The notes below the pieces were generated by a model. The model saw only the letters and a list, made by a program, of their open reading frames with translations. It was not told where the DNA came from and did no database searches. DNA of 64,000 nucleotides from Polymyxa betae A26-41. Taxonomy: Eukaryota > Protista > Endomyxa: Phytomyxea. Shown piece after piece: positions 1-64,000 of this stretch. The stretch covers positions 124,001 through 188,000 of the forward strand of contig RBZT01000673.1 of the NCBI GenBank assembly GCA_003693705.1, given 5' to 3'. Within the stretch, counting starts at the first letter, position 1, and every line of letters begins with the position of its first letter. The translations under genes were made by a program, and so were the position numbers.

Positions 1-466
1 GAACGTTGGCGAACAGGTTGAACAATTTCCGCAAAGCCTGATTGGCGCTGGTAAAAGACTTTCCATTGACTTCTACTTTGGGACTCGTTCCCGGTGGTAC
101 TGTGATTGGTCCTTTGAAGATCACACCAGTTTCATCGAAAGCAGACAGAATGCGTTCATCAAGAAACTTTCCTAATACAAAGTACATGGGAATGTGTTTT
201 CGATTGCAGCTAATTCTATACCAGATTTCAAATAATAATCGTTACCAAATTCATATTCTTTCCAATTGATCTGAACTCCAGAAGCCTCAATAATTCTACA
301 GGTATTATCGACACATTCAGGTCCGATCCCATCACCTCGAAGCAACACTCTAGACAGCCAATCTGAGAATTCTTCAATCAACCAAACCCTTTTCATACAC
401 AGAATGGCTGGAACGTGGTCGAACCTGGCTCAAAGACCGGGTCAATGTGGATTTCAGCATGCTCAT
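1..466 (-). CDS. Isocitrate/isopropylmalate dehydrogenase family (NAD-IDH-like), 5' part; runs off the window
   Basis: Spliced translation MSMLKSTLTRSLSQVRPRSSHS..VLLRGDGIGPECVDNTCRIIEASGVQINW...LKGPITVP...SANQALRKLFNLFANV. GDGIGPE and N-x-x-LRK-x-F-x-L-F-A-N are family motifs; the N-terminus looks like a mitochondrial presequence. Confidence 0.85.
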
Positions 467-989
467 AAAATGTCTACAACGCACTTTCGATTATACTGTA
501 CCAACTAGCAAACGAATGTTGGTTTGGTTTAATGCCGCTCTGCAGTACATAGTTGACGAGGATGAAAATCTTATCGGCCCACGAGCAATGTCAGACAAAT
601 GATAGAGTATCAGCTTGGTCGTGACTAAAGTCTTGGAAAGCCATCGTTTCTTCTGATCCAGGAGAAGATGGCTGAAATGATGAGTGAATTTTATTACAGT
701 AGCGAAAAGCAACACTACATGGGGTGGCCTTCAAAATAGAAGTGAAATGCAATCACTGGAGTCATAATTCAAGGCTCGATATGCCTACTCTTATTGGCAT
801 GTGAGTTCAACTACGTATGAGCAAAAACCCTCTCCTGCGGTGTGTGTCAAAATGACCGCCAGAGAATTCCATCAGTTTCCGTGATCGAAAGTTTCGCGAC
901 TGCGCAGTTTTTAGGTTGGATTTGTCAGTCGGTATGGTTCCACGTCGCTCATTGTTTGTAATCGACACGATTATCGTCAATTACAGATA

Positions 990-3024
990 ATGGCCGGCTG
1001 CAAATGCGGCGGCACCGATATCGAGTATGACCACAGCCGTGGAGATGCAACATGCATGTCATGTGGTGCCGTTCTGTCTGAGAACCAGATCGTTACCGAG
1101 CTTGGTTTCGTGGAGAACGCAGCGGGTGTCAGCTCCATGGTTGGGCAGTTCGTACCAGCGTCGGGTATGTCCCAGCTTGGGGCTGGCGCGAAGTTATCAC
1201 GCCCGGGTACGATGTTCGGCACCGAATCTAGAGAAGTGACAATCTCCCGTGGGAAATTTAAGATCCAGTCGATGGCGATGTCTCTGAACATGAATAAGCA
1301 TCACGTAGAAGCTGCTCATCGCTTATTTGTTTTAGCGGTGCAGCATAACTTCACACAGGGCCGAAAAACTGACCATGTTGTCGCTGCCTGTTTGTACATC
1401 GTCTGTCGGCGAGAAAAGACGCAGCACATGCTGATCGATTTTTCTGATATTCTCCAAGAAAACGTTTATATTTTAGGTAGGGAATCTTACTTCTGTGGTG
1501 TTTCTGAGCTAATTCGTCGATTTAGGAAAAACTTACTTAAAGTTTATTCGAGTCTTAAATTTGACGATGCCGATCATCGATCCTTCGCTATTCGTCCATC
1601 GTTTCGCTGCACGGATGGAACTTGAGGAGAAAACGCATGCTGTCTCCATGACAGCTTTGCGTTTAATCGCACGCATGCGTCGTGATTGGATGGCCATAGG
1701 TACCATCTTAGGCTTCTATCACTGACGATATTAATCTTTAAATTAGGCAGGAGGCCTGCAGGTATCTGCGGAGCTGCTTTAATGATTGCCGCTAAGATTC
1801 ATGGGTTTCGTCGATCACAGAAGGAAGTTGGGCGTATTATCAAGATGTGTGAAGCGACGCTTCGGAAGCGTGTCATGGAATTCATTGATACGCCTTCGTC
1901 GCATCAGACTGTTGCTGAATTTCACGAATCTCCGGACGATTTCGCTATTGAAATGGACCCGCCTGCATTCCGTTGCAAAGTATATTGCAGCAAGACAGAA
2001 CTTTGTTCAAAAAAAGGAGAACCAGAAGAGGACGAGGAATCGCAGCTGGAAGCTGATGCTCGCAAGGAGATCGATGATGAAATGCGCCAAGCTCTAAAAT
2101 CCAATGAGCTTCGTTCACTGGAGAATGAATTTCATTCCACGTCCTGTACACCGGCTTTCAGCTCCAATGACAAATCACCTTCAGAAAGACCTATATCTCC
2201 TCCATTGCCTTCGGTAGCGTCTGGATTTGTGCTCACTTTGTTGTGATTGACGTGTGCACTCGTAATCAGATCACAGGAGGTGATCCTGCTAACTTCCAGG
2301 AAGATCGTGAAGAACAAGGATACGATGTCTCTAATGAGAGAGAAAAAGAGGCAGACTCAGAGGGCGAAGAAAGAAATCAGGAAGTAGACGAAAATGGCAG
2401 AGTGATTACCGAAGAGAGTCTCTCTTCTGAATCCGATGATGAAGAACTGGCACGAATGGTTCTATCGGTTGATGAGCAGATTTGCAAGGAGAAAATCTGG
2501 ACCGAGGTCAATAAGGATTATTTGCGAGAGCAGGTCGGAAATGCTGGTTGCTTTTGTTGCTGGCCATTTATTCAGAGGACATAGGAAATCAAACGCAAAT
2601 GGGAAGAGGACCAGATTGCTATGGGAATCGAGCCGGATTCCGTTAGAAGAAAGAGAAGAAGGACAAAAACGCAAAATACAGCGAAGACCCCTGCCGAAGC
2701 AACTTTGAATGCGTTAAGCAACAAGAAGTCTGCTAAGATCAATTATGATATTTTGAAAGATCTCTTCGACTCTGCTCCTGTTCATAAGGCCTCCTCTTCC
2801 AATGCTGACAAAGGCGAAGGTAGAAACCTCGCTTTTGCTTACACCTGCAGCTCAACGTTTATGGTTTAGAACATCTTGCAAGTGAGATTGTTGGCGAAGA
2901 TGACGGTGATATCATCGAAGATGGCGAGGATGAGGCGCTGGAGATCGATGACGAACTGATGCACCGGGATTATGGCGAAGATGATCTCGTTGATGAACTC
3001 TATGAAGATGGTGATGACTACTAA
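990..3024 (+). CDS. BRF1: TFIIIB subunit Brf1 (multi-exon)
   Basis: N-terminal Zn ribbon (CKCG...CMSCG), cyclin-fold repeats (FTQGRK..VVAACLYIVCR; GRRPAGICGAAL), C-terminal Brf1 region (KEKIWTEVNKDYL...SAKINYDILKDL) and an acidic tail ending TAA at 3022-3024. Confidence 0.95.
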
Positions 3025-3370
3025 TATTGTCTAATATTCCATGCCCTATGTTTAAATATATAAATCCCCAATACTTCTATACTCTAGTCTCTGATAAGTC
3101 CTGATTTCTGGACGCCAGCTCATGGCTGGTGTTCTTACGACGTGCTCCTTTGCCACTTATATCAGCAGCGCAATTGCCGGCTCATACCTATTGCAGATGA
3201 TGTCGGAGCGCCTTTTGCTCATGGATCGGCGCTGTCCCTGTAAGTGGCATTAGGTTAAACTCAAAGATTGGATGGATGGGTACGGTTCGCGGTCAAGCCA
3301 GCCCTACCCGCTTAACACATCTGATCTTTTAACAGAAGCGGGCACCCAGCGTCCTTCTGGCGGCACCATC

Positions 3371-6300
3371 ATGGCCGATGTAATCCATCATTGTTCACGT
3401 TCTCTTTGTTTTAATCAACGATACAGACATCCACCGAAGATGTGATTAACGGGGCGGAAATGAATTTGGCGTTGCAAGCGAATGTTATTGAATCAATAGA
3501 ACGCGACTTTCAGAAAGTGTTCGATCAGTTGTCAGCCGATGATTCTCTTAAAACGTTCCGACTTGAATATGAGAAATTACATGCTGCCTTGAGGAAATCT
3601 CACGAGAATGAGAAATTATTGATGAACAAATGCAGGGCGTTGAACGCCGATATCCTGCAGAATGCATCGAAAGTGCACCAGGCTCTCCGTTTGAGCCAGG
3701 AGGATCAGAACTCGATCCAGCTGTTGAAGCGCGAAATCGACAAGGCTTGGAAGATGGTCGATGCCGCCCACGAAAAAGAAAAAAATGCCAAAAAGACAAC
3801 GCAAGCCTTGAAGCAGGAGATCGCTAACCTTAGCCGTCTGGTCGATCAAGGAGCCGGACTTAGCATCGGCCAGGAGAACACCGTCAATGAACTGATCGCA
3901 GACAAGAACAAGTTAGCAGCCGAGATCGTTCATCTCAATGAGACACTGCAAGGGCAGACTGCCCAGATTGACTCCCTCAAGAAAGATGCCGAACAATACG
4001 AATCGGTGAATTTGTGCTATCTCGCTGTCGCTGATCGGCTAACGTTTGATCTTAGCTCAAATCTGGGCTGGAGTCGTCGCTGTCCGAAGCTCAGTCGCAA
4101 ACGGCTAAAGCGAAAGCCGAAGCGGAACGCGAAGCTCGTCGCGCTCAACGTCTGCAGGACGAAATGTTGGGGTTGAAGCAGTTCAGCGACAACCGCGAAT
4201 TGGAGATTCAGCAGCTGAACTATGAGCTGGAGCAGGTCCGAGCTGAATCCGATCAGCTGCGTCTATTAATTAAAGACAGCTCCATCAATCTAGAAAGGCA
4301 TATCTCAGCTGTATCTTGGTTAATCTCGTCTAAAAGAAAGCTCGGCTAGGTTCCGTCGCGTCGGTGACGATCTGCGCCTGAAGAACGATGAATACGAACG
4401 ACGCATTGAGGGCTATGTCAAACAGGCGAATCGGACCACTGAGCAAATCGAGGCGCTTCAGGCCAAAGTCGAGGCTAAAACCGATCTTATTCGGAAAAAG
4501 AACGAAGAAATCGAGCAAATGAAGAAACGCATTGCTAAAGCCGGGAAAGATCTCGACGTCATGACTGAAAAAAAAGAGGTTCGTACTGTATAATCGTACA
4601 TAGGAACAATTCGCATAATTATGAAATGCAGGAGATTGAGAACCAGCGCGAATATCTGAAATCTGAATTGATGTCGTTCTCGAAAGAGATGGAGACTTTT
4701 AAGCGTCATGCAGACAGCGATGATCGTACGATTAAAGAATTGCAGTCTCTCCTGAAGAAGCTTGCTGCCGGTGTCCAACAATCCAAAGATAAAAACAAGA
4801 ACCAGCTTGAACTGGTGAAGAAGCATAAAGAGGATAAAAAGTTAATACTTGGCTGATTGGCTCGTTCATTGATGTATTGCTGACACAATGTTGTAGGCTG
4901 CTAGAGCAGGATATCAAGGTGCATAAGCAGCTGGAAGAAAAAATGATGAAGACGAACCATGATCTCGAAATAGGCCAAGAAAAAGCCTCTATGACAGTTC
5001 TATGCTGGCAAAAGAAATATGAGCAGGTCTGTGATCTATCTGCTATAGATTCATGTTATCTTTATCGTTGCCAATACCATACATCATTGATTTTCCATTT
5101 AAGATTAACATGCGTTTCCTGCCCCCATAGGAGCGTTTCTTATCTCTTCTGATATCGGCGTTTATCAGAATATCGGAATTCCTTGCAATAGAGTTCTGCA
5201 AATGATTTTTGCGTTGCACGGTTATAGGGCTTAATCGTTAAGCCATAATTTTTTCGTAGTCGTTTGAATTGCTGTTTGACTATATCATCGGGTTTATATG
5301 AAATTTTCCAGGCGGAAGAGCTGCTTAAGAGTAAAGAAATGGAAATCACGGAACTACAGAAGAAGATCAGCGAAGAGAAACAGAAATTAAAGGCGCAGCA
5401 GGCCCTCTACGAAAGCGTCAGAGCCGATCGAAATCAATTCTCACAGCAATGCGTGGAAGTTCAGGACGAGATTTCTGAGATGAAGAAAAAATTCAAGATC
5501 ATCACACATCAGATTGACCAGCTCAAAGAAGAAATTGAGAAAAAAGATAACGTAACGAGCAAAACTGGAGTCTGGTGCATTCCTTTGCTGATGAAGATGT
5601 TCTGTAGGCCGTAGTCCAGCAACATTTCACGATCAAGAGTCTGAAGGAAGAAATCAAATCTCTAAAAAAGCAGTCTTCGAAGAAAGATACAATTCTGGAG
5701 AGCACCGATCAGCTTCTATCAAGTCAGGATGTCGAGATCAAGAATTTGAGGTTCGCTCTGATGGAAGCCGAGCAGGCACAGAAACAGCAGAGAAAGGTCT
5801 ACGATGATGTCGTCGGAGAAAGGGTAATGGACATATAAGCGCTTTCTCATGCCTTTGATTTCGTGTCGCGGTTCGGCTTCATTGATTTCTGCTGTAAAAC
5901 ATTGCTTTAGCTCATAACCGCTTTTGATTTGTCGGCGCGATCCACCTCGAATGTTTCTGACATAGTCGTAGGATGTCCTCGGAGCACAGCTCATCCGACG
6001 CAACGACGAGCTGGCGCTGCTTTACGAGAAGATCAAGATTCAAGAGTCGATTGTCGCCAAAGGAGAAATCCAATACCAGGATCGCATCACTGATATTAAG
6101 TTGATGCGTCGCGATATGGCCGATATGGAGCGACAACTGGCCCTGCGAACCCAACAACTTTCCAATACTGAGGCGTTAAAGGCTGAACTGCATCAGTTGC
6201 AGATTGAGATTCTACAGGAGAGGACTAAAGTCACAGCCCTTTCTGAAGAGCTTGAAACTCCCATGAATGTTCATAGGTATCTGAACCAACTTGACAATAA

Positions 6301-7007
6301 TGCCATAGAAACCTTTACTCTTTCGATAATCTTTCCACGAATAACTGGACGTGGTTGAAATCGATTTATATTAGACTTGAGTTTCAGCGACAATTGAGTT
6401 CAAATTTCAGATAATCATGGAAACAGCGCTCACCGCAAGTGATTTAGGTGGAGGAAACTGGAAGGTAGCGACCCGAAGGCTTGGGAGATGATTCAGAAGA
6501 TACAGACGTTACAAAAACGGCTGATCGCCAAAACCGAGGAAGTAGTTGAGAAAAACTCCATCATCGAAGAAAGCCAGAAACTCTACAAGGACCTGAAAAA
6601 CATACTAGCCAGGCAACCCGGACCCGAGATCGCCGAGCAGCTCTGTGTCTACCAGCAGACACTTAAAGTACGTTGACGAAGCCGAAATCGTGAACGAATC
6701 GCTAACGGATTTGGTGGTCTAGGAGAAAACGCGGCAAATGAAAGCCATGGCAGCCGAGCTGAATATGTTGCAGGCTCAGGCTAATGAATACCGTTACGAG
6801 ATTGCACAGATCACAAGCGAGCTGCAGGATGTAAAGCGCAAATATCTGGAGCAAAAGAAGATAATGCAGCTGGAGAAGGAAGCGCAACGTGCTGATCAGG
6901 TCGACACTAACGACCCGCTTTTGCGTCAGCAACATCAATTCGCCCAGCAACAAAATCGATTCGTTGGCGGCGGGTTCAATCTCAATGCAGGATCCACTAA
7001 TGTATAA
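3371..7007 (+). CDS. CFAP58: Cilia- and flagella-associated protein 58 (multi-exon coiled-coil)
   Basis: FRLEYEKLHAALRKSHENEK, KAWKMVDAAHEKE, LYESVRADRN, ERDVLGAQLIRRNDELALLYEKIKIQ, ELETPMNVHRWRKLEGSDP, LARQPGPE and C-terminal RFVGGGF are CFAP58/CCDC147 signatures. Confidence 0.93.
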
Positions 7008-7298
7008 TTTCTAATTTAAATAAACCTAGCTGAATTTGCGATCCCGAGTGATACATCCTGAAAAATCCCCATAAATGTGGAAATCGAGCAAACAGGAATT
7101 TGATGAGTAAAAAGCGGGATTCAGCATCTAAGAGCAACGACTCAGAAACTACAAAACGGTGACAGAAACTTTTATCATATGGCGAGACATTCAAAGTTAG
7201 TTTCGGCCACGTACGCTCCCATCGAGGTACGGTCCGACCAGTTGTGACCTCGAGAGTGGATTCGAGACGAATCTGCCTTCGTGGCGGACGGTGCCACC

Positions 7299-7893
7299 AT
7301 GATGAAGATCCGACCAAACATCATCCATCGGCGCGTTCGGGAACGCCCCGACCAGGTCCTAATCGAGAACCTCGACAAGGAGTACCAACAGGAACAGGAG
7401 CGTGCGGAAAAGCGACGCCAACGTCGCCAAACCTTGCTTGACGAACGTCGCAAGCACCTGTTCGCAACTCCCGAAGAGAAGGCCGGAATCATGTAAAGAG
7501 GGGTTTCCACCAACGACCTGACCTTGAACCCTGAACAGTCGCGAATCACTGGAATCCCGACAGCGTTTGGAGAAGGCGCGGCAGGCCCAGAAGCAAGCGC
7601 TAGACCAAGAGGAGCGCTGCATCACAAGCGACGTCCAACAACATCTGACGGTGGCTGAAGAGATCGATGACATGGAGCAGGCCGCGCGCCGCGCTTATAT
7701 GAGGAACCTCTGTCAGGAAAATCTGAAGGTTAACTATCACATTACTCTAGATAGATCGTCGTGTCTCTGATCGCCTCTACAGCTGGCTGAATACAGGCGC
7801 CGGCTCCAAGCTGAAGCCGAAGAGCGAGAAAAAACTCGCGAGCGAATCGCGTCCGGTTTCTACGAACGGTGGGGACGCAACGCCTTTACCTGA
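7299..7893 (+). CDS. Small coiled-coil protein, 3 exons, function unknown
   Basis: ORFs 7281-7496 and 7567-7770 join through short GT-AG introns to a last exon LAEYRRRLQAEAEERE...FYERWGRNAFT*; E/R/Q-rich helical composition. Confidence 0.7.
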
Positions 7894-8545
7894 GAAGGGC
7901 CTAGCCATCGTTCTTCTGCTTCTATAATAAATTAGTGGGAAGACGTCCTCTCCTTTCGATCATCGTTCCTTTCAACTCGCCGTGCAGGACGATCGTTTAA
8001 CGAAGCCTGTCAGGAGACCTCAGCACAGGCTTTTATTTCTGGTTTCAGATGTGGTCGTCAACGGGTGAGATGTCTGGTCTGTTCTGAAGATCCAGAAGCT
8101 GACGCCAAAATTGTTTCTAAAAATATTTTGTCAAAGCGCCACAACGGGATAGCTGAATGACATCCGCCAAACAAAACCGGAATGCAAAACATGACAAACT
8201 TGGCATTCAGTTCGTCAGAATCGTTGCCAATTGCATTCAGATCAGATTCTATTTCGTCTTCGACCTTCCAAACAGACCGAGCTCCCAGCACATCACTCTG
8301 CTGATAAGCTTGTGTTATTAGATTCAAACCGTTGTTGATCGATCCAGCCCTTTTTTTATGAATGCAATCTTAATAAAAAAGATTTCCCCAGTTTTGGAAC
8401 ACCAACGTACAGCATTACTTGGCAAGACTGATTTGCATAACGAAAGATTGAATAGAGAGATGAGATTGAGTTACCGAATGGACGAGGAATGACTCTATCA
8501 AACCTCTCACAACAACCCAGACCCTTATTGGGCTCAGTCCATAGA

Positions 8546-9646
8546 ATGCAGATTCGATGCAGCGCCCCGGGTAAGATCATCCTGCACGGCGAGCATGCCG
8601 TCGTTCATGGCGCCCCGGCCCTGGCAGTCGCCATTGATCGCCGCACCTACGTCACGATCACGATCACCCCGAACGATACCTGTCGCCTTCGCATCCTTGG
8701 CGCCGAATTTATTCTGTCTCATTCCAGCCTCATCAAGCTCTCAGCGTCATTTCGATCACGAAAACAATCGTTCATTTTGTCCGATCAGGTTGCTGACGAA
8801 CTACAGCGATTCGTCGACGACAATATTAAATCGGATCAGCCCGAGCACGCTATCAGCCTCACAGTTTTCGCCTACTTGTTTGCAGCCATCAGCAGTCAGT
8901 ATCCGGAATCTCATCTGCTCCAAAAGGCGTTCGAAATCGTGATCGAGAGCGAACTGCCAATAGGTGCCGGACTCGGGTCGTCAGCATCGTTCTGTGCAGC
9001 TACGACCGGCGCCATTCTGTTCGCCACGACCAACCGTGAATTGAACGAAAACGATCGCGACAATGTGAATCGATACGCATTCCAGGCCGAATGCATTGTA
9101 CATGGCAACCCGAGCGGCGTTGATAATTTCGTGGCAGTTGGAGGCGGTGCTGTTCTATATCGTATTGGGGCCGAGCCAAAGCGCCTACCAGCTCCATTAC
9201 AGCAGCGGGTCATCATTGTCGATACCAAGATCTCCAGGTCGACTAAGCATCTAGTGGCGAGCGTCTCTGAGTTTCGCAGACGGCATCCAGACGTGGCCGC
9301 CAAATTAATTGAAGCAATTGGTGAGATTTCGCAGGAAGCGGTCCAGAGGTTAAATTCGGGTTCATCGACTATCTGTCCCGAGCTGATTCGCGTCAATCAT
9401 CGATTGCTGGACGGTCTAGGAGTCAGCCATATCGCCATCGAACAAATCTGCAAGATGGCCGAGCACCATGGAATGGCTGCAAAACTAACTGGAGCAGGGG
9501 GCGGCGGTTGTGTCATCTGTATCGTTCCTGAAGATTCTGATACGGAACAGTTTATGATCGAGGTTCGTCAAGCCGGGTTCTACCCATTCGAAACGACGTT
9601 CAGCAGCATTGGTGTTGATGTACGACATGTTGATGTTTACACATAA
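8546..9646 (+). CDS. MVK: Mevalonate kinase (GHMP family), intronless
   Basis: SAPGKIILHGEHAVVHG, LPIGAGLGSSA, HGNPSGVDN and KLTGAGGGG motifs. Confidence 0.95.
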   Translation: MQIRCSAPGKIILHGEHAVVHGAPALAVAIDRRTYVTITITPNDTCRLRILGAEFILSHSSLIKLSASFRSRKQSFILSDQVADELQRFVDDNIKSDQPEHAISLTVFAYLFAAISSQYPESHLLQKAFEIVIESELPIGAGLGSSASFCAATTGAILFATTNRELNENDRDNVNRYAFQAECIVHGNPSGVDNFVAVGGGAVLYRIGAEPKRLPAPLQQRVIIVDTKISRSTKHLVASVSEFRRRHPDVAAKLIEAIGEISQEAVQRLNSGSSTICPELIRVNHRLLDGLGVSHIAIEQICKMAEHHGMAAKLTGAGGGGCVICIVPEDSDTEQFMIEVRQAGFYPFETTFSSIGVDVRHVDVYT

Positions 9647-9970
9647 ACCGAATGGGTTTCTGCCCGAGAACATGCACAATGCCATGGCTATACAGCAGTT
9701 TGATTAACATTCGCGTTCCGCATTCTATGTTCAAGATGTCCAGGAGCGTTTCATTTCCGACTCGCTTTTCAAAGTTGCTTGAATGATGCAGAATAATGAT
9801 ACGCGCCAGAAGAAAATCGAAATGCCAGATCGGGTAAAAAGGATTAAAGTTGCGTAGGATTTTTGCCACAGAAACTGCGCAGAATTCGGCATTTTCAAAG
9901 GCTGCGCTTGGCTTAGCTGCGTCCAGGTGTTGAGTTTCGTGCGTCTCTTTTGACCGACACTGTCAGATTG

Positions 9971-11759
9971 ATGACCATGAGTGTGTCTGAATCTGAACTA
10001 GCCGCTCGTCGAGCCCGGGCCCTGGCCATCGCCAGCAAGATCTCGTCTTCCGTTCTTGGCAAACATGCTAGATCTGAAGCTCCATCTTGGCCAGTGAGCG
10101 ATGGCTCTTCGCACGCTCGCGACGGCAACAGAGTCAAGATTTACCTACCGAAAGATAAAAGTCAGCAGTTTGTCGATATACTACAGGCTTCTGGCGGAGA
10201 GAAGTTAAGGCAAATGGAAAGACAAAGTGGTGCCCAGCTCTTTATTCGAGGAAAAGGTTTGTAAGCCTCTCTTGGATTTCATGTTTAACAGATTTGCAGG
10301 AAGCAGTAGAGACGGCAATGACGAATTCCCAGACGAGGACATCCATATTCTTGTGGAAGGACAGAGCGAATCGCAAGTTTCAGCCGCCGAACGTATCATC
10401 AATGATCTTCTCTTCAATAAGTCCTCCCAGCTGGAAGATGCACAGCGCAAACCAGGCACGTTGGTCCTATCCGATCGACTTTACGCTGCCGATATCGAAT
10501 ACTTGCCGTTCCGAGGCTCTGGTGACAAATCTAGGGTCATCAATGTCGCAGCGAATGCTGTTGGCCAGATTATCGGGCGGGGAGGCGAAACCATCAAGAT
10601 GCTGCAGATGAAAACTGGTGCCTTTATACAGGTTTCGCGCGAATCCGATCCCAGCTCTAATATGAAAACGGTCACAATCGAAGGGACACAATCTCAGGTT
10701 GATCATGCCGAAGATGAAATTATGCGAATTTTGCATGAAAACGAGCAGAAAGACCAACGTGGTCATGCCGGTTTAGGATTCGGTGCTGATACCACCACTG
10801 AGATCATTCGCATTCCTCACGACGCTGTCGGCTTGTTGATCGGGAAAGGCGGTCTGACTATCAAACAGCTGCAGATGCGAACTGGCTGTAATATTCAGGT
10901 TCAACGTGACTGCGATGCCGACCCATCTGCAGTCACCAGAGATGTGACATTGACGGGAACGGATAAACAGATCGAGGATGCCAAACGTGAATGCGCTGCC
11001 TTAGTGCAAGGGCACGGAACCGGACTCGATATTCCTCTGGAAGCAGTCGCCCCTGGCATGATCGTCATTACACTGATGATTCCAGGAACCTGTGTCGGCG
11101 GCATCATTGGAAAGCAAGGTGAAACGATCAAGGCTATTCAGCAACGTTCTGGTGCGCGCGTTCAGGTGTCGCGAGATGCTTCGATGCCAGAACGTGAAAT
11201 TACCGTTAGTGGCTCTGAACAGGCCGTACAAGTAGCCAAGGCGGAAATCGAGAGTATCGTTGCTGAGAATCAGGCGCGTGAATCTGGCGGTACGACTGGC
11301 CACCGGCGGACCAGCTATGGTGAATACGGCTACGAGAACGATCCGTATTCGAGACAGGCAGCGGCGTATGGCAGTGACGATTATTACCCTTATGCAGGTT
11401 ATTACATGCCGTATGGGTATTATGGCTACGATGCTTCAGCTGTTGGTGGTGCGACTGCTGCTCCTGGACAGGCCCCGGACGTGGAAAAACCTGAGTCTGC
11501 TGCGAACCCAACTCCGTCTGAGGAGAATGCGACCGAGGCGCCCCAGCAACCTGGTGCTGATGCGACTGATGCACAGATACAGCAGTGGCAGGCATACTGC
11601 ATGCAATATTACTCATACTATGGTCAGTATCCTCCAGAAGCGTATGGTGGACAACAGCAGTCTACAGATGGATCGACAGCGGCCAACTTCGAATCTGGCA
11701 ACGCCAGCCAGGAGGCTGAGACGCAAGCGTTATCAGAAGATGGTCAACCGAGCCGGTGA
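9971..11759 (+). CDS. Multi-KH-domain RNA-binding protein (FUBP/KSRP-like with an extra SF1-type KH)
   Basis: Three GxxG KH domains (IIGRGGETIK, LIGKGGLTIK, IIGKQGETIK), an N-terminal SF1-like KH (SGAQLFIRGKG...IHILVEG) and a Tyr-rich C-terminus (QWQAYCMQYY). One short intron near 10257-10299. Confidence 0.88.
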
Positions 11760-12253
11760 TGTTAGTGGTTCCCGAGTATAAATAATCCCATCCTGTCTAT
11801 GTTTTTCCATTGTTCGTTGTTGTGGTGATCTGATTCTTTTTGTTCACGAGTTTCTTTATTCTAGTAGCAGATCGGCATTATCATACTCAAGATTTCGCCC
11901 TTGTCGTTGGTGAACAAAGGTATCGACACGCTGTCTTGTTCCTGTCTTATCATCATCCATTCATTGCCTAATGTGCGATATGTCCTTTTTATCATGTAGG
12001 TCTGCGACAGGGCAGATGTGTGAGCCTGGGGGCCTCTATACATCCCTGAATTACCAAGAACCTGTAGATTTGGTATTTGCGACGTTAGATTTGTTCTGAT
12101 TTTCGCCACATCCGCCAATACAAACAAGGTACCATATTCAAGTAGATGCTGTCTATCAAATCCGTGTCAAAAACTAGCACCTTTACGATATGATGGATAG
12201 CCGAGCATTCAATAGATGCATTAGTTGCCTTTATAATTGGACGAAGAGCAGGA

Positions 12254-13194
12254 TTAACGTTGGCTGCTGGCAGCACGATCCTGCGCCTCTTTCTCCTCTC
12301 TTTCTCGAACCAGCTGCTGCATGGACCGAGACCATTCTGCGCGCAGGATAAGATTATCATATCCGAATCCTTGCAGTTTCTCGATCGCCTTGGCCGCACT
12401 TGAATGCGTGGCGAACGAGATGAAAGCGTAGCCTTTGCTTCGCATCGTGACTCTGTCTTTGGCCAGACGAATACGAGTAACATGCCCGAATGGCGAAAGC
12501 AGTTCTGACAAATCCTAAGACGAACATATTCAGAGAAGCCGCAAGGAACAGAATGAGGAAACTATACGTTTTCGGTGGTGTCTTCGCTGAGATTGGTGAG
12601 ACGGATTGTGGGCATATCGTCTTTCGAATCGGTCGACGATATACGAGCACCGGCCCGCTGAGCAGGAACAACATAGCGTCCTGATGCGGATGATGATGTC
12701 GTCGTATCGGGGACATCGGTCGAGCCCGACGGCGTCTCATTGGGCAGCGCCAGCGTGTCGCGTTTGGGACATTTAAGCGTCCAGTGGTCTCCCACAGCGC
12801 CACACAATCGACAGATGACAATAGATTTGTTGCCGGCCAGCTTGTTGAGCGGATCGTCGGCTTCATCAGCATCGGTGCGCTTCGATAGATCCAGGATGAT
12901 TTCGTCAGCAGCGAAATAAGTGACGTTTCGTCTAATTGCTTCAGTTTGGCCTTTCGCGTCGCCGAATTCGGCCATATGCTTGCGTCGTTCGACGTTCTTG
13001 TTGACTTTCAACTGGCGTGTGACAGGCTTGAACTTACGGATGACCTGGACCCGGCGACCTTTATCGTTAACATAGTACTCGGTTCGGGTGCGGATCCCGG
13101 TAGCAGCGTCGACGGCGTCGGTTGGCGGAGGCAGGACCGTCTCTAACAGGACGCTGTCGTCGTGCGATGCATCAGCCCAGTTAAACCCATTCAT
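12254..13194 (-). CDS. EIF3G: Eukaryotic translation initiation factor 3 subunit G
   Basis: NWAD start, VERRKHMAEFG, Zn knuckle CRLCGAVGDHWTLKCP, YVVP and a C-terminal RRM (TIRLTNLSED...KGYAFISF...GFGYDNLILRAEWS). One intron near 12515-12568. Confidence 0.95.
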
Positions 13195-14148
13195 GATTTG
13201 ATACAAAGAATCACCCAACAGATTCACAAGTCCGTCACGGATTTTTGTGAATGCATTCGGCCCAGCTCCAACTATTTCATCAGCAAATGTCTGCCTGTAA
13301 GGCTGCCAACGAGCAGCAACAGACGTCATTATATTGGGCATAATCATGAGGAAATTCAGAAAATATAATACGAGATTCCACTGTGGATGCAATTTGAGAA
13401 TTGGACGCTTGTTTTTTGAAGGCGTTTTTTTCTAGAAGCGATTTCACTTCCAATGCAAACAACGTTGAGATCAGCTCCGTTGATCTGATGTCCAATTCTT
13501 GGTTTAATTTGCAGCCAGGGATTCTTTAGTTCCTGCGGCAACAATCGAGAAACTTATCAAACGAATCCATTGTCTCGATCTAATATAGATGGAAGTTTAC
13601 AATGTTAATGATGTCTCAGCAGCTGTACCTCCACTTCAATGAGCTTCTACTCTCATCGAATACTTAGAGATTGACAGTAGTTGACCATTGAAATAAATCC
13701 ATACAAAAGAATGATCAAGCTCTTCCTTTTACAACATTAAATCACGCTGGGACTTACTGCGGTCATTGATGGAAGTTATCGGCTGGTAACAATTGTGGTA
13801 AAACGGATAGACAGGAAGTCTAATCTGGGAGTGCTTGTAAAAGCGGATCTGTTATCACTATCAACACAGTTGTTTGAACAACAAACAAAAAAAAAGAAAT
13901 GAGAAACAGCACGTACCTAACGTTGTTGTCATCGTCATCACAGCTGATATCTACATTACTGATTGGGGTATCATTATGCACGTAACAAATGGAGTATTTC
14001 GCAGGAAGACAAATTACAAAATCGCAACGACGGAAAAGCATTACAAAACGAACATGAAAAAAGCGCTGGATTTTAGGTCCTGGGTGACAGACGCATTAAT
14101 TATTATTGGAGTTTTGGTGTTATTTTGGATCTGTTGACAATCAATCAG

Positions 14149-15151
14149 ATGATGGATTCATATCAGGTTTTATTATTCTATTCATATCATACAATACCAG
14201 ATCCAGTCCAACATCACTCCTGGCATCAACAGCTTTGTGAACGTCTACATCTGCATGGCCGTATTCGTATTGCAGGCGAAGGTGTCAATGGGACCGTCTC
14301 TGGGTCTGTCCCTCATCTACAGACTTACATGGCCTCTATTGATCATACTGGTCTATTCCCTCATATTCAATGGAAAGTATCTGATTCTCCTTCTGGTCAT
14401 GCATTCGCCACCTTACGAGTCGATCTTCGTCCCAATGTAGGATGTTGACGAATATCTCCTGTCCACTAAGAGCCCGCTGCAGATTGTGAATATTGGGGCG
14501 GCTATCAGCCTACGTCCTGGACAGCATCTGTCACCTCATGATTTCCATCAGGCCCTGCTGGCCCAGGATTCGGTCGTTATTGACTGCCGGAATGTCTATG
14601 AATGGAAGATTGGGCGGTTCCCTGGCGCTATACGTCCCCCAGGGCGTCAGTTCAGTGATTTCCCTGCTCAGATCGACGATCTCATCGCCCAAGGCGTAGT
14701 ACGACCTGGACACCGAGTCCTCATGTATTGTACGGGCGGGATTCGTTGCGAAATGGGCTCGTCGTATCTGCGCGCTTGTGGCATCGAAGACGTTGCTCAG
14801 CTGCATGGGGGCATTCATGTAACCTGCTAGGGTTTAGGGTTTCGCTCAGGTCTCACTCTCTCTGTTCAGGAATACCTCAATACGTTCTCAGATGGAGGCC
14901 TATTTCGTGGCAAGAACTTTGTCTTCGATGAGCGGATCGCCCTGTCATCAGGTTCATCAGAGATCGTTGGACGTTGTGATGCCTGCGACATCGAATTCGA
15001 CGACTATTCGAGAAGACGCCGTTGTCGTCATTGTCGAATTCTTCTTCTAATCTGCGACCGCTGCGCCGAATCCAATCCGGATTCCTTCGATTGCGGCTCC
15101 TGCCTTCTTCGACAATCATCGTCAACTCCTGCGTTGATCTCATCCTCGTAA
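14149..15151 (+). CDS. Rhodanese-domain protein, TrhO/UPF0176/TSTD2-like
   Basis: VLLFYSY, GRIRIAGEGVNGTVSG, IDCRNVYEWKIGRF, MYCTGGIRCE, QLHGGI, GKNFVFDER and a Cys-rich C-terminus; 2 short introns. Confidence 0.92.
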
Positions 15152-15207
15152 ACACTTATTATTGTCTTAGAGAGTGTTTGTTACAGTTTATTGGGTTTTA
15201 TGATGAT

Positions 15208-16269
15208 TCAGACGGCTGGATTTCGATGTAGATAAGGAAGGGTGGATACATGAGCTGCCTGCTTCTCAGCTGGTTTACGACCGATATGATTTCCATCAAT
15301 CTGAACAACTCGTGGTGCTGGTAGCTCATCCAAATCTAGATCTCGAGCCCCGGTCGTCTCTAGACATGACGTTCGTCGCTCCATTGAATCGATCACATTT
15401 CGCAATGATGTTCTTGAATGTATCCCCTTGAAATTCGCCATTGATTCATCAATCAACCTTTCAACATGATCGTCTTCATCATCGTCTTCTTTCTTCTCTG
15501 GCACCTCTTGATCTTCGATCAACATGATCGTATTCGGGGCGTTATTGTTTTGGTCAGCGGGAGCTAGACGCCTTGCTCTGACCGCCTCCGTTTCCGATGT
15601 AAAATCACCGCTACGATTGATATCAGCGACTCGTTTCTGGACGCTGCGAACCAGCTGCTGAATTTCGAGATCGTCAATGTATCTGCCGATATCGAGCTCT
15701 TTAGTGAAGCTCAGTAAATCCTCAACCTGAGCTCTGCTAGCTGTCTCTCCTTCCTCTTCTGTCATTGACCACGCCGGCTTTTGCATCTTCTTCAATTCGC
15801 TCAACGGCGCCGTGAACAGTTTCTCGGCCTCGGCTGCCGTTAATTCGTTTTCACCGCCTTTGATGGCTTCGCAGATGCGGCGCCGAACGAACGCAGATCG
15901 TTCCTTGAAGTTTTGAAGCCGGATCTCGTCTGCAGTTTGCTGCCGGCGATGTTCGTCCTCGATTTGTTGGCGTTCATGGCGAAGGTCATCAAGCCAGCGC
16001 CGATGCTTGCGCATGGCCGGCGCCATAGCCGATATACGCTTTCGTTGAAGCATGAAAGCTGGATTTGGTATTGGCGGATATCCAATATGATCATGACAAT
16101 GACCTCCTGTTATAAAAGGAGGAGGATTACTGCCAGGAGGATGACCTCGCCCATGAGGATCCACGATCGACGACGCCGGTCGCAGCGATAGCATCACGCC
16201 TTTGTGTAGCAGCGTCCCGGACGATGTCGGGCGGGTCGGGGGATCGCTGAGCATGACGCCATGACTCAT
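15208..16269 (-). CDS. Uncharacterised coiled-coil protein, 353 aa, intronless
   Basis: Long open ORF with motif-like blocks KPAWSMTEEE, LLSFTKELDIGRYIDDLE and terminal LPYLHRNPAV. Confidence 0.8.
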   Translation of the reverse strand: MSHGVMLSDPPTRPTSSGTLLHKGVMLSLRPASSIVDPHGRGHPPGSNPPPFITGGHCHDHIGYPPIPNPAFMLQRKRISAMAPAMRKHRRWLDDLRHERQQIEDEHRRQQTADEIRLQNFKERSAFVRRRICEAIKGGENELTAAEAEKLFTAPLSELKKMQKPAWSMTEEEGETASRAQVEDLLSFTKELDIGRYIDDLEIQQLVRSVQKRVADINRSGDFTSETEAVRARRLAPADQNNNAPNTIMLIEDQEVPEKKEDDDEDDHVERLIDESMANFKGIHSRTSLRNVIDSMERRTSCLETTGARDLDLDELPAPRVVQIDGNHIGRKPAEKQAAHVSTLPYLHRNPAV

Positions 16270-17586
16270 CGACGATCAAGGTACGCGATGTTAATGGGAT
16301 AAATCTTTGGAACAGATTTCTTCTCTGACAAATGATGCCTTTGGAGGCGTTGCGGGATGCTGCTGATGGGATTGTGTGAATTTAACTCAAAAGATCGCTG
16401 ATGCTGTAAGTATCGATAAAGATCTGCTGAACACAATTACTGAAGAACTGAGAAAACGAGGTCTGAGAATACTGCAGGAAACCATCGAAGAATTGTTACT
16501 GATCAGAAACAGATTCCATTTTAGAAACAATTTCACTCATAAGGAAGCCATAGCAGGAGATCCCAAATATGGAGATATTCGCCCCATGTAGATATGATTC
16601 GACAAGCTGATAATTTGATAAGAAAAGAACAGAACTGACAGAAATTTTTGAAAACCAGCAGTATAGAGTATGTTTTGCAGGTTAAATGAAGACAGCCCGA
16701 ACCCGACCTAGTCGTTGAGCATTATCTGATCCTAAACCATGAAATCAGATCATGAATATTCATGACCAGAACCCTACTTGCAAAGCGGACGTCGTAAAGC
16801 CAGGACAGATGATGAAAATATGCTGATATATCATTGAGTGATATAACACCAACAGACCTGAATAACAGAGCTGGTTATGATACTCTCACATATCAGCACT
16901 GTCAGCAACAGCTATGTAGAATTTATTATTGCAGGGCGCTCCAAGGACATGGTCGTTCCCAATATCGTCTGATTCAGGGACTGTAGAACTGGCGTCTATT
17001 CCGTTCAAGCAGGCAATGAAACGAGACTGAGCAACACGTCAATCAGCAGCTCGACGCAGGTCTACAGGGCCAGGAGAGCACGACGTTAATCGGAGCTCTT
17101 CAAGAGTACATCTCACCAGTCTTACAATCAGATCGAGCTTGTTTCGAAGCGCATTGGAGACTTCGAATCGGTTACGATATTGAGCGAGCGTGCCCCAACC
17201 GATTCCTGTCCATCTTCTCGTGTATATCGACCATAAAATTCGGCCTGAGCGGACGCCGGTTCATCTATCAATGTTCAATGCCTCGCTGGATTAGTCTACA
17301 AATCAACCAGGTCCTATCTAAAAAGACATGGAGTGATCCCGGGGCGAATGCAACCAATTCCTGGTCACGATCTCGCGTCTACATTGCAGAATCGCATCTC
17401 TCATCACCCATCATTGTGTATTATAAAAAAGGAGTTCAATCCTATCACATAACAACGTTTTCATTTCGAGAGTAAATTTGATCTGAAAAAGTGGAATTGA
17501 TGTGACGGGAGGTGTGGATGATGAGCTGGTTGATTTATTTATATTAGGGGATCTCCCTATATGTTCTATTGAATTAATGGACGCCC

Positions 17587-18702
17587 TCAGGCACTAATAC
17601 GCTCCTGTTTCAGAGGAGCGATCCCCGTCTCCTGAATCAGAGCCAGCAGAGCGTCATGATCGTCGACATTCGGTGGCGTCTCCGGCGGCGTCATATCATC
17701 TATCGCCAATGACGTCTGACTGATTGTCGTGATCGAGGACGTCGTCGATGATACCTGATGTATATGGGCCTGATCTATAGCTCAGCGAACGCCATCTCAT
17801 CAACCATCAATCGTACCATATGACGAATTAATCTGCCTGGCGTTGTGAATGATTTCATACATATTCGGCAGTCCATTGGCCCAAGCTGTTTCTCAGCAGG
17901 AATATACGCTGTACCATGTATACTCGTCATATGGCGGTTCAGACGACCTGCCGTTGTAAACGTCTTCATGCAGATGGCGCATTGGAGCGGTACACGATCA
18001 TGAACCAGACCATGGATCTTGAGCTTGCTCCGACAGATGAACGACTTCCCGCATGTCTCACATTGAAACGGACGTGAACCTGAATGTACTCGTTCATGGG
18101 TCGTCAGCTAATACATTGGTCAGCTCCATTAACAAACATCGAGTCCATTAGATGCCATACGGTGTGTTTCTGCCATAACACAAGTCAGCGAATGGGGGCC
18201 AGTACAACCCGGGTTTTGTTAGAACAGATCCCACCTGGGTGAATGCTTTGCCACAGATCTGACATTGGAATGGTCGATGACCGGTATGCGTCAGCAGATG
18301 CGATTTCAGATTGCCTTTCGTGGACGATGATTTCCCTGCGACGATTGATGGTTGGCGATATGTTGGATGACGACCTTTAGATTGCTTACCGCAGATAGGA
18401 CACATATGACGTGTATCAGGGCTGTGGATACGCTCATGGACTCGAACTGATCCTTTCTGGCTGAACTGCTTGCCGCAGATCGAGCAGCGGTATTCGGTCG
18501 GGTTCTCGTGACGCGCCTGATGATTCAGGAAGTTGGCTTTGTGTGTGAATTGACGCGAACAGATCGAGCATGAATACGGTTTCGTGCCGAGCTGTGATGA
18601 ATGATCGACGGCGGGTGACTCGGGACCCTGAATCGATGCGAAATGTGCTAATGTCATCATGCCTGAGGCGATGTCGTCCTCGACCACATCAATTCCGTTC
18701 AT
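17587..18702 (-). CDS. C2H2 zinc-finger transcription factor (multi-exon)
   Basis: Repeated CxxC...HxxxH fingers with HTGHRPFQC and HSGSRPFQC linkers. The last exon ends ...LKQERISA* at 17587. Confidence 0.9.
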
Positions 18703-19005
18703 GAAATCGACAATTTACGAAAAGGAATTGTTCAAACTCACGATCTCGACATGGACAATGGAAATGGCCCGGCTGAATCCAACTAAATCGAGATTCTTTT
18801 TTGCGATCCAATTTGGTACGAGAACATGGCCTGAATAAGGAATTTAAATTCTAGAATCCCCAAGACCGGGTTTATCTCGACAATATCTTCAGTTTCCGAT
18901 CTGGAACCCTCTCGATCGTATCTAACTATGACATTTTGGGACACCCTCAAACAATAACGTACAATGTTTTATACAGAGAACTTGGGTGAATGCGACCTTT
19001 TCCGT

Positions 19006-20840
19006 TTAATTTTCATAGGCAGAACAGCTCCTTTGCAGAGCATCCTCGGATGAAAATACTGGCGTGTTCGACAGATCATCTTCATCGTTTAAGGTCAAGC
19101 ATCCAATGATGAATTCGCGATAATCAATCATAGAGCTGCCGTTAGCATCAAATGATAAAAATACCCGATTTGCAAATTCTGCATCCTAAACAACCATCAA
19201 AACAGATTACAAAACGAGCTGGTCCCCTAAACGCACAATTGTGGGATTGAGCTTCACCACAAACTTGTCGAATTCTTCTCGATCGATGAGCCGATCACCT
19301 CTACATGTACATTAGACCCCTATGCAATTTATAGCGTAACCTAGCTAATACTTGAAATCGATTCGGTCAAAATCTTCAACGAGCCGTTTGATCTGTTCAA
19401 GCTTCACCTTGAATCGTTCTTTGAGCTCATAAATTGAAACACCAATCTCAACGCCTTCGCCCTACATGAAAATTTTAGATTCATAACTCAGAGCTCGTTG
19501 TCAAAGAACGAACACGTCGCAGTAGCCAATTATCGACAATCGAATCTTCGGCTCCGTATGGAACAATTGGAACATTTAATGCCTGGGCCATCGTCTGGCA
19601 ATACCTTCCATTCAGAAACTGGCAGCTAACCACAACCTAACCCGTCCATACCTTTCGAACATTTTCGGCATAGCGTTCTGGATTGGCCAGCTCACCTTTG
19701 GATGGTCGGCGTACCGGAAGGAAGATTATCTCAGCGCGTTGGAATGGCTGTCAGACACAAATTTCTGTATGATATCACAATAACGGCAGTAACAGTCATA
19801 CCTGACAAAGCATCTCTGTTATGGCGATCCAAAGAGGAGGGCTGTGATTTGTCCAGCAAGGATCTGAATGTTGCCACGGGAACCTATAAAACGACGACGA
19901 TGCATCAGATGGTCCAGTACGCCCATTGCCGCCCTCCGTACTTGATGAGAACCGGTTGAACCGGGTATCCAGTGGAGAAGGCGCCTTTCTTGAACCGCAG
20001 CAGCGTTCTGCTGTTGGATGTGGTGCCCTCCGGAAAGATCATGATCGGAGGGAATCCGCCGTGATGAGCTCGTTTTCTGTAAAAAAACGTCACAAACCAT
20101 GAATCGCACGTCTTATCAAAAAATGTCGGAATCAGGAATTCGAATGAGCTCAAACTGACCCGATCTCGCTAAGGACGTCTGCTCTGCCTTCAACGCTCAT
20201 GCGATCCACGAAAATGAACTGCAAAGCTTTACAAATGCGACCGACAATCGGCACATCTTCGGTAGACTTTAGTCAGAATCAGCCAAAGAGATAATCGAAC
20301 AGGTTGCTGAGTCAGAAACCTTTTTAGCCACAGCAATGGAAGGAAATTGAGACAATAGCAGAAATGCATCCAGAATGGTAATATGATTCGCCACGACAAT
20401 TCGAGCTGATTTATCGAGTTCTCCTCGGGTCTTGATCTTCCAAATACCGAAACATAACAACACAATCCGACTGAAGAATGAGCAACTTATATCCAGGACT
20501 CTAACCCAAATCATATAACATAAGCTTGGAGAAGAATTAGCATCCGGTAGAAGACCTACGTTCGTCTCCATCCAGTCATTGGTTCAATAACTCCATCTTT
20601 ATCGTAAACGGGCTTCCGACCAATCGTGATCAGCTCCAGAATAAGCCATTGCAGTATAAAGCACACAATTACGATGACGAACCGAACGATGGGAATAAGC
20701 AAAAGAGAGGCGATCAGCACCTTGAAGCAAATACAATCTCAGTATAACAAAATTGATAGGGACAGATCTCAATCAACCTTAACAAATTCCCTTCTCGAAT
20801 TCAGAAACGTCTCCCCGCTATATGTGAACGGTCGTGGCAT
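19006..20840 (-). CDS. Lysophospholipid acyltransferase (LPCAT/LPEAT-like) with C-terminal EF-hands
   Basis: IVVANHITILD (HxxxxD), IFPEGTTSN, FKKGAF..GYPVQPV, an N-terminal TM segment and an EF-hand-like FDANGSSMIDYREF. The start is approximate. Confidence 0.88.
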
Positions 20841-21512
20841 GCAATAATCATAGGCGTCCGAGTCCCCTATTGGCCATTAAAATCAGATCTGGACGCGATT
20901 GGTCGGCCAAGGTTCTGGCTGCCCGTACCGACCAAAGCCGATGACCTTCGCCTTAGACGCTGATTAATGTCTGTCATTTACAGACTGACAGACACAGTTT
21001 TGATACGTAGTAACACTGGCATGCACTGACTTCTGTTTTCTGACGATTTTTTTCACTGACAAAGTCGAGTTTTTCGATCAAATTGCGTACTGTCCAATCT
21101 AAGTCAGAGTGCGAACTTGATCGTAATCATCCACGTTAATCTAAAACGTGCTCCAGCTGCGTTTGACTGCTTCTAAATAATACGTTCGTATTAGAGTCGA
21201 CGCCGTCCGATGACCGAAAATGGAAGATCAGATGTGAATATACCCAGAATAGAATGTCTGCTTCAATCGCTAACCTAATAGCATGACTACTAGAAGCTGC
21301 TGCCAGAATATTGACTTCATAACGATCTCTATCTTTAGTATTGGTTTGATCCTTCTTCTCGTCGTCGTGGCCAGGGTAATGCTATCTTATGCATTCTTCA
21401 GACGCTGCTAAGGTGTGTGGAATGTGGATGATCCCAGCGATCAGGTTCATTCGACAAGCTGGTGATGTCATCATTGACTGCCCGGGCCCTCAACTTATCA
21501 AAAATTTCTGAA

Positions 21513-21680
21513 ACGGAGCAAGAATGGCTACAGATTGCAGAAAACTTTAATAAGATTGCATTTTTTCCCTGGGCGCTGCTTTGCAGTAGATGGGAGTCTT
21601 ATTGCTGTCGAAAGACCATCTAAGTACGAAGGGTGGTACTGTCGTAAGGGGTATTCCTGCAATCAATGCCCTCGTCATGT
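21513..21680 (+). mobile_element. Degenerate PIF/Harbinger DDE transposase fragment
   Basis: Across two frameshifts it reads TEQEWLQIAENFNKIA-FP / FAVDGSLIAVERPSKYEGWYCRKGY / PAINALVM, matching the Harbinger/HARBI1 region 'GA(I/V)DG..I...P.....Y.RK.Y.(S/A).N'. Confidence 0.7.
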
Positions 21681-22953
21681 CTGGAGTACTCCTTCGTCTT
21701 CCATCTGATTAAGGAAAATAATAGGAAACCGGAAAAAGAATATAAACACAGAATCAGTTGGTATGTAGCTTTTTAGAATATGATATACCAGATTAGAAAT
21801 AGTCTTATTGACAGACATGAAGCATTTAACAATGAATAATATTAATAAATATTAATACCACTAAATTATTACGTTCTTGTCTGCATGTTAATACCGGTAG
21901 CGGAACTTGCGAGACATCGCAAGACTTGCAAATTATGCAATCCGCAACGCAAATGATGTTTTCGACGGAAATGTGTAGGGCTGCGCCTGAAATACAGGTA
22001 AGGATTTGCGCGCGAAGATTCAAAGAAGGAAGGTATTATCAGGTAGCACCATAAATGACACAAATAAAATGAGACAGCAATTGTGGCTGCGGCGACGGAA
22101 ACGGTTGCTTTTGCTTCTCCGACCAAGTTTCTGAATAAGGGAAAAACTACCTGTGGAGTGATTTCTGATTATTACAAAAAATTACAGAAATGGCAATCAA
22201 TGACCGAAATTCTTTGAGATTCTTGATAAGGGATGAACGCGTTCGACTTTACGACAATGTAATGTTCTTAATGCGCGGATACTCGAAGTTCAACTGCGCC
22301 TTCTGCCAGGCAGGCTGTGAGTCATCGACCAATCCTATTCGCATCATAGAGTTCAAGTTAACAGTAATCGTTGTCTATTGAAAAATCTGGATTATTGCAT
22401 CTACTCCTTATTATAAGAAGTCATTTTCTTATGACAGGCTTAACAACTCTTGGGTTGCGTTGTCTTTTTGTTTTCAAACCACTTACCGTCAATCTTTCTG
22501 TTGAGATGAGAATCGAGCAGACAGACATTTGTACATTCCGATGATAAACCCTGGACTCCATTAACTTCAAACGAAGTGAACGAATTTGTATCCCAATGAT
22601 GCAATATTTGTTTTTCAGATTGCATACGATGAGGAAACTTAAATCGGGTTCATGGACGTTCAGGCAGCTCATGAAGCGCACTAAAAGCGAATTACACAAG
22701 ACATGGTGTTCGTAATGGCTGAGATAACACGTGTTTGATCACAATCGGTTTTATGGTTAAAATAGCTCAAACAGAGGAGCCCAATCAATGTTCAATGCAG
22801 TTACGAGATTGATCAGAAATATATTCAGATACGGATGTTGACTCATTCGAAAAGATTTCATCCCCTTTGGAATGTCATCAAAGTGAGTCAATGGATTGCC
22901 CGCCCTCGGTTCATCCTCATTCCCTATTTTGAATTCAAGAAGAAAAGACAATA

Positions 22954-23460
22954 ATGTCGATCGAACTATTCCTTACTATCACAATTCTTTCATTAGCACA
23001 TGCTGATTTTGCTGAACAACCAGACAGTGCCATCATAGTGAGCGGTACCTCATTAATACCAGGCGATAGCCGCTTCAGCAAGTCCCAACAATACAAGCTA
23101 ACGTTTGATGGAGATATTCATTTGATGCAATGGAGTGTTGATGCATATTATCCTGAAGGCTGGTATGGGACCTACGTCTGGAGTATCTGCAGTAATCAGA
23201 CCGGAGCGACATTCAGCATGAGATACGATGGCAATCTGGTCTTAGAAGATGCTTATGGAACCCTGTTATGGTCTCATGATCAGAACAAAGATGGATCAAC
23301 ATCAACTCCGTATTATGCTATGGTTGGCGATGGAGGGAATCTGGTTGAGTTCACTTACAGTGGAATCATGATCTGGAACAGCTCGAACCCCGATACACAA
23401 AATAGTGGTACGAGCCTCGCCAAGTTGAAATATGGGGATTGCTTATCTGTCAATTGGTAA
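22954..23460 (+). CDS. Secreted bulb-type (B-type, GNA-like) lectin, 168 aa
   Basis: Signal peptide; FSMRYDGNLVLE..G.LLWS and MVGDGGNLV...IWNS repeats; paralog at 51487-52038. Confidence 0.8.
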   Translation: MSIELFLTITILSLAHADFAEQPDSAIIVSGTSLIPGDSRFSKSQQYKLTFDGDIHLMQWSVDAYYPEGWYGTYVWSICSNQTGATFSMRYDGNLVLEDAYGTLLWSHDQNKDGSTSTPYYAMVGDGGNLVEFTYSGIMIWNSSNPDTQNSGTSLAKLKYGDCLSVNW

Positions 23461-23598
23461 AGCCAGTATTCTACAAAATAAAATCTATTGAAGAATTAAT
23501 ATCGCAATGTTAGGGGCCTAAACGTTGCATGAGAAAGCTCTCTATATGACAGCGATGTTCGAGTTTATTCCCATTTAAAGCTAAGCGAGCATAGTCGT

Positions 23599-26572
23599 TT
23601 ATTTGCTCTTCATTTTTAGAATGGCATACATTGCAATACGGTAAGCAATGATCTGTCCCAAAAGCACTAAGGCCCAATGAAACAGGTTGACGTCATCGTA
23701 TCCGAAATCTTTCAACACGTCGAGTCCTGTGAATTTACATTGGCTGTTGAGATCGCTCTTATAATAACCTGACCATAACTCAGCACAGCAATGGAAAACG
23801 ATTGTCTACTAATTTACAGAAGCAATTGGGTCCCGAGCCACATGAGAATACAAGACCGTCAAAATCACTTTTAACCAAAGCTTCAAAGGCATAGGTTTGG
23901 TATGACCACTGAAACGTCATCAATAATAAATAACAATCTGAATACTTGATACAGTACTTACATAATGGGCCCAGTATCGCCAGAATGTTGGTAAAGAAGA
24001 TAATCGAACAAAGTAGCCTTGCACACACACTGAATTAAACATATTAAAGATCTAAGGCAATATACAACAGAGCAGGATCTTACTGAAAAAGCCATTCAAG
24101 AAAGCTGCCAATGCCAGAGCGATTACAAATATGGGAATCATGGAAGCTCTAAATCAAAGTTAGGGAACGTTTAGAGAAAATTAATTTATAGTACAAGCAA
24201 ACCACAATTGACTCCATTGTATACAGAGCAAGAAACAGGAACAGAATGTAATTGAGCACATTGTCAACCGTATTTTGAAACATGATGAGAGGGTATCTGT
24301 AGATGTTTCAGCAAATGTTAAGGAATTTCGAATTCAATCTGACACAATGGCTGTGAACAGCAATGTGATAAGCAAAACAAATGGAGCCGATACTAATGTG
24401 TTTGACACAACGAACGATCCAACATTGTAGGCACCATTTAGCACTTCTCGATCGAAAACCTGTTTCTCTTCAAGGATCCCAGGAATACTGGCAACTGACT
24501 GAAAAGTTTCGTCAAAGGCGAATTTCTGTACATCTAATCGCATTGCGAACCATGAAGCAAAGAAATGCAACAGCGAAGAAATGAGCTGAGAATCGATCTT
24601 GAACCTGAATGGAGTCATTGGATCTGACAAAGACAATGATGATTAGATAACATACTTCGGTTTGCAAAAGGCCAACATCATAGAAAGTCGTACCCATCAA
24701 TATCGCCATCCCGATAAACACTTTGTACAGTTAAAATTTTCACCAAATTCATTCACAAAAAACGGTTTTTACTTGCGGCGCGAATCCAATAAAGAAGCAG
24801 GTTGCGACCTCGTTTCCATTCAATGTTAATGGAATCCGATTAACAAACAACAAAGAAACTCTCACCTGCGTTCTTATATGCCCTCTCAGTTAAAATCATG
24901 ATCTGACGAAAGGAGCTAAAATTGGCATCAGAGCGATCTGGTTCCAATTTGTAACAGGTTTTTTTTACAAATAAACATGAAAGAAAAGCAGAACCGTCCA
25001 AAATCCTATCAAGTTACTGACGAATATTTACCTTGCACCATACGATTCTGAAGCCACAACTTTGCCGGGTTTGGATTCAATCTCTTTTAGGCTAGCTGCT
25101 AGCTTGGATCCCGTTTCCGAATTCTTGAATGTATCCGCATGTTTACAGATAACGGCTTTGCTTTCTGCGGGTGATAATGAGAAATCTGTGTTCAGAACAG
25201 ATAAATAATGATCAGGTGGATTATAATGACTTGGGCAGGGCTATACAACCACATATTAGAGCATACCAAACAGATTTACAAAACCGCAGCTCAAATTGCA
25301 ATTTGATAAACTGGAATTTAATCGAACCTTCTTCAACTCTGATTCAAAGTAATCAAGGGCCTGATCGCGTGACCCATGAAAGATTGTTCGGCTTTGAGAG
25401 AGCAGTCTAAATTGCAATCTTCTAAATGATAACAAGACGGGGAAATTTGTGTGCATTACGCGATCTTATCGAATAAAGCAAAAACATCGGAGCTGGGTTG
25501 ATGAATGGTGGCGACGATCGTCTTATTATATTTCTTTGCTAATTGTGATAGGAACAATACAACCTGCTTGGCAGATTCACTGTCAAGACCTGATGTAGGC
25601 TGCAAAATGATAATATCAGTATGATTGAGGCTGGAACAGTATTATGACGAACTTCATCAAGAAATATAACTTGTGGATCAGTAACAAGTTCAACACCTTT
25701 TACAAATAATTACAAAACGAAGAGAAATGAAGCCATTTCCTTACAGATGGATACACGACGCCGTTCACCTCCGCTAATTCCTCGAAATAGGAAGTTCCCT
25801 TCGACATGGTTCTTTCAACAACGATTGTCATGCTGGCCAGTTCATACCGATCTTGGTATCCGCGCAACGTTGCAGGCCCATCATTGCAATCATCTTGTTA
25901 ACTTTTTCATCGATGGCAGATTGGGACAAGACGGAAGATAACCTGAAGTTGTGACATTGGAGTGTGTTATGTCTGTGTATACTGTATGAGACTTACTGAA
26001 ATCTAGCAGCATATGCGATTGTCTCACGAACAGTTAATACAGCTGAACATAGTTTAATGAGGTAATATTCAAATATTGAAATAGAATTACGTATCAATGC
26101 GTCTTCTTGTTGGACATATGATGCAATATGCTTGAAAGATTTTGTATGAGGTGACCCACTGTCAATATGTTAGTAAACATTCAATCATTGTTTTGTCATT
26201 CTACTTTATTAACACTTTGCCGAACGTTGGTTTGATACGACCACGAATCGTGTCCAGTAGTGTACTGACAAAAGGTTCAGAATTTTGTTAAATAATGAGG
26301 GAATTCTGTTGGACCTCTTGCCAGCTCCTGAACCACCCATTATAGCTAATAATTCACCTGGAAGTGCCTATTTCCAGATTATTTGGCAGTCCTCAAGAAG
26401 ACAGCTGAAATTATACATGACCGAAAGCGCCATCGAGAATGACTTTTTCTGGTTTTCCTTTCTGAGACACTTTACACTCAAGATCATGCCATGAGATTGT
26501 TATTGGATTGTCATTGGAAGTATTTCGATCAATGACCTCCACAATCAACCCTTCATTAACATCTTGTATCAT
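23599..26572 (-). CDS. ABCG-family half transporter (many exons)
   Basis: ISWHDL, AIMGGSGAGK (Walker A), YVQQEDAL, GISGGERRRVSI (signature), FLDE-PTSGLDS, TIHQPS, ABC2 TM region (FDREVLNGAY) and WSYQTYAFEALV. Confidence 0.93.
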
Positions 26573-27093
26573 TGTACTTCTTGAGCAAATTAGCAGCCAA
26601 TAATACTTCTAGACATTACAAACCAGTCCAACACACATGACAGCTTGTTACAGTTACATGCAGGGTATGACCAGCTTGTAAATAGAGGAGAAGAATCAAA
26701 TGAACATCTCAGTATGATTCTTGGGTCAAATGTTTGGTATTATATCTATTACCACTATAAACATATGAAAAACTCTATCAATAATACGGTTACTACCCGT
26801 ACAAGGTACTGCAAATAATGAAGATTTGTCATATACAGGTCAATGTAAGGCCTACTGTTTCTTGTTTAATTCTGCTACAGTATGAACAGTTGATTAGATG
26901 CCATCACCTAGCCTGTTTGCAACAAAACCATCTCTGTCCTTCCAGATGCCAGCTAAATTCCAGTTCAGGAGTGCAAACCTTCATTCCAATCATCAGTCAA
27001 ATGAGACTGCTGGACAATTGTGAAAATGTCACGTAAAAATCCAACATCATTAACAGGTTTAAATAAGCGGATATGGAATATTGGGTTTATTGA

Positions 27094-28474
27094 TTATAGA
27101 ACAGGACCAAGATATAATGTATCTAGCAGAGGACGAAGAGCATGCTCCTTGACATCCCTAAACCCAACTAACATCAGGTAATATTGATATTAGTAATCAG
27201 TGAACTTACTTATTAGGAACAGTAACAGTTCCCATTCGTGTCAGAGTCTTTGGATCCACTTCCACATTATCAATTGTTAATAAACCATGATTTAGCAACA
27301 TCAACCGAATCATGGTTTCATCTGGCGTTTCTTTCTGCCTACTGGCCCAGGTCGAGGCTAAAGAACGTGATTGCAACGGTATTGTGCCTCGAAACACATT
27401 ATCGAGATTGCAATCGGCTAATGCGTCTGAAAGCCAGATTAAGGGTCCAATTGCAGTTGACCAATGTGGACCAAATTGTTGAGTTGCCATCAAAACATTG
27501 ATTGCATATGGATTATGGAGACGATTGCCTTCACGCTGAGCGTCAGCACCCCAGCTATACCCACCATACCATTCAGATAACTTATTGTCAAGATCATCCA
27601 CAGAGATCTTCAAGCGATGATGTAAGCCCATCAATGCATCATGAAAGTTCGAGTGAATCTCATCTGCTGTATATCCGCATAATCGTGAACCAATATCCTC
27701 ATCAAATGTTAAGTCACTGATATGTCCAGGGATGATTAATGATGACATTGATGTGACTCCAGTATACATTTGGAATCGAAGTTGGGATTCGAGATGTTCG
27801 ATGGCCGAAGTGAAATCTCGTAATGTTCTCTGGTTGGTAGCTCGGATCTGTTGCTGCTGATCCAGAGGTAAATGATGTAGGACGTCTGTAATCGGGGCAT
27901 CAATTTCGTCGATGAGAACCACGACTTTTCCAGATCGTGATTTACGAGCCATGCCTGAGATTAGATCGCGCGTGGCGCTTTTCACAGAGCTTTGTGAGAT
28001 CTGGCCGACATCGTGTTCTTCTGCCATTCTCGTCAATGTGTCGAGAAGAGTGTTGCGAAAGCCTTTTCGACGAGCAACGGTTTCCATGTTCAGATGAAAA
28101 ACGGCATGAGTTTCAGCCCGCCAATCCCAACGACTATCGGCAATGGACAAACGTTGAAATCCTAAAGATCCATCGAAAAGGTGCCTCTCGCCACGAAATA
28201 ACGATGCCAAGGTCGATATTGTGATACTTTTACCGAATTTTGGTGGACGACATAGCAAGAATTTCTGATCACTAGAAATCATACGTTCCATAGCTAGTGT
28301 CTTGTCAACATAAGCAAAACCGTGCTCGATTAACATATGAAACGTCGATGTCGATGCTGTGATACGTTTTCGTTCAGCAATTGGCGGCGGCTCTATTCGG
28401 ATTATAGCATCGGTCGTTGATGATTGAACAAATCGGCGCCTGGAAGAAGCCAAAGTTACAGAAGCTCTGAACAT
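27094..28474 (-). CDS. Bacterial-type AAA-ATPase-like protein (PF09820-type) with a putative mitochondrial presequence
   Basis: YVDKT, RPPKFGKS (Walker A), VVLIDEIDAP (Walker B), TGVT, CGYT..EI, WYGGYSW, NPYAI and G.LTI. An intron after PN(K) leads to KDVKEHALRPLLDTLYLGPVL* followed by AATAAA. Confidence 0.85.
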
Positions 28475-29491
28475 CAGATGAAGAGTTCGCTTTCAGGTAA
28501 GCGATTGATATAAAAACAACCCTTAAAGGTTGAGTGGAAAGTCAGGTCGGAATTCTGCATTCACCGGTAATCATGTTCATCGGAGAGTAATAATACACAG
28601 TGTAATGTTACACATCTGGTATAGGACAATTGTGTAAACATATTGCAGAACACAGACTGAATACGACTCCAAATTGGAAGTTGATCTCGTTACTGGGCGG
28701 GTTTTTTCGAAGCTTAAAAGTGTCAATTACAGAATTTGGTTTTGCCCACGACTCTGGCCTGGGTTTTTCATTGACTATCTATGCATGCTGCATCAATCGT
28801 TAGCCTCACATGTATAGATTGAGATCCAAGAGTTTTATCATTATTCGTGTCGGAATTGTATTGCTACAGCGGAAGGTTCCAACAAAGATGACAACATTTC
28901 TCGTATTCGGAAACTGTTTTTGAAAGATTCAGAAAGATGTATAGACTGAAACAGCTATAGAGAAGGCGACCATAAGTACTCGATTGAATGATTACAATCA
29001 ACGAAATTGAATGGTAGTGGGTGACAGTTGCATGGACTCTTAAAGTTGCAAAGTAGATAAAGAGGGAAAATACGATCGTTTGAGATAAAACGAATTCCGG
29101 CTACAAATAGTTATTGCTTGACAGTAAGTGATTCGGTGACAATGGATTGCCAAAGAGTATCGCGTATGCGTTAATATCATGATGTGTCCACTGACTTTAT
29201 CGACAGATCAAAGTTTGCAATAGTGCAACTCCGCATATACAATTCAGAATTCGCACCTTTTTTGAGTATTTTGTGTATTATTTTCATTTATTTTGTGACT
29301 GGCGTATGTCAGATTTTCGAGTCAAAAAAAGAATGCGTAGACCCTTTGACAATTAGGGATCGGCCACGTTCGGGATCGCCCAGACAAGTCGCGATTTAAC
29401 TTCTAGGTCATCTGAGGTTATACTGATTACGATTAAGCCACATCTGACAGCATCATCGTCAACCCAGTTACAGGCCCTGAACGAGCATGAT

Positions 29492-31393
29492 ATGCCGAGA
29501 GTGGTAGAGGGTTCTGCTCAACCAGGGCCTGCAAGCCTCGGCCAGGCCTCGATCCTAAAAGCGCCGACCACACCGCGCGCTCATTCCAAACATGTCCGTT
29601 TTGATGTCGGTTTATGGCATGACCGTTGCGCTCCCGATTGCTGAATCATGCTCAGGTTCCAATGGATACGGAAGTAGAACGTGAAGTCACAACTACCGAG
29701 CTCAAACGAAATGCTGCTATACAGGTATTGGTGAATCTTTACATTCGTATTCCTATCTCCTTATTTTTAGTCTAAGGCTCGTCTTCGCCATCGACGCTGT
29801 TCACCTGGTCGGATCGATCCCGATTACATTGCCCTGCATAATGCATCGCTGGCTTTGGAGTCGCCAGTGTCGACAGAACCAGAAAGCAAAAAGCGTCCAG
29901 CTCCTGGGCTCGCATTCAGTCGTGCGAAACGTCTGCAGTTATTGGCTAGTTCGTATGCTTCAAATCCCAATGTACTTTGCTCCTACCTCCTCCCTATTCA
30001 GTTCCCTGATCTGGTCATTTAGGATTCATTGTCCGAGAATTCAACTTCCACAGGACGCTTGGACTTTAAGGGAAGCGGCGACTTGTTTTCCTCAGCTGGG
30101 AAGGCCTTCAATCTTCACTCTGGAAACCTCAGCGCAAGTGTCACTCCCTTGATGAACGATGTAACCTTGGAAGTTGAAGACAGCAATCTTAATTCAGCAC
30201 CTCAAAACGGTCACATTGCGGTCGCTGATAAGCAACTTGAGATGGGACAGTCTGCAGTGCAACCCTTGGCATCATTGCCTGGACAGCAATCCAGTGCCTT
30301 CCGTTCCGTTTCCAATTTCGCTACTGCTATGGCTTCATCAACATTGTTGTCAACACCTTCTGCATCTGGGCCTAATTTCGTCAGGACGCTTTCTCCTGGC
30401 ATTCGTCGCCACTCTTGGCGACAGGTTCGTGCAGCGGTTGCTAACAAGCAAATCCCATTTACAGGGGTTCATCAACCGACTATGTCATCGGGCAATCATG
30501 CCCCAATGGTGTCGCCAATGGCATCCATATCTCAGCAATCGCAATATGAATCAGAGCTACAGAGCGTTCCGAAACCTGTGCCCATTCAGGCTCCTATGCC
30601 TTCTTTCTATTCGGCTGTTTCGAATTCAGACGATCGAAATCACCGCACAAGCCACAAATGGCGCCAATTACGTCATGCTGTCACTAATAGGTTCACTCCT
30701 ATGTATCGACAGATGACTCAGCAACAGTCAGATGCTAACAACGTGTATCCTACCAAGTCTCAGGACCAGCACTCTTCTCATAACAGAGTGTTTCCTGGCG
30801 GAACACCTGCTGGAGCTACGATGCCTTCTCTTCGACAAGCGTTTCCTCCTGAGTTATATGCGGCGACTGCTGGTGGTGAAGTCGTTGATGCTGACGACGA
30901 CAATGGAGATGAGAGTGGTTCATCAATGAGCGATTGCGCCCCAGGTCCCTCTACCATAGGCGCTATAGAATTTGGCCGTACTTCCGGGCATTATAAACGC
31001 CCTGCTGCTACTGTCGGTGGCGTGCAAACCAAAACTACGCCGTCTTCTCCATCCGGAAAAGCAAGAGGGACTTTTTACGCGCGGCAAGTCGCATCTACTG
31101 AGACGCAAACCGATCCAGTCATTGTTGAACGTTCAGATGCCTGCGTTCAAACGGACTTCTCGATACCACTTTATCCATTCGCATCGGTCAAGCAAACATC
31201 TTCTGCAGAAACGCAGACAGATACATTTATTTGCATGCGGGTACATCCAGATATGGTTTCAACAATGACAGTAACCGAAGATTTCATTAACTGCGACAAT
31301 AATAATTTATCAACTTGTGCAACTTCGCCTAGGAACCCAGTTGCCAACATTTTCTCTCGTATAAATAAAACACTGCGATGGAAGCAGTCTTAG
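29492..31393 (+). CDS. Intrinsically disordered protein with SILK/RVxF and multiple TQT motifs (4 exons)
   Basis: Exons 29492-29605, 29656-29724, 29771-29971 and 30023-31393 join in frame through phase-0 GT-AG introns; S/P/Q-rich. Confidence 0.75.
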
Positions 31394-31548
31394 TCTTTAA
31401 AACCAGTTTTGAATTAGTTTAATAAATGCAAGGATAGTGCACACTAATGACTGATTAATTAATTGAATTAGTGTGAATCACGACTTTTTCGCCAAACAAA
31501 CCTTGGTTGACCAATCTAATACTGAATGGGAAAAAAGCTCCATATAAT

Positions 31549-32036
31549 TTAAAGAGCAAGGCCTGAGGTCCATCTAGCTGAGTAGTATCGAACTTGCATA
31601 GCATAAAGGACTGCAAGTAGTATCGCTATTAACGTAATTAGGAAAGAGTTCGCCTCGAACGTGTATCTGCGCCGGTATGCCTCATATCCGAAGCTTGGAT
31701 TAGTTAGCGACGAAGCGCGACGTCGTCGATGCTGTTCGTGGTTGTCGACAGGCACGGGCCCTGAAACCGTCTCAAAATTGATCTAATGAATCAAAAAGCC
31801 AATGATACTGAGTCTCTGAATGAGGCGTTTTGGGGAAATTTCGCGAGATTGTTCTAGATCTAAAGATAACGATGAAAATAGAAGTGTTCAAGGATGGCTG
31901 GCAACCTACGCGCTAATGAACGGCGGGAATGGTGTCGTGATATGCGACCATTGCTCGCTGCTGGACGACAAAACCAGCAGTATTTGATGAACGAGCCACC
32001 TGCAATGGCTGATCCAAGAATTGCCAAAGCCAGCAT
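31549..32036 (-). CDS. Small putative membrane protein; exon structure uncertain
   Basis: Hydrophobic N-terminus MLALAILGSAIAGG and a C-terminal TM-like FLITLIAILLAVLYAM in neighbouring ORFs separated by intron-like sequence. Confidence 0.4.
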
Positions 32037-32875
32037 GGCTGAGGAGCTGTATAACTGGTGAAAGCTATGGCACTTTTTCTCAAATCCAGAAAATTTGGAA
32101 AATGAGAAAATACTAACGGTAGTCCGAATACAGAAAATATTTTTTCGAATTACGCAGAATAGCACACCTTTTAAAATAATTCTAGAATGGCACTTACGCA
32201 AAGTTTCAGAAACCCGCCTATTCAAAAACCAAGAGTTTGTTCGACGACAGCCTTGCCCAGGGCATCTGCAACGGACCTGATTCCACGCCTTGTCTGGACT
32301 GAAAGCTTATTTCTGTTTTATTTTCTTGTAGCAGGTGTTCCTCGTGGACGAACAACATGAGAGAGCAGCATTTCTTGAAACTCCAGATTCGCCAATGACA
32401 TGGGGATATCTTCACAAGCCTCTCACTATTCGATTCTTTGTAAATTTCTGAGACTAGATTGGAGCATTTGTACTTGAATTGCAAAAGCGCAGGCGTGACT
32501 GCACGGCATTTAAGAAATTTTGAGCAGGAGCAAATTCCGAAGACAACCAAGAAGGCGGGATGTTTTTTTAAACTCTCCGTTACATTTGTGATATTGTTGA
32601 GAATTTGAAAAAGCAACAACATATGATACTCTTCAGTCTTCTGTATAATACGGTACGCCAAAAAAGTGTGATAATCTGTAGAGCTGTCCGCAAATGACAA
32701 GAAAGATATGTACCTTTTGTTTAAAGAAATTTGGATTTTTGCTTATGCGATTTTATATTAGATCGTACGAAATCCAATAGTGTTGTACAGTACGATTTCA
32801 AGAAGTTAAAAAAGCCAGAAATGCCTACCTTCGCTCCTTTTTTAAAAAAGATACGTTGTCGTTCTATTGCCATTA

Positions 32876-33355
32876 ATGATGGATTTCGCCACTGTCACCA
32901 TGTCGCCTCTGCTAACCGCCAGTTCTGGTGACCTTGTTGAAGTGACGCCAAAAAACGATGCTGACCCTTTGAACCTCAGTGATCGTGAGGCACAGTTAGC
33001 TGCAGATAGACTCGAGAATAGCGTCTTCTCGGGCGATGAAAATCAATCGCAGCCCGGGGCTCTTCTAGATATCAAACAAGTGGAAATGATTAGTAGGAGA
33101 GCTACGGACTTCAGTCTATGCCCCGGGACTAGTGCCGACCATCTTGCCGAAAGGCACGATAATCCAATCCAATCCGATCATCTCGGGCTGAATGCATCAC
33201 CGCACAGCTATCATGAATGCAATGGCGCTTTTTATCAGACGCATTTTGAAGCATTCTGTCAAGGGAAAGACCAGCTACAACAGATTCCTTTCGTACGAAC
33301 AGAGCGTAAGTATAATTTAGAAAAAAAGCGAAGACATGATCAGAATCTGCCATAG
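32876..33355 (+). CDS. Hypothetical protein
   Basis: A 159-codon ATG-started ORF with coding-like composition between AT-rich flanks; no recognisable domain. Confidence 0.4.
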   Translation: MMDFATVTMSPLLTASSGDLVEVTPKNDADPLNLSDREAQLAADRLENSVFSGDENQSQPGALLDIKQVEMISRRATDFSLCPGTSADHLAERHDNPIQSDHLGLNASPHSYHECNGAFYQTHFEAFCQGKDQLQQIPFVRTERKYNLEKKRRHDQNLP

Positions 33356-34500
33356 AAGGTCTGGGTAAAAGTAGAGAGATATTTCTGTACAGTTCTTCGA
33401 AGGCCGAGATATGTTCAATCGACGACGTCAATTACGTAGTATCCAACCATTTGTCTAAAAAGACTTCAACACTGAGACGGCCGATTGTAAGGGCGGTGCC
33501 AAAACAGAGCTCCAATCTGTTGACATCCCCTTTCCGCCACTAAGAGTATCAGCCATGTCGATGTCTCAGTTTGAGAGATCGCATATCTTTCAATGTCTCT
33601 TTGATTCGCTTTGTTTACGAACAGGCCAAAAATAAGGAATGATTCTATATTTATCATACATTCATACTGTAGACTATAGAGCGTAAATCTGAAAAGGATG
33701 CATTTATTTCCGGACAGCTCTTAGTGTTATTTTTCATGTAATTTTCTTGGAAAGTTGAGCAAAATTCGCCAAAAAAAGGCTAAAGTGATTTAACGAGAGT
33801 TGAATTTCGCTTGTCAAAAAATCCGATCAGCTGGAATTTGGAAGGAGCTCTAACCAGTAGGCATTTATAATTGCTACGATGATGTAATCTATTCATCCTT
33901 CTAAATTTACAAAACCTCTCCTCTGGATGTCAATTTATCTGTTTATATATAAAGTTTCTTAAACGAAACTAAGCTAAGCTCATATCAACCTCATTTCTAC
34001 AAATTTGTCTAAAGAAAGAAAAATAAAATAGAATTTTAAGCTAAATTTGCCCCTTTAAGTTTCGTCGACATCAAAAATGAAAGTTTTTGATATAGCCTGT
34101 AGGTAGTGGAAGATAAACAGTGCATGCCGACCCGTACCTGGGACCGAACATCACGTATCCGGGAAACTATTACCACCTGACAGAACCCGGTCCTGCACGG
34201 CTGAGTCTGCCAACCGGATAGCGGTTGTGATTTGTGAACCAGGGATTGTGGCCGTGGCTTTGATAGTTGATTGGCCTCTGTTACGAGAAGGGTCACTCAC
34301 TCATCATCCCACCACCCCATCATAGCATAATCAAGAGTACCCGGGTTGGCCTCTCCATATTAGTCATTTATCAGTATTGTCGCATCTCTATCGTACGTCA
34401 TCGCCGCTGAACGACATTCGTGGCGCCGGCGTCTTTTACAACCGACGCAATCCTGACTTTAGACAGCGCTGGCGCCGGCGTTGCCGCCCGTGACGCCAAT

Positions 34501-36560
34501 ATGTCGGTTCGTGGACTAATCAAGACTTTTAAGCGACGTATTAGTAAAGACGGGAACCTACCCGGTTCAGGCGCTACCAGCCCGCCTGCACTTACAAGAG
34601 CTTTGTCTGGCACCTCTCAAGATGGTCAGAAACATTTTTCAAGATTGTTTCTTGAACTTTTGCGATTTTATATTAAGTTGTCATTTGTCTGAAGTTGGTT
34701 CCTAACAAACCAAAGCAGCAAATTCAATCTCGTCGAAGAAAGATATATTACAACCATTGCCAAGTTTCAGGGAGTGCCCAGCCTCTGAAAGACAGGTCTG
34801 ATGATTTGGTTTCTGACATAAATTGCCATTTCCCACAAAATGGCCCTCCAGGCGCTCATGATCCGCAAGTTGAAACTTTGTACGATTATCTTTGATTTTT
34901 CTACAAATGATAACGGTAAAGATAATCTCGGAAAAGAGATGAAACGCCAGATGCTTCTCGAGCTTGTCGACCATTTAAGTAAAGTATTTTTTTGGACACT
35001 GTTCCGAATTTTATTTTGTTTCTAGGCACAACAAAGACTTGGTTTTCAGAGCAAGTTTGTCAGGAAATTATCAATATGATCCAGTGCGTGTATGCTAAAT
35101 TTTGCAGCCTGCTTTCTGATTGTTAACAGGACAAATCTTTTTCGAACTTTGCCTCCTTCACCTTCAGAAACTGCCTTTGATCCAGAAGAAGACGATCCCG
35201 TGCTGGACCCTGCTTGGCCTCATCTTCAGATTGTCTATGAATTTTTATTAAGGTACAATTGCTGTAAATTGTTGTTTGCAAGTTATACAAACTCCACTAT
35301 AGATTTGTGGTATCCTCGGACACGGATGCAAAAATTGTAAAAAAATATGTCAATGGTCCATTCGTTCTCCATATTTTGGATCTTTTTATGAGTGAAGATC
35401 CGAGAGAAAGAGATTACCTAAAGACTGTACTGCACAGGTAAATCCATTCTGGTTTCAGTTGATAACTCTAATTTGCTGCGAAAGAATATACGGAAAGTTC
35501 ATGTCGCTTCGATCTTTTATCCGCAAAGCCATCAATAATGTTTTCTTTACTTTTATCTACGATACTGAACGGCATAATGGCGTTGGTGAGTTGCTGGAAA
35601 TTCTGGGCAGTATAATCAACGGATTCGCCTTACCTCTGAAAGACGAACATAAGAGATTCTTGAAAAATGTTCTTATTCCCCTTCACAAGGTTTTACATGC
35701 GAGAGAGAGACATTTTGTACTTCTCAACATTCGGTTTAGGTCCGAACATTAGCGTTATTTCATCAACAGCTGGCGTACTGTGTAACACAGTTCATTGACA
35801 AAGATCCGTTATTGGCTCCGACCCTGATTCTCGGTATTTTACAGTACTGGCCCATCACGAATAGCTCAAAAGAGGTGCGAGTGCATCGTTTTTGCACAAT
35901 GCGTTTTTCAATGCTGTGCTAGGTTCTGTTTTTGAATGAACTGGAAGAGATTTTAGAATTAACCCAACCAGATCAATTTCAGCTGGTAGTGGAGCCTCTC
36001 TTTAGACAGATTGCAAAATCCATCGCTAGCCCGCACTTCCAGGTATATATGACTTTAAGAAAGATCAATGTATCTTACTATTGGATTAGGTTGCTGAAAG
36101 AGCTTTGTTTATGTGGAATAATGAATATATATCATCACTAACGACAGATTTTCGGAAAAAAATCCTTCCTATATTATATCCTGCGTTGCATGCTAACAGT
36201 GAGACATTGTGTTGATAGTTTATCTTTCTTGTAACCAGCCCATAGGCAAAAAGCATTGGAATACGACTGTGCATACGTTGACTTTCAACGTGATCCGCAT
36301 GTTTATGGAAATGGATTCGGAATTATTCGATGCTCGATCGAAGAAGGTATTGACGGCCTTCGAGCCTCTTATGTCTGCTTAACATTGTGTCAGTTCACTG
36401 AAGAATCATCGGCAAATCAAGATAATGCTAAAAAGCAAGAGGACATGTGGGAACAGCTCGAGAGGCAGGTTGGTGATATCCTTCCATTTACTCATATCCG
36501 TCAAATGACAAGACCGTGTAGGCTGCTCAGCAAAAAAGACTGTCTTCTGGGGCCTCTTAA
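34501..36560 (+). CDS. PPP2R5: PP2A regulatory subunit B' (B56)
   Basis: [89 protein letters not shown] and HWN. Confidence 0.96.
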
Positions 36561-36777
36561 TATTGTTTCCATCTTTCATACAATGTATTCATTTATGTCA
36601 TGAATATTCTCTAAATCGTCGTATTATTAAATCTACTTTTTAAGTAGAAAACCAAAGCTCAACGAAGCTTTTCAACTGCATCCGATCAAGCTGATATCTA
36701 AGTGAAAAGGAATCGAATGTGCTAGGCAGCAGCTGTGAACACCCGAAAGAAAACTGCCATAAATAATTGGGGCGATT

Positions 36778-38783
36778 TCATTGTTCATTAACATCAACAT
36801 CATGAACAAATACAGTCGGTTGCAATGTTGTCTCCTGAGCTGCTTGATTACGCTGCAATTGACATTGCAGCATTGTAAGCCGCCCTGATAGCGCCATCAA
36901 AGACGCAGCACCTCTTTGCCGATTATCTAATAACTGAACCCAGAATCAACCTTTACTGTAATACAAGAGTAATAACATACTAGTTTGGCTTCTGCAAGCT
37001 GTTCAGCAACGGCCGAATTGCCCAGCAAGTAAGCAGTATGTCGTTGCAAAAGGCATTGAAACCAGTTGATTGTGTTCGCCAGATGTTTCGGTTTCATGGA
37101 AGCTGATTACAACGATAAGGAACGACTACATCAGACAAAATGCAACTCACATCGAATACGCTTGACGAGTACAGTAATCAATGAAGGGATCAAAGCCGGC
37201 GGAAGGCGCGACAGCGTTGAAGCGATAAATGAGTCGCGAGTCTGATCCAGAACCAAGCACAGCTTCTGGTTATCGTTGGATTTCAGGCCTTGCACTAGTA
37301 AAGTGATCATAGAATCGGCGGATGCTGCAGCGTTATCATCATCCAGAGGAAGAGGCCTAAGAGAATGATCAGAACTAATCGGGAATTTGAAGAAAGTTAC
37401 CGACAGCGTTTCTTCGGCAGTAATGGCGACAACAACTTTGTCAGTTTTGGGTTTTTTGAGGGTTGTTGAGACGACTTCTACCGGAGCCTCAGACTTGGCT
37501 CGCTTCCTTGGAGCGCGATCCAAGGCGTTGTCCGCTTCTGAAATGACGTCAGACAAATCACGATAGCTGATGTCTGGTTTTACGACCAAACGGTGGCAAG
37601 TCGTGAGATTTATCGATGGCGCTGGATTGAAACACAGGTTGGGCAATGTGTCCGCCCGCGATCATGATCGCGTCGTCGCCTGTAAAACGCACAGCTAACG
37701 CCACACCGGCACAGTTCAACGAGACGAATTCGGTCACTGATTTCTGCTTTGAGGACTTCTTAACTTGGCCGATCTATACAATCGAACTTAGATATAACAA
37801 ATTGGCAACAGAGCTTCAACTTTACGTTGAAGATTGCGATGTTGCCGGTCTGAGCAACGCAGGCGATGGCATTCGCGCCAATCGCCAATGTTCTGGGCAA
37901 ATCGATTCCGAGATAACAAACGGCAGCATCCAATGTGTCTTTAGAGATCTTCTTTAACCTGATCGAAACGAATAAGGACGGGGCGATTACAGTCTCATGA
38001 AGGAGCAGAACGGACCGGAATGCGTTGATGGTTCGATCGCCATGAGCGATACTATACAAGATATCGCCAGCTGGATTGAACCTCATCATGACAACATCAG
38101 AAGCATGACCACGCAGCTTCATCACAGGCTTTAAGGACGCCAGATCCAATAGGCGAATCGTGCTGGAACCTAGTTAGAGCGGTCAGACAGGGAAGTCGAC
38201 ATATGCAGGAACAGCAACAGCACCGACCGCATGCCAGCTGTGTGTTATCAGGGCTGATAGCGATCGATCTCGTGACAGAACGTTTCGAAGGACGGAATTG
38301 GCGCCTTTTGACGAATTCGTCCTCGGACAAAACCCATTCTGAGCAATAACCATCATTACTACACATATACAGTTTCTATTAACAGAAATCAGTAATGGAT
38401 GGATAAGGACATTGATATCAGATAGAGACATACAGTAGCATCAGATGTAAAGCAGAGGTCGTGAATACGATCATTATGAGCATTGGTCTCATGTATGATG
38501 GCGCCTTTCGTCAAATCCACAATAACGACAGAACCGGAGGTCATGCCTAACAATAGATATTCAGTGATTGTATGGGAGTATTAGAGAGGGGAATGAGACC
38601 AATTGCTAATAATCGGCATCGTGTAGACAAGCAATGTGGAATATGATCAGATGGAAGACGTAATTGATCACCGTGAGGCGTTCCTGTCGCCGTCTCAAAG
38701 CAGCGAAGGCGCTGATCAGCAGTGACGACAACGAATATTTCGCCATCGTCTGTAAGGCATGTCAGGACCGGTTCATCTGCCAT
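36778..38783 (-). CDS. WDR43: WD40-repeat SSU processome protein WDR43/Utp5-like
   Basis: N-terminal WD repeats (TADQRLRCFET; LRGHASDV) and a Utp12-type C-terminal domain (SMITLLVQGLKSND...IASTLSRLP; WFQCLLQRHTAYL; LMALSGRL). Confidence 0.8.
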
Positions 38784-39982
38784 TGTCAGGGCTGCCGGAT
38801 CCTGGAAAATGATCCGAAACAAATATTCCAGTTCGTGGTGAGATTTACTGATCGATCACGCAGTCCGTCTCGGACTGCGTAACGGGTTTTCAACAAAATT
38901 TCGCAACAAAATCAGTTTTAGCTCCCGATATTTTTCAAGCTCAGTCGAATACGGAATACTCCTTTCTGCATTTTCGGATCGCTGAAGTGTGCGTCAGATG
39001 CTACACGTTGGTTGTTAGACGAAAGGCATTTTGTGAGTCCTTCTTTTTTTAATGAAGGAATGGAATCAACCGTCTAATTTGTTGATCAAAATCAACGGGC
39101 GATTGCTGTCATCTTCAGCACAAAGCCATTTCTGGCGACAATCATAATGCACAAGATACGATTTTTATGGTATGATTTGGTGCTATATTGTGGGACTCGA
39201 TACACATGCTCATGGAAGAATCCTGAATCTATTGCAAAATGAATACATTATGGACAGATGAGCTTCATACAGAATGTTGAACATTATTATTTCACTAATA
39301 AAGATGTTATACAATATATGGTATGAGACTATAGTTCACCCATATATTCGCAAATGCTCTGGATTATGCTGTCAGCGATCATTGCTTCAACGTATATCGT
39401 CGTATAGTTACTGGATCATGTTGGATGAAGGCTCCTTCCAGAGACTGTTTGCATTCCAGTATTATATCATATCTCGACAACAATCTCACAACCAGTGAAT
39501 GACGTCATGCCGGGCTGCCTGTTTCAAACAAGATCAAAATCATGTTATGGTTCACCATTGTGAGGAAGTTGCTCACCTTGGAGGGGAATAGTGTGTACAG
39601 GACCGCCCTCGTAGAGATGGGCATAACGGGGTACTTTATGGAGCATTTCCAGAGAGGGGAGGAATGTCAGTAGCTCCTCAGGAGTACATCTTGAGAGATA
39701 GAGCAAATGCATTCACCGATATATGGATGAAGGTCACAACTCTTAATCGTGCTGATAGTCCTCGCCGCATCCGATCAGATCCCCCTTGACCATAATGTCG
39801 TATATCTGCTCTGGCGTCACAGGGCCAGTACGTCCAAAGCTGCACTGGTTGACCATTCACCTCCCACAAATCATAGAGGGATTAATATCTAATCCCCCTG
39901 GATGATATTTCGGCCTCAAGACATTAGCATGTTCTGCTCGCGATCATCTAGGATCTACGATGTTTGAGGTTTTCCGGGCTCA

Positions 39983-40005
39983 TAGGGTTTTAGGGTTAGG
40001 GTTTA
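39983..40005 (+). repeat. Short interstitial telomere-like repeat (TAGGG TTTTAGGG TTAGGG TTTA)
   Basis: Read directly; lies about 90 bp upstream of the Acinus-like ATG. Confidence 0.55.
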
Positions 40006-40095
40006 ATTGTCAGCATGTGCGGAGCGCAAAACAGTGTTGTTGTATCTCATATCTGTTGATCTTCCATTGCTGTACAGTATTACGTCAGAGCTTCC

Positions 40096-41030
40096 ATGTC
40101 ACAGGCAGAGAACGGATCTACAGCGCAGGCGAACAGCGCAAACAGAAGTACGACTTCTCGTTCGCGTTCCGTCTCGCCTGCATCGAAAACTCAGCAACAG
40201 CGCTCCAAATCGCGATCACGATCGCCTCGTCATAAATCTGAGGTTCGACGCTCAATGTCCCGGTCGCGTTCTCCTGCTGAAGACAGGAAACGAAACCATG
40301 GCCGAGACGACATGGGATCGCCCTCACCCTCTCCTTCTGCAAAGAGACAGCGAAGGTGATTGCCGAGCAGCGTTGGCTCCAGGCTATATAGCCTATTGCT
40401 GAATCTGTTTCAGGTCACGCTCTAGATCAGAATCCAGAGACAGAATAGCTGAAGCTCCTGTTCAACCTACTGCTACTGACACTATTCAGATAAACAACTT
40501 CGTGAGACCTCTGCGAATTGGTATGCCTTTGGACCAGCAATATATATTCTGGTTGAGATCAGTTCCCATTCAGATGATGTTCGAGAGCTACTGTCCAAGT
40601 ATGGAAATGTTGAATCTCTGACAATGGACAAGTTTAAGACGCATGCTATTGTTAAAGTTGGTTGGAATGCGAAAGACATCATGATCACATTCTAAAAAGT
40701 GTCCTGCAGTTTAGTTCACGAAATGAAGCGGCCGAAGCATATCAGAACTTGCAAGGTTTCTCATTTCAACCAGAGAGCGGTAATTTATCTGCAAATGTTT
40801 CGATGCCGATTGTCAACTATGTTGTAGGGAAGACTCTATCTGTAAGTTATATTGGTGGTGAATCTAGTGGGGCAAGTATTCCCAATTCTGGAGCTTCATC
40901 AGTTGAAGCACCAGCTGTAGAACTTAGTAATGGCATTCCTCCTCCGGCTACTGATACTGTCACCCTCGATCATTTATTCAAGAAAACGACCGCATTACCA
41001 CCTCTGTATTGGCTTCCAAAGAAGATCTAA
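40096..41030 (+). CDS. Acinus-like RS/RRM protein with RSB motif
   Basis: RS-rich N-terminus, RRM starting TIQINNFVRP and a C-terminal RNPS1-SAP18-binding motif TLDHLFKKTTALPPLYWLP. Confidence 0.85.
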
Positions 41031-41126
41031 CCGGCTTCAATAAATAATCCCTTCCGGAAGTATCATCATTCTCTCAGTTTTCACATGATTTCCCTTTCTA
41101 TATAACAGTATATAATATTACACAGT

Positions 41127-42947
41127 TCACAGCAATGGATGTGGTGGCTTTTCCTTGATGTCTTCTGCGACCGAATCGAATGAAAGGTTTCCAATCAAGA
41201 CATCCTTGATCAGTTTGATTTTAGCAAGGCACTGCAGTAGGACGCCCTGATTGCATTCTAATTGCCTGTATAGATTAGCAAACCAGTAGCGCATGTCGTC
41301 CCAACATTCAGGTCGTACCCTTTCCGTATTTCACGTTGCATTACAGCAACCAGCTCTTCGAGCTTGTTTCCGAGCATCTCGTTGTTTGTTAACGAGTCGT
41401 TTAGGTTTCCCGGTAAAGATGGAACCCTGTCCTTTCTACCAGGGCTAAGCTTTGGTAATTTTTGTACGTGCTGATTTGCTGAATGTTTTGGAATTTGCTC
41501 CTTTTCCGGTTCCGTAGGAACAGGGACGAATACAAACGAACCCACTCCTGACAGTTTTTCGCCTTTCAGCAGACGCTCGGCACTGCGAATGTCAAGATGA
41601 AACAATATTACAAATCGTCCCAAATCAGATTACCTGACAATGAGTTCTGACATGTCACCAACTGGTGGATATGAAAGCATTAGTCTAATACAAGCGCTGT
41701 GATCTCCCGATAACAAATCTTTGCGAACATATTGGAGCATTGCCACACAAAAGTAATCCACGAAAGGCAACGGGTATACACTCTCAGGTTTATGATGGGA
41801 ACTGGAGCTGAAAATCGCATCCCAAATAACAAATCTAGTTTCGAATGCATCAGAAAAGTTCCATTTTGTGGTAATGCAGCTTACATATTCGCAAGGGTAA
41901 ATTCCCGAGCTAGAAGAAGGCGTAACCATCGAAGTCCATATAGTTGAGGTTGAACGCCAACCTGACAAAATTGCAGAAGGCCCATAACGTGCCGACATTT
42001 TTATACCTTGCTGAGATGTAAATACAGCTCGGAATCTGCGTCTCTAAGTAAAATATTCTGAACGTATTCCGACCTAAATGATCAATCAAGATAAAACCAA
42101 GATGTCACAGCAGCCGCAAACCTGGCTACGATCGGAGGAGGCTGATTCTCAGCATCCGAAGGTTCTGAGATAAACAGATTTGACATATTAGACATTAAGA
42201 CATCAAATACAGCAAATGAATCATGCTCGATGAAGTTTCTGTCTGCAAACTGTTATATTCAGCAGAAACATATTATTGTAAGGACCTAACCAGACAAACA
42301 ACGAATCTCTTCGGAAGAGCATTCGTCAACGTCATCGGCATCGTTGGATCTGGCCAAAATGATAGGCGATAACAGCTCGTTCATTCCTTGTCGATATGAG
42401 ACATTCGGGTTTAATTGCGCCCAGACGAATAAGATGTTTCGCATCTGCATCTGCGTTTGTGGCGACTGGAAAAAAGGTTTTGTGGGATGTGTTCGAACCA
42501 AATCAAGATCGATGGTCGATTGTAGATCAGCTGACCTGAAAAACTGAGACCTAAAAGAACAATGAGATGATGTGTGAGATTCAACGGCAAGAACATCAAA
42601 GAAGTAATCGATCGTAAAACCAGCAGATACCATGAACTTCGCTGATGTTGTGAAAGAGGATTGTTAATCTGCAGGTCGTCATCGTCATTAACAGGAGCCG
42701 CCGTGAACTTCGCTAACAAGCTGCTGTACGTCCCCCGTTGCTGATGAGCTTGTTGGACCCATTCGGCGGGATCGAGTCCTTGAAAGACGCCAAGCCAAGA
42801 CCTCCACTGCACCGACCTCGGCAGGTGATCGAGATGATGCTGTGTGAATGTCATAGATATGATTTACTTGAACGTATTATTAATAGTATGTAGTATTACG
42901 GTGCTAAAGATGGTGGCCTCCCTGGCTCCATCATTTCTATTATCCAT
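41127..42947 (-). CDS. TBC-domain Rab GAP, TBC1D5-like
   Basis: RSVQWRSWLGV, NNPLSQ...W, IDLDLVRTHP, YRQGMNELL, FIEHDSF, LRLLLAREF, IWDAIF, YFCVAML, YPP and C-terminal LAKIKLIKDVLIG. Confidence 0.9.
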
Positions 42948-43257
42948 AATACATGCAATGCATGGCATCCTTTCATTAGCAATCTTCGCACAATCGAACT
43001 GGGATTATTCTCCAAATTGTAGCTTCAAGTTCGTCCATTAATATCATGGAAAAGTGATGACAAAGTTTTCAATTTGTGTATTTTTTATTCAGTTTTACTT
43101 TGGGATAACGCAAAATCAGAAAAGAAAAAGATGAATGGTTTTTTTTCCTAAAGCCTAATTCAGTTCGAAATGAGATTTATTCTCGATATGGATTGGATGG
43201 TGGATTTAATCGCAGAATTTGTGTCGTTTGTTGGCTCAGATATTGTTCGACGCTGTC

Positions 43258-45407
<2,150 letters not shown>

Positions 45408-45808
45408 ATCCCATTTCATTCAGAGCGCATCGACTGCAGTTTGTTAGGTCTGGGTATCTGACAAGTAGGCTAAACACACCCATTCTTGATATTTAAGAAC
45501 CTCGCCAGACCAGTGTGATGTGTCATAAAGCCAGGGATGGTTTTATACTCATATAGAGAATTAGAACTGGAAACCCTTTACTTCCATTCCTGTCTAATTG
45601 TCTAATTGACATTGAAAGCCGCCTCACCCTTGCAGCTGATTCAATGCAACATTTGTGTGTTGTCGCATCAGCTCAAGTTAGCGACAACTGTTTTCTGCAG
45701 CATTTGAATGAAGCCAATACATTCTCAATAACGGTTTGATGACAGCTGGATGATTGGCACGCGGTCACGAGTTTCTATAAATATCGGGACGACGACTCCT
45801 GACTGATC

Positions 45809-48259
45809 ATGTTCTATCCAAGGCTCTTGTTGTTATGTTCTGTATTCATCATAATCTTGGTATCATGGTCGCAAGCATTGTCGTGTCGTACCTGCTCGCA
45901 GCAGGCGACCGGACCCCAAACTGATGCCTTGATTGTTGCTCATTTCACAGATTGGAAGCATTATCTAATGGTGCCTCTTGGCGGATTGATATCGATTATC
46001 AATGGATCTCTTTATACACATCTGGTTATGGGTGTGTCTTCTGTATCAAATGGTCTCTGCATAATTGCTGATGGCTGGGCTTCCCTACAACTATCATTTA
46101 CAAGCACATCATTGGGATCTGATGTCAATGACCCATACAAAGGGAACCTGAACCAAGCTCGACGTTTGAAACTCGCCTATCCACACTTGAAAACAATCCT
46201 GGAGGTGACCTCGTCTGGAGGTTTCAGTACAGCAGCTGCTGATTCGGCAAATCGAGCGAAGCTGGCCACATCGTGTGTTAGTTTGATGCAGCAATACAAT
46301 CTTGATGGTATTCAGATCAATTGGGGTATGTAACTACCATTAACATCTTTGTTATGCTCTTAATAGTATATTATAGCCAATCCTGGAACATCAGATTATA
46401 ACAATTTTGCACTGTTGGTTGCATCATTTCGATCTGCGATTCAGACCTCAACGTATCCAAATGCGACATTATCAATATCAGCAAACTTCGATCCTGCAAG
46501 ATGGAAGTCTGAGTACAATATCGCGGCCATGGCTCCGTATTTGGACTGGATAAATGTCAGATCGTTTTGGTATTGGGGTGGATCTAATTCTATAGTTGGT
46601 CATACAGCCAATCTATTCCCAGCTGGTCCATCATCACCACATTCTCGTTCTGTTGCTCAGGATCTGCAATCTGTCCTCGACCTACCAATGTCTTCGTGTA
46701 AATTACTTATGGGAATTCCGTCATTCGGATCAGTATGGAAGCTTCCATCGGCGCCGGCGTCTCTGACATTGCCCAGCTTTTATGCTGTTGGCGCAAGCAC
46801 TGGCTTAGAAGGCGGTGCTGAATTCTCAAGTTATCTAGACTTTGATGTTCAAAGGTTATTATCGAATGGGACATGGACGACCATTTGGGATTCAACAGCT
46901 CAAGCTTCTGTTTATTACAACCCATCATTACTCAATTTCATCACATACGATTCTGCAGAGTCACTGAATGCAAAGATGCAATGGGTACTGGACAATAACC
47001 TGGCAGGAGTTTCAATTGAAGACGTAACTGGTGATCTCAGATATAACAGGATCTCATCAACAGCTGTTAAGAAGTTCGAGTCATCTCGACCCTATCCCAA
47101 ATCAAGAAGCTCAACGAAGAAGTTTCTAATCACCAGCTCACAACAGCTATTTAGTGTATCCAAACAGGGCCCTATCTCGACATCATCCAGATCACAAAGC
47201 CAAACATCAACAACAAATTCACCGTCTTCAACGATTTCGTCCATTCAGAAGACGGCAAAAACGTCGTCATCATCCCAGAGCAGTTCAATGAACATATTGT
47301 CGAGCCATTCAAGTTCAGCCAGTTCTGGATCGTCTAAATCAATGCCAAGTCCTGTTGTAGCAACACCCTCTATCGTGGGATTTTCTGCAATCGCCCTCAG
47401 GTCTACAAGCACGCGATTGGCGCCGGTCTCCCCCTCGCAGAGCTCAGGCAGCAGATCACGTTCCAGATTTCCTACGATGTAAGTGTATTGGTTACGAGGT
47501 CGTGTAGAATATCAATCTCTCAACAGAACTGATACCTCTATTGGCACCTCATTCAACGCTTGGATGGTCTCCTTGGCCATTCTTTGTGATACTCGACAGT
47601 ACACCGATGATAGACGTCAATTGGAAGATGCCTATTTACGTAGTGCCCTTTCGAAGTCGCTGAATGTCGACCAGACTCAATTCGTAAATGCACAGCTTGT
47701 TTCAAGTACTCAGGCGACAACGTCAGTCTCGTTTTTGGTGCTGCCGAGATCGTCATTGGGCGTTCCTGAAGGCGATGAAATCTCTGCACTGTTCACATCA
47801 CAGATGCAAGAAACGTCGAGCTTCTTGAGGCAGAATTCTATTCTTGGTTTTGCGTTGTCACCGCCGACTCCAATATCAGTATCGCAGGTGTCTGTTCGTC
47901 GTTGCGGTCAAGATTCCTACATAATAATTAGATCTAACAGCGACAAATGCCCTACAAACACGCTCGCAACACAATCAACAAGTTCAAAAGTCACAATCAT
48001 TGGTGTCGCTGGTGGAATTGCTTTCTTAGGGGTCTTGGGCGTAGGCCTTTGGCTATATCGAAAACCAAGGTTGATGGGCCTCGAACAGCCTGCCAACGTT
48101 GTATATTTCAACGGAATGACCCAAGAAGATCCTGATGGCCATCCGTTGTCGCTCAAAGATGGTGCTGTTATTCTGGGACCTTTCACGACCAGCTCTTATG
48201 GTAGTAGTGACCAGGCATTCACGAGCTACAGCATAGTTCAAAGGACGAATACTTTGTAA
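45809..48259 (+). CDS. Single-pass membrane protein with catalytically degenerate GH18 (chi-lectin-like) ectodomain, Ser/Thr-rich stalk and TM helix
   Basis: Signal peptide; GH18 hallmarks (YTHL, KGNLNQARRLKLAYPHLK, YLDWINV, KLLMGIP, WDSTAQAS, ITYDSAESLNAKMQW..NLAG). The active site reads DGIQINWA. Introns 46326-46376 and 47479-47526; TM VTIIGVAGGIAFLGVLGVGLWLY-RK. Confidence 0.88.
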
Positions 48260-49122
48260 ATAATATAATAGATGTAATATACAGGTATTATTGTAGACGT
48301 GGTACGAACTCGTAAAGTTCTAAAGTACTTAAAGGTTCAGCTCCGAGGGTTTCTGATGTTCGGGATCTTGGTCAGATTGGATCCCTAACCACCCGGATCG
48401 AAACGTTGGATACCTTTCCCGAATATATATGGCCTAAGAACCCGGAATGGCGATGCGCCCATTTGTGCTGCAGGAACATAATGGACCGAAATAATCTATA
48501 TTCGAAGGCATGGGTAATGCCCAAGGTAATTCAGGTCCCATACAATTACAAGTCAGAAGAGCATCGTAGGTCGTCAGAAAATCGAATTCTCTGGCCGGAC
48601 AATAATGCCAGCCCAGCCCCGATCGACAAGTCGCCGAATTCAACGCTGATGTCGGTTTTGAACAGGCGGTTCTTTAGAGCGTTTGTTAAAGCAGCTGGAA
48701 AGCGTTAAGCTTGACAAAGTTTCCCCTTTCCTGAGTAATTACATTGAGTAATTGGTGAAAGGAATCAGAAATTGGCAGCAGCGGTTCATCTAATACATTA
48801 AGCTTCGATCCTGATTTGTCTCTCTAAAACCAGGACATAGCGAACACCACGAAATTGATGTTGTCTTTCAAGAGCAATCCGAATAATTATTTGGATGTAG
48901 TCGTTGTTCGCGGAACAACCGAGCCATGATACTTCTGAAGCAGGAACATTCCACATGCTCATTCATTAAGCAATTCTACGTGGGAGTAATGAAAGCGATG
49001 TCGCCTTTCTACGTCGTAAAAGTCGTGGATAACTTCCGATCTCGTTCATGTACTGATCGCCTATATCGATATCTAAGCGATACCGCTGGTAAATATCTCT
49101 CCTCGAATTGCCTCAAACGTCC

Positions 49123-51456
49123 ATGAAAGCCGCTCTTCTATTCCTAACTCTTCTATTCCACCAAGCCCAATCGTTATCATGTCGAACTTGTGCCCGGGAC
49201 ACAACTGGACCTAGAACTGATGCGTTGATCATCGGTCAATATATTGATTGGAAATACTATACATTAGAGAGCTATGGAGCTGTCATATCTAATATTAATG
49301 CGTCTATATATACGCATATAGTGATGACTGTATCATCAGTATCTAATAAGTCATGTATCATATCAGATAGATGGATCTCATTACAGAACTCCTTTACTAG
49401 TACAACATTAGGCTCAGATACCAATGATCCATATAAAGGTATCCTGAATCAAGTTCGGAAATTGAAGCTGCTCTATCCACATCTGAAAGTGGTTCTGGGG
49501 ATGACTGATGCCCCTCCATCCACCAAGCTATCTGTAGTCGCAGCCGATTCCACTTTCCGAACTCAACTCGCCCAATCCTGTGTTAATATGATGCTGCAGT
49601 ATGGTCTGGATGGCATTCAGATCGATTGGGGTCAGTTTCTATGATCGTTTTGACTGATACCATTATCATCTAAGTACTTATTTCATAGCTAAGCCAAATC
49701 CAACCGGTTCGACTCTAGCCGATCCTAATAATTATATTCTATTAGCGGCCGCTTTTCGTTCAGCGATAGCCAGCTCGACCAAACCGACGGCAACACTGTC
49801 TATTAGTGCAATATTCGATCCTTGGACAATGAACCAACATTTCAATTTGACAGGAATAGCTCCATATTTAGACTGGATTAATGTTAGACCATTTTGGTAT
49901 TGGGGCGGTTCAGATTCTGTCATTGGTCATACTGCTAACTTAGCTTCACCTGGCTCATCATCACCACATTCTCGTTATGGAGCACAAGATATACAGACCG
50001 TTATCAGTAAATCTGTACCATCATGCAAGATAATCATGGCTATACCAGCCTTTGGATTTGCATGGCAGCTGCCATCAGCACCATCATCGCTGTCACTTGC
50101 GAATTTCTACAAAGTTGGGACATCTACAGCGATATTTGACGGCTCCGAGAATGGACGGTACATTGATGTTGATATCCTGCCTCTGACAAAGGCGGGATCA
50201 AACGTCACGACTGTTTGGGACTCTACAGCTCAAGCCTCGGTTTATTACCAGGCTTCATCCCGTTTACTGTTTACTTATGAGTCGACACAATCTGTTAATG
50301 CCAAGATGCAATATGTTGTCGATAATAATCTCGCTGGAATCCTTGTCGATGATATGGGATGTGACATGAATTGGAATCTGATCGCAACAGCTGCTTTCAA
50401 TAAGTTTCGGTCACTACGACCTTGCGTAGCAACCAGCAAAAATCTGACTACCAGAAGATCATCTCTGGGTGTGTCAAGCAATACGAGAATTAATTCGGCG
50501 TCGTACCAATGGAGGTATCCGTCAATGGTAATAACAGTCGTTGATTTTTCTCTGCATTGATTGAAGCCTTGTTTGCAGCCGATCACTAATCCGTCGACCT
50601 ATGCAAGCTCAGCGTCAGCAGATTCGTATGTATACTGTAATAGCCATGTCTAATTTGGTCTTCTGAGGTTTCATGTAGATCGGCGAATGGAACACAAATT
50701 GACATGCCATTCTGGGCAGCCATGGTATCACTGCCCTTGCAACGAAGTCTGACAAAATATTCATCGGATAGGAAGCACACTGAGCTTCAATTCTTCATTG
50801 CTGATGCATCCAACGCTCTGTCAATCGATTCTAATCAGATTGTTGATTGTGTGTTGATGGCGAATGGACCGTCTGCAAGCATATTATCATTTACATTGCT
50901 GCCTGGCTCACACACAGCTCTGGATACAGCAAATGAATTCTTCAATCAGATGCAAGATTCTAGTAGCAGGCTACGCCAAGGAGCGTTGCTACAATTTGCC
51001 CCAGAGCCTCCCTTTGTCATCTCAATCACCTCTGTTCGAGTACGTCGTTGTTCCGGCAACATGATTATATCAGCGAGCTCTCAATGTTCCGATTTGAGTT
51101 CTGAGAATAACCAATCACACTTCTTTATGATGCAAACCACGTCGATAATCGCATCAGTATGTGGCTTGATGTTAGTATTAGCTTTGCTGCTGTGGATTTG
51201 TGTTTATAAGAAAAAGAGTCATCTACGTAATGTTAAAGGGCAACACCAGCAAGAGACTCCAGTTGGAAAAGAAGTTGCTGTTGGGCCGACAGCAGTTCCA
51301 GAGCCTGTACAAAATCTGGTATCGTTCTTCCATCAAGGACCTCTTGATAGCCCTACACCTATGCTAGATGTAGCTAGTTATTACTCGTCAGATGACGCAT
51401 GGCATCAGCAACAACAGCAACAGCAACGACACTATCGACCTGGTCAAACATTATAA
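49123..51456 (+). CDS. Tandem paralog: single-pass membrane protein with degenerate GH18 ectodomain
   Basis: Closely similar to 45809-48259 (SCRTC..TGP.TDALI; YLDWINVR.FWYWGGS; GHTANL). The active site reads DGIQIDWA. Intron 49631-49688; TM IIASVCGLMLVLALLLWICVY-KKK. Confidence 0.88.
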
Positions 51457-51486
51457 TACATTATTACAGCCAGCAAGAACATAATT

Positions 51487-52038
51487 TTATGTAGACAACA
51501 AACTGCTACTACAATCACCATATTGGAAGCAGGCCCCTTTGCTACTGCCAGAGTTCTGGTCGGTACCATTAACAGTGGACCAGATCAGGTCACCGTTACT
51601 CGATGTGTTGTAGTATGAGTATTCGTTCAACTGAGCGGAATCGTCCAAACTGACCAGATATGGACCATAGTGTGTGCTGCCCGAGCTTACGTCGTTAACA
51701 GGATTCGACCACAACAGAACTCCAAGTTTTGATCGCATTTGCAGGTTGCCCGCTTGGTTCAGCGTCAATGTTTCGCCAAGCTGGTCGCCCGTTGGGCAAA
51801 TCGCCCATAGAACCGTCTCATACATTCCAGTTGGATGCTGTTCGTCGGACGTCCATTGAAGCAATTTGACAGCTCCATCGCGAAACACGAGTTTGAAATC
51901 CTGCTTGGGGCTGTACAGGCAGGCATCGCCATCGTTTGTCAATGTGAATCCAACTGGTATCACACTTGATTGTGTGGAATCGCCATGGACCATAACACCA
52001 AAGGCAAATAGTAGGAGCGTCGTCAATGTTCTTACCAT
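51487..52038 (-). CDS. Secreted bulb-type lectin-like protein, 183 aa
   Basis: Signal peptide; LYSPKQDFKLVF, LNQAGNLQM...LLWS, LIWST and YGDC; paralog of 22954-23460. Confidence 0.8.
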   Translation of the reverse strand: MVRTLTTLLLFAFGVMVHGDSTQSSVIPVGFTLTNDGDACLYSPKQDFKLVFRDGAVKLLQWTSDEQHPTGMYETVLWAICPTGDQLGETLTLNQAGNLQMRSKLGVLLWSNPVNDVSSGSTHYGPYLVSLDDSAQLNEYSYYNTSSNGDLIWSTVNGTDQNSGSSKGACFQYGDCSSSLLST

Positions 52039-52211
52039 GGCTGTGAACGTTTCGAGAGAGTTAAACTTATGAAAAATGAACTCTTACGAAAAAACCAATT
52101 CAAGAAACGAGCGAACGAATGACTCATGGTGACTCACGTCAGACTATAACACTTCAGAAATTTAAAAAACCAGAGTTGAATTATATCGTGATGAATTATA
52201 TCGTGAATATA

Positions 52212-54250
<2,039 letters not shown>

Positions 54251-54617
54251 TTGCTGATAGAGCAGGAAATGATCCAGAACTTTCAGAGTGAAAGTCAGTG
54301 ACAGAAATCCGAAAAATTCAGGATATTTTGCTACAGCACTGTTCAGCTCAGCCTTTTCCTCCACTTAGCAAAAAGATTGTGAGTTGTTCCAGTTATTCAC
54401 GCAGAGTTTCAAAAAAAATTTTTGCAGAGAAATTCATCTCAGGGATGGCTAATTAGTTTAATGGCATCCACTGCTGAGCGTAAGGCATTTGCGAATTTAT
54501 CGGAGCTCTACGACCTTTCAAACATTTAAGATTTGATTACTTATCTCAAAGAATTTGCTGATATTTAAATCAAATTAATGATTAATCCCAGTAAAGACTC
54601 CTTTAAATGCACAAATA

Positions 54618-55410
54618 TTATTGTTGATGCTGAATATTGAAGGACGGCCAGTCTGCTTTTGGGTATTCCCGCTTGAGGATTTCTTCAGGCTGTTCGTCGA
54701 GCATTCTGAAACAAGAGGTAAGCCGACGATCGCCCAGAGATAGCATGAGTATTACCGCTCATATTCTTGTGTCATAAACAAGTTCTTTTTGCAGTCGACT
54801 TTATCTATAAACAAGCGACCGTCTAGGTGATCGATCTCGTGTTGAACAGTCCTGGCATTAATCCCATGCAAGACAGTGCTTTGTGGCTGAGAATCGGCAT
54901 CGAGATAATCAACCGATAAGGAATGCCATCGAGGAACCAGTCCCGTTAATCCTAAACAGATATAATCCCAGACAGCTACTGATTTCAAAATACGAGCACA
55001 CCTGGAATACTGAGACATTGCTCCCAGTCGTTAATGATATCATTACAATGCGATTTGATGACCGGGTTGATCATAACTATAGGAGGCAGGAATTCATCGA
55101 GCTCTTCTGAATCCGAATTGTCGACGTATGGGCAATACAGGAACATTCGAAAGCTACGCTGAACCTGGGGAGCAGCAAGCCCGATTCCATTCAAGGTTTC
55201 GTCGGATAACATCGACTGCATTTCTTTGATTAAATTTTGAAATTCCGGTTTGGATATCGCACTGCGCTCGACAGCTAGAGCTTGACGACGAAGAACTACC
55301 GACGTGGTCAGCAACGGAAACCGCATTGTAGAGCAACTCTGACCTGGATTGCCTAAATAGCATAGGCGTAGGAAAGACTTGGCAATCTGGCCGACCATTG
55401 GCGGTCCCAT
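54618..55410 (-). CDS. PDF: Peptide deformylase
   Basis: YLGNP-VLR, GIGLAAPQV, INP, EQCLSIPG and ARTVQHEIDHLDG motifs; short introns. Confidence 0.92.
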
Positions 55411-55612
55411 TATGGCAAAAGACAAGTCGGAAACGATCGAGATTGCAGTTGAAAACTGCTTTTCGTCAGAAGTACGCAATTGTTGGCAGAGTCATAATCC
55501 TGTAATTCAAGGGATCGGGAATTTGTGATTCATGACATGGAAGGGATCACCGCTGCACCAGGAATCGGCGAAATTGTCCACTAATACTATATGACCAGTT
55601 TTTGAATCAGTA

Positions 55613-56365
55613 ATGATCGAAGACGTCAACGGAATGTATGTTTCTTTATTAGAACAGTTTAAATGCAAATACGGAGCACATGTGGGCAAGCTTCGCCAGG
55701 ACCCTCCCACGTGTCATAATAGGATTCTATCTGATCAATTTGTAAAATGCACCACCATCTGCGACGTATTCGTCCGGCTGCATCTAGTACTCTAGGACCT
55801 TGCTCCGTCCTCTTTTTTAATACCATATTGGCTGGAGCAGATTTTGAACTCTATGTTGAGTAGTTGTCTGGAACCAGAATTCGTCCCATCATGCCACCTG
55901 GACGTCAAACCGGACAACAGGCAGAAAGCTGCAGCTGGATTGGGTAGGAGTCGGGCCATGATGTATGTTTGGCAACTGCATGCTTCCAACGCTTCGAGCC
56001 TATGCGATTGGTCTCTATCTCCATCCCGATGTCAAGAGAAGAAAATCGTTGACGGGGCTGTATTCAAGCAATGATACGAAACGTGTTTGTCAATTCTGCA
56101 TAGACATGTTAGCGCAGATCATTTCGCTGGAGGTTTCTGATTTATAAGAAAACATTTGAATGTTCCAGATTCTGATGAATCAGAATCCGATCTGAAAGAG
56201 CTCGTTGCCACCTTCCAACGTCAAGGATTGGTTCAATATTGGGATAAACTCGGTTTCGTTTGGAACACCGATCGATCATTACTGGTTTACAAAAACGAAA
56301 TGATGTTATTCAACTCGAACTCATCAACCGTAAGCCAAGCTGCGCTTCAGAATTACATCGGCTAA
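55613..56365 (+). CDS. Hypothetical multi-exon protein
   Basis: Chain of short ORFs separated by GT-AG intron-like segments, divergent from PDF; no domain recognised. Confidence 0.35.
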
Positions 56366-56583
56366 GACCCGATGTCGTCCATTGCCAGAGATAACTTTCG
56401 TAGGCTCTTGAACAGTATCGCTTTAGAGCAATCGTAATGCTTCACAGAAGTATAACAAGGTATCATTATCATCTTCATTCTCAGATTTTGTCAATCCTTG
56501 CACATTGTAAAGAAGTCTACTGGTTATCCTGGATAGAACGATCGATGGTACGTAATTACTGGATAAGGTCGAGTTTATGGAGA

Positions 56584-56647
56584 GAGTTACTGAACCATTG
56601 CCATGTATTTTAGCCCTATGAGTTACTGAAATGAATTTTAGCCCTAT
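56584..56647 (+). repeat. Imperfect tandem duplication spanning the start codon of the GH18-7TM gene
   Basis: GAGTTACTGAA(ccattgcc)ATGTATTTTAGCCCTAT followed by GAGTTACTGAA-ATGAATTTTAGCCCTAT. Confidence 0.8.
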
Positions 56648-59600
56648 CTTCTACATTGTTGTCGTTCTTTGCATTGACAAATGTAAAGCTTATTTACCAT
56701 GCCAGTCATGCACAGTGTCAGGGCCAAAGACGTCTTCGCGTTTAATTGGTTACTACTATAGAACCAAGGTCGATGCTCTTCCAATTGAGTCGATCGATGC
56801 TGGATCGTTGACGCACCTGGTTTGGAATGGATTCACCGTCGCGAATGGCCGTTGCGAGATTTCTAATCTGAATACTGATTTACAACAAACGTATGGCTCG
56901 AATTCGCTGGGTATTGATGTTGATGCCGCATATCATGGTCAACTATATCAGCTTCGCTTACTAAAGCTCAAATATCCTCACTTAAGCTTGCTCGTCACGA
57001 TCCCTGGAATTTTTCAGACTACCGGTGTTTCCAGTCTAAATACAAGAGCCTCCTTGGTATCCTCATGTGCTGCTTTGGCTCGGCAGTACCTTTTCGATGG
57101 CGTCGAATTCGATTGGGGTAAGCCAGAATTGAGGCCTCGCCATCACTGATTGTATACCCAGTCATCACCACCGACGGCGATAAGTTCGAGTTTGCTCAAC
57201 TGTTGTCGGCCTTCAAGCAAGCAAACGCAAACCTGACTGTCGTCTCTCAGATCAGGGGCCCTTTAGCGACTATGTATTCACGTTATGATTTCACTACCAT
57301 CTCTGCCAGTGTCGACTGGGTCCATTTCTCTGCATTTAATTTATGGGAGTCAAGTCTAAGACCAGGTTAGTGGAGTCCAGTCGGTGATGTTACCCCGCAT
57401 TAAATAACCAATTGTAGGTCATCACTCGCCTCTCTACTGGTCTCCTTACTCTCCAGTATACGACTCGGTTGACTCCTGGGTCCGGTATTTGCTAAAGAAT
57501 GGAGTTCCACCTTGTAAGATTGTGCTGGGACTATCGTTGTCGGGGCCCGCCTGGTCGTTGACGGATTCGGTTTCACCGACCAGCCCAGATGCCATCTTGG
57601 CGATATTCAATCAAAGCAGGGCCATGGTTTACAGTGGCAGGTTTGCCGGCGGTTACCGGCTCCGTTTTAGAGACGTTAGCCATTCCTTCAGCTTGGTTTT
57701 TGATGCCGCTTGTCAGACCTCAGGCTACCTGAGTTCTCAAACGTTTGCATCTGTGGAGGGGATTCAAGCCATGCAAATTAAGGCCAGATATGCATCGCAT
57801 CAGAATTTGGGCGGCATCTATTTGCATGATCTCAGTGCTGATATCCCTTCAAACGGAATTGTTCAGGCGGTTCGGTCAGCGCTTGTTCCGCTGACGCCAT
57901 GCAAGAATTTGATCGCAAACACTCAATCATTGTCAACGCCTACGAATTCAGTTAAAAGCTCTACTGCCACGATTAATACCAAAGTTGTCACTTATCTTAC
58001 TATGAACAATATCGATCATGTTGAGGGAAATCAGTTCACTCATGCTATTTACGACCAGTTGAATTGGACCAGTATCTCGATGGATACGCGATCGTCCATG
58101 ATCGATCTTAACCTTCGCCGCATTGCTACGTTCAGAAAAAAATACCCCCAAGTCTGTTTATTGCTACAAGTTGGCAACAACATCGAGTTTTCCAAAGTCG
58201 TTGGGAATAATGCAACGAGGATGGCTCTTGTATCAGCCATTATCGCCAACGTCAACTATTTTGAATTCAATGGCGTATCTGTAAACTGGGGTATGAAGTG
58301 CAAATGCTGCTTAAGGATTATTAACGGGGTTTGTAGATGATACGTCCGGACAGATTAGCAACAAGTTTCACCTTGCTACGTTTATGTCTCAGCTGCAGTT
58401 GCGGCTGAGCTCAGATTCTGCTTTAACAATGGAACTGAAATTCCGGACAGAATCGTTCGATGTCCGTTATAACTTGACTCTCGTCGATTCTTTCGTCGAT
58501 TGGTATCATGTACGACCTTTTGATTTCGGGTTTGTTGGATAGAGATTCTTGTGATCAAGTCTGAATCCGATTTAGATTGCAGGTAGCAGTTCCGTTCACA
58601 TTCTCTTCGTGGTATTTGCCTGACACTGGCGCTAATTTCTTTGACAAAGTTTTGGTGCTATCGGCTTTAAACAGGATACTAATTGAACCCATTTTACCAT
58701 CCAAAATTGTTTTGGTCCTGCCAATGTTCGGGCTTCAGCTAATTTCCACGTACATGGACACATGGATGTATCTCGCTTGGTATTATCCAGCCATACTACA
58801 ATCGTCCGTAATTCCTAGTGCAAACGTCATCAAGGCAGCAAATACGGCCGGTTGGGTCCAGTTAGCTGATCCAGTCCCTAATGTTACTTTGCTTTATCAA
58901 CAATCTTTGGCACAAATGATTCTCTACGATGGCATTGGAAACATCATCACCAAAGTCGATCAGGCCAAGACTTGGGGTTTAGCGGGAGTTGGGTTTTATG
59001 ACGTGTCGACTAATGATGCTCGAGTAGCAACTGCAATAGCAAGGTTACCAAAAAACGACATAACCCCCATATCATCATCACCTCGACCTGTTCTGACGTC
59101 CGCAACATCTGTTCAACCGAGCTTTTCGTCTCAAGACTCGTTAATGCCCCTTGGCGTCTGTAATCAAATTTCTATCAGCAAATTAGTGCAATGGAATATC
59201 GCGGATTTTCCGATCATGCTCCAATCAGTTATCCCAGACCCAAGTGTTCTACTTACATCTGGTTGGACTTCACCGAAACTTGATCTCTCGTCTGCTTCTT
59301 TCGTATTAAACTCTCCCGCTGACCTTGATCTGGTTTTATCATCACGATCGCTAAAGGAAAACTATGCTGGTCAACGACTATTCTTCTTTCTAAACCTTTC
59401 GTGCTCTGATCCTAACCATTCCAGACCTACTAATGTTATCATTCCAACGTCGTTGGCAATTCCGCCTCGCACACCAACCCCTGAAGGTTTGACAATCACA
59501 CCAAATACTGGCGAAGCGCTTCTCACTGTTTTCAATCTTGAAGTAAGTGGCGATTATCATCAATCGGCATGCGCGCGATACTTTGTTTATCTCGGCAACG

Positions 59601-61841
59601 CTCAGGTCCCACTTGGTGATGGGAACTGCATTCCGACATTTTTCTCTCTCAAAACCGTGTTACCAGCTTCAGATAATAGTTCGGTTGTTATAGTCGCTGT
59701 CGAAGTTGTTGATAATGGCGTTGTTTCGGAAGGACTGGCGAATGTCACTGTTCAGATTTCAGCTCCGGAAATTTCTTTAAATTACATCGAAGACATATTT
59801 ACACCCAACTCTAGAATACCTTTTTGCGATCACGTTTTGTCCACAGTATCCATAATCAGCCGTCTTTCAGTCAACACAACAACGGTACGAGCAAGAATAA
59901 TGGAGATGATAAAAACGCAGTATCTTGAAGCACCTGCATGCCCACCGGCTAGTTATCAAGATCTTGCTTTTATAACTGTCACATCAGAGCTCTTGAAGGT
60001 AATCATGTTTGTCATCTGCTTCAGCTCGACTTATTAATCTGTAGGATCCGACTGATCTCAATAATGGTATCGCCCAGGATGCATTAGATGTGATCAACAA
60101 GGCGATGAATAAGACTGATGTCATGCAGCATCGTCTTTTGCGGGAAAGAATTGCTATTTTATTATCGTCCTTGTTGTTATCTAAAGCGTCAAGTGGGACT
60201 TTATCTTACATGCAGTCGATTCGAAACATTATCGATCGCTTGGCAGTGAGCGGTCTCAGTAATTTAGCGGGTGGGGAACGCGATTCGTGTCGTCGCTCAA
60301 TTAGCACCGATGCTTTCAATATCCAAACATACAAGCTACATGCACTTGGTCTAAATTCTGCTCCTTCGTGCTCTGTTACGCTGCCTCTGGATTTAGTTAC
60401 CCGATATCGAGGCAGAACAGTTGGTGTAGTCTCAACAATTTATCAGCTTGTTTCGGGGTTACCGTCTACGACCAATCTCGTCCATTCTGTTAATGTATAT
60501 ATCGATAACAGTGGACCGGCTACCATTCAGAATGCAAGCTCGCCATTTAAAATCAATATGGGATTAATGCCGTCGTCTGGCGTTCGTTTGGAGTGTGGCT
60601 GGATTCTGCCCAATGGGCGCGATATATCGAAGACAGGATGTGAAACCCAAATCGCTGAAAATCGTATCGTTACATGTAACTGCTATCATCTAACCGATTT
60701 CGTTTTGATAATCACTGAAAGTGAGAGTATTACTTTCGTTAGCTCCAATACCAAAGATGTGCAATCCTGGGCGTTTTCACTGGCGAATCTATTTAATCTC
60801 GCTCTTTCGGTTGTTTCTTTATTTTTAGGATGTTTCGGAAAGTACGTCATAACAAATGCCGAATCATATAAGACTTTCTCGATTATGGCAATCCTTATTG
60901 TGGTAAAGTGTGTCGCTCGAGCTGCATTCTATGGTACGATACTGTTTGGAGGTATCAGACCCAATGGCGACCTCTTTCTTGCTAGATTGATGTTTGGCAC
61001 AATCACCCAATTCTCACAATTTATGATTTTCGGTTATCTGCTATGCCTCCTCATTATCATTCTATCATCTATCGTAACAATGAACGAGAAACCCCTGGCG
61101 CTTCGTAATTTCCTCTTCTTATTTCAGTCTGTCATCAAGGTTCTTATTGTAACATCGCTTGGGGTTCCTGCATTACTGATTTACGGGTCGGTTCGTTTTG
61201 ACAGCCAAGGAATGTTTTTTGCCGCATCTGCTTACATTCTTATATTAAATATACTACTGACTTTATCTATTCCTGCCACCGGAATCATCATCGCGCGATA
61301 TCTGGTAAATCATTCACACAAGAGAGTTATTTCAAACAACTTTGCTATTAAGAGGTCTGGTATTCAGTCACTTTGTCGAATGGAAGCATTAAACGAAAAA
61401 ATTAGGTATTTAAAACTGGCGAAGTTTATGCGAATAATTACAATTGCGATGGGCATCTGTTTATCATTACAGGCAGGACTCTGGACATGGTCAATTGTTG
61501 GTTTAGAATCATATAATAAGAACACTAACGGCAGTCTGGCCTTCGTTGTTTTGGATACGGTTGCTACTTGTCTTGTTCTGACCTATCAATGTAATGTGGC
61601 CTGGACACAATACTGCAAAAAGAAACGAGAAGAGTCTCTTATCGAGAAGAACGTCGCTGCTCACTTCCGTGATGACGCCGTTCGTGTTGTCAACGAGCAG
61701 TTCGTATACGTGGAATCAAAGCGAATCAAGGAACCCTCTGTTTGGGACAATGTCTTTGATGAGTTTGCTAATGGACTTGGTTCTAAACATATGTCGTTCG
61801 ATAATGATTATTCAAGCGATGATGGCAGTAGGCCTTGGTGA
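56631..61841 (+). CDS. Adhesion-GPCR/polycystin-like receptor: signal peptide, 2x degenerate GH18, REJ-like, GAIN/GPS, 7TM
   Basis: ORFs 56631, 57489, 58577 and 60090 join through short introns (57118-57161, 57366-57417, 58291-58336, ~58530-58582, ~59999-60044). GPS reads CGW...TGCET....VTCNCYHLTDF (60594-60701), followed by seven hydrophobic segments. Confidence 0.85.
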
Positions 61842-62317
61842 AATCCAAGAGCATAGAATAATATAGAACATAGAGATCATTAACTGTGATGTTTGGACTC
61901 CAATGTGATTCCTTTGAAGTGACTTAGTAGTCTGATGCGTTTGTAACGACTGATGTTTGAATTCTTGTGTACAGGTATAGTAAAAGGCAAGAAGAAAAAG
62001 CTCTTCTGATTCCGCATCCATGTATTTAGTTTGCGTTCGCAAAACGTTTGCGCTTCGCAGTCGCATCGCGTTCCGAATGTCACAACGGTTTCTCCCTACT
62101 GCTGCTCGTAATGGCTGCAGATCGCTTTTATCATGGTCTGACCTAGGTTCGGTTGTCATATCTATACGATAGCAAAGCTGACGTCTACTAGCGACCATTT
62201 ATCCCTACACGACACCATTGCGATTGTGTTCGGTGACGAAACAGAGATTTCCGTCTGCTTTCCTAATTAAATTCTGTCGTCCGCGTTCATCATCTGCCAA
62301 TCCGAAGATCGTCCCTG

Positions 62318-62925
62318 ATGGGCTTCGTCGGCGCTATGGAAAAGGATTCTGGGTTTATGCAGATTATAGAGCGGTTCAGTTAATGTTGAGCAAATGTAGA
62401 GAAACAGCATTGTAACAGTTTCATGCTAAGGGATTATTCAGATTTTGATACCAACCTTAAGACATCAGCTCTAGAGGTTCTCCAAAACGAACTTCAACTT
62501 GCATGTGAACGCTCACTAAAAAAGATTTATGTACATCCGGTTTTAAGAGCATCGGCCGATAATCAACCCCACGATAATGCAGCATTCTATCTCGTTGCTA
62601 ACGATATCAATGTGAAAAGTCTTCTATTATCAGATTATAGGTATTGTTCATCACCTTTTCACTAGTACATTTTTTACGCTTAGATAGATTGAATGAAAAC
62701 GTCCCGATATATTGCCTATTTCCTCTTGGGCTTCTACAAGCACAGTTAAGAACTCAGAACCAACATGAAACAGGTAAATGATGTATGAACTGCTTGATTA
62801 CAAATGTATTGAAACAGCTTGAAGGCATATTCAAATCTGTAGTTGGAGTTTCAGCAGCAAAGCTTGCCATAGAAATTCGAAGATTGATAGCGGCAGGAAA
62901 AAATGTGCATTTCATCAAACAATAA
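62318..62925 (+). CDS. Hypothetical multi-exon protein
   Basis: ORF 62423-62665 continues through short introns to ...LIAAGKNVHFIKQ* followed by AATAAA; no domain recognised. Confidence 0.45.
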
Positions 62926-63196
62926 ATTCAACTGCAAACCTAGCACATCGTTTCAGGTTTCTCATGTATATTTTCATCAACAAGGTCTTGGAGCTGGTTA
63001 CACACTGATAAATTTGATGCCTGTTTCTGTAGGCAACTGAGCCAAGTGCAGCAAAGTGCATTCAGAGCAGTTACAAAACTGCGCTGTGATTTCCCAAATA
63101 CGCAAACTGTGAATGCTGGAAAATGCGCGAAAGCAGCATTTTTGTAGCCCGTCCTGAGAATTCTGCTGCTATCGCCTGCCTGTGATTCACTCAAAC

Positions 63197-63647
63197 ATGA
63201 ATAGGGATACTGCCAGTTTACAACGCCTGCTAAAGATTAAAACCAATGCTGTAGTGCGGCTTGGTAAGGAACTCAAATATTATATGAAGGAGCAGCAGGA
63301 CTATGAATCCAAACTTATGCAGCTTCGTGAAGAACAGGCTGACGCATTACAAATCAAGAAAACAGTAAATGGCATTACTGCTCGACATCGTTGGGTTAAA
63401 TACTTTATTTACAGGAAGAGTTCGTCGAGGAAAGTTCGAACGCTGTTCGTGATACCCATTCGAGATTGTTTAAAAGTTTCGCCGACCTTCAAGGATTTGT
63501 CGTAAGCTGTCTCCATCCCTGTTGCAATGGTCGTTTCTCACTTTTTCTCAGCAAATTCACCAAATAGAAGAGGGAATCGCCGGTACTGAAGAGCTTATCA
63601 AAGCTGAAATGACTATAGGCGAAACTTCCAACCTAATTTGCTCTTAA
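63197..63647 (+). CDS. TBCA: Tubulin-specific chaperone A
   Basis: LKIKTNAVVRLGKELKYYMKE...QIKKT|EEFVEES..VRDTHSRL.....DL; 3 exons, about 115 aa. Confidence 0.85.
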
Positions 63648-63794
63648 TGTTGTCACATCATAATTTGAGATCCTGCTTCATTCTATTGATAAATATCAGA
63701 GCTTCTATATTATCTCTTCCTTATCAGAATGTAGTCTATCGCATCAACTTCTGGTTCTGGAAAAATCTGTACACTTAAGGTTTTGTAGCAAACA

Positions 63795-64000
63795 TCACAC
63801 CGTTGATTCCCGATTGCGGACGTCCTGTGCAGAAAGGGCGCCAAATTCGAGACTATCAGAGGGGTTGGCGGCTACCTGACCATCCCTGAAGATATTTTCA
63901 TTCCTGTAATTAATTTCAGTCATAACTCACAATGATGAGCAAAGGCCATCCAAGACCAGCCGATTCTGACACAGACGACCAGCAACATGCTCGTCGCGGA
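63795..64000 (-). CDS. 3' end of an unidentified gene entering from the right edge
   Basis: RDEHVAGRLCQNRLVLDGLCSS|intron GTGAG..TTCAG|DGQVAANPSD...RESTV*. Confidence 0.45.

What the first reader, a model, noticed from the sequence alone, without database searches (positions are those of the whole stretch)
56631..61841. Candidate chitin-sensing adhesion-GPCR-like receptor: 2x pseudo-chitinase + REJ + GAIN/GPS + 7TM
Seen: one spliced gene encodes a signal peptide and two GH18 domains whose DxxDxDxE motif is broken (FDGVEFDWV; FNGVSVNWD). These are followed by a REJ-like segment (PP..P.GLTITPNTGEALLTVFNLEVSG), a helical region, a GPS motif C-x-W...GC...C-x-C-x-H-L|T-D-F with an intact HL|T consensus, and seven TM helices with a cytoplasmic tail. 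Established: GAIN/GPS autoproteolysis is typical of adhesion GPCRs and polycystin-1, and Glu-less GH18 proteins act as chi-lectins. Inference: this receptor couples chitin or chito-oligomer binding (own cyst wall, or fungal/host glycans) to signalling through a tethered-agonist-like peptide (TDFVLII). I do not know of this domain fusion being described.
Basis: partly seen in the sequence, partly recalled or inferred. Interest (0 to 1): 0.93.

Follow-up and report, generated by a model that had tools for sequence, protein, structure and literature searches.

The report
Protist self-cleaving receptor with dead chitinases
A sugar-beet root parasite (a protist unrelated to animals) makes a surface receptor built like animal adhesion GPCRs, with a self-cleaving GAIN domain in front of a seven-helix signalling unit and two inactivated chitinase domains at its tip, although this layout was thought to have arisen only in animals and their closest relatives.

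Summary
Observation confirmed, with one correction. The window is Polymyxa betae (Rhizaria). One 5006-nt spliced contig spans the whole gene and removes six introns. Architecture: signal peptide, two GH18 domains without the catalytic Glu, REJ, GAIN with intact HL|T, GPCR-fold 7TM, tail. Spongospora has a colinear full-length orthologue (CRZ05295). Plasmodiophora keeps the halves in two unlinked genes: LRR-REJ-GAIN-7TM-SH3 and 2xGH18-single-TM, so the sensor tip was swapped. Two parts of the interpretation weaken. (1) Chitin binding is unsupported: the groove residues that chi-lectins keep (Trp99, Tyr206/Asp207, Trp352 equivalents) are mostly lost. (2) The 7TM fails the adhesion-GPCR (7tm_2) test, so it works like an aGPCR but is not filed as one. 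The larger point: a 2025 survey places the GAIN-7TM module in stem holozoans; here a GAIN plus GPCR-fold receptor with exchangeable ectodomains is conserved in three rhizarian genera, probably by convergent assembly. Cleavage, ligand and G-protein coupling are untested. The scan noted this same stretch in an overlapping window, not on other DNA.

The parts
56631..61841 (+). Whole gene, 7 exons (56631-57117, 57162-57365, 57418-58290, 58337-58529, 58576-59998, 60045-61354, 61406-61841), 1641 aa, single copy in the genome
56631..56690 (+). Probable signal peptide (aa 1-20), followed by a CxxC motif shared with the orthologues and neighbouring pseudo-chitinases
   Evidence: sequence; same layout in P0003 and P0019; no signal-peptide predictor run
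56739..57870 (+). GH18 domain 1, catalytically dead: FDGVEFDWV (Glu to Val, motif split by intron 1); beta-8 Trp replaced by His (57825-57827)
57975..59027 (+). GH18 domain 2, dead and strongly diverged: FNGVSVNWD (split by intron 3); beta-8 Trp replaced by Tyr (58997-58999); long branch of 2.4-4.0 changes per site
59054..59170 (+). Short Ser/Pro/Thr-rich linker (longer in Spongospora); likely fusion junction
   Evidence: sequence; junction is inference
59174..59762 (+). REJ-type Ig-like segment
   Evidence: PF02010 in orthologues: P0003 E 3.4e-6, 26.4 bits; P0006 E 6.3e-6; exon 5 aligns to both
59765..60715 (+). GAIN domain: helical subdomain A (spans intron 5) and beta subdomain B
   Evidence: orthologue model matches BAI2/BAI3/latrophilin GAIN, Foldseek E 2.3e-9, VIA Z 15.5; window model best hit CD97, E 1.2e-7
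60594..60713 (+). GPS motif with four Cys; H-L|T at 60687-60695 (predicted cut after L1276); CxCxHLTDF invariant in four plasmodiophorid sequences
60744..61617 (+). Seven-helix domain of GPCR fold, class unassigned, no TM3-ECL2 disulfide; intron 6 lies in the third intracellular loop
61355..61405 (+).
61620..61838 (+). Cytoplasmic tail with a short W-containing helix shared with the orthologues; lacks the C-terminal SH3 found in Plasmodiophora and Spongospora

Best explanation
A plasmodiophorid cell-surface receptor that works like an adhesion GPCR but was assembled independently. Shown: one transcript; dead GH18 x2 + REJ + GAIN fold + conserved HL|T + GPCR-fold 7TM; conserved in Spongospora; same chassis with an LRR tip in Plasmodiophora. 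Inferred: the GAIN domain cuts itself at L1276|T1277 during maturation. The two pseudo-chitinases on the REJ stalk then act as a non-hydrolysing anchor to an insoluble extracellular partner. That partner may be the parasite's own chitin/chitosan wall or the host root surface; chitin specifically is about 30% likely, and another glycan or a protein is at least as likely. Load or binding on the anchor loosens the N-terminal fragment, and the new N-terminus (TDFVLII, about 20 residues before TM1) activates the 7TM and a heterotrimeric G protein, for instance during zoospore attachment, encystment or spore germination. The GH18 pair came from a single-pass pseudo-chitinase gene (like PBRA_008583) that replaced an earlier tip.
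For: One contig across all exons. All 7 exons align colinearly to S. subterranea CRZ05295 at 24-42% identity. GAIN fold. GPCR fold, Z 15-19 over about 240 residues; nearest predicted structures are adhesion GPCRs. CxCxHLTDF is invariant while overall identity is about 25-30%. GPS-to-TM1 spacing is like that of a mussel latrophilin-like receptor. Many G-alpha loci in the genome. Split parents in P. brassicae; domain 1 of the three genera groups together (89/92 and 81/90).
Against: No experiment on cleavage, ligand or coupling. The 7TM matches no Pfam family and no PDB GPCR by sequence, so G-protein coupling rests on fold alone, and some GPCR-fold proteins (GPR137/TOM1; own knowledge) may not couple. 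Groove residues are lost. Models are modest (mean pLDDT 61.5 and 63). The GAIN model used an alignment that included animal GAIN sequences, which can bias it. The second GPS Trp is replaced (Ile/Leu) in Polymyxa and Spongospora.
Confidence: 0.55

Rival explanations
1. Chitin-oligomer chemosensor: the GH18 domains are chi-lectins that bind GlcNAc oligomers in the canonical groove and trigger signalling.
For: GH18 ancestry. Plasmodiophorid resting spores contain chitin and a lineage-specific GH18 group is expressed at spore formation and germination (PMC4471660). A Trp-rich loop after beta-6 is kept in the Spongospora and Plasmodiophora domains. Tobacco CHRK1 is a precedent for a Glu-less GH18 receptor ectodomain (PMC10573068).
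Against: The beta-8 Trp is absent in all 8 domains aligned. The SxGGW Trp survives only in Plasmodiophora domain 1. MxYD is degraded. Polymyxa domain 2 is on a very long branch. Chi-lectins keep an intact site (PMC12042104).
Confidence: 0.25
2. G-protein-independent receptor or scaffold: the 7TM belongs to the GPR137/TOM1-like class and signals through the conserved tail helix and (in relatives) SH3, with GAIN serving maturation and trafficking as in polycystin-1.
For: REJ directly before GAIN is the polycystin-1 layout, and a polycystin-like REJ-GAIN gene exists in the same genome. TM2 Arg and the TM3 QF.IF pattern recall GPR137/TOM1 (memory only). An unrelated contig has REJ-GPS-TOM1-like 7TM. 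SH3 is present in two relatives.
Against: No PF06454 match; profile score against the TOM1-like contig is no better than shuffles; Polymyxa lost the SH3.
Confidence: 0.15
3. Release device: GAIN cleavage mainly sheds the pseudo-chitinase fragment as a soluble wall-masking or inhibitor-decoy protein; signalling is secondary.
For: Microbial GAIN-like (MAIN) domains release glycoside-hydrolase and lectin modules (10.64898/2026.05.12.724683); the genome has several other membrane-tethered pseudo-chitinases.
Against: The 7TM is conserved across three genera and with a different tip; a single TM would do for shedding.
Confidence: 0.08
4. A true but very diverged adhesion GPCR, inherited from LECA or transferred from a holozoan.
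For: Top Foldseek hit CD97 across GAIN and 7TM; Atlas neighbours carry 7tm_2 and GPS, scores 0.83-0.85, leads only.
Against: No PF00002 match in any of 4 members; hhalign probability 0.3%; score below shuffles; no TM3-ECL2 Cys pair; for the 7TM alone class A receptors rank first and no aGPCR is in the top 50.
Confidence: 0.15
5. Artefact: two adjacent genes joined by the reader, or an active chitinase.
For: Neighbouring genes are stand-alone GH18 membrane proteins; P. brassicae has the halves apart; Spongospora domain 2 keeps the Glu.
Against: Single spliced contig and one open frame; independent full-length Spongospora protein; both Polymyxa domains lack the Glu.
Confidence: 0.02

Closest known systems
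Adhesion GPCRs (class B2: CD97/ADGRE5, latrophilins, BAI)
   Same: Modular ectodomain, GAIN with HL|T, similar spacer to TM1, GPCR-fold 7TM, TxFxhh strand
   Different: 7TM not 7tm_2, no TM3-ECL2 disulfide, REJ stalk and GH18 tip; Rhizaria, whereas GAIN-7TM linkage and complex ectodomains are described as holozoan (PMC12716839)
Polycystin-1 / suREJ family
   Same: REJ immediately before GAIN/GPS
   Different: Seven helices of GPCR fold rather than 11 TM with PLAT and a channel-like unit; no PLAT match
S. subterranea CRZ05295.1 (A0A0H5QTU0)
   Same: Full-length orthologue, same domain order
   Different: Annotated only as 'GH18 domain-containing protein'; longer Ser/Thr linker, C-terminal SH3-like region, Glu kept in domain 2 but both Asp lost
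P. brassicae SPQ98477.1 (PBRA_008355) and CEP01641.1 (PBRA_008583)
   Same: The first has the REJ-GAIN-7TM chassis, the second the tandem Glu-less GH18 pair
   Different: Two unlinked genes; the chassis carries LRRs and SH3, the GH18 pair sits on one TM helix
Tobacco CHRK1
   Same: Glu-less GH18 used as receptor ectodomain
   Different: Single pass with a kinase; no GAIN, no 7TM
Chi-lectins (CHI3L1/YKL-40, YKL-39)
   Same: GH18 fold, broken DxxDxDxE
   Different: They keep the Trp-lined groove and are secreted; here the groove residues are mostly replaced

Membership tests
Adhesion GPCR | GAIN fold (subdomains A and B) next to the membrane domain | tested here: met
   Spongospora orthologue model: E 2.3e-9 to BAI2, Z 15.5 to BAI3; window model hits CD97
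Adhesion GPCR | GPS with H-L|T/S consensus and Cys pairs | tested here: met
   PF01825 below cut-off (19.3 of 22.5 bits)
Adhesion GPCR | 7TM of the secretin/adhesion class (PF00002), TM3-ECL2 disulfide | tested here: not met
Adhesion GPCR | Autoproteolysis and tethered-agonist activation of G proteins | not testable with these tools
   needs expression and signalling assays
GPCR fold superfamily | Seven-helix bundle superposing on solved GPCRs | tested here: met
   Z 15-19, rmsd 3.2-5 A, about 240 aligned
GPR137/TOM1 (PF06454) | Profile match of the 7TM | tested here: not met
   the profile had only 4 sequences, so remote kinship is not excluded
Polycystin-1 family | REJ before GAIN | tested here: met
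Polycystin-1 family | 11 TM, PLAT domain, PKD channel region | tested here: not met
   7 helices, no such Pfam match
GH18 | PF00704 domain | tested here: met
   exon by exon; exons 1 and 3 over the cut-off
Active GH18 chitinase | DxxDxDxE with catalytic Glu | tested here: not met
   Val and Asp at the Glu position
Chi-lectin | Intact Trp99 / Tyr206-Asp207 / Trp352 groove | tested here: not met
   against PMC12042104
Chi-lectin | Measured chito-oligomer binding | not testable with these tools
   needs a binding assay

The most novel reading that the evidence does not exclude
Plasmodiophorids independently invented an adhesion-GPCR-like mechanism: a self-cleaving GAIN domain gates a non-7tm_2 GPCR through a tethered peptide, with swappable tips, and in Polymyxa and Spongospora the tip is a pseudo-chitinase pair that reads wall glycan to time attachment, encystment or germination.
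Probability: 0.3. Interest if true: 0.92.

Novelty: new variant of a known kind. Interest (0 to 1): 0.8.

Why it matters
The current account (PMC12716839) puts the GAIN-7TM module and complex receptor ectodomains in holozoans. A conserved, expressed GAIN + GPCR-fold receptor in Rhizaria, with an unrelated 7TM and exchanged tips, makes a clean test of whether tethered-agonist gating is a portable property of GAIN that evolved more than once. It is also a single-copy candidate surface sensor in soil-borne crop parasites and virus vectors (rhizomania, powdery scab, clubroot), whose cues for germination and root attachment are poorly known.

Tried and rejected
Two-gene artefact: rejected. Active chitinase: rejected on motifs. 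7tm_2 and TOM1/GPR137 assignment: no support (the PF00002 genome scan had no positive control). Paralogues of the 7TM in the genome: none. SH3 remnant 3' of the stop: none. Synteny with either P. brassicae locus: none beyond the GH18 domains. Metagenome scans found no more loci. Raw metatranscriptome X6 held no reads, so no expression level or stage. No paper with the accessions or the architecture; the 2019 P. brassicae GPCR survey was not held, so its member may be listed there as a predicted GPCR. P0018 was useless as an outgroup (no intact motif).
Full report
Organism. The window is G000:C459:124001-188000 of a 27,085,814-bp, 1001-contig assembly. This matches the Polymyxa betae draft (1,001 contigs, 27,085,946 bp, GC 45.1%; PMC6328671), and the closest relatives found are Spongospora and Plasmodiophora proteins. 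P. betae is a plasmodiophorid (Rhizaria) root parasite and virus vector.

Gene model. Five GT-AG introns of 44-52 nt, none a multiple of three, join ATG 56631 to the stop at 61841 in one frame. Contigs from three public runs in two studies lack these introns. One 5006-nt contig covers 56597-61887 without a mismatch, from the first GH18 exon to the stop. The runs are not labelled RNA, but contigs that lack exactly the GT-AG introns are cDNA-like, and the genome holds one copy. A contig alone does not prove one transcript, but the frame is continuous and an independent species encodes the same fusion. No expression level or life stage could be obtained.

Domains. Pfam finds GH18 in exons 1, 3 (two stretches) and weakly 5, and GPS below its cut-off in exon 6. 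The best solved relatives of the GH18 parts are tandem-domain bacterial chitinases (5gzu, 5gzt). REJ passes the cut-off in the orthologues, and exon 5 aligns to that region. I therefore folded the Spongospora equivalent: six helices followed by a beta sandwich (mean pLDDT 63). It matched BAI2, BAI3, CELSR1, latrophilin and GPR126 GAIN domains (E 2.3e-9; Z 14-15.5 against about 9 for unrelated helical bundles). That alignment included animal GAIN sequences, a possible bias. The window's own exon 6-7 frame (with 17 intron-derived residues left in a loop), folded with family members only, gave seven helices at pLDDT mostly 70-90. Its best Foldseek hit was CD97 over GAIN and 7TM (E 1.2e-7), and the helices superpose on many GPCRs at Z 15-19.

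Relatives. A search of 1.84 billion representatives gave S. subterranea CRZ05295.1 (1846 aa, E 1e-39). All seven exons align to it in order: signal peptide, two GH18, Ser/Thr linker, REJ, GAIN, HLTDF, 7TM, and an SH3-like end. A 1.3-kb metagenome contig encodes GAIN-B to TM7 at 54-74% identity, with a gap at the intron 6 position. P. brassicae has the same chassis with LRRs at the tip and SH3 at the end (SPQ98477.1). It also has, elsewhere, a tandem Glu-less GH18 pair on a single TM helix (PBRA_008583, 38% identical to the Spongospora pair). In exon-wise trees domain 1 of the three genera groups together with moderate support (89/92, 81/90), so the tandem pair predates their split. The P. betae genome has no LRR version. 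The simplest reading is that the GH18 pair replaced an LRR tip in a Polymyxa-Spongospora ancestor. That these two genera are closer to each other than to Plasmodiophora is my own knowledge and was not tested, and fission in Plasmodiophora is not excluded. A more distant 1077-aa protein of unknown origin shares GPS and this 7TM (P0005).

Are the GH18 domains chi-lectins? Both lack the catalytic Glu. Human chi-lectins keep affinity through an intact site that uses Trp99, Tyr206, Asp207 and Trp352 (PMC12042104). Aligned to bacterial chitinase, the beta-8 Trp is His in domain 1 and Tyr in domain 2, and is absent from all eight plasmodiophorid domains compared. The SxGGW Trp survives only in Plasmodiophora domain 1. 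MxYD reads SAFN and RPFD. Polymyxa domain 2 is shortened and on a long branch. Canonical chito-oligomer binding is therefore not supported. A remodelled glycan site or a protein-binding role is as plausible. In favour of a wall ligand, resting spores contain chitin and a plasmodiophorid GH18 group is expressed at spore formation and germination (PMC4471660).

Is it an adhesion GPCR? GAIN and HL|T are met. CxCxHLTDF is invariant in four plasmodiophorid sequences despite about 25-30% identity overall, which argues for selection on the site. The 7TM test fails: no Pfam family in any member, no PDB sequence match to the profile, no signal against 7tm_2 or TOM1-like sequences above shuffles, and no TM3-ECL2 Cys pair. 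Atlas neighbours (7tm_2, Frizzled, TOM1, 0.80-0.85) are leads only. REJ before GAIN is the polycystin-1 layout, and a polycystin-like REJ-GAIN gene exists in this genome, a possible source of the stalk. I file it as working like an aGPCR, not as a member.

Mechanism. Shown: architecture, transcript, conservation, tip exchange, and many G-alpha loci in the genome. Inferred: self-cleavage at L1276|T1277; anchoring of the N-terminal fragment to an insoluble extracellular partner; activation through the exposed strand about 20 residues before TM1; G-protein output (0.55 overall). TDFVLII is not itself evidence of agonism, since single-pass GAIN kinases have HLTSF and HLTNF. Rivals, which overlap in part: chito-oligomer sensing in the strict sense (0.25), G-protein-independent signalling (0.15), a diverged true aGPCR (0.15), shedding (0.08), artefact (0.02).

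Novelty. PMC12716839 concludes that GAIN and the aGPCR 7TM were first linked in stem holozoans and that complex ectodomains are absent from non-holozoan aGPCRs. This receptor does not contradict the literal claim, because its 7TM is not 7tm_2, but it shows the same design in Rhizaria. A second contig from an unidentified eukaryote (L030) has REJ, GPS and TOM1-like 7TM pieces not detectably related to this one, so GAIN may have been joined to 7TM domains several times. That raises the general interest and lowers the uniqueness of this case. I found no paper describing the GH18-GAIN-7TM fusion or these accessions; one relevant P. brassicae GPCR survey was not available. Closest precedent for the tip: tobacco CHRK1. 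Verdict: real, expressed, conserved, a new variant of a known kind; interest 0.8.

Noticed in passing
window 45809-48259 and 49123-51456 (+): Two more Glu-less GH18 genes, each with a Ser/Thr linker, a shared ~130-aa module without a Pfam match (35% identical, SEA-like by eye) and one TM helix. Same intron position in the catalytic strand as the receptor, but they group with another contig's gene (C991), not with the receptor domains.
   Followed up: partly
L031 (G000:C892, about 15300-23000, - strand): Polycystin-1-like gene: Thr/Lys-rich stalk, REJ (E 5.5e-22), helical GAIN region, an EGF module just before a GPS reading HA|TDF, then TM segments.
   Followed up: partly
L030:512-5280 (Logan SRR3507923): Unidentified eukaryote: REJ + GPS (HLTEF) + TOM1-like 7TM pieces + SAM-like tail; a second GAIN-7TM assembly not detectably related to this family.
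   Followed up: partly
P0004, P0007 (Planoprotostelium fungivorum): LRR + GAIN/GPS + single TM + kinase receptors in an amoebozoan.
   Followed up: no
window 56545-56630: Four upstream ATGs (3-22 codons) and an imperfect ~36-nt tandem duplication of the start region lie within or near the transcribed leader; two uORFs stop one base before the main ATG.
   Followed up: no
L003, L006, L008 (G000 C720, C1, C991): Other P. betae GH18 genes also have non-canonical catalytic strands (DGVDIEYE, DGVDIEYG, DGINLDWG).
   Followed up: no
window 51487-52038 (-): Intronless secreted 183-aa protein that resembles a bulb-type lectin by eye; no Pfam support.
   Followed up: no
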